DNA from: Halobacteriales archaeon
Lineage (GTDB): Archaea; Halobacteriota; Halobacteria; Halobacteriales; SKNY01
Direction of reading: 5' to 3'
DNA: 64,000 nt
Assembly: GCA_007118975.1 (NCBI GenBank)
Contig: SKQO01000019.1
Coordinates: 41,049-105,048, forward strand
Shown: positions 1 through 64,000 of the stretch, piece after piece
Layout: each line of letters begins with the position of its first letter
Position numbering within the stretch: the first letter of the stretch is position 1
Position numbers and translations under genes: made by a program
Notes under the pieces: generated by a model
Told to the model about the DNA's origin: nothing
The model's database searches: none
Seen by the model: the letters and a program-made list of their open reading frames with translations, nothing else

Positions 1-251
1 CAGAACGTCAAACGCGCAACATCCGGCATCCGTCTTCGAACGGTGACTATTCACGGGACGTGCACGATAGTTCGCCGTGTAGCCGGCACCAAGAGCCACC
101 TACAGACGCACTCGGTGGGGCCATCCCCGCAAGTCGAGCTGGGGCGAGGCAACCCACGTGACCCGGGCGCTTCTACCCGTGAGATCGATTTCCTCGCCGG
201 ACTGTCGTTTATCTCAACCTTAATAAGATATTGGTAAGTGTGATTAAATAG

Positions 252-1628
252 ATGCTTACCGGGTGGCGATATCGGGTGGCGGCGGTCGGTGGCGCCGCCG
301 TTATGACCTTGACTGCCGTCGTGGTGGCCAACGTCTACCTGATCCAGTCGCTCTTTACCACGTACACGCCGCTCTTCTGGCGCTTGGAGCCGATGTTGCT
401 CTCGGGCAGCGATCTGATGCTCGCGCTCTTTCTGAACACCCTGGTCGTTCTCTGTGTGTTCGTGCCGTTGTACAAGCCACGACCCCGACGCGTGCTCGAC
501 ACCGTGTTTCTGGCGCAAAAACGGGTGATCGTGGCGGGATTTGCCCTCGCGACGTTGGGGTATTTCAATTACTCGTACCGGCTGCCGCGCACTACGCTGG
601 CGATCACCATGGGTATTCTGTTCCTGAGCCTGCCGTTGTGGTTCGTCTGGATTCGTGAGGCCTACAACGGTGCCGCGGATCGAGTCGTCGTAATCGGCGA
701 TGACGCCGAACAGCTTCGCGAACTCGCGCAGATGATTTCAGAACCCGTCGTCGGGTATGTCTGTCCGGCCACCGTCGCAGAAGCACTGCGACCACAAAAA
801 CGGCGTTTGCTGGCAGACGGGGGCGTCGAAATGCGTCGTCTCGGTGGGCTGAGCCGGATCGAAGACGTGCTCGTGAACTATGACGTCGACACCGCAGTGC
901 TGGCGTTTCAACGAACCGATCGGGGGGAATTCTTCGGCGCATTGGATGCCTGCTATGAACACGGCGTCGGGGTGAAAGTCCACCGACGGTTCGCGGATGC
1001 CGTGATCACGGACGGCGATAGCAGTGGCGAACTGGTCGATGTGGCCATTGAGCCCTGGGATCCGCAGGATTACGTCGTCAAGCGATCGTTCGACGTAGTG
1101 TTTGCGGTGGTGGGCTTGATCGTACTCGCGCCGGTGATTGCCGGGATCGCCGCGGCGATCAAACTGGACGATGGTGGCCCGGTGTTGTATAGCCAAGGGC
1201 GGACGGCCGGATTTGGGGAATCCTTTGTCGTTCACAAATTCCGATCGATGACCCCAGCAGGTGGGTCACCCGACCCCGCCGCGGACGCAGAACGGGTTAC
1301 CCGGGTTGGGACCGTGCTTCGGCGGACCCACCTCGACGAAATCCCGCAACTATGGGCCATCCTCTTGGGTCGGATGAGCGTTGTCGGCCCGCGAGCGGTG
1401 TGGGTAGAGGAAGAAAACGTCATCGAAGCGGATATCGATCCGGGGCGGTGGCGAAAACGCTGGTTCGTGAAACCGGGACTGACCGGGTTGGCCCAGATCA
1501 ACGACGTTCACAGTACTGATCCCGAGGAGAAACTCCGATACGATTTGGAGTACATTCGGCGTCAGTCATTCTGGTTCGACGTTCAGATCGTCGTGCGACA
1601 GATCTGGAAAGTGACGCGGGACTTGTGA
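252..1628 (+). CDS. Polyprenyl glycosylphosphotransferase (WcaJ/WbaP-like priming sugar transferase)
   Basis: N-terminal TM helices; C-terminal sugar-transferase motifs KRSFDVVFA, KFRSM, RRTHLDEIPQLW, MSVVGPR, KPGLTGLAQI, DLEYI. Confidence 0.93.
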   Translation: MLTGWRYRVAAVGGAAVMTLTAVVVANVYLIQSLFTTYTPLFWRLEPMLLSGSDLMLALFLNTLVVLCVFVPLYKPRPRRVLDTVFLAQKRVIVAGFALATLGYFNYSYRLPRTTLAITMGILFLSLPLWFVWIREAYNGAADRVVVIGDDAEQLRELAQMISEPVVGYVCPATVAEALRPQKRRLLADGGVEMRRLGGLSRIEDVLVNYDVDTAVLAFQRTDRGEFFGALDACYEHGVGVKVHRRFADAVITDGDSSGELVDVAIEPWDPQDYVVKRSFDVVFAVVGLIVLAPVIAGIAAAIKLDDGGPVLYSQGRTAGFGESFVVHKFRSMTPAGGSPDPAADAERVTRVGTVLRRTHLDEIPQLWAILLGRMSVVGPRAVWVEEENVIEADIDPGRWRKRWFVKPGLTGLAQINDVHSTDPEEKLRYDLEYIRRQSFWFDVQIVVRQIWKVTRDL

Positions 1629-1970
1629 TGGCGAGCATCACCGAACGTCACAGCTGGTAGCTCGCTTTCCGTCCGAGGATTCCGATCGTCCTCTGGACTG
1701 GCCAATCAGTAGGGCTTCCGCTGCATTTCAATCGACGTAGGCGTATCCGTTAGTTTCGCAAGAATCGTCCGAGGTGGTATCTCGACGCGTCGAATCGCAG
1801 CCGACTATGATCCCGTGGCGCCTCCCGGGACTGTCCCTCCCGTGAGTTTCCTTGGAGGGACTGGGTGCTCCAGATCACCCATCGGATCCGCGTTGCCCAG
1901 CGATGTGTACCACTCCCCGCAGCCAGGTGTCCCCCGGTTCAGGGGTTTCTTGGCCTAGTGGCCCAGGATA

Positions 1971-2399
1971 CTACCCGGGAGATTCCATGAGCCCGAGCTG
2001 CTCGTAGAACGAAAGGTTGTCCCAGATGTTGATATCCTCGACAGCTTTTCCATCCTGGAACCGGTTTATCGTCATCCCAGTCACTGCGACGGACTCGCCC
2101 GTCGGTTCGATTCCCTCGAATTCGGCCTCATGTGTTCCACGCCAGGTGAAGTGGGTGATGACAGTCTCACCATCGACGAACAAGTCGTGGACCTCGAATG
2201 TTGTGTCGGGGAAGGCCCCGCCGAACGTTTCGATGTACTCCGTGTACGCCTCGATGCCTTGCATCTCCTCCTTGCCAGGCACGCGCAACACGACATCATC
2301 GTGGAGGACCTCACGCAGATCCTCGAGATTGCCGCTTTCGATGATCTCCCAGATGCGTTGCGTCGCCTCCCTGTTGGCTACCTCAAGTTCTGTGGCCAT
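1971..2399 (-). CDS. SnoaL-like ester cyclase (NTF2 fold)
   Basis: 142 aa acidic protein with AFPD, WRGTHEAEFEGIEPTG, RFQDGK and WDNLSFYEQLG motifs. Confidence 0.9.
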   Translation of the reverse strand: MATELEVANREATQRIWEIIESGNLEDLREVLHDDVVLRVPGKEEMQGIEAYTEYIETFGGAFPDTTFEVHDLFVDGETVITHFTWRGTHEAEFEGIEPTGESVAVTGMTINRFQDGKAVEDINIWDNLSFYEQLGLMESPG

Positions 2400-2590
2400 G
2401 ATGACGCGTCGCCCACCTCCAACACCTGGGGAGGTCGGGACACGCGAGGGCCAGATGGTGCCCAGGGGTCAAATAGATTGTGCAACGTTCTGACATTTCT
2501 GACCGTCTCCATCCTGATACAAATCGCTAGAACCCGGCGTATAGCCGCACATACAGCGTACCGCGCTGTGGTAGGAGACGATGAAACTCA

Positions 2591-2989
2591 TCAATCTGGC
2601 CCAAGGTGCCGCAGAGATGCCTCGAGCGTCGATACAAGTTGGTCCCGGGCGATTTCGAGGTGCTCTACAGCCTCAAGATGGATGGGGTAGACACGGGGAT
2701 GGCGCCGCACCGCCGAATCGAGATGAGCGCGATCGATCATGTCATCCAAGAGTGATTCGATCGCTTCGCGGTCGCCCTCCAGCGCCGGCTCGAACGCCTC
2801 GTGAGCGGTTACCGGTTCGCGGATGGGTACCTCGTGGAGGTCGCGGCGCTCTCGGTGGTTCTCCAGGTGGGTGTTAAAACTTCGAACCGCCTTGTCGTGG
2901 GCCCGCGCGTCCTCGGCGAGTTGGTCGAGTGCTAACTCGAACAGTTTGTTGTGCGGTGTGGATGAGTGGTTAGCCTGTCGTTCGTCCAT
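2591..2989 (-). CDS. Hypothetical helical protein
   Basis: 132 aa, ATG start, acidic halophile-like composition unlike the Arg-rich shadow ORFs; AT-rich tract upstream at ~3093-3125. Confidence 0.55.
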   Translation of the reverse strand: MDERQANHSSTPHNKLFELALDQLAEDARAHDKAVRSFNTHLENHRERRDLHEVPIREPVTAHEAFEPALEGDREAIESLLDDMIDRAHLDSAVRRHPRVYPIHLEAVEHLEIARDQLVSTLEASLRHLGPD

Positions 2990-3316
2990 TGGTGTGGGGG
3001 TTTCCTCCCGACTCGACAGGGGCGTTACGGTCGTGATAATCCCGCATGGCGGTCCCGAAGGACCACAGTCGATCGTCGCCCACCGCCGTCGGTTATATTA
3101 GTATTAACGGGCCACCGTTCTTAAGAGAATCGCCAGGAACGTCCGGGAAACCTGGCCCATGTTGCGGGGCGCCGAAAACCCCCACGATTCCTACCTCGAC
3201 ATGGATCGTAGTATGCCTGCTTGGTGGATCAAAGTCACCACTCGAGCGAGAACAACCATCCTAGTTCAGCTGCTCCCCATCTGCATCCTCCCCGAAATAC
3301 CAGGAGGAACTACGAA

Positions 3317-4532
3317 TCAAAAGTACGCCCGGAGCGCTACGTGTTGGGGAAGAAACATTTTCTTCAGCGGCTCACGGAGAACGCCACCCCGACTCACAAT
3401 GTCACCGGCACGCTTAGCGGTATCGACGCTGTGGACTCCCACATATAACTGCGAGAGCATAGAAATTCCGACATTTAGATCGAGGGGGGCTGGCGACCCC
3501 CGTTGAATTGTTGCTCCGCCACGTTGGACGTCGATCCTGCACACATGGGCGTTCTCGGCCGGGAGCGGCGCTTCAACTCGCATCATGAACGGGATCGATT
3601 GCTCCGGGAGCCGGGGAAAGTACTCGAGGGCCGTGCCGACGTCGACGATCCGAACCATCGGGCCGCGGACAAGCGAACAATCGACGTGTGGGCTTCGGGG
3701 ATCCGATCGTGGAGCTCGGGTGCGCGATTAACAGGCTGGCCAGGACGGTCGAGTCGGACGCGTCCCACCTGAGAGTCGTGGTCGGTAAGAAAGCAGAGCA
3801 GAGCCCGATACGCAGTTTCGGCCAAGGCGACGAGGTGATGACAGCTAATTCTCCGCCGTCATCCCCGGACTCGAACCGATAGACGACGCACCCGCGGAGC
3901 TCATCTTCGACGAGGTACCCGTAACAATACGGATCGGCATCCGCGTAGGGGTTTGAGGACACACCCGTTAGCGCCACCACGTCTCCGAACGCTTCAGCGA
4001 GAGTGTGGTAGCCTCCCCTCAACGAGTTCCACCTCCCGGAGGCGGCGCCAGTCGTCTGCAACGAGGTTGCGGAACTTCACGTGGGGTGTCCGCGGCGGCA
4101 CCCAAAGGACGCCGGGTGGCGCGTCGCACCGCGTGACGGTATTCGCGATGGCCCACCCCATCAGCCCGTGGTAGGTGACCGAAAACGATCAGCGCGTGAC
4201 GAGATCCATCCCCGCTTCGCGATACTCCTCGAGTGCATGCTCTAACAGGACGCCAACGTGGCCGTCGCGGCGCCGAGACGGTCGTGTTGATACCCCGTCG
4301 ATCCGCCGATTGTCGTCCAGTCGCCACGAAACCGTGCATCCGGGTGATAGAGCGTACAGGTGCTTGCCAGTTCCCCATCCACGTAGTATCCTCGGTGGGT
4401 TGGAGAGCCACGGCGGCCACTCCCCATTCGGCTCCTCAGCCCAGTGGGCCCCGCTTCGGGCGAGAACGCGTACTGAAGCACGTTCTGATAGGCCCGTCGG
4501 TCCTCTTGTTGGATCTCGCAATACGCGTCCAT
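3317..4532 (-). pseudogene. Eis-family GNAT acetyltransferase, multiply frameshifted
   Basis: Colinear fragments in different minus frames: MDAY..YAFSPE, GELASTCTLY, GVSTRPSRRRDGHVGVLL, ELRGCVVYRF, AYRALLCFLTDHDSQ, MVRIVDVGTALE, LSQLYVG (SCP2-like end). Confidence 0.8.
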
Positions 4533-4815
4533 TGGGGACGTGCTGTGGGGCACTACAAAGAAGATCACCACCCGGCCTCGGTCACAAGACGTGTTCGAGA
4601 AGATCAACGGAGCATGTGCACTTTTGCCCCATCCAATCGAGAAATGTCACTTCACTCTCATCGAATCTATACGGGGTGTCCGGGGTGAATGATTTGCCGG
4701 CGGGTCTCGGTTGTTCGAGGAACACGGAATCGACCGAATCTCACGTCGCGTCGGACCAAAAGCCTCGACATCTCACGACGTGCCTCGAGGAGTCTCTCCG
4801 ATACCAGATGCCGAA

Positions 4816-5922
4816 TCAGTTGGCCTTGCCGACGGTTCTGACTGGGACAGCTGGGGCGGATTCCGGCAGGAGTGACCTGACGTCGGCTCGGAGTTCCCGC
4901 GCGTACTCGAGGCGGATCCTTCGGGCGTGCGGTTTCGACAGCGAGGCAGGGCCCACGAGCGATCGGGAGATGGGATCGTAGGCGTCGGTATCGAAGCCCA
5001 TGCGTTCGAGGTACTGTACCACCGGCGGCGCGTCCAGCCCGTTGCGAATTGCCATCGTCGAGAGGCGGTGCAAATGGGCGAACGTCGGGATGCCGATGCG
5101 ATCGCCCGTCACACCGACCTCGCCCACCTCGACGGGTTTCGTGGCTGTCTCCTCGATCCGTTCCAGCATATCGAAGGCCAGATCGATCGTCTGGCTCGGG
5201 AGTGCGGTATCGGGCGCTCGCCACTCGACAGTCGGGAGGGAGCGACGGAGTCGGACCGGCGTCAACACCGCGTCCTCGGCATCGAAATGTCGATTTATCT
5301 CGGAAGGCGGAACCCCTCGCGCGCTGCCTAGCTGCTTGAAGGCGGTAAACTCGTTGTCAACCCGAGATTCCCAACTCTGCACGCTCGCAGTGTACGGCCA
5401 AAGATCACAGAACTCCTTAAACGGGGCACCGCAAAGCTTCCGGTACGCAAACGCGCGGGAAGAACTCGAGTGACGTTCTCCACAATAGTAGGGCGATGAG
5501 TTGACGAGAGCGAGCGCCGGATCGAGTGCCGTAAGCAAATTGAGCTGGCGAAGTGTGTGCTCACGCTCGAAATGAATGTGGGTTCCGGCGGCGTTCTTCG
5601 CACTCTGGACGCCCTCACCATAGATTTGTTCGAAGAGTTCACCCCGTGTCGAAATCGCCGGGGGATCCGCGGTGGTGAGTGGGGTCCCCAGTGGTACCAG
5701 GTGTTTGCCGGTGTCATTCGCCGACCAGATGGCCGTTTGGAGGGTGCGCCTGAACTCACGAGTGAGACTCGCTTTCCGCTCGTGCGGCGTCGTGCGGACT
5801 TCGATCAGGGGTTCGATAAATTCCGGTTTAATGAGTTCGTGGGCGTCTGTGATCGGGGTCCCATCACAGAGCCGTCCCTCGTCGTCGACGACCCAGAACT
5901 CCATCTCGATCCCGATGTTCAT
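4816..5922 (-). CDS. Glutamate--cysteine ligase, GCS2 family
   Basis: IGIEMEFWVVD start, LIEVRTTPH, AGTHIHF, ALVNSSPY, TVEWRAPD motifs. Confidence 0.88.
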   Translation of the reverse strand: MNIGIEMEFWVVDDEGRLCDGTPITDAHELIKPEFIEPLIEVRTTPHERKASLTREFRRTLQTAIWSANDTGKHLVPLGTPLTTADPPAISTRGELFEQIYGEGVQSAKNAAGTHIHFEREHTLRQLNLLTALDPALALVNSSPYYCGERHSSSSRAFAYRKLCGAPFKEFCDLWPYTASVQSWESRVDNEFTAFKQLGSARGVPPSEINRHFDAEDAVLTPVRLRRSLPTVEWRAPDTALPSQTIDLAFDMLERIEETATKPVEVGEVGVTGDRIGIPTFAHLHRLSTMAIRNGLDAPPVVQYLERMGFDTDAYDPISRSLVGPASLSKPHARRIRLEYARELRADVRSLLPESAPAVPVRTVGKAN

Positions 5923-6089
5923 GATCCCGGGTTGGCACCGTCGGTCATCCCCATGGTTCCCGATGACTGCGGTTGTACAGTCAGAAGCTCCGTCGGCTCA
6001 TCTGCCAGCGGCCCCAACGAGGAACACGCCGGTGACGAGCCGTCGCCTGCGGCGTGGTGCCAGTCGCGTTGAGAACGAGTCATCTTCAT
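5919..6089 (-). CDS. Possible small protein coupled to the GCS2 gene
   Basis: Stop TGA overlaps the ligase start (ATGA at 5919-5922) and the ORF lies just downstream of an AT-rich promoter-like tract; no recognisable motif. Confidence 0.35.
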   Translation of the reverse strand: MKMTRSQRDWHHAAGDGSSPACSSLGPLADEPTELLTVQPQSSGTMGMTDGANPGS

Positions 6090-6109
6090 AGCAGGTATAA
6101 CCCACATCC

Positions 6110-6330
6110 CGTGAAAGGTTAAATAACAACATGATAATATTACGAGAATATTTGATGTATCGAATCATATGTTCGAGGAGCAATCTACCCCATGCACTCT
6201 AGCAATTAGGACCATATCTTACCGAGATGACTGACTGAGTAGAAGTGTGTTAGATATAATCAGACACCTTTCATATGAACACGAATCTCATCTGATAACA
6301 TATTATTAAGCCCTGATAATTCTCTCAACA
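6110..6330. promoter_or_regulatory. AT-rich promoter region with palindromic candidate operators
   Basis: Markedly AT-rich; TCGAA-TCATATG-TTCGA at 6160-6176, TTCATATGAA at 6270-6279, TAATATTA at 6135-6142. Confidence 0.45.
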
Positions 6331-6520
6331 CTCGCCCGAATACCGAAATCCCGGGTGGACAGAACCATTGAATCAGCAGCCTCCCCTCTTCGCACGGAAC
6401 CCGGTCAGAAGCTACGCGGGTTGTCGACACAATCGACGTGACCAGTGGAACCAATATCCCCATGAGCATCGGCGTCCTGGCGGGCGGGTGATCATGTTGG
6501 GACCGATGAATACGCCGGTG

Positions 6521-6982
6521 TTATCCTTCCCGCTCCAGTGCGTCGTGTGCGTACCAGAATACGGAAAAGTCCTGCGGGCTCGGGAGCGCGCAGGCGAGCC
6601 AACCAACAACGGCCGCCGCGACGACCGCATTGCTCGTATCCACCGACACCGGGATCGCCCCGCTCGCAATCAGGACGATTGGCACGGACAGCGCCAGAGG
6701 TGCAATTGCCGCACACCGGACCCCCCACGCAGAGAGTTCGCAGGAGGGCCCCTGCGGGGTCACGGTTGCCCATGCCGAGAGGGATGGAATCCCCTGTGAT
6801 CGCCGCTGTCCCGATGTGGGGCCCCACTCGATGTCGTACGGCATGCCGAGGAGGCGCAGGACGCAGGCATGGCTCAGTTCGTGGACAACGATTCCGGTAA
6901 TGACAGTCACGAGCAGCACCGGGACGAACAGGAGCAGTTCTACGGACAGGATAACCTGAACAACTAATGGATTAAGCCGCAC
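6521..6982 (-). CDS. Small membrane zincin-like metallopeptidase (DUF3267-like)
   Basis: Hydrophobic helices with HELSH (HExxH) followed by an AIAPLAL motif. Confidence 0.7.
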   Translation of the reverse strand: MRLNPLVVQVILSVELLLFVPVLLVTVITGIVVHELSHACVLRLLGMPYDIEWGPTSGQRRSQGIPSLSAWATVTPQGPSCELSAWGVRCAAIAPLALSVPIVLIASGAIPVSVDTSNAVVAAAVVGWLACALPSPQDFSVFWYAHDALEREG

Positions 6983-7381
6983 ATATTTGAATCACGTGTT
7001 TCCGGGCAGGCGCGAGGACTGCTTCTTGCGATATCACGCTCTGCCTAAGCCGAAAATAACGCACCCGACGACGAATGGCAATCCAGCAGCTTTTCCCGGA
7101 CGGCCCGGGGGAGTCGTCCCGGTGTGATGGTCATTTTGTCTATCAGTCTTATCTCTGTTCGAGGTCGTCCGCAGACCGTCTGGATTTCGAGGGTGTCCCC
7201 CACCTGATTCGTGGACTAGTCAGGTCCGACAATCGGTCTCATGGGCTGTCCGTCAGGGCGAAGGAACTGAACATGTCACAGTCGACTGATCAGCGAAGCG
7301 GCGATTGGCACCGCAAGCCCGGAGCGTGTGACGGCGCTCGGGTCAGAACCTTTATCCATTGGATTCGTTAGGATCAAGCCA

Positions 7382-8335
7382 ATGTCCCGGGATCCACTCG
7401 CCTCGTCACTCCACGATGTCGCCGCCGGACTGTTGACACCATTCGACCAGTCCGATCCTTCGATCATCCACTGGGACGCTCTCGAGGAGACGGCACAGTG
7501 GCTCGCTTCGGAAGGAATCGGTGTGTTTCTCGCCTGCGCCAACATCAGCGAGTATCATTCACTCACTCACGAGGAGCGGGTGAAATCCGTCGAAGTTGCC
7601 AGTTCGGCGCTCCCGTCGGAAGCGACAGTGCTGGGCGGTGTGGGCGGCAGTACCACGACCGCAGTCGAACTCGCGGGGGCGGCCGAGGACAACGATGCAG
7701 ACGGGATCATGGTCATGCCGCCGGACCACACGTTCAAACACGAAGCCGGCGTAGTGGCACATTTTGACCGAATCGCCGATGCGGTCGACATCGGAACGGT
7801 ACCCTACATTCGCGGGTTCGACGTCACGGTCGATCTCGTCGAACGGATTGTCCGGCACCAGAACGTCGTCGGCGTCAAATGGGCAATCTCGGACATTGAA
7901 CTGTTCGCGGCATGTGTCGACGCCGCCCGCGACGATTGCGTGTGGGTCTGTGGAATGGCCGAACCACCCGCACCGGCATACTACGCGGAGGGAGCAGTGG
8001 GCTTTTCCGCCGGCGTCTCGAACTTTTGCCCTCGCGCCGGGCTCGCACTTTTCGATGCGCTGGAAGCTGGTGAATGGGAACGAGCACGGGCGATTCGGAA
8101 CCTGTGCCAACCACTGATGGACCTCCGGAAGGACCCGGGCGAGGACAACAGCTACCCAGGTGGGTATAGCGTGCAAGTTGTCAAGGAAGGGCTCCGACTG
8201 GCGGGTCGAGAGCCGGGTGGGGTGCGGACGCCGCTCGTCGAGATCACGGACTTGCGCCGACAGGCGGTCGAACGCGAGTATCAACGGTTACAACAGGGAC
8301 TCGATGACATCGAGCAATCTGGCATCGTCGCGTGA
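7382..8335 (+). CDS. Dihydrodipicolinate synthase/aldolase family protein (DapA-like, likely sugar-acid aldolase or dehydratase)
   Basis: LLTPFD, NISEYHSLTHEER, ADGIMVMPP, NVVGVKW (Schiff-base Lys); ATG 7382 preferred, CTTTAT box about 30 nt upstream. Confidence 0.9.
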   Translation: MSRDPLASSLHDVAAGLLTPFDQSDPSIIHWDALEETAQWLASEGIGVFLACANISEYHSLTHEERVKSVEVASSALPSEATVLGGVGGSTTTAVELAGAAEDNDADGIMVMPPDHTFKHEAGVVAHFDRIADAVDIGTVPYIRGFDVTVDLVERIVRHQNVVGVKWAISDIELFAACVDAARDDCVWVCGMAEPPAPAYYAEGAVGFSAGVSNFCPRAGLALFDALEAGEWERARAIRNLCQPLMDLRKDPGEDNSYPGGYSVQVVKEGLRLAGREPGGVRTPLVEITDLRRQAVEREYQRLQQGLDDIEQSGIVA

Positions 8336-8513
8336 GTGCTTGTGTCGAGATGTGACCTACCGACACAACGCGAGTCAGCACCACACTCGTCGTCAATATG
8401 TTTCTGAAAGGTAAACAGCAGCACGGCCTGCAACTCCGCGAGACCGATGTCACCGATCTCGGACGATCCTCCGGCATACACCCCTGGCTGCATGAACAAA
8501 CGTTTTTCTCCTG

Positions 8514-9668
8514 GTGAGTTCACCGGATCGCATGCGGATCACGGACTACGAACTGTTCGAGGTGGCCCCGCGGTGGCAAATCCTGCAGCTGATAACGAGC
8601 GACGGGTCGGTCGGCTGGGGTGAGGTCTACGCGAAATGGCACTATGCGGGAGAGACACCAGTCACTGCATCCGGCGCCGCAGTGGACCAGTTACTGCACA
8701 AATACGTCCTGGGGGAAGATCCCCGTGAGATCGAACGACGGTGGGAGGCAATGTATCGGAGTTCGTTCTATCGCGGAGGAGCGGTCCACATGAGCGCCAT
8801 CGCTGGCATCGACGAGGCACTTTGGGATCTCAAGGGGAAACAGTACGGCGCCCCGATCTACGAGCTCCTGGGTGGGGCCGCGCGGGATCGCGTCCGGCTC
8901 TATCACCATGCGAGTGCGGAAGCAGCCCAAACGGCGTTGGACGACGGATTCTCGGCGATCAAGATGAGCCCGGACCGGATGCTCGAACGGATCGCGTCGC
9001 CGGACGAAGTCGAGCGATTCGCACAACGCGTCGCGGAGACACGGGAGATCGTCGGCGATGACGTCGACATCGGGATCGACTTTCACGGACGCGTCGCACC
9101 GCCGATGGTCAAACGGGTCGCGGCCGCCCTCGAACCATATAGTCCAATGTTCATCGAGGAACCGGTCACTCCGGAGTACGAGGGGGTATTCCCGGATCTC
9201 GCCGCCAGTACAACCATTCCGATCGCCACAGGGGAGCGGTTGCACACGAGATTCGCCTTCAAGCGATATTTCGAAGCCGGTGGGATCGACGTCGCCCAGC
9301 CCGACGTTTCTCACGCCGGTGGAATCACCGAAACCAAGCGCATTGGGGATATGGCATCGACACACGGCGTCGCACTGGCCCCACATTGTCCGATCGGGCC
9401 GATCGCATTCGCCGCATCCGTGCAGGTGATGGCGGTCGCCCCTTCAGCGCTGATCCAGGAACAAACCTTGTATCGTGACGACGGATGGAAACAATACCTG
9501 ACCGATGCCGCTCCCCTTGAACACAGCAATGGGTACGTTGCACTTCCCGACGGGCCGGGACTCGGGGTCGACGTCGATGAAGCCGCAGTCCGCGAGGCCC
9601 ACGGCGTAGACCTCGAGTACCAGCGACCGATCTACGAATACGCGGACGGTGGGATCGGCGATGGCTGA
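8514..9668 (+). CDS. dgoD: Galactonate dehydratase-like enolase superfamily protein
   Basis: PRW..GWGE, MYRSSFYRGG..MSAIAGIDEALWDLKGK, DFHGR, FIEEP, ATGER, QPDVSHAGGI, APHCP, IQEQ; alternative ATG at 8532. Confidence 0.85.
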   Translation: MSSPDRMRITDYELFEVAPRWQILQLITSDGSVGWGEVYAKWHYAGETPVTASGAAVDQLLHKYVLGEDPREIERRWEAMYRSSFYRGGAVHMSAIAGIDEALWDLKGKQYGAPIYELLGGAARDRVRLYHHASAEAAQTALDDGFSAIKMSPDRMLERIASPDEVERFAQRVAETREIVGDDVDIGIDFHGRVAPPMVKRVAAALEPYSPMFIEEPVTPEYEGVFPDLAASTTIPIATGERLHTRFAFKRYFEAGGIDVAQPDVSHAGGITETKRIGDMASTHGVALAPHCPIGPIAFAASVQVMAVAPSALIQEQTLYRDDGWKQYLTDAAPLEHSNGYVALPDGPGLGVDVDEAAVREAHGVDLEYQRPIYEYADGGIGDG

Positions 9669-9722
9669 GGACGTGCCTCACTACCACTGGCACGATCGGG
9701 ACCACCTCACTCGACGTAGTTC

Positions 9723-10862
9723 TCAGCTCCGGTCGAGCAGTGGCTCACAGTACGCTTTCGAGTAGCGCTGGCACCGATAGATCATGTCACTCGCCTCGTT
9801 CTCCTCGCGGTACGGGTCCTCGAACTCCCAGACAATCTCCCCATCGAGGGTCACCTCGAACAGCCATCGCTGGTTCCCCGAACAGACCAGGGTATTCCCG
9901 TTCGGCAGGCGTTGGGCACCGGAGACGGCCGGACTATAGAAGGAAGCGTCTGGCTCCTCGGGGTACTGCCAGACGATTTCCTCGGCCAATGGGTCGATTT
10001 CGATCACCCGTGACCACTCGCGCTCGGTCCCGTTGTCGAAGCACAATACATTCCCGTTCGCCAATACGTGCGGGTGGTGTTGGCCGTCAAGCTCGTTGGG
10101 ACCCCAGGCCCAGACGATCTCGCCGCTCGGGTAATCGATCGTTCCAATCACGTCAACGCTCCGGTAGGAAAAGACGATGTTTCCGGGCTCGACGCGTCGG
10201 GCCGCATCACCGGTCGCCTGCTCGTACGCATCGTTTTCCGGGATCATTTGCAAGGTGTTGTTATGCGCCCAATCGAACCCGTAGCGGGTTTCGATGCGAT
10301 CCCGGACGAACGCCCACTCCGCATCCGAGAGGAGCTCGCCCAACCGATGAAAGTGGGCTTCACCCCGCCATTCCCACTGTAACCGCTGCTCGGGGTCGAT
10401 CTCGACGATGTACGGATTCCTGACGAGCCCCTCGCCGATTGCGGGCGTCATCTCGTCATTGAGGGTGTGTACCAGGAGATGGCCGTCGGGAATGCGTGGA
10501 CTCGGCGGATCGTGTACGCCGACCAGCTGCATGTCGTGGTCTGTCCGGCAGTGATACCACCATTGTTCGTTACCGGCGGGATCGAGCTCGCGGACGCCGG
10601 CTTCACCGATATCGGTACGATCTCGCGTCGGGTAGAGGAGATTCCCGTCGGGCAGTAGCTTGCAGTACGATTGGAGGGCCGTGTCCACCTTCCATCGATG
10701 GACGACCGACCCGTTCATGTCGACGAGGTAAATCGGAACCTGGTCGTCCGGTTCCTTGTGAATGTACGCGACCAGGGTGTAGCCATCCCACGCCCGTTCA
10801 GGGTCATGAACCTTGGGCCCGTCGCTCATCGTGGCGCCTCCCTGTTGGCCGGAATCGTCCAC
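9723..10862 (-). CDS. Aryl-sulfate sulfotransferase family beta-propeller
   Basis: YLVDMNGSVVHRW, WAHNNT, QHHPH, FDNG, SGAQRLPNGNTL, FEVTLDGEIVWEF; start may be ATG 10829. Confidence 0.85.
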   Translation of the reverse strand: MDDSGQQGGATMSDGPKVHDPERAWDGYTLVAYIHKEPDDQVPIYLVDMNGSVVHRWKVDTALQSYCKLLPDGNLLYPTRDRTDIGEAGVRELDPAGNEQWWYHCRTDHDMQLVGVHDPPSPRIPDGHLLVHTLNDEMTPAIGEGLVRNPYIVEIDPEQRLQWEWRGEAHFHRLGELLSDAEWAFVRDRIETRYGFDWAHNNTLQMIPENDAYEQATGDAARRVEPGNIVFSYRSVDVIGTIDYPSGEIVWAWGPNELDGQHHPHVLANGNVLCFDNGTEREWSRVIEIDPLAEEIVWQYPEEPDASFYSPAVSGAQRLPNGNTLVCSGNQRWLFEVTLDGEIVWEFEDPYREENEASDMIYRCQRYSKAYCEPLLDRS

Positions 10863-11095
10863 CGACAGAACAGCCGCCCGCCCGCCTTCACTGGCATATG
10901 TCTACTGGGACGGACCGTGTCGTAAGTGTTCGTACGAACGGAAACGGTATCTCCCACGGGCTACCACTCTACCACCTGCGACGTGGTGAGCGCGTGTAAC
11001 GAGAAAGCCGGGGTAGTGGGTGCCACCGGTGAAGCGCAGTTACTTCGGTCGGCAGCGTTCGGATGAAACGCCCACTGGCCGTCTATGATGGCCTG

Positions 11096-11350
11096 TTAAT
11101 CCCGCACGGGCGCATCCGACAACGTGACGCGGTCCCCGGTTTCCAGAACGGTCGCCGCTCCATTGAGGTGGGAAACGTTCCGGCCATTGACCATGATAAT
11201 GAGATCTGGGTCCCTGGCGGACAACTGCCGCGGCGGTCCGAGTGCGTCGAGGACGTCGGAAACGGTCGATCCATCCGAAACGTCTACCTCGACGGTTTTA
11301 TCGCCGACGGCCTCCCGGATCCCCCCGTAGGTCCGCACCTCGAGTCGCAT
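11096..11350 (-). CDS. MoaD/ThiS-fold ubiquitin-like protein lacking C-terminal GG
   Basis: MRLEVRTYGGIREAVG..TVSDVL..IMVNGRNV..LETGDRVTL; ends APVRD. Confidence 0.8.
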   Translation of the reverse strand: MRLEVRTYGGIREAVGDKTVEVDVSDGSTVSDVLDALGPPRQLSARDPDLIIMVNGRNVSHLNGAATVLETGDRVTLSDAPVRD

Positions 11351-11448
11351 TCGTATATCATCGTTCAAGGGAGGACGCTTGGCCGTTTCCCCGTCTCCAT
11401 CGGGAACCATATGCGATAGGGCCATGGTGATCGCCCCGCCTGGATTCG

Positions 11449-11733
11449 ATGATGGAGGTCACCTGCGATCTGTTCGGACCGTTGCGAGAAGCAGTCGGCA
11501 GGAAGTCTATCGAGCGCGAACTTTCGGAAGACGCGACCGTGGAAACGTTGGTCGCGGACCTCTCGGCGGCATACGACGAATTGGAGGGTCACCTGTTCGA
11601 CGAAGACGGGGAACTAGCAGACCGGCTGACGATCACCGTGAACGGCCGTCACATTCAACAGTTAGACGGGAAACGGTCGCGGTTAGCAGACGGCGATAGG
11701 GTTCGTCTGGCACCGCCACTCGTCGGCGGGTAA
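11449..11733 (+). CDS. SAMP ubiquitin-like small archaeal modifier (MoaD family)
   Basis: LFGPLREAVG, TITVNGRHI, DGDRVRLAPPLVGG with C-terminal di-Gly. Confidence 0.92.
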   Translation: MMEVTCDLFGPLREAVGRKSIERELSEDATVETLVADLSAAYDELEGHLFDEDGELADRLTITVNGRHIQQLDGKRSRLADGDRVRLAPPLVGG

Positions 11734-11760
11734 CCACCACGGTCGACGTGGTCGACACTC

Positions 11761-13440
11761 TCAGTCAGCTGTTGCCGGTCCGGCGGTGTGCTCGCGCACC
11801 GTCTTGTCCGGTACCGTTCCGTCGGCGTTCCAGCCCCGAAGTTCGTAGTATTCGTCCAGTGCGTCCTCGAACCCCGGGAGTTCGTAGGGCAACCGGTCGT
11901 CCTCGCGATCCATACCTCGCTGATTGTTGAAGTGACGTTCGAGTTCGATCACGCGGTCGCACTGTTGGACGAGCGTCTCGAAGGGTTCCTCGAACAGCGT
12001 CTCGATGACGTCCGGTGTAACGTAGTCGTCCTCTCCAAAGGCACAGATAATGCCACTGTCGCGAAGCGCCGCCCGCGCCTCGCGCTCTCGGACGACCTGG
12101 GGTTTGCCGTCGAGTCCCTCCGGATCGATCTCGCCGTCGTATTCCGGGCGGAGCGTCGTCGAGTACATGTGATCAGCGCCACGATTGGCGACGGCGTAGG
12201 AGAACCCTTGTCCCTGAATCACGCGCCCGTCGTGGGCGGCGAACTCCATTCCTTTCACCGAGAAGTTCTCGACGCCTAGCTCGCCGTGGATGTGATCGAC
12301 TCCTTCGGCGAGCAGATCGCCCTCGTCCTCGCGGAAGGCGATCCGTTCGATCAACTCGTGGACGAGCTCAGCGTTCCCGAATTCGTCGTGGGCGGCGAGG
12401 TACGCCGCGATGGAGACGCCACACGAGATCGTATCGAGCCCGTAGATGTCACACAGCTCGTTTGATTTCATGACGTCGACGATGTCCCCAACCCCCTGGT
12501 TGGAGCCGAACGAATACACCGTCTCGAACTCCGGACCCTCCGTCTCCAGGCCCGTTTCCTCGTCCCGTGTGGGGAGTTTGCAGGCGAAGGCACACTGCGA
12601 ACACGCGGCCTTCTTGTACTTTTTCGACTCGACGGCGTATCCGTCGATCCCATCGACCTCCTCGAAGGAATACTCGCTGAAATACCGCGTCGGTAAGGAA
12701 AACTCGTCGTTGATGAACTCGGTCCCGGCGGTCGTCCCCTGGCGTTTCATCATGTCATCGGCGGTCGCGGCATGGCGATGAACCTCCATTTGAACGTCTT
12801 CGGGCAGTTCGATCTCGGGACGGGCATCCCCCTCGAACGTGATCGCTTTGACCCCTTTCGCGCCGAGGACCGCTCCCAGTCCACCACGGCCGAAGGCACG
12901 GGATTCGTATGTCATCACACAGGCGTATCGAACGAGGTTCTCGCCGGCCGGGCCGATGGCAATCTGATGTTCGGGCGCGAGGTCGTGTTCGCGTTCCATG
13001 TAGTCGGTCACCTCGGGCACCGTCGCCTGTTCGAGTTCGGGCACCGACTCTACCTCGACACCGTCATCTCTGACGTGGACCATCACGAGGTCGTCACACT
13101 CTCCCGTGATCTCGACGATCGGATGGCCGGTATCGACGAAATTGCGGGAAAGATACCCGCCGGCATTCGTCGAAACGATCCCGTCGGTGAGCGGGGACAG
13201 TGCCGTCGCGTTCATGCGGCCGGTGAAGCTCATTCGGGACTGCTGGAGCGGACCAGTCGAAAAATACAGTCGGTTTTCGGACCCCAACGGGTCCGCGTCG
13301 AAGGGAATACGTTCGTGGGCGAGCCGGGTCGCGAGCCCGCGTCCACCGATGTACTCGGTCAGGATGTCGTCAATGTTCGTTTCCGTCGCGCTCCCGCTCC
13401 CGACATCGATCGTCAGTAATGATCCTTTGGCATGTAACAT
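11761..13440 (-). CDS. aor: Aldehyde:ferredoxin oxidoreductase (W/Mo-pterin)
   Basis: YIGGRGLA, SPLTDG, IGPAGENLVRYA, GRGGLGAVLGAKGVKAI, CSQCAFAC cluster motif, GPEFET, GLDTIS, RGADH, YYELRGW. Confidence 0.93.
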   Translation of the reverse strand: MLHAKGSLLTIDVGSGSATETNIDDILTEYIGGRGLATRLAHERIPFDADPLGSENRLYFSTGPLQQSRMSFTGRMNATALSPLTDGIVSTNAGGYLSRNFVDTGHPIVEITGECDDLVMVHVRDDGVEVESVPELEQATVPEVTDYMEREHDLAPEHQIAIGPAGENLVRYACVMTYESRAFGRGGLGAVLGAKGVKAITFEGDARPEIELPEDVQMEVHRHAATADDMMKRQGTTAGTEFINDEFSLPTRYFSEYSFEEVDGIDGYAVESKKYKKAACSQCAFACKLPTRDEETGLETEGPEFETVYSFGSNQGVGDIVDVMKSNELCDIYGLDTISCGVSIAAYLAAHDEFGNAELVHELIERIAFREDEGDLLAEGVDHIHGELGVENFSVKGMEFAAHDGRVIQGQGFSYAVANRGADHMYSTTLRPEYDGEIDPEGLDGKPQVVREREARAALRDSGIICAFGEDDYVTPDVIETLFEEPFETLVQQCDRVIELERHFNNQRGMDREDDRLPYELPGFEDALDEYYELRGWNADGTVPDKTVREHTAGPATAD

Positions 13441-13909
13441 GGTTCAAATCCGATCAAGCTAGTAGATAAATCTTGGCGGCCCCACGGGTGCGGTTTCGTA
13501 GGATGGAGTACAGCAAGCGGTGTGGCCGACCAGGGCTTTTCGTAAAGAATAACGAAATCAGTCGATACCGGCGAGTTGGCCGAATCGATGCGTTCCCCAG
13601 GAAATCGCACCGGTGGCTCCGTCCCTTCCACTCTGAGGTCGCGCGCTCGTTCCGCCGGATCGCACTCACGGTTCGGCGAAAGTGACTCCCGACATGCCAC
13701 GAGACGGTACACCGGGTGACGCGACGCACGTGAGGTGTGGAGGCCATCGACATTCCACAGGTTCGACCCAATCTACATCGTGGGAGCACCATGCGTGACG
13801 TGAGGCCTAATCCCCAGGTGTATGATACGCCCAGGGGAGCTCGATGTGAAGCCGTTGGTTGTGCGTGCCCGAACCAGTGAGTTAATGAGTTGGATCGTCG
13901 ATCCCCGGT

Positions 13910-14119
13910 ATGGAACGGGTGGAGGCAATCGTGGGCGGGCTTGCCGTCGTTGCGGTGATCTTTGGCGGTTTTATCGCGATACGAACGGTTAGCCGGTTGT
14001 TCCGAGCAATGGTATGGTTCGCCGAGACCGTCGCCCTGTTCGGGTTCGCCCTCGTGCTCGGCTATCTCGCCTATCGGATCTTTCTCGGTTCGAGTGACGA
14101 TCCTCGCTATACCTCGTGA
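13910..14119 (+). CDS. Small two-TM membrane protein
   Basis: 69 aa with two hydrophobic helices; TTAAT box about 25 nt upstream. Confidence 0.65.
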   Translation: MERVEAIVGGLAVVAVIFGGFIAIRTVSRLFRAMVWFAETVALFGFALVLGYLAYRIFLGSSDDPRYTS

Positions 14120-14252
14120 CGAACCGCCAACAGCCCACAATTGGCTGCTGGGATGGGGACATTCGGAGGAAGTTCGACTAACGAGTTGCTGGGCCCGCAG
14201 GGGACCCCGCCTCGGGGGGTGTTCCCACCGGAGTCATTCTTGCGTCGGCGTG

Positions 14253-14396
14253 TTATCGTCGAATCGTGAGGATTGCGAGCCCGAGGAGGAGGAGTCCGAT
14301 TCCCCACCAGAAAGAATCGCCCGGCAACACGAACAACAACAGCGTTACGACGCCGGACGTGAAGATCGACCAGCCGACGGTCGTTCGATAACTCAT
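14253..14396 (-). CDS. Small two-TM membrane protein (47 aa)
   Basis: MSYRTTVGWSIFTSGVVTLLLFVLPGDSFWWGIGLLLLGLAILTIRR, the hydrophobic tail of the long ORF 14253..15176. Confidence 0.6.
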   Translation of the reverse strand: MSYRTTVGWSIFTSGVVTLLLFVLPGDSFWWGIGLLLLGLAILTIRR

Positions 14397-14765
14397 GTGA
14401 TAGCAATATCGCGGGCCCTGGTTGGCTCTTTTCCCACCCCGACGGGACTGTTCGGAAGAGACAGGAGTGAGTGGACCGTGCGCAAACGGTACAGAACAGA
14501 CAGAAGCCACACCCGCTTGCGATCGCCGGGCCGATTGGACGTCCCCCCGAGCAACCGGAAACAGCACTGCCCGTATGATCGTGGAATGCGTAATCGAATT
14601 TTCGTGCATCCATCGTAAACACAGCATTCGACGATCAGCCATCCCGATCAAGCGTTCGTTTCGATCGGAACCGTTCAAGTCGGTCACGTCAGCCGGTCTC
14701 AACGACCGGGGACCCTGCGCCTGATTACGCAAGATGTTCATACGCCGCTGTCGGAGCCCCGACCG

Positions 14766-16331
14766 TTGAGCCGTCCTCGTGAAGCGTCGAGCGCGGGTGA
14801 GAACGATGCCGCGCTTCCGGTCGAAGCGTTGTTCACCGTCGCGGGCGGAGCGGCCGTCGTCGTCGCAGCCACAGTGTCCGGCATGCTGCTGATGCTCGCG
14901 GGCCGCGGCTTGTTTACCCGGGCCTTCGAGCCCGGTGAATACGGGCTGTTTTCGCTGGCCTTCACCGTGACGTCGATCTTGACAGTGGTTGCCACGCTCG
15001 GTCTGCGTAACGGCATCCCGCGACAGGTCGCGTTCCACAACTCGCACGCCAGTGAGGCCGGGCTCACCCCGGCCAGTATCATCACGTGGGGATTTCTCGC
15101 GACCCTTCTCGCGAGTGGCGTAGTCTGTGTGGTACTTTGGCTGGGGGCTCCGTTCCTCGCTCATCTGTTCGGCCATCCGGAGTACACGATCGCGTTCCGG
15201 GTGGCCGCAGTCTCGGTTCCGGGGCTCGCACTCATTCGGTCGAGTACCGCGGTGTACCGCGGGTTCAATCGAACCCGGGAGCGGGTAGTCTTCCAGGAAC
15301 TCCTCCAGAAAGGATCATTTCCACTACTGCTCTCGATCGTCGTTTACAGTCAGGCGGGACTCGTTGCAGCCTTGCTGGCGTTTCCGACCTCCTTGTTCCT
15401 GACGGCCGTCGCCTACAGCGTGTATACGCTCCGTTTCGACCCCGGCGCGTTCCGGGAGAAGGTTGTCACCTCGATTGGTCGCCCGAGCGACGGCTACGAG
15501 CTGTTGGCGTTCTCCTTCCCATTGTTGTTCGCCTCCTTGCTGATCCAGATCATGACGTGGACCGATATTCTGATGCTCGGCTATTTCAAGACCGCAACGG
15601 AAGTCGGTATTTACGACGCCGTCCGCCCGCTGGTCGAGCTCATGGCCGTTATTTGGGGAGGAATGATCTTCCTGTATACGCCCATCGCATCCGGGTTGAC
15701 GGCGGAGGAGGCGATGGAATCAATCCGCCGCGTGTATTTTGCGCTCACGAAGTGGTTCGCTTCCCTCACGTTTCCGTTCGCAATCACGTTCCTCCTGTTC
15801 CCGGATCTGGTACTTCGGGCGACGTTCGGAGCCGAGTACGCAGTCGGCGCCGTGGCCTTACAAGTGCTGGCCGTGGCGTTCTTCCTCGGGCACGTGATGG
15901 GGCCGAACGGTGCAACGCTCACCGCGCTCGGACACACACGCGTGCTGATGTGGGCGAATCTCGTCGCCGCCATCGCCAACATCATTCTCAACGTCTGGCT
16001 GATACCTGCGCACGGCATTGTCGGTGCCGCCCTGGCGACAGCTACTGCCCTGGTCGTACGAAACTTGATTCGGGTGGGGATCGTGTATGTCGTTTCCGGT
16101 GCCCACTCGTTCCAGCGGCCCATGCTCGTACCCATGGGGATTACCGTTGTCGCCGGCATCGGAACACATGTCTTCGTGAGCCCACTGATCACCTCGCCGC
16201 TGCAGCTGCTCCCGGTGGTGGTCGCATTGCTCGTCGTCTACGGCGCATCTCTCGTGTCGCTCGGGTTTGTTTCCGAGGCCGACCGGGCGCTCCTCGCCTG
16301 GGCGGGTGAGCAGCTACCACTCCAGCGCTGA
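14766..16331 (+). CDS. Oligosaccharide flippase (Wzx/MOP family)
   Basis: Many TM helices; EYGLFSLA, LLAFSFPL, WTDILMLGYF, EVGIYDA, LIPAHGIVGAALAT. Confidence 0.92.
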   Translation: MSRPREASSAGENDAALPVEALFTVAGGAAVVVAATVSGMLLMLAGRGLFTRAFEPGEYGLFSLAFTVTSILTVVATLGLRNGIPRQVAFHNSHASEAGLTPASIITWGFLATLLASGVVCVVLWLGAPFLAHLFGHPEYTIAFRVAAVSVPGLALIRSSTAVYRGFNRTRERVVFQELLQKGSFPLLLSIVVYSQAGLVAALLAFPTSLFLTAVAYSVYTLRFDPGAFREKVVTSIGRPSDGYELLAFSFPLLFASLLIQIMTWTDILMLGYFKTATEVGIYDAVRPLVELMAVIWGGMIFLYTPIASGLTAEEAMESIRRVYFALTKWFASLTFPFAITFLLFPDLVLRATFGAEYAVGAVALQVLAVAFFLGHVMGPNGATLTALGHTRVLMWANLVAAIANIILNVWLIPAHGIVGAALATATALVVRNLIRVGIVYVVSGAHSFQRPMLVPMGITVVAGIGTHVFVSPLITSPLQLLPVVVALLVVYGASLVSLGFVSEADRALLAWAGEQLPLQR

Positions 16332-16671
16332 CCGGTGCCACCCCGCTCGACAGACTGCGTCATCACGTCAAACGGGTACAGCAAGCAGCTCGTCGGCAAT
16401 GTGCCCGGAAGGACCTGCCGCGAATATCGTTTCGATAGAGTTCGGCCTCCGTTGGATTCTCACACAGGCACCGCAAGGGACGCTCGTATTTTCGGCGGTC
16501 AAGCCCTGTGAACGATCGGACGATCCGGTCTCCCCGCGATCGGAACGAAAAACCGGCGGCCCAGTATCGCATTGATACCGACGGCACAATTCGTTCAGAA
16601 TCCGCAATCGAGCACATTTGAACCACGAAAACGCCGTGGTGGGCGACCAAGCGCTTTGCTCCCCGAGCGAT

Positions 16672-17925
16672 TCACTCGTCGTCGAAGACCGGGCCCTCAG
16701 CCACACGATCGAGCAGTTCCGCAGCCCGGTCGCTCCCCGTGTGCTCGATTACACGCGTGGTGACCCCTTGCTCGAAATACGGCAGTTCCCCCGCTCTCGC
16801 CATCTCCATCAGGTCATCACGAAGTGAGCTGCAGTACAACGTCTCACCATCAATCCACGAGACTTCGACGAGTCGGGCGGGTGCCGACAACAACTCAACT
16901 TCGTCGACGCGATATCTTTCCAGCGCCTCTCGATCGACTCGGTGGCCCAGTCCCGGGGATGATGGTACCGTCGCGAAGCCGTCATCGACGTCGATTGGAT
17001 CGACGAGGAGGGAGTTCTCGTAGATCTGATGGCAGTTGATCGCGGGCCAGCGTGCCTGTTCGAGCACACCGCCGAAGTGGAGGCTGTGGGCGGCGGTGAT
17101 TCCGGTCCCCACGAGTTGCAGGAAGAACGGCCGATCGGCCATGGCAGCAACTGAACCAATCTCCATGAGCCGCCCCGGTGGCCCGGTCACGACAAACCCG
17201 TCACAGACCTCCTTGCAGATAGCGGTTTTTGGATCAGGCGTCCCGTAGTGCATGGCGATTTGACCGTCGGTTTCCTCTCGAATACGGCGATTACCGTCGA
17301 CATCATCCTGGGGGATTGGCGTCTCGTAGATCTCCACCTGCTGGTATTCGTCGAACTCCTGGAGCAGGGTAATCGCCCGATTCGCGTCGAGGAGTGTGTC
17401 GTTGAAATCGACGTCGATCGTGAAGGATTCCGGAACCTCGTTCGTTAGGCGCTCGAGCTGTTCCCTGATGTCGAACCAGGGCCTCCCCTTCACCTTCATG
17501 TCCGTATAGCCGTGCTCAAGTGCACACTGCGCCTCGTGGACGAAATCCCCCGGCGGCATATCGATACACCACCAGGCGAGCGGCGTCCGATCGTGTACTT
17601 GCTCGCCGAGGAGTTCGTGGATTGGTACCCCCAACGCCCGACCGACGGCGTCGAAGAGAGCCGTCTGGATGGCCCAGCCGAGCGAGTCGTCCCACATTTG
17701 TTCAGCGGCGTTTCGACCGATGACAGATTGGACGTCTTCCATCGCAAGATCGCCCGACCAGTAATCGAGCATCGCCTCGCCGTATCCCAGGTGGCCGCCG
17801 GCGAGTTCGACCTCCAAGACGAGGAAATCCCGCCAGTTCGCTTGGGCCTTGAGATTCCGTCCCGGTACTGATCTGAACGGCACGCCCACCGGGATCCGCT
17901 CGATGTGTTCGACGGTGAGATCCAT
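16672..17925 (-). CDS. Mandelate racemase/muconate lactonizing enzyme family protein
   Basis: GYGEA, ALFDAVGRALGVPIHELLG, KVKGRPW, DVDFN, ETPIPQ, VPSSPGLG; alternative start 17952. Confidence 0.88.
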   Translation of the reverse strand: MDLTVEHIERIPVGVPFRSVPGRNLKAQANWRDFLVLEVELAGGHLGYGEAMLDYWSGDLAMEDVQSVIGRNAAEQMWDDSLGWAIQTALFDAVGRALGVPIHELLGEQVHDRTPLAWWCIDMPPGDFVHEAQCALEHGYTDMKVKGRPWFDIREQLERLTNEVPESFTIDVDFNDTLLDANRAITLLQEFDEYQQVEIYETPIPQDDVDGNRRIREETDGQIAMHYGTPDPKTAICKEVCDGFVVTGPPGRLMEIGSVAAMADRPFFLQLVGTGITAAHSLHFGGVLEQARWPAINCHQIYENSLLVDPIDVDDGFATVPSSPGLGHRVDREALERYRVDEVELLSAPARLVEVSWIDGETLYCSSLRDDLMEMARAGELPYFEQGVTTRVIEHTGSDRAAELLDRVAEGPVFDDE

Positions 17926-18495
17926 CGTCGAACCGTTCTTCGCGACTGCCATATAGGTTCACCCGCCGGTACGGGTGCACCAGGCTGCCTTCAGGTATCC
18001 GGAGGGTTCGAGGACGGCTATTTGGGGACAATGTCTCAACTGAGCGGTGCATCCGCAGCCGGCGGCGCGGGTGGTGGACCCTGAGAGCAGTCCCGCGAGT
18101 CTCTCAGCCAGTATGACGATAGAATGCAAGTGATACGCATTGACCGGCACCAAAGGCGCTGACAACCCTCCACTCGAGAATCGCATCAACTACCGTCAGA
18201 TCCGCAGCGGCTCACACGTAGCGTCGATGTCCCCGCGTTTCCAGATCGTCCTCGATTCCGACCTGAGACGATCCGCACCTGCGGTAGTTGACTCCCCGCA
18301 TCAGATGCCAATCCGATGGTGGCGTCCAATCACGAAACGTTGGACGGCAGGAGCCACCGGGGGTATGCTGGTCTAATTGCCAGGAGGACACGTTCAAGCT
18401 TCACCACCAGAGCCGAGGCGGGTATTCACCGCGAGCGTAAGGTGGCGCAGTGTGGACGCCACACGTTTATTCGACCAACCCGTGAATGGATAGTA

Positions 18496-19071
18496 ATGTG
18501 GCCGATCGGCCATGCCGCAGTGGCATATCTCATCTTCTCGCTTTACAACCGCATCCGTAATCGTAGCGATCCCTCCGAAGCGACCGCCGCGATTGTGGCC
18601 GTCGCGAGTCAGGGACCCGATCTCGTCGACAAACCGCTCGCCTGGCGTCTCGGCGTTCTTGCGTCCGGACGGAGCCTCTCGCATTCGCTATTTGTCCTCG
18701 CCCCCGTCGCCTGGGGGGGATACGCGCTCGCCCGACGCATCGGGCGGCCCGATATCGGGCGAGCCCTCGTGGTCGGCACGCTAACTCACACCCTCGTCGA
18801 CGCCCTGCCTGCCGTCTGCGGCAAAGCGGATGCGCGCTTTCTTGCCTGGCCGCTCACGCGCGTGCCCGTCGGCAAGTCCGGTCATCCGACGATCAGTGGA
18901 TTACTCCGCCGGAGTCTTCGAGACCCCGAGTTTTACGCCGAATTTCTCCTCGCCGGGCTGGCAGCCCTCGCCTGGTGGCGCGATGGCGCTCCAGGAGTGG
19001 AGCGTCTCACCGAACACCGCTGTGCCCGGAATATCGAAACAACGTGGCTGGATCGAGAGCGACATGAGTGA
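18496..19071 (+). CDS. Membrane metal-dependent hydrolase (YdjM-like)
   Basis: MWPIGH, SQGPDLVDKPLAW, GRSLSHSL, HTLVD, FLAWP. Confidence 0.85.
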   Translation: MWPIGHAAVAYLIFSLYNRIRNRSDPSEATAAIVAVASQGPDLVDKPLAWRLGVLASGRSLSHSLFVLAPVAWGGYALARRIGRPDIGRALVVGTLTHTLVDALPAVCGKADARFLAWPLTRVPVGKSGHPTISGLLRRSLRDPEFYAEFLLAGLAALAWWRDGAPGVERLTEHRCARNIETTWLDRERHE

Positions 19072-19346
19072 AGGGACACAAGGGAGCCGTCGCTCATCAG
19101 GCTGAACCCGGCCCGGATTCCCGACCCTCTATTGAGAGGCGATTACCGAAGCCCCTTTCGGTCGCCAGAGCAAGGAGTGGCCGTCGTCAGAGCCACAATC
19201 CCCAAGCTGGGGAATGGCCCATACGTACCCCGTGCCAGCCCGATGGAGAAAGCGCGTGCCCAGTGAAGGCCCGGCGAGGGTCGACCGAGAAGTACACCGC
19301 AGCAGCAGACGATATTGTCTTGAGCGGGGCACGACTCGCGCAATCT

Positions 19347-20225
19347 ATGTCAATCGATACCGTCGTGGTGACGGGTGGTAACGGCAAGATCGGACGGGCG
19401 ATCATCGCCGAACTCAACGAGCACGGGTACGAGTCGGTCAATCTCGCTCGTGGCAAACGACGCGAGGACGTCTCTGATCGGTACTATACGACCGATCTGA
19501 CCGAGGCCGGTGAAGTTTACGGCTCGCTGGCCAAAAGCGAGGCGGACGCCGTCATCCACATGGGAACGATTCCATCACCGGTTTCCCACCCGGGGTACGT
19601 CACGTTCGAGAGCAACGTCATGTCGACGTATCACGTCCTCGAGGCAGCGAATGCCCTCGGGATCGAGAACGCTTGTATCGCCTCGAGCATCAACGCGATG
19701 GGCGTCGCGTACCAGGATGAACCGAGCCAAATCACGTATCTGCCGGTGGATGAAGCGCATCCACTGACCCCCCGGGATCCGTACGCGATCGGTAAACACG
19801 CCCTCGAAGTCGTCTGTGAAGGTTTTGGCCGGATGGCCTCGCCCCCGCACTCGATCGCCTCCCTCCGATACCCCTGGGTCGCGACGGGGGAGGAACTACG
19901 CGAACGCTACGGGAGCGAGGACCGTTCCGTCGATGCCGTCGATCGAGCAGGAAGCGGCCGTGATCACTGCTTTTCGTATCTGCACGTGGCGGATGCTGCC
20001 TCAATCGCCCGGCTGGCCATCGAAGCTGATCTTGCGGGCCACGAGGTGTTTTGGGCAGTCGCCGGGGACACGACGCTTGAAACACCCACACAGGACGTGG
20101 TCGAGCAGGTATATCCGGAGATAGACATCAAGCGGGAAGTTACCGGTCGGGAGTCCCTGATCTCGATCGAGAAGGCCCGCAAGCAACTCGGCTGGGAGCC
20201 GCAGGTCTCCTGGCAGGACGTGTGA
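19347..20225 (+). CDS. NAD-dependent epimerase/dehydratase
   Basis: VVTGGNGKIG Rossmann motif, ASSINA, YAIGK (YxxxK), KARKQLGWEP. Confidence 0.92.
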   Translation: MSIDTVVVTGGNGKIGRAIIAELNEHGYESVNLARGKRREDVSDRYYTTDLTEAGEVYGSLAKSEADAVIHMGTIPSPVSHPGYVTFESNVMSTYHVLEAANALGIENACIASSINAMGVAYQDEPSQITYLPVDEAHPLTPRDPYAIGKHALEVVCEGFGRMASPPHSIASLRYPWVATGEELRERYGSEDRSVDAVDRAGSGRDHCFSYLHVADAASIARLAIEADLAGHEVFWAVAGDTTLETPTQDVVEQVYPEIDIKREVTGRESLISIEKARKQLGWEPQVSWQDV

Positions 20226-20644
20226 GATAACCCATTGGGGAAGACATCCCTGGTTGACGCCTGCACCTGGACCTACCGTCAGCTGGCCGTGCATACGCGT
20301 ACGGGTCGATGACGGCCTTCCGGCGAAACGACCCACGGTACCGCTGCAGTATTTTCGACGGGGTAGTACAGGAGCCGATAAGCGGACCCGAAAGTGACGA
20401 ACGGTCAGCACCCGCGTCCCACTAGCTCGGGACCCAGGGACGTACTCCGCGTTCGCCATCACGGCTCGCTGCGCGAGTCACGTGACCGGATCGACGTCTT
20501 CGGGGCAACAGAACCCGGATATCCTGGCGTATTCGACACGTACCGGTCATCCGGGTGGGCTTCCAGCCGGCCCCTGTCGGTTAGAGCCCCCCTACCTGTC
20601 GTGGCGACCGAGTTACCTCCCCAGTTTCACCGGTTGGTCCACCG

Positions 20645-21550
20645 CTAGATGGCTCGGCGAGCACGGAAAATTGCCTGGAGAGACATGAATAGGATGACGA
20701 GTGCAAGGAGCATCGCCACCACTGCGAGCGCCTGGTGGAACGAGAGGAAGCCACCGACCATCAGGATGATGGAAACGAGTAACGCAAACACGGGAATCGC
20801 CAGATCATCAAGGAGGGCGAGAAGCACACTCCGATTGTCCCGATACACTCGAACGGGATGGAAGGTGCCACTGGTATCCGATCCTTCGATGCCGAGTTCG
20901 GTCCTCGTATCGTAGTCGATGTAGATCGGTGGAATGTCGATGTCCGCCCCGAGCGGCGGTTCCGCCGCAATCTCGCCCGCGTATCGCTCGGGATGTTGTT
21001 CTTCCATCCGTCGTTTCTTTTCCCGCAAATCGTCTGTCAGTGGGAGGGCACGTACGCGGGAGCGGCCGTAGCCCGACTCCAGGACGACCATATCGCCCTC
21101 CTCGATTCCGATCAGTGACATCACCGACGCCGGAAGCCGGCAGACCCGGAACTCGGGGTCGGGGAGCACAGCCCGGCGCACGCGGCAGAGTGCTGGCCTC
21201 GTCTGGAGAATCCGATTGACCGGCTCGTCGCCGTACGGATCGGTCGAATCCTCGATGACGCGGACGTTCTTGCCCAACGGCATCCCCAGCGCCTGGTGGA
21301 GATTCGTCCCGACGCCGATCTCCTCTTTGCCCACTTCCGTGGCCTTGGTTTCGACCCGCGCCGGCAGCCGGGGATTCGGCGTGAGTAACTCCGTGGCGCG
21401 CTCAAGGATCACGTACTCGTCTTCGTCCGTCCTGTCGAACTCCGTCGCCAGCGTGTCCTCGTTGAGCTGGACCACGTGCTCCCGTGCGGATTGTAACTCC
21501 CGACAGTTCGTGGTCGTGAGGTAATGGACGGGGACGTCCGTCTCGGCCAT
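20645..21550 (-). CDS. Hypothetical protein: tandem Cdc48/VAT-N-like double-psi beta-barrels plus two C-terminal TM helices
   Basis: RVRRAVLPDPEFRVCRLPASVMSLIGIEEGDMVVLE and IYIDYDTRTELGI resemble the two psi-loop halves of the VAT N-domain; hydrophobic C-terminal hairpin. Confidence 0.7.
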   Translation of the reverse strand: MAETDVPVHYLTTTNCRELQSAREHVVQLNEDTLATEFDRTDEDEYVILERATELLTPNPRLPARVETKATEVGKEEIGVGTNLHQALGMPLGKNVRVIEDSTDPYGDEPVNRILQTRPALCRVRRAVLPDPEFRVCRLPASVMSLIGIEEGDMVVLESGYGRSRVRALPLTDDLREKKRRMEEQHPERYAGEIAAEPPLGADIDIPPIYIDYDTRTELGIEGSDTSGTFHPVRVYRDNRSVLLALLDDLAIPVFALLVSIILMVGGFLSFHQALAVVAMLLALVILFMSLQAIFRARRAI

Positions 21551-21744
21551 GGCGATCGGCTTCTGTATGGACCAAGATATACCTTGAGATGTTAGGTGCT
21601 CGAACCATTGCGCCCCGATCGCGCTACGTGTACAAAGGAGACCTCAAAACGATCGGGGAGAACGCCGACTTCCAGAATTCACGGTGATCGGCGCGAGCAG
21701 GTCGCGGGGCAACCCGACAGGTCGTCCGCACAGTTCGAGGAGTG

Positions 21745-22935
21745 TCACGATCGCCCTCGACCCAGTGCTAGCAACATGACGCCGCCGATCGCGAAAAACA
21801 ACAAAAAGCTCACAAAGGCCGGAACGAACCCGATCGTGTTCGCGGAGAGCCCGGCATACGCGGGTCCCAGACTACCCACGAACAAGTAGACCGTCCGCAT
21901 CGCACCGAGGTCACCAGCCATACTCTCGTTCGGGAAATAGTCCATCAGATACGCCTGCAACCCGGGCGGGACACCGCGGTAACCCAGCGCGTACACGATG
22001 ACCCCGACCAGCGCGACTGTCGCAGTCGGTGCCGTTACCAACATCCCCAGGCCGACCGCCCCGAGGAAAAAACAACCACCGGCAACGTGGAGCCGGGAGT
22101 GTATGTCGCTGAGAAAACCGCCGAGTGGTTTCGCGACGAGCCCGGTCGCATAGAGGAGTGCGAACGCCGAGCTGGCCACCGCGAAGGAAACGTCGTGTAC
22201 CTGGATCAGAAACAACGGCAGGAACGTGCCCACACCACTTGCGGCGAGCACGTAGAGCGAGTATACGACCAGAATCAACCGTAACCGTGCATCACCGAAC
22301 ACACGCTTTGCCGTCCCTTCCAACCCCAGCTCAACGCGACCGACGCGGATAGGTTCGCGGCTGACGTAATACAGGGCCACGAAGAGGGGCAATAGGACGA
22401 GTGCGAGCGGGAGAAACGCCGCTCGCCAGGTGGCGACGGCCACGATCACCACCGCTATGCCGGCCCCGATGATGCCCGACACCTCGCTCCCGAGCATGTT
22501 GATTCCGAACGCCCGCCCACGTTTTTCTCTGAACATGTCCGAGAGCAGTGCCCGAGAGGACGGCGAGTACATCCCGTTGCCGAGCCCGAAAATCACAATG
22601 GCGACCAAAAATAGCGCATACGACGTTGCGAGCGACAGCAGGACCACACCGACGATTACGAAGGCGATACAAGCGAGCAACATCGTCGTTCGCGAGAGAT
22701 CGTCCGCGACCCGACCGCTCGGATATTCCACGCCGGCTCTCACCATGCGCTCTGCAGTGAGTGCGATCCCTGCGAGTGCCGCGGTGATCGCGAGGTCGTC
22801 GATAATCGCCGGAAGCAGCGGTGGGAGCAACCGGCTCGTGAGGGAGACGCAGAGCCAGATCGTGGTAATCAGGAGAAACAACCGTCCGGTATGGCCGCGA
22901 AACAGCCGTTCCGGCCGATTGTAGGCGTAGACCAT
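21745..22935 (-). CDS. MFS transporter
   Basis: About 12 TM; GRVADDLSR motif A, RGRAFGI, GFLSDIHSR. Confidence 0.92.
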   Translation of the reverse strand: MVYAYNRPERLFRGHTGRLFLLITTIWLCVSLTSRLLPPLLPAIIDDLAITAALAGIALTAERMVRAGVEYPSGRVADDLSRTTMLLACIAFVIVGVVLLSLATSYALFLVAIVIFGLGNGMYSPSSRALLSDMFREKRGRAFGINMLGSEVSGIIGAGIAVVIVAVATWRAAFLPLALVLLPLFVALYYVSREPIRVGRVELGLEGTAKRVFGDARLRLILVVYSLYVLAASGVGTFLPLFLIQVHDVSFAVASSAFALLYATGLVAKPLGGFLSDIHSRLHVAGGCFFLGAVGLGMLVTAPTATVALVGVIVYALGYRGVPPGLQAYLMDYFPNESMAGDLGAMRTVYLFVGSLGPAYAGLSANTIGFVPAFVSFLLFFAIGGVMLLALGRGRS

Positions 22936-23029
22936 GCCGGGGGAGTAGTATTCGAGAGGGCCATGGGAGCCCGGTAGTAGATTTCGATTTTATCGCCGGA
23001 ACCGCCGTAACCATCGATCCCTGGCGCGG

Positions 23030-23869
23030 TCAGCCGAACGCCAGCGCCCAGGCCTCGTCGAGAGCCGCTTTGGTCGCCCGAACCGCCGCTTCATCCTCCA
23101 TGTCCGCGAGGTCGTCGTCAAACGGTTCCACCGTCACGGGGCCGTCATACCCCATCCGATCGAGCTCCCGCAGAAACGTTTGGATGTCGATGACACCGGT
23201 GCTCATGGGGAGCTCTCGCTCGTTGTCCCGCTGGTCTTCGACGCGTTTGTCGGGGGCGTCGTTTACATGGACGTCGACGACGTGGTGAGCTTCTAACTCC
23301 CGGAGAACATCCGTATCGCCCCCGGACGTGTACCAGTGCCAGCTGTCGAGTAACAGGCCGACATTGTCGGTCTCGATTATGTCACAGAGCTCGAGCATGT
23401 CGCCCGCGGTATGGATAAACGGGTATTCGTGTCCGGCCCGGAGCGACGGCGTCCCGACGAACTCGAGGCCGAGCCTGACATCGTGGCTGTCGAGCAACCT
23501 GGCCACAGGTTCGATCCGCTTCTGATGGAACGCGAGGTTCTCCTCGAAGGGCCGCTCGTCGCTGAATGGCAGGAGATAGGTAGATGCCCGCTGACAACCG
23601 AGTGCTGCGACGTCAGCCACGATCGCTTCGAGTCGCTCGACGCCGCTGTGATACTCGGCGTCAGAGGCGTCGAACTGCACAGGGAGCCCAATACTGCCCG
23701 GCCGGAGGTCGTTCGTCCGGAGGAGCTCCCGGTACTGTTCTGGCCCGTGTTCAGCCAGATAATCGATCGAGACGTTGATGCCCGAAAAGCCGTGTGTTCC
23801 CGCCAGTTCGGCTGCCGCCGGCACGGTTCGGCTGACCCCGACCATCCCCGGTGCCAAACACTTGTACAT
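23030..23869 (-). CDS. Sugar phosphate isomerase/epimerase (xylose isomerase-like TIM barrel)
   Basis: LGLEFVG, GLLLDSWHW, DVHVND, GVIDI, GYDGPVTVEPF. Confidence 0.9.
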   Translation of the reverse strand: MYKCLAPGMVGVSRTVPAAAELAGTHGFSGINVSIDYLAEHGPEQYRELLRTNDLRPGSIGLPVQFDASDAEYHSGVERLEAIVADVAALGCQRASTYLLPFSDERPFEENLAFHQKRIEPVARLLDSHDVRLGLEFVGTPSLRAGHEYPFIHTAGDMLELCDIIETDNVGLLLDSWHWYTSGGDTDVLRELEAHHVVDVHVNDAPDKRVEDQRDNERELPMSTGVIDIQTFLRELDRMGYDGPVTVEPFDDDLADMEDEAAVRATKAALDEAWALAFG

Positions 23870-23928
23870 GGGCCTGCTGGGTCGGGTCGGACCAAGATAG
23901 TTCTGGCCCACCGACGCACCAATCTTTC

Positions 23929-24293
23929 TGCGAGGAGAGAATCCCGCCGTTTACGGCGGACGTGATCCGACAACGCCGACGCAATCAACGTTCAACAGCA
24001 GCACGGGTATTTAAGTAGCATCGTGCCGTAACATAGCATACACTGAGGCGGCATGACCGCCCACCTAATCGGCCAATATCGGACTCCGAAAACCAGCATG
24101 TTCGAGACACTCTCGAACCGCTGTGGTGTCTCGGTTAGCAATGTAACTCCGAGTCCTCTGTCGGGATAGGAGTAACGGTGATGTGGCCCCGTCATCTGCC
24201 TGTCATGCCGACAGGTCGTAAACCAGTAAATATCCCAACACAGCGGCGCGGTGCCGTGGGAAGCCTCGCCGTTTACGGCGAGGAGGAGGTCAC
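23929..24293 (+). mobile_element. Miniature non-autonomous IS200/IS605 derivative (PATE-like) with internally deleted tnpB
   Basis: Near-identical subterminal hairpins CCGCCGT-TT-ACGGCGG (23944-23959) and CCTCGCCGT-TT-ACGGCGAGG (24264-24283); right end AGGAGGAGGTCAC; internal TTTAAGTA box; remnant resembling tnpB 3' ends (VTPSP..DRSNG). Left boundary approximate. Confidence 0.8.
24010..24017 (+). promoter_or_regulatory. Archaeal TATA box inside the mini-IS605 element
   Basis: TTTAAGTA downstream of the left-end hairpin, where the tnpB promoter is expected. Confidence 0.6.
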
Positions 24294-24313
24294 AGTGGCG
24301 TCAACCCACAAAC
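24140..24313 (+). ncRNA. Putative TnpB omega-RNA (reRNA/sotRNA) scaffold plus flank-derived guide
   Basis: Retained tnpB 3' region through the right-end hairpin and TCAC; guide would start at 24294 (AGTGGCGTCAACCCACAAAC). 5' end is a guess. Confidence 0.5.
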
Positions 24314-24325
24314 CACGCAAACACC

Positions 24326-25033
24326 ATGCGCGGCGATCCGTCCCTGGCGCGAATTCGAACCCTCTTCTCGGGAGCGGCGCCCCGTTATGACGTCGTGGTA
24401 CGGACGACCACGCTCGGGATGGATGTGCTCTGGAAACGACGGCTGCTCGCGACGATCCCGCCGGATCGCTCGTTTGACCGTATCGTCGATCTGGCGTGCG
24501 GGACAGGCATCGTGACCGAGGCGCTTGCAACTCGATATCCCGACGCCGACGTGATCGGGGTCGATCTCTCGGAGGACATGCTGGCGATTGCTTGGCGCCG
24601 ACTCACCCAGGAAAACGTCGAGCTGGTCCGCATGCGCGCCGAGGATCTGCATGCGCTCCGATCTGCCAGCGTCGACCTTGTCGTTGGCTCGTATCTGCCG
24701 AAGTACGTCGATCTCGACGAACTGGCACGATCCGTGACGGCGGTGCTAGACGAGCTGGGGGTAGTGGTGTTCCACGATTTTACGTACCCGCACCACCCCA
24801 TCTACCGATTCGGCTTCGACGTATACTGGGCCGCCCTGGCACGACTGCTCGATCGGTTGCCCGGATATGGACCCATCGCGGCCGACCTGAAACCACTCAT
24901 CGTCGAAAACACCGACTGGCCCGACCGGCTCCTGGGCGCACTCGAAACCGCTGGGTTCGACCGAACGACCCATCGCGTCCAGCCGCTCCAGATCGCCGCC
25001 ATCGTCACGGCCACGAAAGCGGGCAGGGGATAG
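24326..25033 (+). CDS. UbiE/MenG-like class I SAM methyltransferase
   Basis: FSGAAPRYD..TLGMDVLWKR, IVDLACGTG, GVDLSEDML; 4 nt upstream of a UbiA-family gene. Confidence 0.85.
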   Translation: MRGDPSLARIRTLFSGAAPRYDVVVRTTTLGMDVLWKRRLLATIPPDRSFDRIVDLACGTGIVTEALATRYPDADVIGVDLSEDMLAIAWRRLTQENVELVRMRAEDLHALRSASVDLVVGSYLPKYVDLDELARSVTAVLDELGVVVFHDFTYPHHPIYRFGFDVYWAALARLLDRLPGYGPIAADLKPLIVENTDWPDRLLGALETAGFDRTTHRVQPLQIAAIVTATKAGRG

Positions 25034-25037
25034 CCGC

Positions 25038-25952
25038 ATGGGTGCACAGATGGCAAGACTGGCCGGTGGTCTTTATCAGCTGTCTCGACCCGATCCGACA
25101 ATCTCGTGGGCTGTGGGTGCCTTCGCGATCGGCGCCGGCATCGCATTCGGTCGCTTAGGTGTCGCCATTCACTGGTGGGACGGCCTCATCGCCCTGGTGG
25201 GCGTGATCGCAGCCATCTCGTTCGGGGCCCACGGCCTGAACGACGCGTACGACTGGATGACAGGAGCCGATCGAGCTAGTCCCGGCGAGGGAACCGGCGG
25301 CTCGCGAGTCATTCCAGACGGACGGTTTACGGTTCGTCAGACGTTGCTCGTCGGCATCGCCGGGCTCGTTGTCACCGCAGGAATGGGCGTCTATTTTTAT
25401 CGGTTGTACGGCTGGCCGGTCCTCATCCTGACCGCCATCGGGGTCGGGGCTCCGATCCTCTACAGCGTGCCGCCGTTGGCCCTCGCCTACCGCCCGTTCC
25501 CTGAACTCGTCGTGGTGGTCCCCGCGCTGGTGGGCGTGACGGTGGGGAGCGAACTCGTGTTTTCGGGGACAATCACGGTTGCGGGGGTAATCGCCGGCTC
25601 GGTGCACGCGGCGTTCAGCATCTCGTGGTACGTGGTAAGTCGGGTGCCGGATTTTCACGCCGACAGGCAGGCCGGAAAGACGACCTCCGTAGTCCTGCTC
25701 GGTCTAGATCGAGCCGGGCCACTTTCAGGAGTGTATCTCCTCTCAGGTGGGCTTCTCGCAGTTGCTGCCGCGAGTATCATCGATCCGATATTCTTGCTGA
25801 GCCTTGTGTTCGGTGCACTTCTGGCGACGGGCCTCCGGACGCTCGAACCCAGGCGGCCACGCCAGGCCTCCCGCCTGCGATACCGGCAAATGCGTGTGTG
25901 TACGATTCATGCGTTCGCCCTCGCCCTGGCGCTGGCAAGGCCGTGGGGATAG
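25038..25952 (+). CDS. UbiA-family prenyltransferase, MenA-like
   Basis: SRP, LNDAYDW..GAD, GGSRVI, YSVPPLALAY, PDFHADRQAGKTT; multiple TM. Confidence 0.85.
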   Translation: MGAQMARLAGGLYQLSRPDPTISWAVGAFAIGAGIAFGRLGVAIHWWDGLIALVGVIAAISFGAHGLNDAYDWMTGADRASPGEGTGGSRVIPDGRFTVRQTLLVGIAGLVVTAGMGVYFYRLYGWPVLILTAIGVGAPILYSVPPLALAYRPFPELVVVVPALVGVTVGSELVFSGTITVAGVIAGSVHAAFSISWYVVSRVPDFHADRQAGKTTSVVLLGLDRAGPLSGVYLLSGGLLAVAAASIIDPIFLLSLVFGALLATGLRTLEPRRPRQASRLRYRQMRVCTIHAFALALALARPWG

Positions 25953-26052
25953 GCAACGAGTGTACAGATGCCAGCAGGCACGATGTGACCGATCATCCGC
26001 AGGACCGTTCCTCGACCACATCGGGACGGTGCTGCGCCAGCGAACGGCGTCC

Positions 26053-26814
26053 CTAGAACAGGACGATCGCGATCGGAACCCCGAACAGTATACCGAGTTC
26101 GACCAACTCCAGCACTGGGGTCGGATCCGCCGTCGTCGCCAGTGGACTCGCGTTCACCATCGCGTGAAAGCCCATCACGAAGATCAGTCCGCCCCGCGTA
26201 CTGTTGTATAGCCACGCCATGATAATGGAGAACATCGGAAGGACGAGGAAAAGAGCGAGCCACTCGTTGCCGTCATAGCCCAGACCACCACCAGCGACGA
26301 TTGGGACGTGCCAGAGGGCCCAAAGCAGGCCGATCAGGAGCCCGACGACCAGCGCAGACCATCGACCTTGCAACCGTTGCTGCAGATAGCCGCGCCATCC
26401 GAACTCCTCGAGTGCGCCCGCGAGCAGCAGGACGAACAGAAAATCCCCGATGAATTCGATCGGATCGACCACATCGACCGAATGTCCGAGTAACCACCCG
26501 ACCAGATGTCCCGATTGAGTGAGGAACAACGGGACGCAGAGCGCGGCAAGATACCATTGAAATCCGACGGACCGTCGCGGGATAACCTGCCGGATCCACG
26601 CCCATACACCCCGGCCAGATGCGGCGACGACAACCAATCCCGCAATCATCGTTCCCCAGGCGATCGGGGCAAACAGCCACCGTGATTGGGTATAACCGAA
26701 CGAAGCACCGACGGCCCAGACGCTCCACGACCAGCCGAAAGCGATCGTGATGAAACATAACAGCTCGCGTCCCACCGAATCCACCATCGGGGGCAGGGGC
26801 ATGCACGCTGACAT
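26053..26814 (-). CDS. CPBP (CAAX/Abi) intramembrane glutamic endopeptidase
   Basis: EEFGWRGYLQ, WALWHVP, WLYNSTRG, FHAMVN. Confidence 0.9.
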   Translation of the reverse strand: MSACMPLPPMVDSVGRELLCFITIAFGWSWSVWAVGASFGYTQSRWLFAPIAWGTMIAGLVVVAASGRGVWAWIRQVIPRRSVGFQWYLAALCVPLFLTQSGHLVGWLLGHSVDVVDPIEFIGDFLFVLLLAGALEEFGWRGYLQQRLQGRWSALVVGLLIGLLWALWHVPIVAGGGLGYDGNEWLALFLVLPMFSIIMAWLYNSTRGGLIFVMGFHAMVNASPLATTADPTPVLELVELGILFGVPIAIVLF

Positions 26815-26945
26815 CCCGCGCGCAGGTGGTTAAAACGAGAGGAAGAACGCCGAGTCGGAAGGCCACCGGCCGGACGAGCCCGAGAAACCGGCCGGTTTAC
26901 GCGCGAAACAGTGGAATTATTCGGACGGCGGCGGGCTGTTCTTAC

Positions 26946-27833
26946 ATGCTCGAACTCGGCATCGTCGGCTCGGACAATTCACACGCGCTTCATTTCGCAC
27001 AGATTGCAAACCAGTCGGACCTGGGGGTTGATCGCTGTCGGGTCGTCGGTATCTGCGGCGCCGAACCCGATCGAACCCAGGAAGTCGCAGAAGAGGGAGG
27101 AATCGACGAGATCTACGAGACACCGGAGGACATGGTCGATGTCGTTGACGCTGCCTTGGTCGTCGACCGCCACGGCGGACTGCATCGCGAACACGCCATG
27201 CCGTTTCTCGAGGCGGGGCTACCCGTCTTTGTCGACAAGCCCTTCGCGGTCGACCTTGCGGATGTCGAGGCGATGATCGATGCGGCGAGGGAACACGACG
27301 TGCCGGTCACCTCGTTTTCGACCGTCCGGTTTGCCCCGACGACGCTTGAGCTCGCAGATCGGGTCGAGGGGATCGGCGAGGTGAAAGCTGCCCAGCTGGC
27401 CGGGCCGTGTGACTTCGACAGCCAGTATGCCGGGCCCTACTTCTATGCAACCCACGTGGTTGCCATGGCTGCTCCGCTGGTCGGTGAATCCGTCGAAACC
27501 GTGCGCGCCCACCGGAACGGGGACACCGTCACCGTGACGGCAGACTGGGGGGAAGACACTGGCGTCGCCATCACGTACGTGACCAACGCAGCCTACCAGT
27601 TTCGGGCGACACTATTCGGGACTGACGACGTCTTGGCAGAGGAGGTCTCCCTGGACGGTTGCTACGAGGCCGGCTTCGAGGTCGTCCTCGACATGTTCGA
27701 GACCGGCGAATGGCCGCTCTCGGCGGAGCAGTTGAAGCGCCCGATCGCTTTCGTCGACGCCATCGAGAAATCGCTCGAAGCGGATGGCGCTTCCGTCCCC
27801 GTACCTGTCGATCGCTCTGGCCGCCGGGAGTGA
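26946..27833 (+). CDS. Gfo/Idh/MocA family oxidoreductase
   Basis: LGIVGSDNSH, H..HAMPFLEAGLPVFVDKPFA, YATH. Confidence 0.88.
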   Translation: MLELGIVGSDNSHALHFAQIANQSDLGVDRCRVVGICGAEPDRTQEVAEEGGIDEIYETPEDMVDVVDAALVVDRHGGLHREHAMPFLEAGLPVFVDKPFAVDLADVEAMIDAAREHDVPVTSFSTVRFAPTTLELADRVEGIGEVKAAQLAGPCDFDSQYAGPYFYATHVVAMAAPLVGESVETVRAHRNGDTVTVTADWGEDTGVAITYVTNAAYQFRATLFGTDDVLAEEVSLDGCYEAGFEVVLDMFETGEWPLSAEQLKRPIAFVDAIEKSLEADGASVPVPVDRSGRRE

Positions 27834-27892
27834 GCCAACTCGTCACGAAGAACAGTAGAACTATCCCCGCCACTTCGTGACCATCACCTACC

Positions 27893-28561
27893 ATGGCACG
27901 TGAATACACCGTTCCCTACACCGAGACAGCACCGCCGCATACCGACCGCGTCGTGGACACCCCGTGGGAGACGGCGGCGTTACTCGAGATGGACCAGTTC
28001 AACTGGTACGAAGGCGGCCCGCAGCCTCGAACGACCGCACGGTTTCTCTTCGACGACACAGCCCTGTACAGCCAGTTCCATGTCGAAGACGATGAGATTT
28101 CCTCGGAAGTAACCGAACTCAACGGTCCCACCTATCAAGACAGTTCAGTGGAACTGTTCGCGGACGCCGGTGCCCGGGATTACTATTTCAATTTCGAGGT
28201 GAACTGCTGCGGGTATTTCCTGCTCGCTTGGCAACCCTACGATCCAGCCGAGCTCGAGGGAGACCGAGACGTGATCGCCCCGGAGATGGCCGAGCGCATC
28301 GCGCTCACATCGTCTATCGAGGGCCCGACCCGCGAGCCCCACCCGGAGGACGAAGAGTGGTGGCTCACGGCGACGATCCCGTTCGAGGTACTGTCCGCAG
28401 TGACCGGACGGAACGTCGCCCCGACGAGCGGGGACGTCTGGGAGGCAAACGTCTACCGTAGCGGTGTACCGTCCTCCCAACTGGCCTCCTGGAGCCCAAT
28501 TCTCACCGACGAACACGAGTACCACAGTCCGGAGTACTTCGGACGGTTCGTGTTCGTGTGA
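27893..28561 (+). CDS. CBM9-like (DOMON-like) carbohydrate-binding protein
   Basis: DDTALY, DSSVELF, YFNFEVN, WWLTATIPF, WEANVYR, YHSPEYFGRF. Confidence 0.82.
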   Translation: MAREYTVPYTETAPPHTDRVVDTPWETAALLEMDQFNWYEGGPQPRTTARFLFDDTALYSQFHVEDDEISSEVTELNGPTYQDSSVELFADAGARDYYFNFEVNCCGYFLLAWQPYDPAELEGDRDVIAPEMAERIALTSSIEGPTREPHPEDEEWWLTATIPFEVLSAVTGRNVAPTSGDVWEANVYRSGVPSSQLASWSPILTDEHEYHSPEYFGRFVFV

Positions 28562-28676
28562 GTTGCGCTCGGACGCCGGGGTCTAACAACGAATGACCAT
28601 CACTCGAACCTGCGGCCCCCCTATCGCGGCGGAACGCTTAGGCCGTTGGCCAGCGTTTATCTCGAGACCTGACCGC

Positions 28677-29066
28677 ATGGCCCCTATTTCACTTCCAGAA
28701 CAGGCAATGGAGATCGTTGTTGAGGAAGGGCCGGGGACGCTTGCGGCGCGCTTGAGCACCCGGCTCTTGGACGACACACCGCTAAAGATCACACGCCCGT
28801 GGCTGCTGGCGCTCAACTCGCATCGCTTGGAAAAAACCGCTGCCAGAATCAGCGACCGGCCCGTCATCGGCCACGACTGCCGTCCCGGCCGCGGCGGTCG
28901 ATCAGAGCATTTCTATCCCCTACTCGAGAGGGCTGGATTCCGTGCCAGGTCCGACGCTGGCAACGCCTCCGAGATCGAAACGAACGTGAAAACCGTCTAT
29001 CTTGCCACCTGTCGATCGAGGACGGGAAAATTCACACCGGTTTACACGACATCGTACATCGGTTAA
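28677..29066 (+). CDS. Hypothetical protein or gene remnant
   Basis: ORF filling the intergenic gap; N-terminal IVVEEGPGTLAARL looks protein-like but the rest is unrecognised. Confidence 0.3.
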   Translation: MAPISLPEQAMEIVVEEGPGTLAARLSTRLLDDTPLKITRPWLLALNSHRLEKTAARISDRPVIGHDCRPGRGGRSEHFYPLLERAGFRARSDAGNASEIETNVKTVYLATCRSRTGKFTPVYTTSYIG

Positions 29067-29175
29067 AATACCTGTGAGCCCCGCGATGAAACCTTCCGTT
29101 ATACAGGCGGAGTGCGGGCCGAATCGATCTGCGGGCTCCGACAGATTATCCGACACACTGGACGAGTTAATCGAC

Positions 29176-29979
29176 ATGATTCGCCAGCGCGTTCCCGGAC
29201 CGACGCCCCACGACCTGTACCACCATCGGATCAGGCCCCGGCGGGCTCAGTTGCGAGTCCATCGTCGCCATGGATCTCCCGTTCCGGATCCGTGGGAATT
29301 GCACGTGATCTCGCCGACAGATATCTCCGGCGTGCTCTCGCCACCGTTCTTTCGGGACGACGGGTTTCGCACGGTCGTCGACGTGAGGGAGGGGGATTGG
29401 GATCGGCCGGCACCGGATCGCTACCTCGAGTATTCCCGTCGGAAACCGCCGGGTGAGGACGAATCGTTCGACGAGCGCCGGACGGTGCCGTTAACGACGG
29501 AGCAGTACGGATTCTATCGGTCGATTTGGGCCTACCTTCGGGGAAGAAAACCGTGGGAGCAGACGCCGACAGGCCGGTATCTCGCCTGGGATCGCTCCGA
29601 ACGCGTGGCTCGGGAGAAACGTCGCGACATCGACCGGTTGGTGGCGTCGATCGAGCGCACGGGATATCACCATCCGGGGCGAGTTGTATCCAGTCCGAGC
29701 CCCACCGTCGAACACCCTCACTACGACGCCGTCGTCGTGAACATCGATCGAGCCGGGAACTACATCCTCGAGGACGGGAAACATCGTCTCTGTGTCGCCA
29801 AGGCGATGGAAGTCCCACGGATCCCGGTTCGTGTCCGCAGCCGTCACCTGGAATGGCACTCGACTCGTGCCGCCGTCGCAGGAGCACGGAAATCGAGCGA
29901 TCTAGACGAACCCCAACGCGATCAGCTGGATCATCCGGACATTCGATCGCTTGTGGCGTTCGAGTCCGCGGTGGGCTAG
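29176..29979 (+). CDS. Hypothetical protein with ParB/sulfiredoxin-like motif
   Basis: LVASIERTGY..VVVNIDRAGNYILEDGKHRLCVAKAMEVPRIPVRV (DG-x-HR). Confidence 0.75.
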   Translation: MIRQRVPGPTPHDLYHHRIRPRRAQLRVHRRHGSPVPDPWELHVISPTDISGVLSPPFFRDDGFRTVVDVREGDWDRPAPDRYLEYSRRKPPGEDESFDERRTVPLTTEQYGFYRSIWAYLRGRKPWEQTPTGRYLAWDRSERVAREKRRDIDRLVASIERTGYHHPGRVVSSPSPTVEHPHYDAVVVNIDRAGNYILEDGKHRLCVAKAMEVPRIPVRVRSRHLEWHSTRAAVAGARKSSDLDEPQRDQLDHPDIRSLVAFESAVG

Positions 29980-30416
29980 CCCAACTCGTCGTCGTCAGCC
30001 GAGGGAGAGGCCTCCGGCGTGATCGAGAGGACGGGCACGGGTGACTCGCGAAGGACTTTCTCGGCCACGTTGCCAAGAACCATCCGTTCGACGCCGGTTC
30101 GTGCCTGCGTCCCCATGACGATGAGTTCGATATCGTGACGTTCGACCGCGCCTAATATTTCCTCGTGGACTTCGCCCGAGCGAACCTCGCCGGTTGCATC
30201 GAGGTCACAGTCTGTTGCCATCGAGACGATTCCCTGGATAGTCTCCCTGGCATCCTCTTCTTGATCAGTCCGCAACTGGTCGCGAGTCTGCACACCCTCG
30301 GTGACCCCAAGGACATGGACGGCCGCGTCGAAGATCGATGCGAGGTTGAATCCGGTACCGTAGATGGTCGGATCCGGGGCGGTCGGATCGAGTGGGATCA
30401 GCAAGCGATCGAACAT
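29976..30416 (-). CDS. Universal stress protein
   Basis: MFDRLLIPLD, ELIVMGTQARTGVERMVLGNVAEKVLRESPVPVL. Confidence 0.92.
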   Translation of the reverse strand: MFDRLLIPLDPTAPDPTIYGTGFNLASIFDAAVHVLGVTEGVQTRDQLRTDQEEDARETIQGIVSMATDCDLDATGEVRSGEVHEEILGAVERHDIELIVMGTQARTGVERMVLGNVAEKVLRESPVPVLSITPEASPSADDDELG

Positions 30417-30575
30417 CGGTGGGCCACATCTGGCCCCCGAACGGAAAGCTATCGAGCGCTTAACCGGACAATAGAAGGAAGCTATCGACGGCCACCGATC
30501 ATGAATCGAGAGCAAACGGCCGACGTCGTGGGGGAGAGAACGTTTTTGCCCGCCCGGGAGAAACCCTGAAGCGGT

Positions 30576-31370
30576 ATGAGCGTTACCTTCAACGGACTCG
30601 ATATTTCGTGGCTCGGCTACGCCTGCGCGCGCGTCGAAGCCCCGGACGGCACCGTAGTCTACACCGATCCCGGCCGGTACGGCACGCTGACAGGTGAATG
30701 GGCCGACCAGTACGGGGGTTCGAATCATCCGAGTGGCCCGGCATTCGACGAACGAGACGGCGATCTCGTGCTCGTCACGCACGATCACCACTATCAGTCC
30801 GATGGGGTGCGACGGGTCGCTTCCCCCGATGCAACCGTCATCGTCTACGAGGAGGTCGACGCAGATCGCATCAACAGCGACGACGTCGGCTCGAACGTCG
30901 GTCGTAACGTCGAACCACCCGAGGACCTCCCCCACAACGTCGAACGTGTCGCCTACGGGGACGCCCTGTCGGTGGCCGGCGTGGAGGTGGATGTCATCCC
31001 GGCCCACAACGATCCCGATGGGCCACGGGTCGACGAATCAGGAGAACCGGTCCACCCGCCGGGCTTTGGCTGTGGCTTTCGATTCGTGGTCGCGGACACG
31101 TCACTGTTCTGGACGGGCGATTCTGACGTGATCGAGGACCACTACGATCTTGACGTGACGGTCTTTCTGCCGTCGATCGCCCAGTCGTTCACGATGAACC
31201 GCCACGAGGCGGCCGACCTGGCCGAGGAACTGGCCCCGGAACTCGTCGTCCCGATCCACTACAACACGTTCCCGGATCTCGGTGCCGACTCTGCCGCGTT
31301 CGCAAGCGACGTCGCGACTCGCTCGATTCCGGTCGCCCTCGCGGAGGAGTGGCCACGACGATTCTCGTAG
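30576..31370 (+). CDS. MBL-fold metallo-hydrolase
   Basis: WLGYAC, YTDPG, LVTHDHHY, WTGDSD, VVPIHYNTF. Confidence 0.9.
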   Translation: MSVTFNGLDISWLGYACARVEAPDGTVVYTDPGRYGTLTGEWADQYGGSNHPSGPAFDERDGDLVLVTHDHHYQSDGVRRVASPDATVIVYEEVDADRINSDDVGSNVGRNVEPPEDLPHNVERVAYGDALSVAGVEVDVIPAHNDPDGPRVDESGEPVHPPGFGCGFRFVVADTSLFWTGDSDVIEDHYDLDVTVFLPSIAQSFTMNRHEAADLAEELAPELVVPIHYNTFPDLGADSAAFASDVATRSIPVALAEEWPRRFS

Positions 31371-31379
31371 TCGGCACCG

Positions 31380-32450
31380 TCACGCTACCGGCGAATCGTG
31401 AATCTCACCGAAGAAATCCGCAACCAGGCGGACGTCCGCCACTGCTTCGTCGAACGTCGTTTGCACCGACGTCGTGCCCCGACAACACGCCACGAACCGT
31501 TCGAGTTCGCGTTTGAACGGCTCTCGCGGTGGACCGCGATACGTGGTGTCGGAACGGCCATCGCCCGTACTCCACTCCCGGCTGCGAAGGGTCGCGGGAT
31601 CATTTTTGATGAACGGATTGAAGTATTCGAGGGTAAGCTCGCCTTCCGGCGTGTCGACCCGGATCCAGTCCTCGAACCACGGACGGTCCGAATTACCCGA
31701 CGTCAGCAGACACGTGACGTCATCTTCAAATCGGATGGTCGCCGTGAGGTAGCGGTCACCCAACGTGGCATGCTCGATCGTGGTCACCGAACCGAAGAGG
31801 GCGTGCAGCAGGTTCACGTCGTGACAGATGTGCTCCAAATGCCACGCGTACGCCGCCGCCAACTCCGGGTCCTCGCTGTCGATGGCCGCCAGTGAATCTG
31901 CCTCCCGTTTGGCCTCGCTCTCCGCGAGGAGCTCCGCCGGCAGTTCCCCCGGCACGAGATCGTAGACGTCCTCGAGAATGCGACCGTGGTCGGGGTCTAC
32001 GTCGTAAGCAGTGACGAGGTCGATTCGATCCAACGCCGCAATTTCGGTGCGCGCTCGTTCGAAGGCGGGTGCGTACCGCTTCATATAGGCGACCATCGCC
32101 ACTGCCTCGCTGGCGTCAGCGAGCGCCGCCAGGCGTGCTGCCTCTGCCGGTGAGGCGGCAAGCGGTTTTTCCACGAGTGTGTGGACACCTGCCTCAAGCG
32201 TTTGTTCGACGGCAGCTGCGTGATGTTGCATTGGGCTGAGCACGATCACCGCGTCGAGGGGTGGCCGGTCTGCCAGCATTGCGGTGACGTCCTCGTAGCG
32301 GCCCGGGACGTTGTATCGGTCGGCAAGCGTCGCGAGCCGATCGGCCGCCGGGTCGCAGAGTGCCGCCAACTCCACCCCGGGAAGCTCGACCACGTGGGGG
32401 ATGTGCATCGTCTGGGCGACGACCCCACATCCGACAATCCCGATCTGCAT
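31380..32450 (-). CDS. Gfo/Idh/MocA oxidoreductase (candidate inositol dehydrogenase)
   Basis: IGIVGCGVVA, LVEKPLA, AYMKRY, ICHDVN; directly downstream of the iolM-like gene. Confidence 0.9.
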   Translation of the reverse strand: MQIGIVGCGVVAQTMHIPHVVELPGVELAALCDPAADRLATLADRYNVPGRYEDVTAMLADRPPLDAVIVLSPMQHHAAAVEQTLEAGVHTLVEKPLAASPAEAARLAALADASEAVAMVAYMKRYAPAFERARTEIAALDRIDLVTAYDVDPDHGRILEDVYDLVPGELPAELLAESEAKREADSLAAIDSEDPELAAAYAWHLEHICHDVNLLHALFGSVTTIEHATLGDRYLTATIRFEDDVTCLLTSGNSDRPWFEDWIRVDTPEGELTLEYFNPFIKNDPATLRSREWSTGDGRSDTTYRGPPREPFKRELERFVACCRGTTSVQTTFDEAVADVRLVADFFGEIHDSPVA

Positions 32451-32516
32451 GCCCGGTGTAACCTGCGGGGACGGGATGTACGTTGCGACCCGTGGCCAGT
32501 ACCGATTAGCTCGTCG

Positions 32517-33659
32517 TCAGCACGCGAGGAGGACCTTTCCGTCGAGCCGTTTCCGTGCCTGTCCGACCGCAGCCGCCGCATCCGCGAGGGGATAGACGTT
32601 CGTGACCATGGGGAGCGGATCGAATCGCCCGGCCGCCACCAACCGGATCACCCGCGGGTACACGCCCTGGCCAGTGTGTCCTTCCGCACCCACGATCTGG
32701 GCGCTTGCGGCCTGATATTCCCGGAGATTGATCGAGGCCGCCGTCCCGGCGTTGCTGATATGAACCACCGTTGCGCCGTCGGCCAGGGTGTCGGCGATCA
32801 CTGGATACGTGTGGTCCACCGCACCGGCCGTTTCGACGTGTACGTCGGCGCCGTCGCCGTCGGTAACGCGATCGATCACGGCCACCTGGTCGGATCCTGG
32901 GTCGAACACGTACTCGAATCCGAGGTCCCGGGCCACCGCAAGGCGCTCCGGCTGGGGATCGAAGCCCACAACCCGGGCCGCACCGGTGGCCCGGGAGATG
33001 CCCATCCCGGTCAACCCGATCGGTCCCAGGCCGTGGTAGACGTGATACCCACCGGGATCTACCGCCCGTGCCCGACGAAACAGGCCATGGTAAGAAATCG
33101 TGGCGGGCTCGATTAGTGCCGCCGCGCGCAGGAGTTGGTCCCGTTCCTCGTACCGGTTCGCGAGGGATGCGACGTTCCAGAGCAGGCGTTCGGGAACGAC
33201 CACGTATTCCGCGAAGGCGCCGTCGACGGTAAATCCCAGTTGCTCGAAACGATCGCAGTGACCGTGGTGGCCCCGTTTGCAGGTCGGGCATCTGCCACAG
33301 TAGGCGGTGACCTCCGCGGTGACCGGATCGCCGACCGCAAATCCCGTCACGTTCTTTCCGAGCTCGACGACTTCCCCCGCGAACTCGTGGCCGAGGACTG
33401 TCGGTAGGCTGGCGTACGCGGCGTAGTGGACGTAGCCGGTTTCGTCGGTTTCGAGCAGTGACAGGTCACTTCCGCAGATGCCGGCATACCGGACCCTGAC
33501 CAATGCGTCGTTGGGTCCTGGCTCCGGGCGATCGCGCTGCGTGATGGTAAGTGTGGGATCCCGGAACGCCCGGGATGCGTCGGTCGCCCGCCCGCAGTTG
33601 GGAGGCTCGGATCCGTCGTGCGGGTCCCAGGTCGCCTCGAGGACGGCTGCTCGCATCAC
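32517..33659 (-). CDS. iolM: Zn-dependent dehydrogenase, scyllo-inosose 3-dehydrogenase (IolM)-like
   Basis: N-terminal RAAVLEATWDP, GICGSD..TDETGYVHY, LGHEF, C-x2-C-x2-C-x7-C, LGFTVDGAFAEY, IVGAEGHTGQGVYPRVI recall Thermotoga IolM. Confidence 0.8.
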   Translation of the reverse strand: MMRAAVLEATWDPHDGSEPPNCGRATDASRAFRDPTLTITQRDRPEPGPNDALVRVRYAGICGSDLSLLETDETGYVHYAAYASLPTVLGHEFAGEVVELGKNVTGFAVGDPVTAEVTAYCGRCPTCKRGHHGHCDRFEQLGFTVDGAFAEYVVVPERLLWNVASLANRYEERDQLLRAAALIEPATISYHGLFRRARAVDPGGYHVYHGLGPIGLTGMGISRATGAARVVGFDPQPERLAVARDLGFEYVFDPGSDQVAVIDRVTDGDGADVHVETAGAVDHTYPVIADTLADGATVVHISNAGTAASINLREYQAASAQIVGAEGHTGQGVYPRVIRLVAAGRFDPLPMVTNVYPLADAAAAVGQARKRLDGKVLLAC

Positions 33660-33706
33660 CTATAACCGACAAGCAGCAGCGTGAAAAGTGTGTACGACTG
33701 GCCCGG

Positions 33707-34555
33707 TTAGAGGTACTGCGAAAGCACCTGATAGGACTCCCGTGCCGCCCGATCCGGTTCGTGAGGGTAGCTGTAGAGTTCGACCGTGGCGAAGCCCTCA
33801 TAGTCGATATCGTCGAGGGCGTCGAAGATCGAGCGGAAGTCGAGATCGCCCTCGCCGGGGATCCGGTGATAATGTTTGCCCCGAATACCGCCCACGATAT
33901 CCTCCAGATGGAGGCCAGTGATGTGACCCGCACTTTCCCGGATTGCCGTGGCCGGGTCATCGCCGTAGACGGCCGCGTGACCGACGTCGAGGTTTACACC
34001 CAGCGAATCTCGTCCGACGTCCTCGATGAGTTGCAGTGTCTCGTCGATGTTCTCGACCAGTAGCTCGGGTTCGAATTCGATGCCCAGATCGACGTCCACC
34101 GACTCCGCATGGTCCAAGAGCTCGTCGATCGAACGAAGTAACGTTTCGTACGCGTCCTCGGGCATGTGCCCCGGTCGGGGACGACCGGTTGCCACGCACG
34201 TGGCCGGGGCGTCGAGTGAGGCTGCCAGGTCGAGCGCCTGTTTCGTATATGAGAGTCGCCATTCGCGATCCGCGTCATCCGAGGCAATGATGCTCGGCTC
34301 GAAAAAGCCCTCGGGCGGGGCATCGTCGTAAAAGCCCATGGCAGTGTTGGCGTTGATGTTCGAAACCGCAATGTCGGCCGACTGGAGTGTCTCCGTCAGT
34401 TCAACCTCGTCCTCCGCGTCGAAGGACGGGAAGTACGCGTGCGGTTCGTCGGCGAGCACCTCGACACCGGCATAGCCGTGGTCGGCGATCCGTTCGATGG
34501 CCTCCGGGAGCGAATATTCCGTGTAGCCGTTCGAGGAGAAGGCGAGTTCCACCAT
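33707..34555 (-). CDS. Sugar phosphate isomerase/epimerase (TIM barrel)
   Basis: GYAGVE, GIEFEPELL, GVNLDVGH, LHLED, HRIPGEGDLDF, YEGFATVELY. Confidence 0.9.
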   Translation of the reverse strand: MVELAFSSNGYTEYSLPEAIERIADHGYAGVEVLADEPHAYFPSFDAEDEVELTETLQSADIAVSNINANTAMGFYDDAPPEGFFEPSIIASDDADREWRLSYTKQALDLAASLDAPATCVATGRPRPGHMPEDAYETLLRSIDELLDHAESVDVDLGIEFEPELLVENIDETLQLIEDVGRDSLGVNLDVGHAAVYGDDPATAIRESAGHITGLHLEDIVGGIRGKHYHRIPGEGDLDFRSIFDALDDIDYEGFATVELYSYPHEPDRAARESYQVLSQYL

Positions 34556-34576
34556 AGCCGATCCTCGTGACGACTA

Positions 34577-35992
<1,416 letters not shown>

Positions 35993-36193
35993 GTGAGAGA
36001 ACCCTCGCGACACCGCGCCAGGGTAACCGAGCTGCCACGATTTGGTATGCCTGTGATATGTCATCTACGATGGTACTGAGGTTCCTGGTTGAACGATCGG
36101 GGCCAACCTCGATTCATCAGCTACACCGGCCGATCTTCGGAACTACGAGGCAATCAGCTAGTCGGAAACTCCCCCTATGCTAACTGTCCCGAC

Positions 36194-37726
36194 CTACCAG
36201 ATGTCCGCTCCGTCCAGATATCCCTCGATGTCCTGCGGGACGAGCCCGCGATGCGTTTCGAGTTTCGCCGCGTGTTCCTCGCGATCGGTCTCGCGGAGTC
36301 GGTCGACGTACTCGGGTAGCTGTGCATCAGCCCGAGCGTGGTACGGGCCGCCCTCCCGGATCACTTCCCACAGCGGATCGGTGACCCCGCGGGGTGCGTC
36401 CGGGTTCCCACCGGCTTTATCGGTGGCCGCCTCGATGAGGCGTTGGCTTACCCATCCGTCGAGCTTCCCCAGCCCCTCGTAGACGAGATCGGGTTTCGCT
36501 CGCGCCAGATTTTCGGCTTCGTGCGGGTCGGCCGCGAGGTTGTACAATTCGACGGGGTCGAAATCCTTCAACCCGTCGTGATACGTTCGGATCAACAACC
36601 AGTCGTCCCAGCGGACGGCCCGCTGGCACGCCCACGCTCCCTGGCTCAAGACCAGGAACGGTCGTCCCGTCGATCGTCCGTCCCGCACAGAATCTGCAAA
36701 CGACACGCCATCCCAACCGGCGGGAATCGTGCCCCCGACGAGTTCCGTCATGGTCGGCGCGAGATCGACCTGGTAGTGAAAATCGTCGTCGACCCCGGAT
36801 TCGACCTCCGGCCCGGAGACGATCAGTGGAATCCGGCAGGTCTTATCGTCCGCGGTCTGGTGGTCGCCGTACACGTTGAGTTCCCCCTGGTTCTCCCCGT
36901 GATCGCCGGAAACGATAATCAGCGTCTCCTCTCGCACTCCCTCACGATCGAGGATGTCAAGTAAACCTGCCAGGTGGTCGTCCAGATAGCGGATCCCGAC
37001 GTCGTAGCCGTCGATCCAGCGAACGAAGTCCGCTCGGCTCGCGATCTCGTCCGGTGTCCGTTCCAGGTCGCGACCCGCACCCCAGGCGTGGGGTTCGTGG
37101 GCACTGTGCGGACCGTAGCTATCGTATTGCTCCCGAATCGTCTCCTCGTCCGGCCAGTCCGGCGCGGGCTCGTCGGCGAACGGGTTGCCGTAATTTGCTG
37201 GGGTATCGTAGGGCGTGTGTGGATCCCAAAAGTTCACGTGGAGGTACCAATCATCCTCGACGGCGTGCTCGCCCAGCCACGCTTCTGCATGGGGAGCGAC
37301 TATCTCGGCCCGTTCGCTCCCGTTTCCACCCGTATCGATCCATTCGTCGAACCCGTCGACGGTGTGCCAGGTACCGTGGCGCTGTGGGAACGGGCTGATG
37401 AGCGTAGTGTGGTGTCCTGCCTGACGTAACACGGTCGGCCAGGTCCGGAACTCGTCGCCCTGGGTGTTGAATCCACGTCGCGCCCCTCGGGGACGGACAT
37501 CGGCGTTGATCCCGCCATGGTTGACCGCCCCGGTATGGATCCCGAATCGGCTCGAGAACAGACCCGTGCGTGACGGCAGGCAAGGGACGTCCGCGGCATA
37601 GTAGTTCGTGAATCGGCGCCCCGCATCCGCAAGCGCGTCGATGGTCGGGGAGGTGGCTCGGTGATAGCCGTAGCACCCGAGATGGTCAGGACGCAGCGAA
37701 TCACAGTCGATCAAGAGGATACGCAT
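36194..37726 (-). CDS. Sulfatase (Cys-type, formylglycine-dependent)
   Basis: ILLIDCDSLRPDHLGCYG, CLPSR (CxPxR), WDPHTPY, SGDHGE, ELYNLAADPHE. Confidence 0.93.
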   Translation of the reverse strand: MRILLIDCDSLRPDHLGCYGYHRATSPTIDALADAGRRFTNYYAADVPCLPSRTGLFSSRFGIHTGAVNHGGINADVRPRGARRGFNTQGDEFRTWPTVLRQAGHHTTLISPFPQRHGTWHTVDGFDEWIDTGGNGSERAEIVAPHAEAWLGEHAVEDDWYLHVNFWDPHTPYDTPANYGNPFADEPAPDWPDEETIREQYDSYGPHSAHEPHAWGAGRDLERTPDEIASRADFVRWIDGYDVGIRYLDDHLAGLLDILDREGVREETLIIVSGDHGENQGELNVYGDHQTADDKTCRIPLIVSGPEVESGVDDDFHYQVDLAPTMTELVGGTIPAGWDGVSFADSVRDGRSTGRPFLVLSQGAWACQRAVRWDDWLLIRTYHDGLKDFDPVELYNLAADPHEAENLARAKPDLVYEGLGKLDGWVSQRLIEAATDKAGGNPDAPRGVTDPLWEVIREGGPYHARADAQLPEYVDRLRETDREEHAAKLETHRGLVPQDIEGYLDGADIW

Positions 37727-37777
37727 CGTCCCCAGGTGACCGGGTATCGGTATATAATCGACGGTCGGTGACCCGTG

Positions 37778-39118
37778 CTAGTCGTCCTCGAGTTCGACGA
37801 TACCGGCGGAAGTCAGCTCGAGATCGCGTGCAAGCCCGCGTGCTTCCGTCGACCGAATCCGGTGTTCCGCCGATCGCTGGTGGGCGTGTGTGCCCTCGAG
37901 TTCGCAGATCTTCGCCGCCCACGGGGCGATCGTATCTGCCCCCGAAGCCGTCAGCTCCTGGTGGGTCAGTACTTTGAGATATGTCATGACGGAAATTCCC
38001 CCGCTGTGGCGGGCGGCGCTGCCGGTCGGAAGCGTGTGATTCGTCCCGATGGCCTTGTCGCCGAACACCACCGGGGCGTGGTGACCGAGGAATAAGGACC
38101 CGTAGTTCCTGAGTGAGGTCACGAGCTCGCGGGGCTCATCGATCATGAGCTGCAGGTGTTCGGGGGCGTATTCGTTCGCGAGGGCAGCCGCATGCGCACG
38201 CTCCTCAACCACCACGATCTCGCCGTTTTGCTCCCACGACGACCGCGCCGTCTCCGCCGTCGCGAGCGCGGGCAACTGTGCTTCGATCGCGTCCCGCGTC
38301 GCTTCGGCTAGTGCAAGATCCGTCGAAACCAGGATGGCCCGGGCGTGTGGGTCATGCTCGGCCTGGGCGAGGAGATCGGCGGCCACGAGTTGCGGATCGG
38401 CCGTGGCATCAGCTACGACGAGCACCTCCGTCGGCCCCGCGAGAAAGTCAATACTGACGTGCCCGAACACCTGTCGTTTCGCTTCGGTGACATACACGTT
38501 GCCCGGGCCGGTCACCTTGTCCACTGGCTCCACCGTCTCGGTCCCGTAGGCCATGGCACCGATCGCTTGCGCACCGCCAGCTACGTAAATCTCGTCGGCA
38601 CCAGCGCGATCCATCGCGTATACCTGCGCCGGATCGGGGGTCCCGTCCGCCTGTGGGGGTGCACAGGCGATCACCTGGCCGACACCCGCCACTACCGCCG
38701 GGACGATCGTCATCGCCGGGGCGGCGACGAGGGGCTTCCGGCCACCGGGCACGTAGACACCTACCCGGTCGATCGGTACCAGTCGCGTGCCGAGCGTGAT
38801 ACCGTGGGTTCGCTCGGTTTCGAAACCGGCGAGATGTGCCCGCTGTTCCTCGTGGAACGAGCGAACGTTCGCGATGGTGTTGTCGATCGTTCGGCGTGCA
38901 GCCCCGGAGAGGTGATCTTCCGCCGCAGCCCGTTCCGCCGCGGTGACTTGCAAGGTGTCCCGATCCACGTCGTCGTAGGTGCGGGTCAACTCGCGGATCG
39001 CTGCATCGCCGTCCTCGCGGACGCGCTGTAGGATGTCACTGACGCTGGAGCTCACCTCGGTGGGTACGCCGTGAGCCTGTTCGTCTGCCCGCTTGAGATA
39101 CGTCCGGCCTGTTCCCAT
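37778..39118 (-). CDS. hisD: Histidinol dehydrogenase-fold oxidoreductase (HisD or HpsN-like paralog)
   Basis: VGVYVPGG, GGAQAIGAMAYGT, GPGNVYVTEAKR, AGPTE, LLAQAEHD, APEHL; carries GDKAIGTNH rather than canonical GDY; no his genes nearby, so symbol denotes the family only. Confidence 0.85.
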   Translation of the reverse strand: MGTGRTYLKRADEQAHGVPTEVSSSVSDILQRVREDGDAAIRELTRTYDDVDRDTLQVTAAERAAAEDHLSGAARRTIDNTIANVRSFHEEQRAHLAGFETERTHGITLGTRLVPIDRVGVYVPGGRKPLVAAPAMTIVPAVVAGVGQVIACAPPQADGTPDPAQVYAMDRAGADEIYVAGGAQAIGAMAYGTETVEPVDKVTGPGNVYVTEAKRQVFGHVSIDFLAGPTEVLVVADATADPQLVAADLLAQAEHDPHARAILVSTDLALAEATRDAIEAQLPALATAETARSSWEQNGEIVVVEERAHAAALANEYAPEHLQLMIDEPRELVTSLRNYGSLFLGHHAPVVFGDKAIGTNHTLPTGSAARHSGGISVMTYLKVLTHQELTASGADTIAPWAAKICELEGTHAHQRSAEHRIRSTEARGLARDLELTSAGIVELEDD

Positions 39119-39210
39119 CTCTGCCTCCCAAACGCCGGCCCAGGGCAATAAAAGATCGCGCGTCGACCGCTCCCCAAAGACGTTTGGGAGATCACCCGGT
39201 AGCGACCCCT

Positions 39211-39990
39211 ATGAGCGCTCGACTCGCGGGAAAGACGGCCGTAGTGACGGGCGGTGGCAAGGGCATCGGCGAGGCGACGTGTCACCGATTCGCCGAGGAG
39301 GGAGCGGACGTGGTCACGATCGACTGGGACGGCCCAGCAGCGCGGGAGACCATCGAGGCGCTCGCTGATTCACACGACGGCACGTTTTTCGACGTCGAAA
39401 CGGACGTCAGCGATGAAGCCGCAGTGGAAACAATGGCAGCGGAGGTGGCGGCGAGCTTCGAGTCAGTGGACGTCCTGGTCAATAACGCCGGCATCCGGGT
39501 CGATCCGAAGCCCGTCACGGAGGCCGACGAGGAAAGCTGGGATCGCATTCTCGGCGTCAATCTGAAGGGGACGGCCTTCTGTAGCAAGCACCTCATCCCG
39601 CAGATGACCGACGGTGGGGCGGTCGTGAACGTGGCGTCCGTCGGGGCCGGGTGGGCCCGGTCGGCGTGGTCACAGTACGATGCAACCAAAGGTGGCATCG
39701 TCTCGATGACCCGAGATATGGCCTGTGACCACGCAGGTGACGGCATTCGAGTCAACGCAGTGTCTCCGGGGCGCGTGGTGACCGATTACCACATCGGTGA
39801 TCGACCTCCCGAGGAAGCCGCCACGTACGTAGAAGAACAAACGACACGGGGGGCACACCCGAACAGCATCCTCCAGCGAGCGGCCAGACCCCGGGAACTG
39901 GCGGATGCGATACTATTTCTCGCCAGCGACGAGTCCTCGTTCGTCACCGGGGTCAACATTCCCGTCGACGGCGGAAAATCGGTGTTCTAG
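39211..39990 (+). CDS. SDR family oxidoreductase
   Basis: TGGGKGIG, LVNNAGI, YDATK (YxxxK), IRVNAVSPG, VDGG. Confidence 0.93.
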   Translation: MSARLAGKTAVVTGGGKGIGEATCHRFAEEGADVVTIDWDGPAARETIEALADSHDGTFFDVETDVSDEAAVETMAAEVAASFESVDVLVNNAGIRVDPKPVTEADEESWDRILGVNLKGTAFCSKHLIPQMTDGGAVVNVASVGAGWARSAWSQYDATKGGIVSMTRDMACDHAGDGIRVNAVSPGRVVTDYHIGDRPPEEAATYVEEQTTRGAHPNSILQRAARPRELADAILFLASDESSFVTGVNIPVDGGKSVF

Positions 39991-40015
39991 ACAGCCGACC
40001 CAAAACCGATCCAGA

Positions 40016-41284
40016 CTACAGATCGAGGTCCGCCGTCATCTCATGTGCCGGCTCCCCGACTGGCGGCTCGGTCGTCATCCATGCCCCGTTGGTGAAATCC
40101 GGAACCGAAACCGGTTCGCCACCGAGCGCAATTGAGTCTTCGGTCAACGGTGTCACCGCCATCCACGCTGCGGCGTCGTAGACGTCGATCGGGGGTCGAG
40201 CATCGCGTTTCACGTGCCGGACGTAGTCCCGGAGAGTGAGATAGTCGATGCCGCCGTGGCCGTTTTTCACGCCGGCCTCGAGGTAGGCCTCCCAGACCGA
40301 GTGTTCGTGGCCCGTCTGGTAGGGAGCGAAATCTTCCCATTCGTGCCCCGGACTCTCCTCTTCGAGATAGATCGCCGACTCCGTCTTCACTTCCCCACCG
40401 GAGAGGGATTCAAACGTACGCTTCCAGATCCCGCCGGTCCCCTGCACGTGAAACATGTTCGAGTACGGACGCGGGAGCGAGACATCGTGGGTGACCGTCA
40501 GCGTCTCGCCGTTGGCACACCGAAGGACGGTGGTGATCACGTCGCCGATCGCCCAGTCGATACCCGCGGCCGGATGATCCGGATCGAGGTTCTCTTCGGC
40601 GTACGCGGCCAGCCCGGCCGATTTCGTAGCCGTCGCGGTGAGGGAGACGAATCGATTGCCGCGATTGACGTCGAGTACCTTCGCCATCGGACCGACGCCG
40701 TGGGTCGGATACAGGTCCGCGTTGCGATGCCGGTTCTGTCGGCCCCGCCACGCGAGCGATTCCCCCGACGCGTCGGTCCGATGGAGCGACGATCGAAGAT
40801 CGTGGCCGTAGCCGCATCGGCAGTGAACCAACTCCCCGAATAATCCGGCCCGGATCATGTTGCGGATCGCCAGGCAATCACGGAAATAACAGGTGTTCTC
40901 CAAGAACATGCAGTGGGTACCCGTGCGCTCGGCGGTGTGGACGAGCTCCCAGCACTCCTCTACAGATGAGGCGGCCCCGACCTCCAGGCCCACGTACACC
41001 CCTGCCTCCAGCGCTTCGATCGCCATCGGGACGTGATCCGTCCAGGGGGTCGAGATGACGACACCATCGAGGTTCGCCGCCGAAAGCATCGTCCCGTGGT
41101 CGGTGAACGTCGACGGGGAAGGACGCCCCGCGTCGGCCACGCGTGCCAGGATTTGCTCGCGTCGCTCGTCACTTCGGTTGCAAATCGCGGCAATCTCGAC
41201 GTCGCTCATGCTGAGACACGATTCGAGCAAGCTCCCACCACGAGAGCCCAGGCCCGTAAAGCCGAGCCGAACAGGATTCGACAT
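40016..41284 (-). CDS. GH109 NAD-dependent glycosidase (alpha-N-acetylgalactosaminidase-like; Gfo/Idh/MocA fold)
   Basis: GLGSRG, STPWTDH, LENTCY, YGHDLR, LYPTHGVGP, LPRPYS, GHGGID, DVYDAA, PDFT. Confidence 0.88.
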   Translation of the reverse strand: MSNPVRLGFTGLGSRGGSLLESCLSMSDVEIAAICNRSDERREQILARVADAGRPSPSTFTDHGTMLSAANLDGVVISTPWTDHVPMAIEALEAGVYVGLEVGAASSVEECWELVHTAERTGTHCMFLENTCYFRDCLAIRNMIRAGLFGELVHCRCGYGHDLRSSLHRTDASGESLAWRGRQNRHRNADLYPTHGVGPMAKVLDVNRGNRFVSLTATATKSAGLAAYAEENLDPDHPAAGIDWAIGDVITTVLRCANGETLTVTHDVSLPRPYSNMFHVQGTGGIWKRTFESLSGGEVKTESAIYLEEESPGHEWEDFAPYQTGHEHSVWEAYLEAGVKNGHGGIDYLTLRDYVRHVKRDARPPIDVYDAAAWMAVTPLTEDSIALGGEPVSVPDFTNGAWMTTEPPVGEPAHEMTADLDL

Positions 41285-41370
41285 GCCGGTATCCACCGGC
41301 TATCCAGTGCATCAACCTTCCGGAGTTTGGGCAACCAGAACCCGGATTCAGCCGGCGAAGCCGGTCGAAC

Positions 41371-42375
41371 TCACTCCAGTCGAACGGATTGACGCCTCTC
41401 GCCGACGAGCGCAGTCCCGATCCCGCGTCCGAAGGCAAAGGCGATTCCGGCAGCAGCCGATCCGAACCGCGCGGAGATACGCGGGCGGGGCTCGAACTCC
41501 TTGACGACGAGGTCGTCGATGTCGAGCCGCTCGGCGAGCCGGGTTTCCATGTCCTGGCGTGGTCCGGCACGATCAACGAGCCCCAGTTCTGCGGCGCGGT
41601 CGCCAGGATACAATCGTGCCTCGGTATCGCGGACGTCCCCTTCCTCCAGCTCGACGCCCTCTGCAACCGTTTCGACGAACTGATCGTAGAAAGTCCCGAG
41701 CAGCCCCTGGAAGTACTCGATTTCCTCCTGTTCGATTTCGCGCCAGGGTGACGGGGAGTCCTTGAACTCGCCCTCGACGAATCGACGGTATTCGAGGCCT
41801 AGTTTGTCCCGGAGTTCATCTCGTCCGAGTTGCGAGCCGTTGACGCCGATGCTTCCGACCATCGCCCCACGCCGTGCATGGATCTCATCGGCTCCACTCG
41901 CGATTAAATAGCCCCCACTCGCAGCCATGTCTTCCGCATACGCGACGGTCGGGCCGTCGAAATCGGCTGTCGCCTGGCGGATGTCCTCGCTGGGGACGAC
42001 CTCCCCGCCGGGCGTGTTGAGCTTCACGATCAGTCCCCGGACGCTGGGATCCGTGTTCGCCCGCTCGATCTGTTCGACTATGTCGTCGGCCGGCGTCGCC
42101 AACGGGCCCATCGGTACCCCGCCACCCCGCCGATGTCGGGTGATCATGTTTGCAACTTCGATCTCCGCCACGTTGTAGGTCGGAAACAGCCGTCCGGCAA
42201 CCCGCGATCCGATCGCGATTCCGATGATACCGAGCACGACGACCAATAGCACTTCCCAGATACCCAGCGGCGTTCGCGCTGGTACCGCACCGAAAAGCAG
42301 GAGGCCGATTCCGACAGCGAGCAGGAACCCGGTGGTGCGTACGCCGAATCGTGTGAGACCGCGTCTCGTTGGCAT
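41371..42375 (-). CDS. sppA: Signal peptide peptidase SppA (S49)
   Basis: Two N-terminal TM, LNTPGG, MAASGGYLIA, VGSIGV, GEFKD, AAELGLVD. Confidence 0.92.
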   Translation of the reverse strand: MPTRRGLTRFGVRTTGFLLAVGIGLLLFGAVPARTPLGIWEVLLVVVLGIIGIAIGSRVAGRLFPTYNVAEIEVANMITRHRRGGGVPMGPLATPADDIVEQIERANTDPSVRGLIVKLNTPGGEVVPSEDIRQATADFDGPTVAYAEDMAASGGYLIASGADEIHARRGAMVGSIGVNGSQLGRDELRDKLGLEYRRFVEGEFKDSPSPWREIEQEEIEYFQGLLGTFYDQFVETVAEGVELEEGDVRDTEARLYPGDRAAELGLVDRAGPRQDMETRLAERLDIDDLVVKEFEPRPRISARFGSAAAGIAFAFGRGIGTALVGERRQSVRLE

Positions 42376-42428
42376 ATCTCAGTGCACAGTAGCCGGAGGA
42401 AAAGCGTTGCGCAGCGTCGCGAAATTCG

Positions 42429-43199
42429 TTACTTGTGCTCGCGAGGTCGCAGGTTGTCGACCGATTCGGCGGCCAGCCAGTCGACCAGCTCGTCGAGGGA
42501 ATCCCGCGCGGCTTCGAACAGTGCTTCTCCGGCCGCGGCAGTCGCCGGACGGGGGTCTCCGTGGATCCCGTTGTCCGTCCAGTCCGCGAAGTCATAGCCC
42601 CGCGGTGCCGGCTCCGGCCACCGACGGCCGTCTCCCTGTCCCGTCGCTGCCTCCTCGAACCGCTCAGTACGTACCAGCTCTGCTGCCGCGTAGAGGATCA
42701 TCGCCGTCTCGAAGGCCCCCGCATGTCCCGGGACGCTCGTTGACTCCGGCAGGACCTCTCCAGGTGTATCCCCGACACCCTCCCACCAGCTCCAGGGAAC
42801 GACGAAGGCGGTTTCGGACCGGTATAGTTCGTTGGCGATCCGCCCGATCGAGCCGACGTTCCCGCCGTGTCCGTTGACGATCACCGCCTTTTCGACGCCA
42901 TGGTCTGGCAAGCTCTCCAGGATCTCCGTGAGATACGACTCGAACGTGTCTTCCGATACCCAGAGCGACCCGTGGAAGTGACGGTGATGGGCGCTGACGC
43001 CGACCGGGACGGTCGGCAGGACGGCGACATCCGCGCGATCCGCAATGCCACGCGCGACCGTCTCGGCAGCCATGAAGTCGGTGCAAAGCGGCATGGCGGG
43101 ACCATGCTGTTCGGTGCTGCCCGCCGGCAGGATCGCTACCTCTGCGTCTGGCAACCATTCGCTGGCGTCCACTGTTGTCGTTTCCTCGAGGATCGGCAT
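42429..43199 (-). CDS. Creatininase family amidohydrolase
   Basis: PAGSTEQHGPAMPLCTD, GVSAHH, VNGHGGN, HAGAFET, GIHGDP. Confidence 0.92.
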   Translation of the reverse strand: MPILEETTTVDASEWLPDAEVAILPAGSTEQHGPAMPLCTDFMAAETVARGIADRADVAVLPTVPVGVSAHHRHFHGSLWVSEDTFESYLTEILESLPDHGVEKAVIVNGHGGNVGSIGRIANELYRSETAFVVPWSWWEGVGDTPGEVLPESTSVPGHAGAFETAMILYAAAELVRTERFEEAATGQGDGRRWPEPAPRGYDFADWTDNGIHGDPRPATAAAGEALFEAARDSLDELVDWLAAESVDNLRPREHK

Positions 43200-43357
43200 G
43201 CCCCGCCCTCACACACCACCGCTATAAATCACTCGGGATTGCATCGAAGTACCCCGCCTCGGTCGGGATCCGCGTGGTGTGGCGTCGGGTCGCCTGGGAG
43301 CTCGGAGTGATGGGTTCGCACGAAGTCGTTCGGCGATGTTCCCTGAAAGCGTCCCAC

Positions 43358-44434
43358 TTAGAGCAGTTCCGTGACGAGCACGCTCGCCAGCAGGAAATAG
43401 ATCATGAGGCCGGTGACGTCCTTGATAGTGGTGACGATGGGGTTGGATGCTGCTGCGGGATCCTGTCCGACGAGATACACGATCCATGGAATGACAAATC
43501 CGACCAGCGCTGCGACGGCGGACGTACCGACCATGGCTCCGAAGATGACGTACGCGATGTCCAGCCGGTCGAGCCAGAGGAATGCGACGATGGCTGCCAC
43601 AGCACCGACCAATAAACCGATCAATGCACCGGCGATCGTCTCTTTAACCGTCCGCCGGATAACGTTCGCCCGGTCGATGTGTCCGAGGACCACCCCGCGG
43701 ATGAAAATCGTCGAAGACTGCGTGCCGACGTTCCCGCCCATATCCATGACGACGGGGATGAAAAACGCCAGCATGACGACGGCTTCCAAGGAATCCTCGA
43801 AGACGCCGATCACCCCACCAGCAAGGAACCCGCCGGCGAGGGCGACGATCAGCCACGGGACGCGAATGCGCAGTATCTGGGACAGCGGGGCATCCAACAT
43901 CAGTGTACTCCGGTGGCTCTCGATATCGGCAAAGTCGGACGCCTGCAACTCCGGGAGATCCATCCCTTGCATCCGGAGCATGTCTTCGCTTGTTTCCTCC
44001 TCCACTACGTCCACGAGCGTTGCCGACCGCACGATCCCGACGATTCGATCTTCGTCGTCGACGATAGGAACTGCCGGGAAGTGAATATCGGCCACTTGCA
44101 GGGCGACGCCTTCAGCCTCGGCCTCCTCGTGGAAACTCACGACATCCTTCGCCATCACGCTCGAGATGGGCTCGGATCGATTCGCACCCAGCATCTCCCG
44201 GAGGGACGCCACGCCGACCAAGCGGTCCTCCTCATCAACCACGTACGTATAATAAATGGTCGGTTGGGTCGGATCCTCCGGACTGTACGCCTGGAACTGA
44301 TCAATGGCCTCTCCGATCGTCGTGTCCTCCGAAACAGCAACGTAACCGTCCGTCATGATCTCCCCAACGGCCAGCTCATAGCCTGCTGCATCGTCGGGCG
44401 GTTCGGCCTCGGGATGCTGCTCGGGTGCACTCAT
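43358..44434 (-). CDS. mgtE: Magnesium transporter MgtE (CBS pair plus TM domain)
   Basis: CBS domains, RVPWL, FIPVVMDMGGNVGTQ, DPAAASNPIVTTIKD. Confidence 0.94.
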   Translation of the reverse strand: MSAPEQHPEAEPPDDAAGYELAVGEIMTDGYVAVSEDTTIGEAIDQFQAYSPEDPTQPTIYYTYVVDEEDRLVGVASLREMLGANRSEPISSVMAKDVVSFHEEAEAEGVALQVADIHFPAVPIVDDEDRIVGIVRSATLVDVVEEETSEDMLRMQGMDLPELQASDFADIESHRSTLMLDAPLSQILRIRVPWLIVALAGGFLAGGVIGVFEDSLEAVVMLAFFIPVVMDMGGNVGTQSSTIFIRGVVLGHIDRANVIRRTVKETIAGALIGLLVGAVAAIVAFLWLDRLDIAYVIFGAMVGTSAVAALVGFVIPWIVYLVGQDPAAASNPIVTTIKDVTGLMIYFLLASVLVTELL

Positions 44435-44672
44435 CCCGCAACCCCACCGGGACCGATTCCCTGTATGTCGCTACACAAATATCGCATGCTGGAATCCGGT
44501 TTTACCCGTTGTTTGAAAACCGTTCGGGTTAGTTTAATCAAATATACATCATTAAAACCACGGCGGATGGCTTCCCCGGCGCTACCGGACACCCCGGCCT
44601 GCGCGAGAATCGGTGAACCGTGGTCGTGTACCGTCAGCGGACGACCTGGGCACGGAACACCGTTGTGTGGAT

Positions 44673-45962
44673 TCATGTTGAAACCGACAGTCGAGCTCGG
44701 GTAGCCAGGATCGCGACCCCGATCGCTGCGACGAGGACGAGGCCGGCAGCCACCAGAAATGACGTTGCAAAACTGCCGACCGCGATCCGGCCTCCAAGCA
44801 ACCCGCCGATTCCACCGCCGATAGCGCCAAGTGCACCGTACATCCCGAGCGCTTCACCCCGGACGACTGGCGGGGTAAGCGTTGACACGATCGTGCCTGC
44901 CGTCACGACGATCACCGCCCACGTGAGCCCGATCAGCAGCATTACCCCGAGGACCCCTACGAAGGTCATCCAGCCAACGAGGAAAAGGCCGACGAACGTT
45001 ACTGTCGGGAGTGCTACGGCACGGACGGTCAGGCCACCGGCGTGTGCTCGAAAGAGTCCAACCCGGGCGATCAGGGCCGCTGCAACCCCGTAAAACGCCG
45101 CTGCTCCCACGTTCAACACGAAATATGCCGCAAAAATCTCGCCCGTCGTATAGCCGACGTAATCAAGATAGGCGGGTAACGGAGCAAAGAACGTCCCGAA
45201 GCCGGTGAAAAACAGGAACACGACGAGGAAGTAGGCCCCAAGAGGTACCGAAAACCGATCGACGAGTCGTCTCGGTCGCAACTGCCGCGGGTCGAAGCGA
45301 CTCGGGGTGAACGGAAAACCGGCTCCCCGAACATTAAACCGACCGGCGGCTCGGCTCGCCCTAAACAGTCGATTCCTGGCCGGTTCCGCAGCTGGTGGTG
45401 GATCGGGTGGGAGGGTCCGACGTGCCAGGACGAGACCGACGGCCGCGGAGAGGGCGCACACGACGAAAAAGGCGCGTTGGGCGGTTACGGTCGATAGTAC
45501 CCGAGTCCCGCCCGCGACCACGAGGAATCCGACCCCCAAGCCCGTTGCCCACCCGAGGCCCTGGATTTTGTTGAGGCGTGCGATCAACGAACTCCAGCGA
45601 GCGGGCGGCTCGTCCGTCACGACCAGCAAGGTCAACACGGGGACAGCTGCCGCAAACCCGAGCCAGAGCATCGCGTTAGCCACGATCACCAGGCCCAGGT
45701 GACTAAAGAAGGGAATAACGGCCATCGCGAGGGTCGTGAGCACCATTGCCGCGAGTACAAACACACGCCGTCGCCCGGTCCGGTCGGCGAGATTGCCACA
45801 CACCAATGCTCCGGGAACGCCGACGAGTGACGAACTCGCAAAGAGCAATCCGAGCGCCAGCGCATCCCCGCCGAGTTCCACGACATACAACGGAACGAGC
45901 AAGGATGCCCCGCCGAACGCCACGGCGGCAAACCCCCAGGCGGGAAACCAGCGCTCGGCCAT
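44673..45962 (-). CDS. MFS transporter
   Basis: GNLADRTGRR motif A, about 12 TM, RGEALGMY. Confidence 0.9.
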   Translation of the reverse strand: MAERWFPAWGFAAVAFGGASLLVPLYVVELGGDALALGLLFASSSLVGVPGALVCGNLADRTGRRRVFVLAAMVLTTLAMAVIPFFSHLGLVIVANAMLWLGFAAAVPVLTLLVVTDEPPARWSSLIARLNKIQGLGWATGLGVGFLVVAGGTRVLSTVTAQRAFFVVCALSAAVGLVLARRTLPPDPPPAAEPARNRLFRASRAAGRFNVRGAGFPFTPSRFDPRQLRPRRLVDRFSVPLGAYFLVVFLFFTGFGTFFAPLPAYLDYVGYTTGEIFAAYFVLNVGAAAFYGVAAALIARVGLFRAHAGGLTVRAVALPTVTFVGLFLVGWMTFVGVLGVMLLIGLTWAVIVVTAGTIVSTLTPPVVRGEALGMYGALGAIGGGIGGLLGGRIAVGSFATSFLVAAGLVLVAAIGVAILATRARLSVST

Positions 45963-46143
45963 GAGATTGGACGTTCGAGCGCCCCCATAAACCCAATTCA
46001 CTCGCGTCGGCGGTGGGGGTCCGGGGGATCGGCTTCACGGGTGCCGGAATCCCACCGGTCCCACCGCATTCCCGGCTCCCCACAACCGAACGGTGCGGGG
46101 ACCACACAAACATTTTTGCGTCACGACCGGCCTTGGCCAGCCG

Positions 46144-47314
46144 ATGCACGTCACCGAGACCGAACTCATTCCGGTTTCGGTCCCGACCAAGCCGCTCGAC
46201 GAACAGCTGGTGATTGGCGACGTACATCGGCGGACTGAGTATCAGCGGGACGCCCCGCTCGCCCGCCTTCGTGGAGGCCCTCGAAGTATGCCAGGACGTG
46301 GACACCACTCGGGGAGCCGTGCTAGCTCGTGTCGACACTGACGTCGGCGTCTCTGGGTGGGGCGAACTCCCCGGTGGTCTTCGCATGGCGGAGACCGTCC
46401 TCGAGTCGACCATCCGACCAACCCTCGTCGGGGAGCCGGTCTGGAACGTCGAACGGTTCCTTCGCTCCGCAAGCTCAGCAGGATACGCGAGGGATCACTT
46501 GCCGATTGTTGGTGGCATCGAGATGGCGCTGTGGGACGCGCTGGGCAAAGATGCGGGCGTCCCGGTCCACCAGCTCCTCGGCGGCAAATGTGTTGAGTCG
46601 GTCCCGATCGCGTTCTGTCTCGGGTTGCTCACACCGGACGACTCGGCGGAAAATCGGTCGAGGCACGCGATCACGGGTTTCGGTGTTGAAAACGAAGGCC
46701 AGCCGGTACTCGAGGATGGACGTCGAGCACGTCACGGCGATGCACGAAGCGGTGGACGGTGAACTCGAGTTTCGCGTCGATCCCAACAGACAGTGGACGT
46801 TCGCCGACGCGGTCCGGGTGGAAACCGCCCTGGCCGACCACGGCGTCCACCTGGAGTATCTCGCACAACTCATCGAGGTAAACAGTTTCGGGACGCTCGC
46901 CACGTTGCGGGAACGACTGACCCAACCGATTGCGATCAACGAGGACGCCTATCTCCCGCAGAACACTATCAGTCGTGCAAACACGACGCGATCAACGCAG
47001 CCGTTATCGACGTGCAACCCGCGGGCTGGCTCCAGTGGGCTCGCCGACTTGGGGCAATTGCCGCCGAGTCGAACATCTCGCTCGCCCACCACAGCGGTCA
47101 CGACCTCGGGCTGAAAAACGCCGCAAAGATTCATCTCGCGGCGGCAATGCCGGAAATCGACCTGGCCGTCGACGCCACCTATTACGCGAGTTTCGATGAC
47201 ATTCTCGCGGAACCCCTCCCCATTGAAGACGGTTGCTTTCCCATCTTGGAGCGACCGGGGCTGGCCGGACCTGACGACGAGGATGCGATCGAGACCTACC
47301 GGACTGATCAGTGA
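46144..47314 (+). pseudogene. Mandelate racemase/muconate lactonizing family gene, frameshifted
   Basis: Segments in four successive frames: MHVTETELIPV; GVSGWGE..EMALWDALGK; LKTKA..FRVDPN..PIAINED; HHSGHDLG..PGL. Shifts near 46215, 46680 and 46970. Confidence 0.85.
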
Positions 47315-47346
47315 GCGCTTGCCGCGGGAAGCCGTTCGAGCACAGC

Positions 47347-48231
47347 TTAGAGCCAGTGGTCCCAGGGATCGAGCCCGAGTAACTTCCGGCCCAGCGGCGT
47401 CAGCGCAGCCGGCGGCGTCTCTTGCTCTAGCTCCCGTGGATCACCCGGGAACGGCTCTCCAGCCGGGGCCTCGCTCTGTTGCCAACACTCGATGCGCTGT
47501 TCACGCCGTTCGACGTCCCCGAACGCCTGTGGATACATGAGGACGTACTGGGCGAATCTGGGCTCATCCGCCAGGTTGCGGCCGTTTCCGTGGGGGCACA
47601 ACCGATCCCAGATCACCAGATCTCCCTGTTCGCCGGGGATTGGCTCGACCTCATACTCCGCCAAATCGCTGTCTGGCAGTTTGGTGGGATTCTCGCGAGC
47701 CGCAATCCGATCGTCGAGCCACGCTTCGTCCATATCGCGGAAGAGTTCGGGCACGCAGCAGAACCCGCCCTGTTCGATCGACGTATCGTCCAAGTAGACT
47801 ACCCCCTGGACGCCGTGGGGCTGAGGCACCGGCCGCGGCACGTCCGCGAGGTTCACGTCCCAGTGGACGAAACCGTGATCGAGGTCCGGATGCTCCTCGT
47901 GGCTGGGCGGCGTCATGTTTACCCGGTCGATGCTCACCCAGAGACGTTCAATCTCAAGGAGCTCGGCGAATGCCTGATAGAGACGGGGGTGTTGGCGCAC
48001 GTCCCACATCGACTGACGGTGGTACATCTCGAGCATGCCGGCAGAGCTGAACTGTTCATCCAAACCCTTCGGCGGATCGTACCACGTCGCGGGGTCGTCA
48101 CGCTCGCGCCCGGTGTGGTCGAAAATGTCGCTGATCACCGCCTCACAGAGCGGTTCAGGGACCACGTTTTCGACCTTCACGTACCCGTTCTCCCGGAAAA
48201 AATCGTGATCTTGGTCCGATAACAAGGACAT
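47347..48231 (-). CDS. Phytanoyl-CoA dioxygenase family Fe(II)/2OG oxygenase
   Basis: FFRENGYVKVENVV, HWD (HxD), QGVVYLDD, GDLVIW..HGNGRN..PR. Confidence 0.9.
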   Translation of the reverse strand: MSLLSDQDHDFFRENGYVKVENVVPEPLCEAVISDIFDHTGRERDDPATWYDPPKGLDEQFSSAGMLEMYHRQSMWDVRQHPRLYQAFAELLEIERLWVSIDRVNMTPPSHEEHPDLDHGFVHWDVNLADVPRPVPQPHGVQGVVYLDDTSIEQGGFCCVPELFRDMDEAWLDDRIAARENPTKLPDSDLAEYEVEPIPGEQGDLVIWDRLCPHGNGRNLADEPRFAQYVLMYPQAFGDVERREQRIECWQQSEAPAGEPFPGDPRELEQETPPAALTPLGRKLLGLDPWDHWL

Positions 48232-48817
48232 GTCCAGATCAACACTGACGCGGCTGTTAAAGGTAACTCAGCGGGGAGGTAGACACAGTTGAACGCCATC
48301 GCGGTTCCCAGCCGCCAGTCACAGGAAAGTCACACATCTTCCCGCCAAAACCACCCGTGAGTGCAGTAGATCGGCGTTCGACAGACACTCGATGAGATTC
48401 ATATGGATCCGTAAGGGGTAGCCTGATCCGGCGAACGATCCTTCCGGTAGCCGTGCACCGGGGTACCAGACGGCGTCGGCGCTAGTCACACGCACACACA
48501 TGTAATTTAGGGAACAGCGATGAACCCGCCGAGCCCCTTTCCTCCCGTGTAATGAGATCTCTCGTAACGACTGATCCTTCCTTACACCTCTCGAACAGCG
48601 TCACCGCCACCGCTGTGAACTCTGACAAACGCACGCTCCTCTCCAACCACCTCCCGATTCGTGTGGGACTTGTTCTTGCCAGTCTTCCCACGATGGGCAC
48701 CGCCCTCGGTCTGCTGATCTAATCACACGAACCACCGGACGCCCCACGGTTCGACACCGTTCTCACGACAGGCCCGTGCCTGGGATCTTTACATTCACGT
48801 CGGACCGGCTCGTTTAC

Positions 48818-50755
48818 ATGGACACGACATCCCTACCCGAGATCATAACAGCGACAGCCGCGGAACCGGTGGAGCTGGCTTCGTCGGAGCTCGCCGAGTA
48901 CCTGGCGGCGCTCACGGGAAACAATCCCCCGGAGCCGACCGAACTCGAGGCGGAACCTTCGCGCCATCAGCTCGTTGTCGGCATTTCGGAGACGTCCCGG
49001 CCGCGGACGTGCCGTCGGTGACGGATCGAGCGTTCGACGACGCAATCCATATAGAGGTGGAGCGACGGCGCGGGTACATCGCCGGATCAAACCCCCGGAG
49101 TGTCTTGATCGGCGTGTATCGATACCTCCGGGAGCAGGGCTGTCGATGGATTTGGCCGGGCCCCGAGGGAGAGATCATCCCGGCAATCGAGGAGGTCACG
49201 CCAGTTTCGATCACCGAGACGCCGGACACCCGTCATCGTGGAATCACTATCGAAGGGGCCGTAAGCGACCAGCACGTCATCGACATGATCGAGTGGGCGC
49301 CGAAGCTGGGTTTCAACGCGTATTTTATCCAGTTCTTCGACGGCTACCCGTTCTTCAGACGGTGGTACCGGCGGGAACACAACCCGCAACGCGAGCCCGA
49401 ATCATTTGACGAGGAGCGAGCCACGGAGCTGTACGAACGCTGCGTCGCCGAGATCGACCGACGTGGTCTCACCTTTCATGCCGTCGGGCACGGCTGGACC
49501 GCGCGGGCGCTCGAACTTCCGGTTCATGGCTGGGAGTCGGACGAGTTTTCGGTCCCGTCGGCCGATCGCGAACTGCTCGCGGAAATCGACGGGGAGCGAT
49601 CGCTCTACGAGGGAATTCCGATCAACACGGAGCTTTGCTATTCAAATCCCACTGCCAGACGCCGCGTCATCGAAGAAATCGGCGACTATGCAGCCACCAA
49701 TCCATCGGTCGACGTCATCCACGTGTGGGCCTCGGACGGGCACAACAACCACTGCGAATGCGAGAACTCTCGGGGAAGGCGGCCCGCCGATTTCTACGTC
49801 GAGCTGCTCAACGAACTGGATAACCACCTCGAATCTCGGGACCTCGATACCCGGGTGGCTTTCCTGATCTATACGGATCTGCTCTGGCCACCACAGCGTC
49901 GCCGGATCGAAAACACCGATCGGTCTCATCCTGATGTTCGCGCCGATCACGCGCTCCTACACGGAGGGGTTCGGGGGTCTCGGCGAGCTGCCGGACATCC
50001 CACCGTACGAGCGGAACCAAGGGGACTTTCCGATCTCGCTCGCAGGGAACGTAGCCTTTCTCGACGCCTGGCAGGCGGCTTTCGATGGCGACACCTTCGA
50101 CTTCGATTACCACCTCATGTGGCGACACTTCCGCGACCCCGGATATATGCGCATCAGCGAGATCGTCGCCGAAGACATGGCCGCGCTTCCCGGAATCGGG
50201 CTGAACGGAAACGTGAGCTGTCAGATCCAGCGCGTGTACCTGCCGTCGTCGCTCCCGATGATCCTGATGGGGCGGCTGCTCTGGGATGGCAACGCTTCGA
50301 TCGAGGAGACCACCACCGACTATTTCGCGGCCGCCTTCGGTGAGGCTGCCGAACTCGCACGCGGGGATCTCGAGCAAATAAGCGACTGTTTCGCCCCACT
50401 CTACGAGGACGACTCCGGCATTCTCGACGAGCATCGACTTTCCTTTGACGAAGTCGAAATCGAGCGGGTGGAAACCGTATCGGCGGTCGTCGAAAACGTC
50501 GAGGAACGGATCACCAAACAACGAGAGGCAACGAACGGTCCCCAATCACGTTCTTGGACGTATCTCTATCACCACACACAGCTCGTCACCCAACTCTCGG
50601 CGGCGCTTGCGGCGCTCGGTCGGGGTGACGAAGCACGAGCGGGCGCGCGCTGGGGAGATGCCAAGGCGTACGCGCAAGAACACGAGGAGGAAATCCACCA
50701 CGCCTTCGACGTCTTCGAGTTTGTGCGCGTCTACCGGAGCACTTTCGAGCCCTGA
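48818..50755 (+). pseudogene. DUF4838-like glycoside hydrolase-related protein split by two frameshifts
   Basis: Three colinear ORFs: AEPVELASSELAEYL; IAGSNPRSVLIGVYRYL..G.RW..HRGITIEG..LCYSNP..CECE; MFAPITR..FDYH. Shifts near 48985 and 49924; may be sequencing indels. Confidence 0.78.
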
Positions 50756-50811
50756 CGTCCCCGGTTAGCGTCGACATCACGATTTATCACAACAGGGACG
50801 TCAGATGAGGT

Positions 50812-51513
50812 ATGGGAGATACTGCCCTCATCGCCGGAATGGGCCCAGGGTTCTGTGAATCACTTGCGTGGATCCTCGCACGAAACGGGTACGCCGTCGG
50901 CATGTTCGCCCGGTCGGCGTCGTATCTCGATGACGTCGAGACCGAACTGCGGGCGGAGGGCCACGACGCCCTGGCAATGCCGACGGACGTCACTGATCCC
51001 GAATCGGTCTCGGCAAGCACGGAGGAAGTCCGTTCTGAGCTAGGTCCCGTTAGCGCGCTTGCCTACACGGCGAGCACAGTAACGGATGACCCGCGGGACG
51101 CACTCAATCCGGAGCGCATCGAGTCGCTCTGGCAATTGTACGCCATGGGCGGCCTGCACTGCTTTAGCGCCGTTCAAGAGGACCTGACGACAACGAATGG
51201 CACCATGCTCTGGTTCGGCGCCTCGCCGACCGCCGGCGACCTGGCGTACAAGGCCGGCAAAGGCGCGGCAAGGGGCCTCGCCCGTGGCCTCGCCGAGCGA
51301 TTCGGGCCGGAGGGAGTACACGTCGCCCACGTCATCATTGACGGGGGTCTTCGCAACCCCGATGTGTACGAGGGGTCAGGGACCATTGACGAGGGCGATT
51401 TCATCGACCCCGACGGTGCAGCCGCTACCTGTTTTCATCTGATCGATCAACCCGCAACGGCGAGAACGTTTGAACTTGATCTCCACGCCGAGAAACGTTC
51501 AAGCCCGCGTTAG
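50812..51513 (+). CDS. SDR family oxidoreductase
   Basis: AGMGPG, PTDVTDP, YKAGK, GVHVAHVIIDG, TFELDL. Confidence 0.9.
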   Translation: MGDTALIAGMGPGFCESLAWILARNGYAVGMFARSASYLDDVETELRAEGHDALAMPTDVTDPESVSASTEEVRSELGPVSALAYTASTVTDDPRDALNPERIESLWQLYAMGGLHCFSAVQEDLTTTNGTMLWFGASPTAGDLAYKAGKGAARGLARGLAERFGPEGVHVAHVIIDGGLRNPDVYEGSGTIDEGDFIDPDGAAATCFHLIDQPATARTFELDLHAEKRSSPR

Positions 51514-51564
51514 GAGACCCGCAGGTGCTGGTGATCGAACAAAAAAATGACACCTAATCGAGAC

Positions 51565-51882
51565 CTAATTGAGAAGTTCGGTGAGGGCGCCCGCGCGATT
51601 CAGCAGTTCCTCGCTCTTGTCCGTTATCTCGAGATGGAGCCGATCTTCGGATTCGTGTTTCACGACGAAGCATTTCTCCTCGAGAACAGCGAGACACTTC
51701 GTTAGCTGTCCGTGATTGACGTTGGCCGAGCGCATGATATCGCGTTTTTTGACCGGAAACCCACCGTCCGTCTGCAATCGATGGCGACGTTGCTCGGCAG
51801 CAGCCCGCAGAACGCACGTGATGACCTCCAGCAACGTTCGTCTACTCCCTGGCGACGTAGACGACCGGCGTTGATTCGACAT
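51565..51882 (-). CDS. Winged helix-turn-helix protein (archaeal HTH_45-like)
   Basis: RRTLLEVI..VLRAA..KKRDIMRSANVNHGQLTKCLAVLEEK..EITDKSEELL. Confidence 0.7.
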   Translation of the reverse strand: MSNQRRSSTSPGSRRTLLEVITCVLRAAAEQRRHRLQTDGGFPVKKRDIMRSANVNHGQLTKCLAVLEEKCFVVKHESEDRLHLEITDKSEELLNRAGALTELLN

Positions 51883-52190
51883 CGTTTGTGAAACCCCCAA
51901 GACGCACCAGTGATCATCGTTCACCGTTGCGTGATGTTCTTGTAATAATGGACTACTCGTATTCCTACAAATATAGGCCATACGGACCGGGAGAGCCCGC
52001 CACACCCCGTTGTAGCGCACCACGAAGTGTGACGTGGTGTATTCGCGGGGCTGTCTCAGGGTAACGGCACGTCTCCATCTGCTTCGGCGCCTCGGCACGT
52101 GGGATTTGGTCGTGGAAGGAATAGCATGCGAACCAGTCGCATTCCATCTCGTTGCCATCGCGAGGTTCCCAACCCATGGCATGGATCGAA

Positions 52191-55100
52191 TCATGGATGA
52201 TCCGGATCTAGCACGCGGATCTCGATGCGTGCTCCACCTGCCTCGCTCTCGTGTACTTCGACATCCCACGCGTGTGCCTCCGCGATCTCGGCGACGATCG
52301 CCAACCCGAACCCGGTGCCACCGTCGACACCCGAAAAGCCGCTTTCCAGCACCCGGTCTCGGTCTTTGCGCCCGATCCCTGGGCCGTCGTCGGCAACGTA
52401 AAATCCCTCCCGATCCTCAAGTGTACCCACCCGGACGGTCACGTGCTCTCCGCCGTGTACGACGGCATTACGAAAGAGATTCTCCAGGAGTCGCTTGACA
52501 CGCGCTGGATCCGCAGACACGGTCAACTCGTCCTCCACATGCAACGTCGCGTCGTGTGTCTCGACGAGGGTCCAACACGGCTCGGCCAAAGCGTGGATCG
52601 CCACTGACTCGATCTCGGTCGCCGCCGCACCCACCCGCGCGAAATCGAGAAGATCTTCGATCAGGGTATCCATCCGTTCGAGGGCGCGATCGATTTCCGC
52701 CAGATGTGGACTGTCGCACTCGTCGCAAGCCAGCTCCAGCCGCCCGGTCGCCACGTTGAGTGGGTTGCGCAGATCGTGGCTCACGATGCTGGCAAATTCG
52801 TCGAGTCGATCGTTTTGCCGCTCCAGTTCCGTCTCTCGCTCGCGGAGTCGCTCTTCGCGACGCATCCGTTCCAGAGCGCCAGCAAGGTTGCTCGTCAACA
52901 ACTTCGGGATGTTCGAGGCGTCCCGCGGCTCCCCCGGATCCCCTCGCGTTCCGACGAGCAAGACGCCATGTTCGTCCAACGGGAAAATCGCCTCTCCGGT
53001 TGTCGCACCGAGCGTCTGTTCCTCGGTCGCATAACAATCACGAATGATCCGGCCGGCACGGTAGGCCTGCCACACGGGGGTGTCTCCAGGTTGAACAGTC
53101 GCCGGCGCACCGATTAGGGTCTCGACCGCACTCGACCACGATCGCGGCGTTAACACCCCCGACTCCTCGTCGTAGACATACAAGACGACCAACTCGAGAT
53201 CGAGCAACTCGGCGGCGGCCGATACGCCTGTCGAGGTCACGTCTCGAACGCTCTGGGCTGCAAACAACTCCCGGAGCGTCGCGTTCAGTGTCTGCAGTTG
53301 GACTTCCCGCTGTCTGAGCGTGTGCTCGCGCTCCGCGCGGTCGAGTGCCTCCGTGAGCGCGTTCGCTAGAATATCGAGGAGTGGCCGCTACTCGTCACTA
53401 ACTGGACCCCTGCCCCGATCCGATACGATGAAAAGGCCATATTGTTCCAGGGGATACAGCACTGCGCTCTTTACCGGTGTTTCTTCCCGGAGGCCGGAGA
53501 TCTGCGCCGTCTCGGGCACGTACCTGGTGTCGCCACTGGTAAAAACGTCCCAGACGAACTGATCGACGGGTGCTCGTGCTTCGGTTCTATCGTACACCGG
53601 CGGCGAATCGAAGAGATCGTTGGGATCGGAGAAGGCGACCGGTTCGAGCACGTCGCCGCCCTCCCCGAGCATGTGGAAGCCCGCGACGTCGGCGCCCAGG
53701 TCCTCCGTTGCGGCCTCGACGGCGAGCGCCGCGGTTTCTTCCTCCGATTGTGTATGCATGAGTGCATTCGTGTGTTCCTGGAGTCGCTCTAACTGCCGTT
53801 GATACCGACGACGCTCGGTCGTGTCAGTAAACACCCACAGGTCGCCTTGCGAACCGGGGAGCGCAAGCGTTCCATAATTCAGTGTCAACTCGCGCCCGTC
53901 TAGCAGACTGATGTCGAGGTCGTCGACTTGATCACCCGATTCACTGATCGTCGAAAGTCGTTCACGAAACGTGTGCGGTTCCCTGCATTGGGCTACAGCG
54001 ACCGTAAGGAGCTCCCCGAGATTGCGGGACTCCCACGCGCGCGGTGGATCATCGATGTCGAACAGCTCACACATTCGATGGTTGATCGCCACGATCGATC
54101 CCTCGCCATCCGCCGCGAGCGTGCCAACAGGCAGCGTTTCCAAGAGCTTGGAGCGAACCGAGTTTGCGCGGGCCAGAGCCGCCCGTTGCGCGATGCGATC
54201 TAGTGCAGTGGCCGCGTGTGACGCAACCGTCTCCGCCAAAAATCCGTCGAATTCGTCGAACACACCCACCTCGAGGGCGCCGATCATCACGATCCCGTGA
54301 TCGCCCAGAGGAATGATGATCTCGCTCCGGATCGACGTGTCAGGGTTGTACCGACCGGGCGCCATGGAGACGTCCTCAAACCGGCAGGGCACCCCGGTTT
54401 CGAACACTTCCCAGCTCAGGCTCTCGCCAGGTGCAAACGACGCTGGTTCATCGAACAGTTCTTCGCCCACGTCGCTCCAGGCGGCGAGCCGTAGCTCCTC
54501 GGCCACATTATCGTAAAACCAGACACCGTTGATCGCCATGTCAAGGGTCTCAGCGAGTACGTCGACCAACAGCGACGCGACTCGGTCACGATCTTCTGCC
54601 CGGAATAGCGCCTCCGCCGCGGCATGTAATTCCCGCATCGCCTCTTCACGACGTTTCCGTGCCGTCACGTCGCGAGCGTCAACCAGAATTCCCCCGATGA
54701 CCGGGTCCTCGAGCTGGTTGCTGGCACGGACCTCGAGCCACCGCCAGTCACCGCCCGACGAGTGGCCCCGGAGTTCTTCAGTGACTTCCGATTCATCATC
54801 CATTACCCGCCCTATGAGCGACCAAGCGTTCGATCGGTCGTCCGGATGGACTAACTGATCGGCATGTTTGCCCTCGAGATCTGCGGGCTCGACGCCGAGG
54901 ACACGTGTCACGGCGGGTGATACGTACTGCACCTGACCGCCATGGTCGATCACCAGGACGAAATCCGAGGAATGTCGGAGGATTTCGCCAAACCAGTCCT
55001 TGGTTTCCTCGAGTTCGCGCTCGCGATGTTTTCGCCCGCTAATGTCGCTAAAATACACCGAGAGGCCCGACGCAAAGGGATGGGCAGTGGCCTCTAAGTG

Positions 55101-55766
55101 ACGGTCAATGCGGTCGGCGTAATATTCGACTGTTTGTGAGACTTGGGTTCCCATCGCCTCTCGGAAGGTAACGGCGAGCTCCGTCCCGACAACATCCGGA
55201 AATACCTCCCAGATAACCTCGCCACGGAGGAACTGGCGGTCGTGCTCTAAAAGCTCCGCCGCTTTCGGGTTCACGTACGTAAATCGCCAGTCGGAATCAA
55301 GCGCGTAGAACCCGTCGTTCATCCGATCCAAGTGATCCGTGAGCTGGCGTTCTGCTTGTCGATGTTCCACTGCATTCCGGATCCGGTTGGCCAGAATGAC
55401 GTACTGCTCGCTCCCCGTCTGCTTTTGCAAGTAATCCGTCACACCCGCCGAAATCGCCTCGCCAGCTACTTCCTCGCTCCCCTTCCCCGTAAAAAGGATG
55501 AACGGGAGATCAGGGTCGAGTTCTCTCACGCGGTGGAGCAGGGAAAGGCCGTCGTAGGACGGCATATCGTAATCGGAAACCACGCAATCAATCGTTGGGT
55601 CGGGGAGGCGATCGATTACCGCTTTTGGATCAGTCGTGGATTCCACCGTCAACCAGCCGGCGTGATGCTCCAATTGGTCGACCAGCAGCCCCACGAAGTC
55701 GGGATCGTCATCGACAGCCAACACGCTCACATGGTCGGTCGGTTGCGGTCTCTCTCGCGGTGTCAC
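52191..55766 (-). pseudogene. Hybrid sensor histidine kinase (REC-PAS-PAS-GAF-PAS-GAF-GAF-HisKA-HATPase) interrupted by one in-frame TAG at 53388-53390
   Basis: REC LAVDDD..DYDMP..FTGKG; PAS/GAF repeats; kinase SHDLRNPL, ENLFRNA, VADDGPG, GTGFGL. ORFs 53388..55766 and 52191..53267 share a frame with an open linker RPLLDILANALTEALDRAERE. Confidence 0.88.
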
Positions 55767-55958
55767 TCATCGCCGCTCCTCGTTTTAGCCATTCGAATCG
55801 CTTCCCCGAGGATGACGCGAGCGAACATGGTCCGGGAGGCACCGCCGTCGGGCCACCGATCCGCCCCGCTCCCGATAGATCCGCCCCGGCCGACCACCAT
55901 TACCATCGTACCAGATTGGCGAAAGGTTGGGTAAAATAGCTGTTGGTCTCGCGTGAGC

Positions 55959-57134
55959 TCATCGGCGCCCACCCCGGGGAACGCGGCCGACGAGCGCCAG
56001 TATCCCCATTACGACGACGATCACTAGGACCGCGATCGCGTACGTGCGAAAAATGGCCCCGTATCCGATCCCCACTTGGGCGAACAGTCCCACCGCGACA
56101 CTTCCGGGTGCCTGGACCAGCATCATGGTCGCGCTATACCCCGAGTACGCGCTCGCTCGCCGACTATCAGGGAGGCTGGCCAGCAGGTAGGCATCACCAA
56201 CCGGGAACAGGCCGTGAATCACGAATCCCATCACGATCGAAACCAGCGCAATCGCCAGAAAACCGTCCACCGTCGTCAAAACGAACAGACAGGCGGCAAA
56301 CGAGAGGAGAATTCCGAAGATCGTTCCGAGAAACGGCAACCGATCCGCCAACTGCCCGAACACGATAAACGAGGGGATCCCGGCCGCAAAGGTAATGGTG
56401 AGCAACTGACTGGCCCGACTGCGGGACATCCCCGCTTCCGCCCCGAGAAACGTGAGATAGAAGTTAAAGACTCCCTGCCAGAAGAAGCCGACGACGCCGA
56501 CGAAGACGAGGCCTGCGGCGATCAATCGCCATTCGCGACGGATACCGGCCATCAGGGCACGGTCGCTTTGCCCCGCTGTCGGGAGCTCCGTGCGCCCGGT
56601 GGCGATCCAGAGGCCGATCGCCACGACCACCGTCGCCACGGCGAGTCCGGCAAACGAGTACCGCCAGGTCCCCAACACAATGGCCGTGGCAACCAGAAAC
56701 GGGGCCGTGACCGCTCCGATCTGGGAGAACATCCCGCGGACGCCGAGGACGAGACCAACCCGTCGCGGGAACAGCTCGCTGACCAACGGATTGGCAGCGA
56801 CGAAGAATGCACCCGTCGAGAGCCCGAACCCGAATGCGGCGAGGATGGCGATCGTGACTGATGGCGAAAGTGCAACGATCGCTGCGGAGAGACACAACCA
56901 CCAGGCCGTGCCGAGGATTACGATGTGCCGACGCACGAACGTCAGGATGTATCCGGTCGGGAGTCGCGGTGCGGCGCTTCCAAACCAGACTGCCGTCGCC
57001 ATCAACCCCGCGACGACGGGCGCGACGCCGATCGCGATGAAGTGATCCACCAGCGGAGCGAACGCCACCCGTCCATAGTTGACGAGAAAGGAGAGCAGAC
57101 AGATCCACACCATGACCGAGACACGTCCGGTCAT
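55959..57134 (-). CDS. MFS transporter
   Basis: About 12 TM; VNYGRVAFAPL, SELFPRRVG, GQLADR; start uncertain (57113-57161). Confidence 0.9.
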   Translation of the reverse strand: MTGRVSVMVWICLLSFLVNYGRVAFAPLVDHFIAIGVAPVVAGLMATAVWFGSAAPRLPTGYILTFVRRHIVILGTAWWLCLSAAIVALSPSVTIAILAAFGFGLSTGAFFVAANPLVSELFPRRVGLVLGVRGMFSQIGAVTAPFLVATAIVLGTWRYSFAGLAVATVVVAIGLWIATGRTELPTAGQSDRALMAGIRREWRLIAAGLVFVGVVGFFWQGVFNFYLTFLGAEAGMSRSRASQLLTITFAAGIPSFIVFGQLADRLPFLGTIFGILLSFAACLFVLTTVDGFLAIALVSIVMGFVIHGLFPVGDAYLLASLPDSRRASAYSGYSATMMLVQAPGSVAVGLFAQVGIGYGAIFRTYAIAVLVIVVVMGILALVGRVPRGGRR

Positions 57135-57325
57135 ACTCGGGCGGCGTACCACGATCCTCACCGCCCACCTGGCAACGTTCGGAATGCCGTATCACTCATC
57201 GTCTTGACGCCGCTACCCGGCTACAGTGCCACGTGGTCGGCGCTGGCAAGGTTTGAATGAACCGATGTCGGGGTGGAGTTGTGCGAACGCACAACAGTTA
57301 TCACCGACCCCACATTCCCCCGCAC

Positions 57326-58486
57326 ATGATCGAACGACAGGGATCGGGGCCACGCCTGGCAACACCCGATGACTTTCCGGACATATTGGATCTCGTCGAC
57401 CGCTGTTTCAACCATTCGTCCGGGGGGATGGCTTCCGAGTGGTGTCATGTCTACGACCGCGAGCAACCGGATCGGCACGCCGTGATCACCGAGAACGGAA
57501 CGGTCGTCAGCCACGTGAGTATCGTTGAGGACGAACTCGTTATCGGGGACGGCCACCTGCAGAGCTGGGGGATCTCCGGTGTCGCCACTGAACCACGGAC
57601 TCGTGGTCAGGGCTACATGAGCGATCTGATGGATTTCTGGATGGAACGGATGGATTCGGCGGGGGTCCCGTTCGGCAAACTCGGGGGCGATCGCAAACGG
57701 TACGGTCACTGGGGCTGGGAACGAGCGGGACGCGAACGTCGTTACCGGGTCACCGAACGATTTTTCGAGCGGGACCAGGTACCCGATGACGCCCGGATCG
57801 AACGATACGATGGGTCAGCAGAGCACATCACACAGCTTCGCGACCGCTATCAGCGACGCAATCTGCGCGTGCGGCGAGATGAAGAGGCCTGGCGGAATCG
57901 ACTCGACCGGGCTCAATTTACAACGCTTTTGCGGACAGACGCCAACGAGAAGGGCTATCTGACGTTTTCTCGCACACGGCACAACCATCGAGAGACAACC
58001 GTCTCTGACCTGGGCGGGTCCCCCTCAACTATCAGGGCACTGCTCGCGCACGTGTTCGACACCTTCGGAAAGCAAACTATTCACGTTGATATGCACCCGA
58101 CTGACCAACAGAACCGCTTGTTCTCCGGCCCCGACGTGAGCGGGTACTGGGAGGACCGACCCCACCGGATGGTCTACGTCGGCGATCTCTCCCAGATCCT
58201 CGCGGCGTACCGCAATTCCATCGCACGCCGTGCTGCGGGGGCGAACGTCCCACCAGGGTCGATCTCACTCGAGATCACCGAGGACGGAGACCCGGTAGCG
58301 CTCGAGTGGGACGGGCGTTCGATAACAGTGCGAGCGGCCGATCACGCCACGGTCTCGGTCAACCGAATGGCCATGGCGCGGCTTCTCTTCTGGGATCCCA
58401 ACACGGTACCGGCCTACGATAATCAGCCACTCCTCGCGGCGACCCTTCCACTCGGATTCTATGTGCCGCTGGTCGATCGAGTGTAG
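57326..58486 (+). CDS. Eis-like GNAT acetyltransferase
   Basis: ISGVATEPRTRGQGYMSDLM acetyl-CoA motif, RYGHWGWERAG, SCP2-like C-terminus. Confidence 0.88.
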   Translation: MIERQGSGPRLATPDDFPDILDLVDRCFNHSSGGMASEWCHVYDREQPDRHAVITENGTVVSHVSIVEDELVIGDGHLQSWGISGVATEPRTRGQGYMSDLMDFWMERMDSAGVPFGKLGGDRKRYGHWGWERAGRERRYRVTERFFERDQVPDDARIERYDGSAEHITQLRDRYQRRNLRVRRDEEAWRNRLDRAQFTTLLRTDANEKGYLTFSRTRHNHRETTVSDLGGSPSTIRALLAHVFDTFGKQTIHVDMHPTDQQNRLFSGPDVSGYWEDRPHRMVYVGDLSQILAAYRNSIARRAAGANVPPGSISLEITEDGDPVALEWDGRSITVRAADHATVSVNRMAMARLLFWDPNTVPAYDNQPLLAATLPLGFYVPLVDRV

Positions 58487-58553
58487 GTGGATCGGCTGGA
58501 CTGTCGGTCTGTGGTCGGTAGCAGCTAAGTGACCAGCCGTCGAGGGCCGGGAT

Positions 58554-60083
58554 ATGCCCGATCGACCGAACGTCCTCTTTCTCTGTTCCGATCAACACGG
58601 CTATCGCTACACGGGATACGCCGGCCATCCGACCGTCCGGACGCCGAATCTGGACCGGCTCGCGTCGGAGGGGGTGGTATTCGAGAACGCCTACTGCGCC
58701 AGCCCCGTCTGTACTCCGAGCCGGGCGAGCATGTTGACGGGGGTCTATCCATCAGACGTGGGTTCGTACTGCAACTCCACGGTCTGGGATGGGTCCCACC
58801 CCACCTGGGGGTCCCTGATCCGCGATGCCGGATACCGGACGTGGGCGACCGGCAAGTTCGATCTCGATCCGGCTCACGACGTGGGGTTCGACGGAACCAC
58901 CCACAGCCACGGTCACGCCGGTAGTCCGGACATCACCTCCCTGTTTCGGCGTCCGTTGTGCTATCGCCTGGCCGAGCGGCCAGGCGTTGACGGTCGCTCG
59001 AGGGATGAGGACCACCGAGACGGAAACCTCGCGGACGAGGCACAGACGTTCCTGCAAGCTGAAGCCACCGGGAGTGAGGATCCGTGGGCCGCGTGGGTCG
59101 GCTTCAGTCAACCGCACCCTCCGTTCACCGCACGCACGACAGAGTACGAATCGTACCTCGCGGAAAACATCCAAGTGCCGGACGTTGATCCGGGCGAGCG
59201 CGAGGACCAACACCTCATTTTCGAGCGGCTCCGCGCGTTCAAGCGCCTAGGAACGCCGGTCCCAACCGATCGGAAACGTCGTGCCCGCGCCGGGTACTAC
59301 GGCATGATCACGAAACTGGATGAATACATCGGGCACCTGGTCGACCAGCTTCGGGCGCTCGGGGAGTGGGAGAATACGGTGGTCATCTACACCTCCGACC
59401 ACGGTGAGATGCTCGGAGAACACGGGCTCTGGTATAAGAATACGCTGTACGAAGACGCCGCGCACGTGCCGCTCGTTGTGGCGGGGCCCGGCATCCCGGC
59501 AGGAGAGCGACGTACTGACCCAGTCGGGCATGTCGACCTGATTCGGACCATCCTCGAGTGGGCCGATGCCGACCTCCCGGCGCTCAATCGAGGTCGTTCT
59601 CTCACCTCAATGATCGCCGATGACACGGGGGACGCCCCACCGTATGTGTACGCCGAAAGTCATTCGGAAGGGAACTGCTCGGGATCATTCATGATCAGGC
59701 GAGGCGACTGGAAATATATTCACGTCACCTGGTACGAGGACCTACTGTTCAACCTGGCCGAGGACCCGGAAGAGACGGAAAACCGCATCAATGATCCCGA
59801 AGTCTCCCATGTTCGAGAGGAGCTTCGTGAGCTACTTTTCGACACGGTCGATCCGACACAGGTCACCGTGGACGCATTCACTGCCCAGGAGGAAACACTG
59901 GCAGAGTTGGGGGATAAACTGGGCGCTCAGGGGCTGTTCGAAGAACTTCGCGGTCGGCTGGGCGACGGGCAGGCAGGAGCGCTTGTCAATCGCGAGTTTC
60001 CGGAGTGGACGGGACAGCCCACCTCCGAGGATTACCTCGATTCCCCGAACAACTCGGGGAAACGTCGTTCCGGTGAGGGGTAG
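58554..60083 (+). CDS. Sulfatase, choline-sulfatase-like
   Basis: RPNVLFLCSDQH, TPNLDRLA, CTPSR, PHPPF, YTSDHGEMLGEHGLWYK, LFNLAEDPEE. Confidence 0.93.
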   Translation: MPDRPNVLFLCSDQHGYRYTGYAGHPTVRTPNLDRLASEGVVFENAYCASPVCTPSRASMLTGVYPSDVGSYCNSTVWDGSHPTWGSLIRDAGYRTWATGKFDLDPAHDVGFDGTTHSHGHAGSPDITSLFRRPLCYRLAERPGVDGRSRDEDHRDGNLADEAQTFLQAEATGSEDPWAAWVGFSQPHPPFTARTTEYESYLAENIQVPDVDPGEREDQHLIFERLRAFKRLGTPVPTDRKRRARAGYYGMITKLDEYIGHLVDQLRALGEWENTVVIYTSDHGEMLGEHGLWYKNTLYEDAAHVPLVVAGPGIPAGERRTDPVGHVDLIRTILEWADADLPALNRGRSLTSMIADDTGDAPPYVYAESHSEGNCSGSFMIRRGDWKYIHVTWYEDLLFNLAEDPEETENRINDPEVSHVREELRELLFDTVDPTQVTVDAFTAQEETLAELGDKLGAQGLFEELRGRLGDGQAGALVNREFPEWTGQPTSEDYLDSPNNSGKRRSGEG

Positions 60084-60727
60084 ATCGTCAGCAGACCGGC
60101 AAGCGGGGAGCGTGGACTCGGCTCGTATTCCGACACCGAGGCGGTTGGATCCCCCGAACGGACGATCAACAGCGCGCGAGCCAGCGATTCGGCATCACGA
60201 GTGTATGCGATGGTGGCTGCGTCGGCCTCCAGTTCCATTCGCCGCATGACCGCCAAGATCGCAAGTGTACCCACCCCACTGATCATCGCCTGGGTGAGAA
60301 CCCGTCTTCGCCTCGAGGATTGCCTGTGAAGACCGATTGCGGCAATTACCCCGACGATCACGCCCAACAATCGTGTCAGCGTTCGACTGTGACCGAGCCT
60401 GACGTGTGCGAGTTCGTGAAGGATGGCTGCCCGAAGCGCTTCGTCGTCCAAGAGCTCGACAAGACCGCTTGAAAGGACGAGGACCCCGCTGTCTTTGGTT
60501 CCCATCGGAAGCCCCGTCGGCACCGTTTGGTCCCAGAGATAGACATCCATCTCTTCGAGCCCGAGCCGTCTCGCCTCCCGCTGGCAGACCGCCTCGATGG
60601 AACCGCCAGCCGGGGAGATCCAGTTGCATCGCTCGAGTTGCCTGCCGGGGAGGATGGTAGTAATGATGAGTGCGAACAGTTGCACGGAAGCGATGAGCGC
60701 TCGGGAGGGGATAGACACAGCCGTCAC
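60032..60727 (-). CDS. M48 (HtpX-like) zinc metalloprotease, possibly truncated or decaying
   Basis: LVLSSGLVELLDDEALRAAILHELAH, RRMELEADA, LARAL; IYPSPERR where THP is usual. Confidence 0.75.
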   Translation of the reverse strand: MTAVSIPSRALIASVQLFALIITTILPGRQLERCNWISPAGGSIEAVCQREARRLGLEEMDVYLWDQTVPTGLPMGTKDSGVLVLSSGLVELLDDEALRAAILHELAHVRLGHSRTLTRLLGVIVGVIAAIGLHRQSSRRRRVLTQAMISGVGTLAILAVMRRMELEADAATIAYTRDAESLARALLIVRSGDPTASVSEYEPSPRSPLAGLLTIYPSPERRFPELFGESR

Positions 60728-61264
60728 CGGTTGTCCAGAATATGCAGTCCGTGACTCTTCACCTCATCGGTCTTTGTGAGCTTCGACCACCCCTGAAAAC
60801 CTCGGGAAGGTTACCCGCTCGCACCGACGGGCCGTTCATCGACGTAGTGAATGCGTGGTACCCCGAACCGTTCTGGCGCCGGTAGGCCTCCTCATCGAAT
60901 TCCTGGCCAGGGGCCAGGAGACTGCGTCCCCCCATCGAGCCCGTATTCGAGTTCTGTGGCAACCGGCGAACACCGGATCTCACCTCCAGTAGCACCCGCC
61001 GACTTCCGTACTATTTTCTTTACATTCGGCACCAGCGACACCATTCAATTCCCGAGAGTCCCGGCGTTGCTCCCACTGCGTCGCGAATCGGTGTGAGCAC
61101 CATGGGAGACTGCTTCTGGAGAACGCCCGGGACCGATGAGGAGGTTCCGCCAGTAACAATCGCCACTGTACCCGTTCCGTCTGCAACGAGCGTTAGTTCG
61201 ATGGCAACCGATTGTTGAACTCCACTGCCAGGGAATTATAGGCTTCCTCACCGTAGTTACTGTC

Positions 61265-61462
61265 ATGTATCCGTGGGGAGACCACCTGGATACGGTCAAC
61301 CAAGCGCTCGTGGCATTGTTCGTCGTCCTGCTCCTCACGCTGGTGCTCATGGGACGGACCACCGGGCCGCAGTTGGCGGCTATCTACATCCTCCTGGGCG
61401 CCGGGTGGGTAATCTACGCCAAACGAGGCAGCGAAATTCGTTCGAAGCTCGGCCGGAATTGA
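61265..61462 (+). CDS. Small two-TM membrane protein
   Basis: 65 aa, two hydrophobic helices, ATTATA box about 25 nt upstream. Confidence 0.65.
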   Translation: MYPWGDHLDTVNQALVALFVVLLLTLVLMGRTTGPQLAAIYILLGAGWVIYAKRGSEIRSKLGRN

Positions 61463-61501
61463 TCGGCACGCTGTCGGCCGACGAGACTAACCCGGTCGAC
61501 G

Positions 61502-62668
61502 CTAGGAACCAACTCGAAGCGAGTCCACGGTGTGTTCCGCGAGGATCTCTTCATTGAATACTACCCCAAGACCGGGACGACTCGGGACATCGATAAACCC
61601 GTTCTCGATCTTCAGCGGCTCCGCCAACAGTTCGCAGCTCCATTCGGGGTGAAACGCGGTCTCGAACGTCTCCTGGACGGCAAACGCTGGCGAACTTGCA
61701 CCCAGATGGGCCGCGGCGAACGTCATGACCGGCCCGGCGGCGTTGTGTGGTGCAAATCCCACGCGGTCCGCCGAGGCGAGCGCCGCAATCTTCTGTAGCT
61801 CCGTAATACCGCCGGCACGGCCGACGTCGGGCTGGACGACGCCGACGTCGGTTCTTCCGATCAGCTCCGCGAATGGGTGGTGAGTGACGAAAGACTCGCC
61901 GGTTGCGATGGGGATCGACGAGGCACGGGCCACGCGTCGAAGCGGGTCAATATCGGCCGGAACGGGCTCTTCGAAAACGAACGGATCGATCGGTTCGAGC
62001 CGGCGTGCGACCGATCGTGCGGTGCCCACACCCAAATTCTTGTGGCCTTCGATCAGGAGATCGACGTGATCCGGGACGGCGTCGGCCACGGCCTGTATAG
62101 CACGGATGGCCGCATCGATTTCGGCACCGGTGGCGTTCGCAGCGGAGCCCCACTGGAACGGACTGAATTTCACTGCCGTGTATCCATGCTCGCTCATCTC
62201 GACGGCGGCATCGGTCAGCTCGGCCACCACAGCATCGAGGACGGGCTCCATCTCTTCGCCCCGGTGATACCGGTCCACTATCGCCCGGGCCGGGAAATCC
62301 CAGCCATTCGCATACGCGCGCAGCTCCGAGTGGCAGGCACCCCCAAGGAGGTCGTACACCGGAACGTCCAACAGTTTCCCTTTGATGTCCCAGCAAGCCA
62401 TGTCGAGCCCGCCGGTCATCGCGGTCGTGAAGAGGTCGTTTCGCTCGGCGCCGAGGCGACCGCCCGCTCCAAAGAGCTGCTCGGTCTCGAACGGATCCGC
62501 CCCGATCAGATCCCCCGCCAATCGTACCACGTCCTCGGGTTCGTGCCTGGTGCGGGGAATTTCGCCGACCCCGCGTATTCCCTCGTCGGTTTCGATGGTG
62601 ACGAACAGCCACGGGCGAGGCCCCTCGACCAGCACCGCCTCCACAGCTGTAATCGACGGTCGCTGCAT
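61502..62668 (-). CDS. Mandelate racemase/muconate lactonizing family sugar-acid dehydratase
   Basis: WLFVTIETDEGIRGVGE, DMACWDIKGK, AYANGW, EGH, FEEPV, ATGE, QPDVGRAGGITE, APHN. Confidence 0.9.
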   Translation of the reverse strand: MQRPSITAVEAVLVEGPRPWLFVTIETDEGIRGVGEIPRTRHEPEDVVRLAGDLIGADPFETEQLFGAGGRLGAERNDLFTTAMTGGLDMACWDIKGKLLDVPVYDLLGGACHSELRAYANGWDFPARAIVDRYHRGEEMEPVLDAVVAELTDAAVEMSEHGYTAVKFSPFQWGSAANATGAEIDAAIRAIQAVADAVPDHVDLLIEGHKNLGVGTARSVARRLEPIDPFVFEEPVPADIDPLRRVARASSIPIATGESFVTHHPFAELIGRTDVGVVQPDVGRAGGITELQKIAALASADRVGFAPHNAAGPVMTFAAAHLGASSPAFAVQETFETAFHPEWSCELLAEPLKIENGFIDVPSRPGLGVVFNEEILAEHTVDSLRVGS

Positions 62669-62794
62669 GCCTGTCACCGGTGGGTGAGCGGTGCTTAGGC
62701 CTGCTGATCTCGCCGGACTTTCCACAATGTTCTCTTAGCGCGTACGTTGGTCCCACCCTTAGAAATTTAACACAGCTGGCTGTTACCGTACGAC

Positions 62795-62980
62795 ATGGAC
62801 GTTGGAAGCAGCGATGTCGAACAGCTCCGGGAGGAGATCGATCGGATAGAAACACGGGTATTGCTGCTCGAAGATACGGTCAGCGAGCTGCAAAAAGTGC
62901 TGAACGAACTGCGAGCGGATTCCGGGGACACATCCGCAAACACCCCTTCCCGCGAACCCAACTCCGACGTGTGGGAATAA
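62795..62980 (+). CDS. Small coiled-coil protein
   Basis: Heptad pattern VEQLREEIDRIETRVLLLEDTVSELQKVLNEL; TTTAA box about 25 nt upstream. Confidence 0.65.
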   Translation: MDVGSSDVEQLREEIDRIETRVLLLEDTVSELQKVLNELRADSGDTSANTPSREPNSDVWE

Positions 62981-63068
62981 GTCTCGGCCCCGAAGGACCG
63001 AAGAACGTGTTCCTCGACGCCATCACGCGAATTACTTAATGTCCGGCGCCCTCACCACCGGTAGGGCA

Positions 63069-63263
63069 ATGAGCCGACGTCGTCCCGGCAAGTTCAGACG
63101 AACGACACTCCCTGCAGCTGACATTAAGCTTCGCTGCGTCGAGTGTGACGAGCTTCGAGCATTCGAGCGGCAGTCGAAGGGGGTGTACTGTGCGGCTTGC
63201 GGCAAGCGTCATTCCCAGGAATCGCTCGTCGATACATCCGTTCCGGGGTTCGAGGAAGGGTGA
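63069..63263 (+). CDS. Small zinc-ribbon protein
   Basis: CVEC and CAACG pairs in 64 aa; ACTTAAT about 30 nt upstream. Confidence 0.7.
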   Translation: MSRRRPGKFRRTTLPAADIKLRCVECDELRAFERQSKGVYCAACGKRHSQESLVDTSVPGFEEG

Positions 63264-63350
63264 ACGAACACTTCCCGGCACGAAGGTCTTCGGCGGCCGT
63301 TCATACTTCCGATTACTAAGTCGTGTGTTGAGTAACGAGGAGACAAGCGG

Positions 63351-64000
63351 CTACAGCTCGGCGGACGCATCCGCGCACCACCAACAATCGTCGGTCTCAC
63401 AGAGCAGGCGTCCCGGATCAGACGACAACATGCCGCCGACCAGATCGATCAGTGCATCGCCCCTGAGCAACTGACAGTCTGCAACCCCGACCGGGCCACG
63501 TCGAACGATTCCAGCGTCTTCGGCGGCAGCCTCGAGTGTAGTAAACCCACGACTGCAGCCGACGCGCGCCACATCGATGTCGACCACGTCGCCATCACGC
63601 CGCACCGGCACAGTCCGCGGCATTCCCTTGAACGGCAGTCCTGCCAGCCGTTCTGCCACGTGAATCGTCGAATTCCGGTCGTGACGAACACCGACCAGCA
63701 AGATCCAGCCACCACGGTTCGCCAGTCGGTGGAGCGGACTTCCACGTCCCACGGAGTGCATAGGTGGATGCGCCCGTGTGATTGCTGACGCACCACATCC
63801 GATAGCGGTGACCGAATGCGTTGGATGACTGCTCCGGACAGCGGACGCCCGACAACGTACCGCTTCCGTGATGGCACCGGTCTGGGATGGCGAGGTACAT
63901 CGATCGAACGGCCTCGACTCCACCAGCCCGGATGTGAAGGTGGGGACGGCGAGGGTACCCCGATCGCCGAGCACGTCGAGCAGCGCATCGACGACTGTAT
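63351..64000 (-). CDS. AAC(3) family N-acetyltransferase (5' end beyond window)
   Basis: GTLAVPTF, TGAITEAVR, RSSHPTHS, SPLHRL, ILLVGV..NSTIHVAE; frame open to the window edge. Confidence 0.9.
   Translation of the reverse strand, partial: TVVDALLDVLGDRGTLAVPTFTSGLVESRPFDRCTSPSQTGAITEAVRCRASAVRSSHPTHSVTAIGCGASAITRAHPPMHSVGRGSPLHRLANRGGWILLVGVRHDRNSTIHVAERLAGLPFKGMPRTVPVRRDGDVVDIDVARVGCSRGFTTLEAAAEDAGIVRRGPVGVADCQLLRGDALIDLVGGMLSSDPGRLLCETDDCWWCADASAEL

Follow-up and report, generated by a model that had tools for sequence, protein, structure and literature searches.

The 64,000-nt stretch of a Halobacteriales genome analysed here (the window) carries, at 23924-24293, a 370-bp protein-less element of the IS200/IS605 type, or PATE, in which a left end, a TATA box, a leader, an omega-RNA of the sot0042 type and a right end follow one another. 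It belongs to a family whose comparison points to selection acting on an RNA without a protein gene, and we consider it probable that this family is a guide cassette that TnpB loads in trans and that serves homing. The anatomy of the element, the family and its conservation are direct observations, as are the transcript ends of one homolog. The features of the window copy are these:

23920-23923, + strand: target motif CAAT, outside the element and one base off the class motif CTAT
23924-23959, + strand: left end, assigned from sequence and common to full-length tnpB elements
23938-23941, + strand: DNA-guide tetramer AGAA (across classes, AGAA pairs with CTAT and AAAG with TTAC)
23944-23959, + strand: subterminal left hairpin, the TnpA site predicted from sequence
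24010-24015, + strand: archaeal TATA box TTTAAG, 30 nt 5' of the inferred RNA start at 24040
24040-24140, + strand: 5' leader, conserved across the family, from the inferred RNA start at 24040
24141-24293, + strand: omega-RNA scaffold of the sot0042 type with shortened stems (Rfam match), inferred processed 5' end at 24141
24260-24293, + strand: right end; the flanks of the copies diverge directly past TCAC
24260-24263, + strand: DNA-guide tetramer GAAG of the right end
24264-24283, + strand: right hairpin
24290-24293, + strand: terminal motif TCAC of the right end
24294-24311, + strand: predicted 18-nt guide from the host flank, by analogy with VNG_R6334

The limits of the element were set by the starts and ends common to eight aligned copies of 370-372 bp, of which six are preceded by CTAT (the window copy has CAAT and one other CGAT) and seven end in TCAC. 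The tetramer AGAA was called by the rule of pairing between DNA guide and target that comes from work on IS608. CTAT is the motif in 26 of the 28 members of the class and also stands 5' of full-length tnpB elements of 1.45-1.85 kb in relatives (L081-L088, L091), which have the same left end and mostly the TCAC end. By every sequence criterion tested the window element is a PATE: near-terminal palindromes lie at both ends without terminal inverted repeats, both ends match those of the full-length tnpB elements, neither PF07282 nor PF01797 finds a match inside the 370 bp (tblastn was negative as well), and throughout the family a short 5' targeting motif, here in the variant CAAT, adjoins unrelated flanks without duplication of the target.

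An earlier note on this DNA had described a gap of ~365 bp from 23929 bracketed by two hairpins. Gap and hairpins are real, the size being 370 bp from 23924, and the 14 nt that the hairpins were said to share, CGCCGTTTACGGCG, lie at 23945-23958 and 24267-24280, with just one further occurrence in the 3.43-Mb genome. The TATA-type box TTTAAG was located at 24010-24015, and AGGAGGAGGTCAC indeed terminates at 24293, followed by the flank 24294-24313 as it had been quoted. The proposal of IS605-type ends, an own promoter and a scaffold with a flank-derived guide is borne out by the sequence and by the family. What did not survive is the idea of a local deletion that left a tnpB stub. The ATG at 24098, taken for the tnpB start, depends on a T at 24099 that is private to this copy (the class majority reads ACG) and lies within the 5' arm of a conserved hairpin. 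Likewise, the peptides VTPSP and DRSNG, in which a tnpB 3' end had been seen, are out of frame, with a TAG at 24167-24169. Since the ATG is private and the peptides are out of frame, the window element has no coding stub. Had the element arisen simply by deletion within a resident tnpB IS, it would have kept a start stub and its interior could be traced throughout to the parent, which is not what we find: this is an old mobile family with a conserved leader of its own, and the middle ~100 nt do not derive from tnpB.

The scaffold could be examined with covariance models, as the earlier note had proposed. Rfam sot0042 matches 24141-24284 with 53.5 bits (E=2.2e-12) over all 174 model positions. 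It stays short of the gathering score of 88 bits, since two stems are much reduced relative to the model. A further match, to HgcC, covers 24173-24306 (E=7e-4). sot0042 is the RNA of the 3' end of haloarchaeal tnpB, now viewed as an omega-RNA (PMC12558985). A pseudoknot is predicted between the loop GTGGCC (24183-24188) and the terminal GGTCAC (24288-24293), with six of six pairs possible in the window copy; the fold that TnpB binds includes a pseudoknot formed with the last bases of the scaffold (PMC10097598). In 53 sequences its pairs are kept at 99%, and two of them covary (U-A in 33 and G-C in 17; A-U in 27 and C-G in 25). Because this covariation mirrors three subclasses, which are clades in the leader and scaffold trees alike, it represents few events and may have been inherited from the parent IS.

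The 53 sequences are what remained of 83 clean RNAs (244-262 nt, leader to end) once those more than 93% alike had been removed; their mean identity is 69%, and in an alignment made from sequence only, 43 named pairs are 96.7% paired. Parsimony was applied to full elements whose flanks were long enough and whose left end could be recognised, 17 of the TCAC class and 43 of the main TCAA class. In changes per column, the spacers give 2.65 and 2.93 (TCAC) and 6.75 and 8.46 (TCAA) and the flanks 8 and 23, compared with 0.74 and 2.13 for the omega core, 0.86 and 1.52 for the leader core, 0.91 and 3.98 for the long leader hairpin and 0.75 and 1.03 for the right end (TCAC and TCAA, respectively). The omega core thus comes close to the TnpA-bound ends (0.75-1.14 in TCAC, 1.03-2.24 in TCAA), and the rate of change in scaffold and leader is lower than that of the element's spacers by a factor of about 2-5, a conservation that is inflated by the use of the leader core as search pattern and by the filtering of members on omega-core similarity. 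Double changes that keep a pair number 3 against 0.7 expected in the TCAC class (p~0.025) and 11 against 2.7 in the TCAA class (p~0.001), 10 of the latter 11 in the apical stem of the leader; total broken pairs are not clearly below the null (p=0.06 and 0.64). Scaffold pairing among the copies is conserved non-randomly, in contrast to the random decay that the earlier note had named as the opposite outcome.

The leader has two parts. The first, at 24043-24082, is a CTGA/TCGG stem around a GGCGG/CCGCC hairpin and a conserved 17-nt bulge, and the second is a long irregular hairpin at ~24084-24135 whose apical stem is 24100-24107/24111-24118. RNAalifold missed the long hairpin on the sequence alignment because the subclasses are shifted in it, and folds of single sequences with trees for each class were used instead; 36 of the 53 RNAs, despite their very different sequences, form this hairpin at z<-2. 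Rfam has no match to the leader at E<5 in the window stretch or at E<1 at seven loci, so that a known RNA or ribozyme was rejected as its source. An origin as a tnpB remnant (best E~0.03, in scattered frames) or as a tnpA remnant or 5' UTR was discarded too: the best tblastn match, at E=0.057, was to a non-coding upstream frame, and the leader profile matched none of the three tnpA loci of the host at E<10. The leader was not found ahead of tnpB in 106 haloarchaeal matches or in the parent elements examined.

The most direct view of the RNA comes from Halobacterium salinarum NRC-1, whose plasmid pNRC200 was found to carry, at ~267905-268286, a complete member of the TTAC/TCAA class. This element coincides with VNG_R6334, a non-coding RNA at 268030-268304 (PMC4615843, Table 2), and is 60% identical to the window copy over the RNA; the coordinates of the papers were taken as those of NC_002608.1, with which the published position of the right-end hairpin agrees. 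The 5' end of VNG_R6334 lies 30 nt past TTTTAC and 3 nt ahead of the leader motif, the equivalent of 24040 in the window, and its 3' end lies 18 nt beyond TCAA, that is, at guide length. The earlier note had anticipated a + strand RNA ending 15-20 nt past the element, and such ends are seen in this homolog alone. In the dRNA-seq data (Table S3 of PMC8303175), processing site TPS_19423_1 at 268136 (+ strand, p=0) falls on the very base at which the sot0042 match of the NRC-1 member begins, and TPS_8065_1 likewise marks the start of the tnpB-borne VNG_sot0042. The chance of so exact a coincidence is ~1%, given four filtered-in + strand sites in the element. The processed 5' end in the window was placed at 24141 because this is the equivalent base. 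The same table has + strand sites nearby at 267995, 268278 and 268285 and none at 268030, and since there is no processing entry there, 268030 is consistent with a primary end. The processed end could have been made by a host nuclease trimming to a stable fold; TnpB is known to generate 5' ends of this kind through its RuvC domain, and the purified apo protein does so on added RNA as well (PMC10278001). As the processed end is TEX-sensitive, self-cleavage of the leader is disfavoured. A strong processing site on the opposite strand was also noted at the 3' end of VNG_R6334 (L221:804, pNRC200 268303, - strand). In the literature searched, VNG_R6334 is named in one paper.

A pattern made from the window leader, scanned over 41 of the 64 parts of a contig collection, returned at least 119 loci, from which we estimate ~190 in total. 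At 99 of the 119 an omega core follows within 420 nt downstream, and the loci that share this plan are all haloarchaeal; the other 20 are, as judged by eye, 13 bacterial records, which we read as chance matches, and seven haloarchaeal copies that are cut or interrupted. No tnpB gene was found between leader and right end at the scan loci. TnpB matches occur at six of the 119, three outside the element, one in an IS nested in the promoter and two consisting of a tail that overlaps the scaffold, and one TnpA query protein found no match at the 119 loci, 39 of them with flanks of 300 nt only. Two main end classes are seen, one with DNA guide AGAA, target CTAT (26 of 28) and end TCAC, and one with AAAG, TTAC (56 of 58) and TCAA. 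Family elements have a median length of 373 bp (60 of 78 within 355-385), their right flanks are all distinct (89 of 89), and 91 of 98 members have a TATA-like box at -34 to -21, compared with 3 of 291 control 14-mers.

Several other arrangements came to light. At L152:1770-3370 a full-length tnpB element is inserted into the promoter of a family member. Inserts of ~50-100 nt sit in the terminal hairpins or in the pseudoknot loop (L110, L192, L193, L196, L201, L206, L087), and a similar one, in frame, is present in two tnpA genes of the host (contigs C35, C137); they resemble SMR-A repeats, which are said to target PATE palindromes. A second gene-less family, of ~0.5 kb, has a TTAT-like target motif, a TCAA end and an extra 5' hairpin, together with a variant of the leader and an omega-RNA with longer stems. 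Nine copies of it are in the host genome (C41:34096, C79:28798, C96:62392, C106:8713, C108:6849, C122:23734, C130:49996, C146:36838, C157:34), and it is present in other haloarchaea as well, with copies in 7 or more of 120 further genomes (L248-L257). These copies were located with a loose leader pattern, which gave too much noise across 121 genomes to judge prevalence and was used just for this. A third gene-less element (L089:298-770, genome G051), of ~468 bp, combines CTAT/TCAC ends with a different inner region and a scaffold of the type found in the L084/L086 TnpB clade. Phage records gave just one match, of 40 nt to the left end.

The host assembly is 78% complete with 60% GC, and its relatives at these loci are haloarchaea. 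A divergent xylose-isomerase-like gene flanks the window element on one side, and on the other stands a methyltransferase gene of the ubiE-like kind followed by a ubiA-like gene; the predicted guide at 24294-24311 falls within the 32 bp preceding the methyltransferase ATG at 24326. These ubiE-like and ubiA-like (prenyltransferase) genes, at 24326-25952, had no close relatives in a metagenome scan (best full-length match 32%), and a 260-aa ORF from a GTG at 24251 is an artefact of the insertion. Sibling copies and parents, which the earlier note had foreseen, do exist: two full-length siblings in the genome (C106, 82%; C146, 80%), besides a decayed one (C3, 67% over 254 nt), and tnpB-bearing elements with the same ends in relatives; full-length copies are present in 3 of 60 related genomes. 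The window copy differs from the class majority at 29 RNA positions, the second highest of 17, and shows wear in its target motif CAAT, in a left-hairpin change at 23960 and in stem 2, where there are two G-U and an A-C. The pseudoknot is intact, as is the TATA box, and the whole RNA folds at z=-3.1. It is probably weak or fading, and that it still homes is doubtful.

An allele without the element was not found in three genomes of the same genus or among 24 distant methyltransferase loci of a metagenome scan, none of them close, and the joint of the empty site was not found in the contigs of four sequencing runs. Four contigs from a single RNA run match the element; all are less than 95% alike to it and are thus other copies, and they may derive from DNA. 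Target motif plus guide has no second site in the host genome, which makes the empty insertion site the sole natural target; a guide aimed at another gene was rejected, the sites with at most 3 mismatches in 16 that exist never following CTAT. The genome has 22 TnpB zinc-finger matches and three TnpA matches, two with stops, and in the 78% that is assembled no clearly intact TnpA was seen. A candidate cognate tnpB, with the CTAT left end and 86 aa that are 85% identical to the TnpB of L081, is truncated where contig C68 ends; it is the only CTAT-class tnpB start in this 78% complete genome; a tnpB with a TCAC end lacks its 5' half. The window also contains, ~10 kb away from the element, a long-frame tnpB that belongs to another clade (C74:75819-76019, window ~34770-34970, - strand); it is unlikely to be the cognate, since the sot0042 search gave no match there.

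We propose that TnpA of another element inserts the mini-element behind CTAT, a movement in trans suggested by the conserved ends and the many unrelated insertion sites. Its own TATA promoter would then give a ~270-nt RNA made of leader, scaffold and ~18 nt of flank, as seen for the NRC-1 member and expected by analogy for the window copy. The leader would be removed at the first base of the scaffold, at the site mapped in NRC-1, presumably by the RuvC activity of TnpB. The loaded ribonucleoprotein would cut target motif plus guide at the excision joint or on an empty copy of the chromosome, and recombination would copy the mini-element back in. Such cut-and-copy homing is established for elements that bear tnpB, and its extension to a gene-less family is our proposal. 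As for the leader, its most likely role is to shield the untranslated precursor, or to present it, up to the point at which TnpB binds.

Other readings account for part of these observations. The RNA could be kept for binding or titrating TnpB or TnpA, or as a small RNA of the host, rather than for guiding. Mere binding would suffice to conserve scaffold and pseudoknot, competition for TnpA was proposed by Gomes-Filho and colleagues in 2015 (PMC4615843), where overexpression of a PATE RNA gave a growth gain, and the invariant single-stranded bases of the leader suggest another partner. We nevertheless think this unlikely, for a selfish element profits directly from homing and less clearly from titration, and the tail of the NRC-1 RNA has the length of a guide. 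Moreover, 82 of 86 family sites keep the target motif required by TnpB, although insertion by TnpA alone explains this too. Decidedly improbable, in our estimate, is that the DNA ends alone matter and that the interior is a passenger, forms hairpins in single-stranded DNA or is renewed by gene conversion with full-length ISs. Folding of the leader hairpin does show no strand preference (median z in the two main classes of -2.6 and -2.5 forward and -2.5 and -2.2 reverse). In genome G050 the four copies whose left part was covered (L075, L076, L078, L080), which sit at different sites, have all lost the TATA box, three full ones also sharing a damaged right hairpin, so spread is not always RNA-dependent. 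L093 and L202, which may be an ancestral form or a recombinant with a resident IS, join the leader to the long parent-type scaffold and indicate that recombination with parents happens. On the other hand, conservation of the scaffold and of the position of the TATA box far exceeds that of the adjoining spacers, the leader is equally conserved yet unseen in parents, the scaffolds of members differ from those of parents at fixed positions, and one member is transcribed and processed.

Very improbable, finally, is that the window copy has stayed at its site because it provides the downstream ubiE-like and ubiA-like genes with a portable promoter. Its right end lies 32 bp before ATG 24326 with no obvious TATA in between, the TATA box has been retained although the target motif drifted, and no T-run terminator was found, by a scan of bacterial type that is uninformative here; such a role cannot account for conservation across a family at 89 unrelated sites. 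Guide supply for homing in trans is the reading we favour. A wider proposal, speculative and taken as a whole rather unlikely, is that these elements are a class of their own in haloarchaea, RNA-only parasites of TnpB. A dedicated leader would enable a transcript that is not translated to capture TnpB in trans, and ends, DNA guides and pseudoknot would have been re-tuned in concert so as to exploit three or more TnpA/TnpB classes. Here the leader is seen in two divergent gene-less families and never ahead of tnpB. If this were true, the leader together with the scaffold, already trimmed by nature, would serve directly as a cassette for expressing guides in archaeal genome editing.

The stand-alone omega-RNA that has been demonstrated is reportedly that of IscB, with a 5' guide. 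The window family differs from the stand-alone OMEGA RNAs in its TnpB-type scaffold, 3' guide and processed leader, and the window element may, to judge from its parts, work in the same manner. The idea that gene-less IS605 derivatives draw on TnpB in trans is already in print (PMC10055086, PMC10691335). Meers et al. state that PATEs often encode omega-RNAs that would need TnpB from other ISs in trans (PMC10055086), and the PATE-like elements of Geobacillus stearothermophilus supply the homing model applied here; unlike the present family these are bacterial, and in the passages of that paper on the subject the point is a remark in the Discussion, with no test of loading in trans and no dedicated leader. 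Altae-Tran et al. (2023, PMC10691335) describe mobilised omega-RNAs without effector or transposase that are said to work in trans, and activity of an omega-RNA in trans was seen in a plasmid assay (bioRxiv 2023.11.20.567912). The haloarchaeal PATEs of Dyall-Smith et al. (2011, PMC3119063) resemble ours in their near-terminal palindromes without inverted terminal repeats, their outside 4-nt targeting sequence, their lack of an ORF, their IS1341-type ends and the small repeats inserted into their palindromes. Unlike here, they are treated as DNA elements, and promoter, leader and guide RNA are not described in the main account of them; the window family may be listed under an HqIRS number in Tables S8 and S9 of that paper. 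VNG_R6334 agrees with the window copy in TATA spacing as well as in leader, scaffold and right end; the window copy belongs to the CTAT/TCAC class and the NRC-1 member to the TTAC/TCAA class. PMC4615843 presents VNG_R6334 simply as an RNA from an intergenic region that has a tetraloop at the right end, and the left end, the leader, the guide-length tail and the meaning of 268136 are not discussed in the relevant parts of PMC4615843 and PMC8303175 (Ibrahim et al., 2021). PMC12558985, in the portions dealing with these RNAs, mentions neither PATEs nor R6334. In the literature searched, where an RNA motif without a name cannot be found by words, there was no description of the leader and no test of a natural TnpB PATE; the conserved leader and the NRC-1 test case thus appear to be what is new here.

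The NRC-1 member resides in a genetically tractable archaeon, and its published RNA ends fit promoter, processing site and guide length. The significance of the finding rests on the family and on this case, the window copy being an ordinary, ageing member. At stake is how elements in a polyploid cell share TnpB, a nuclease that normally processes the mRNA from which it is itself made.
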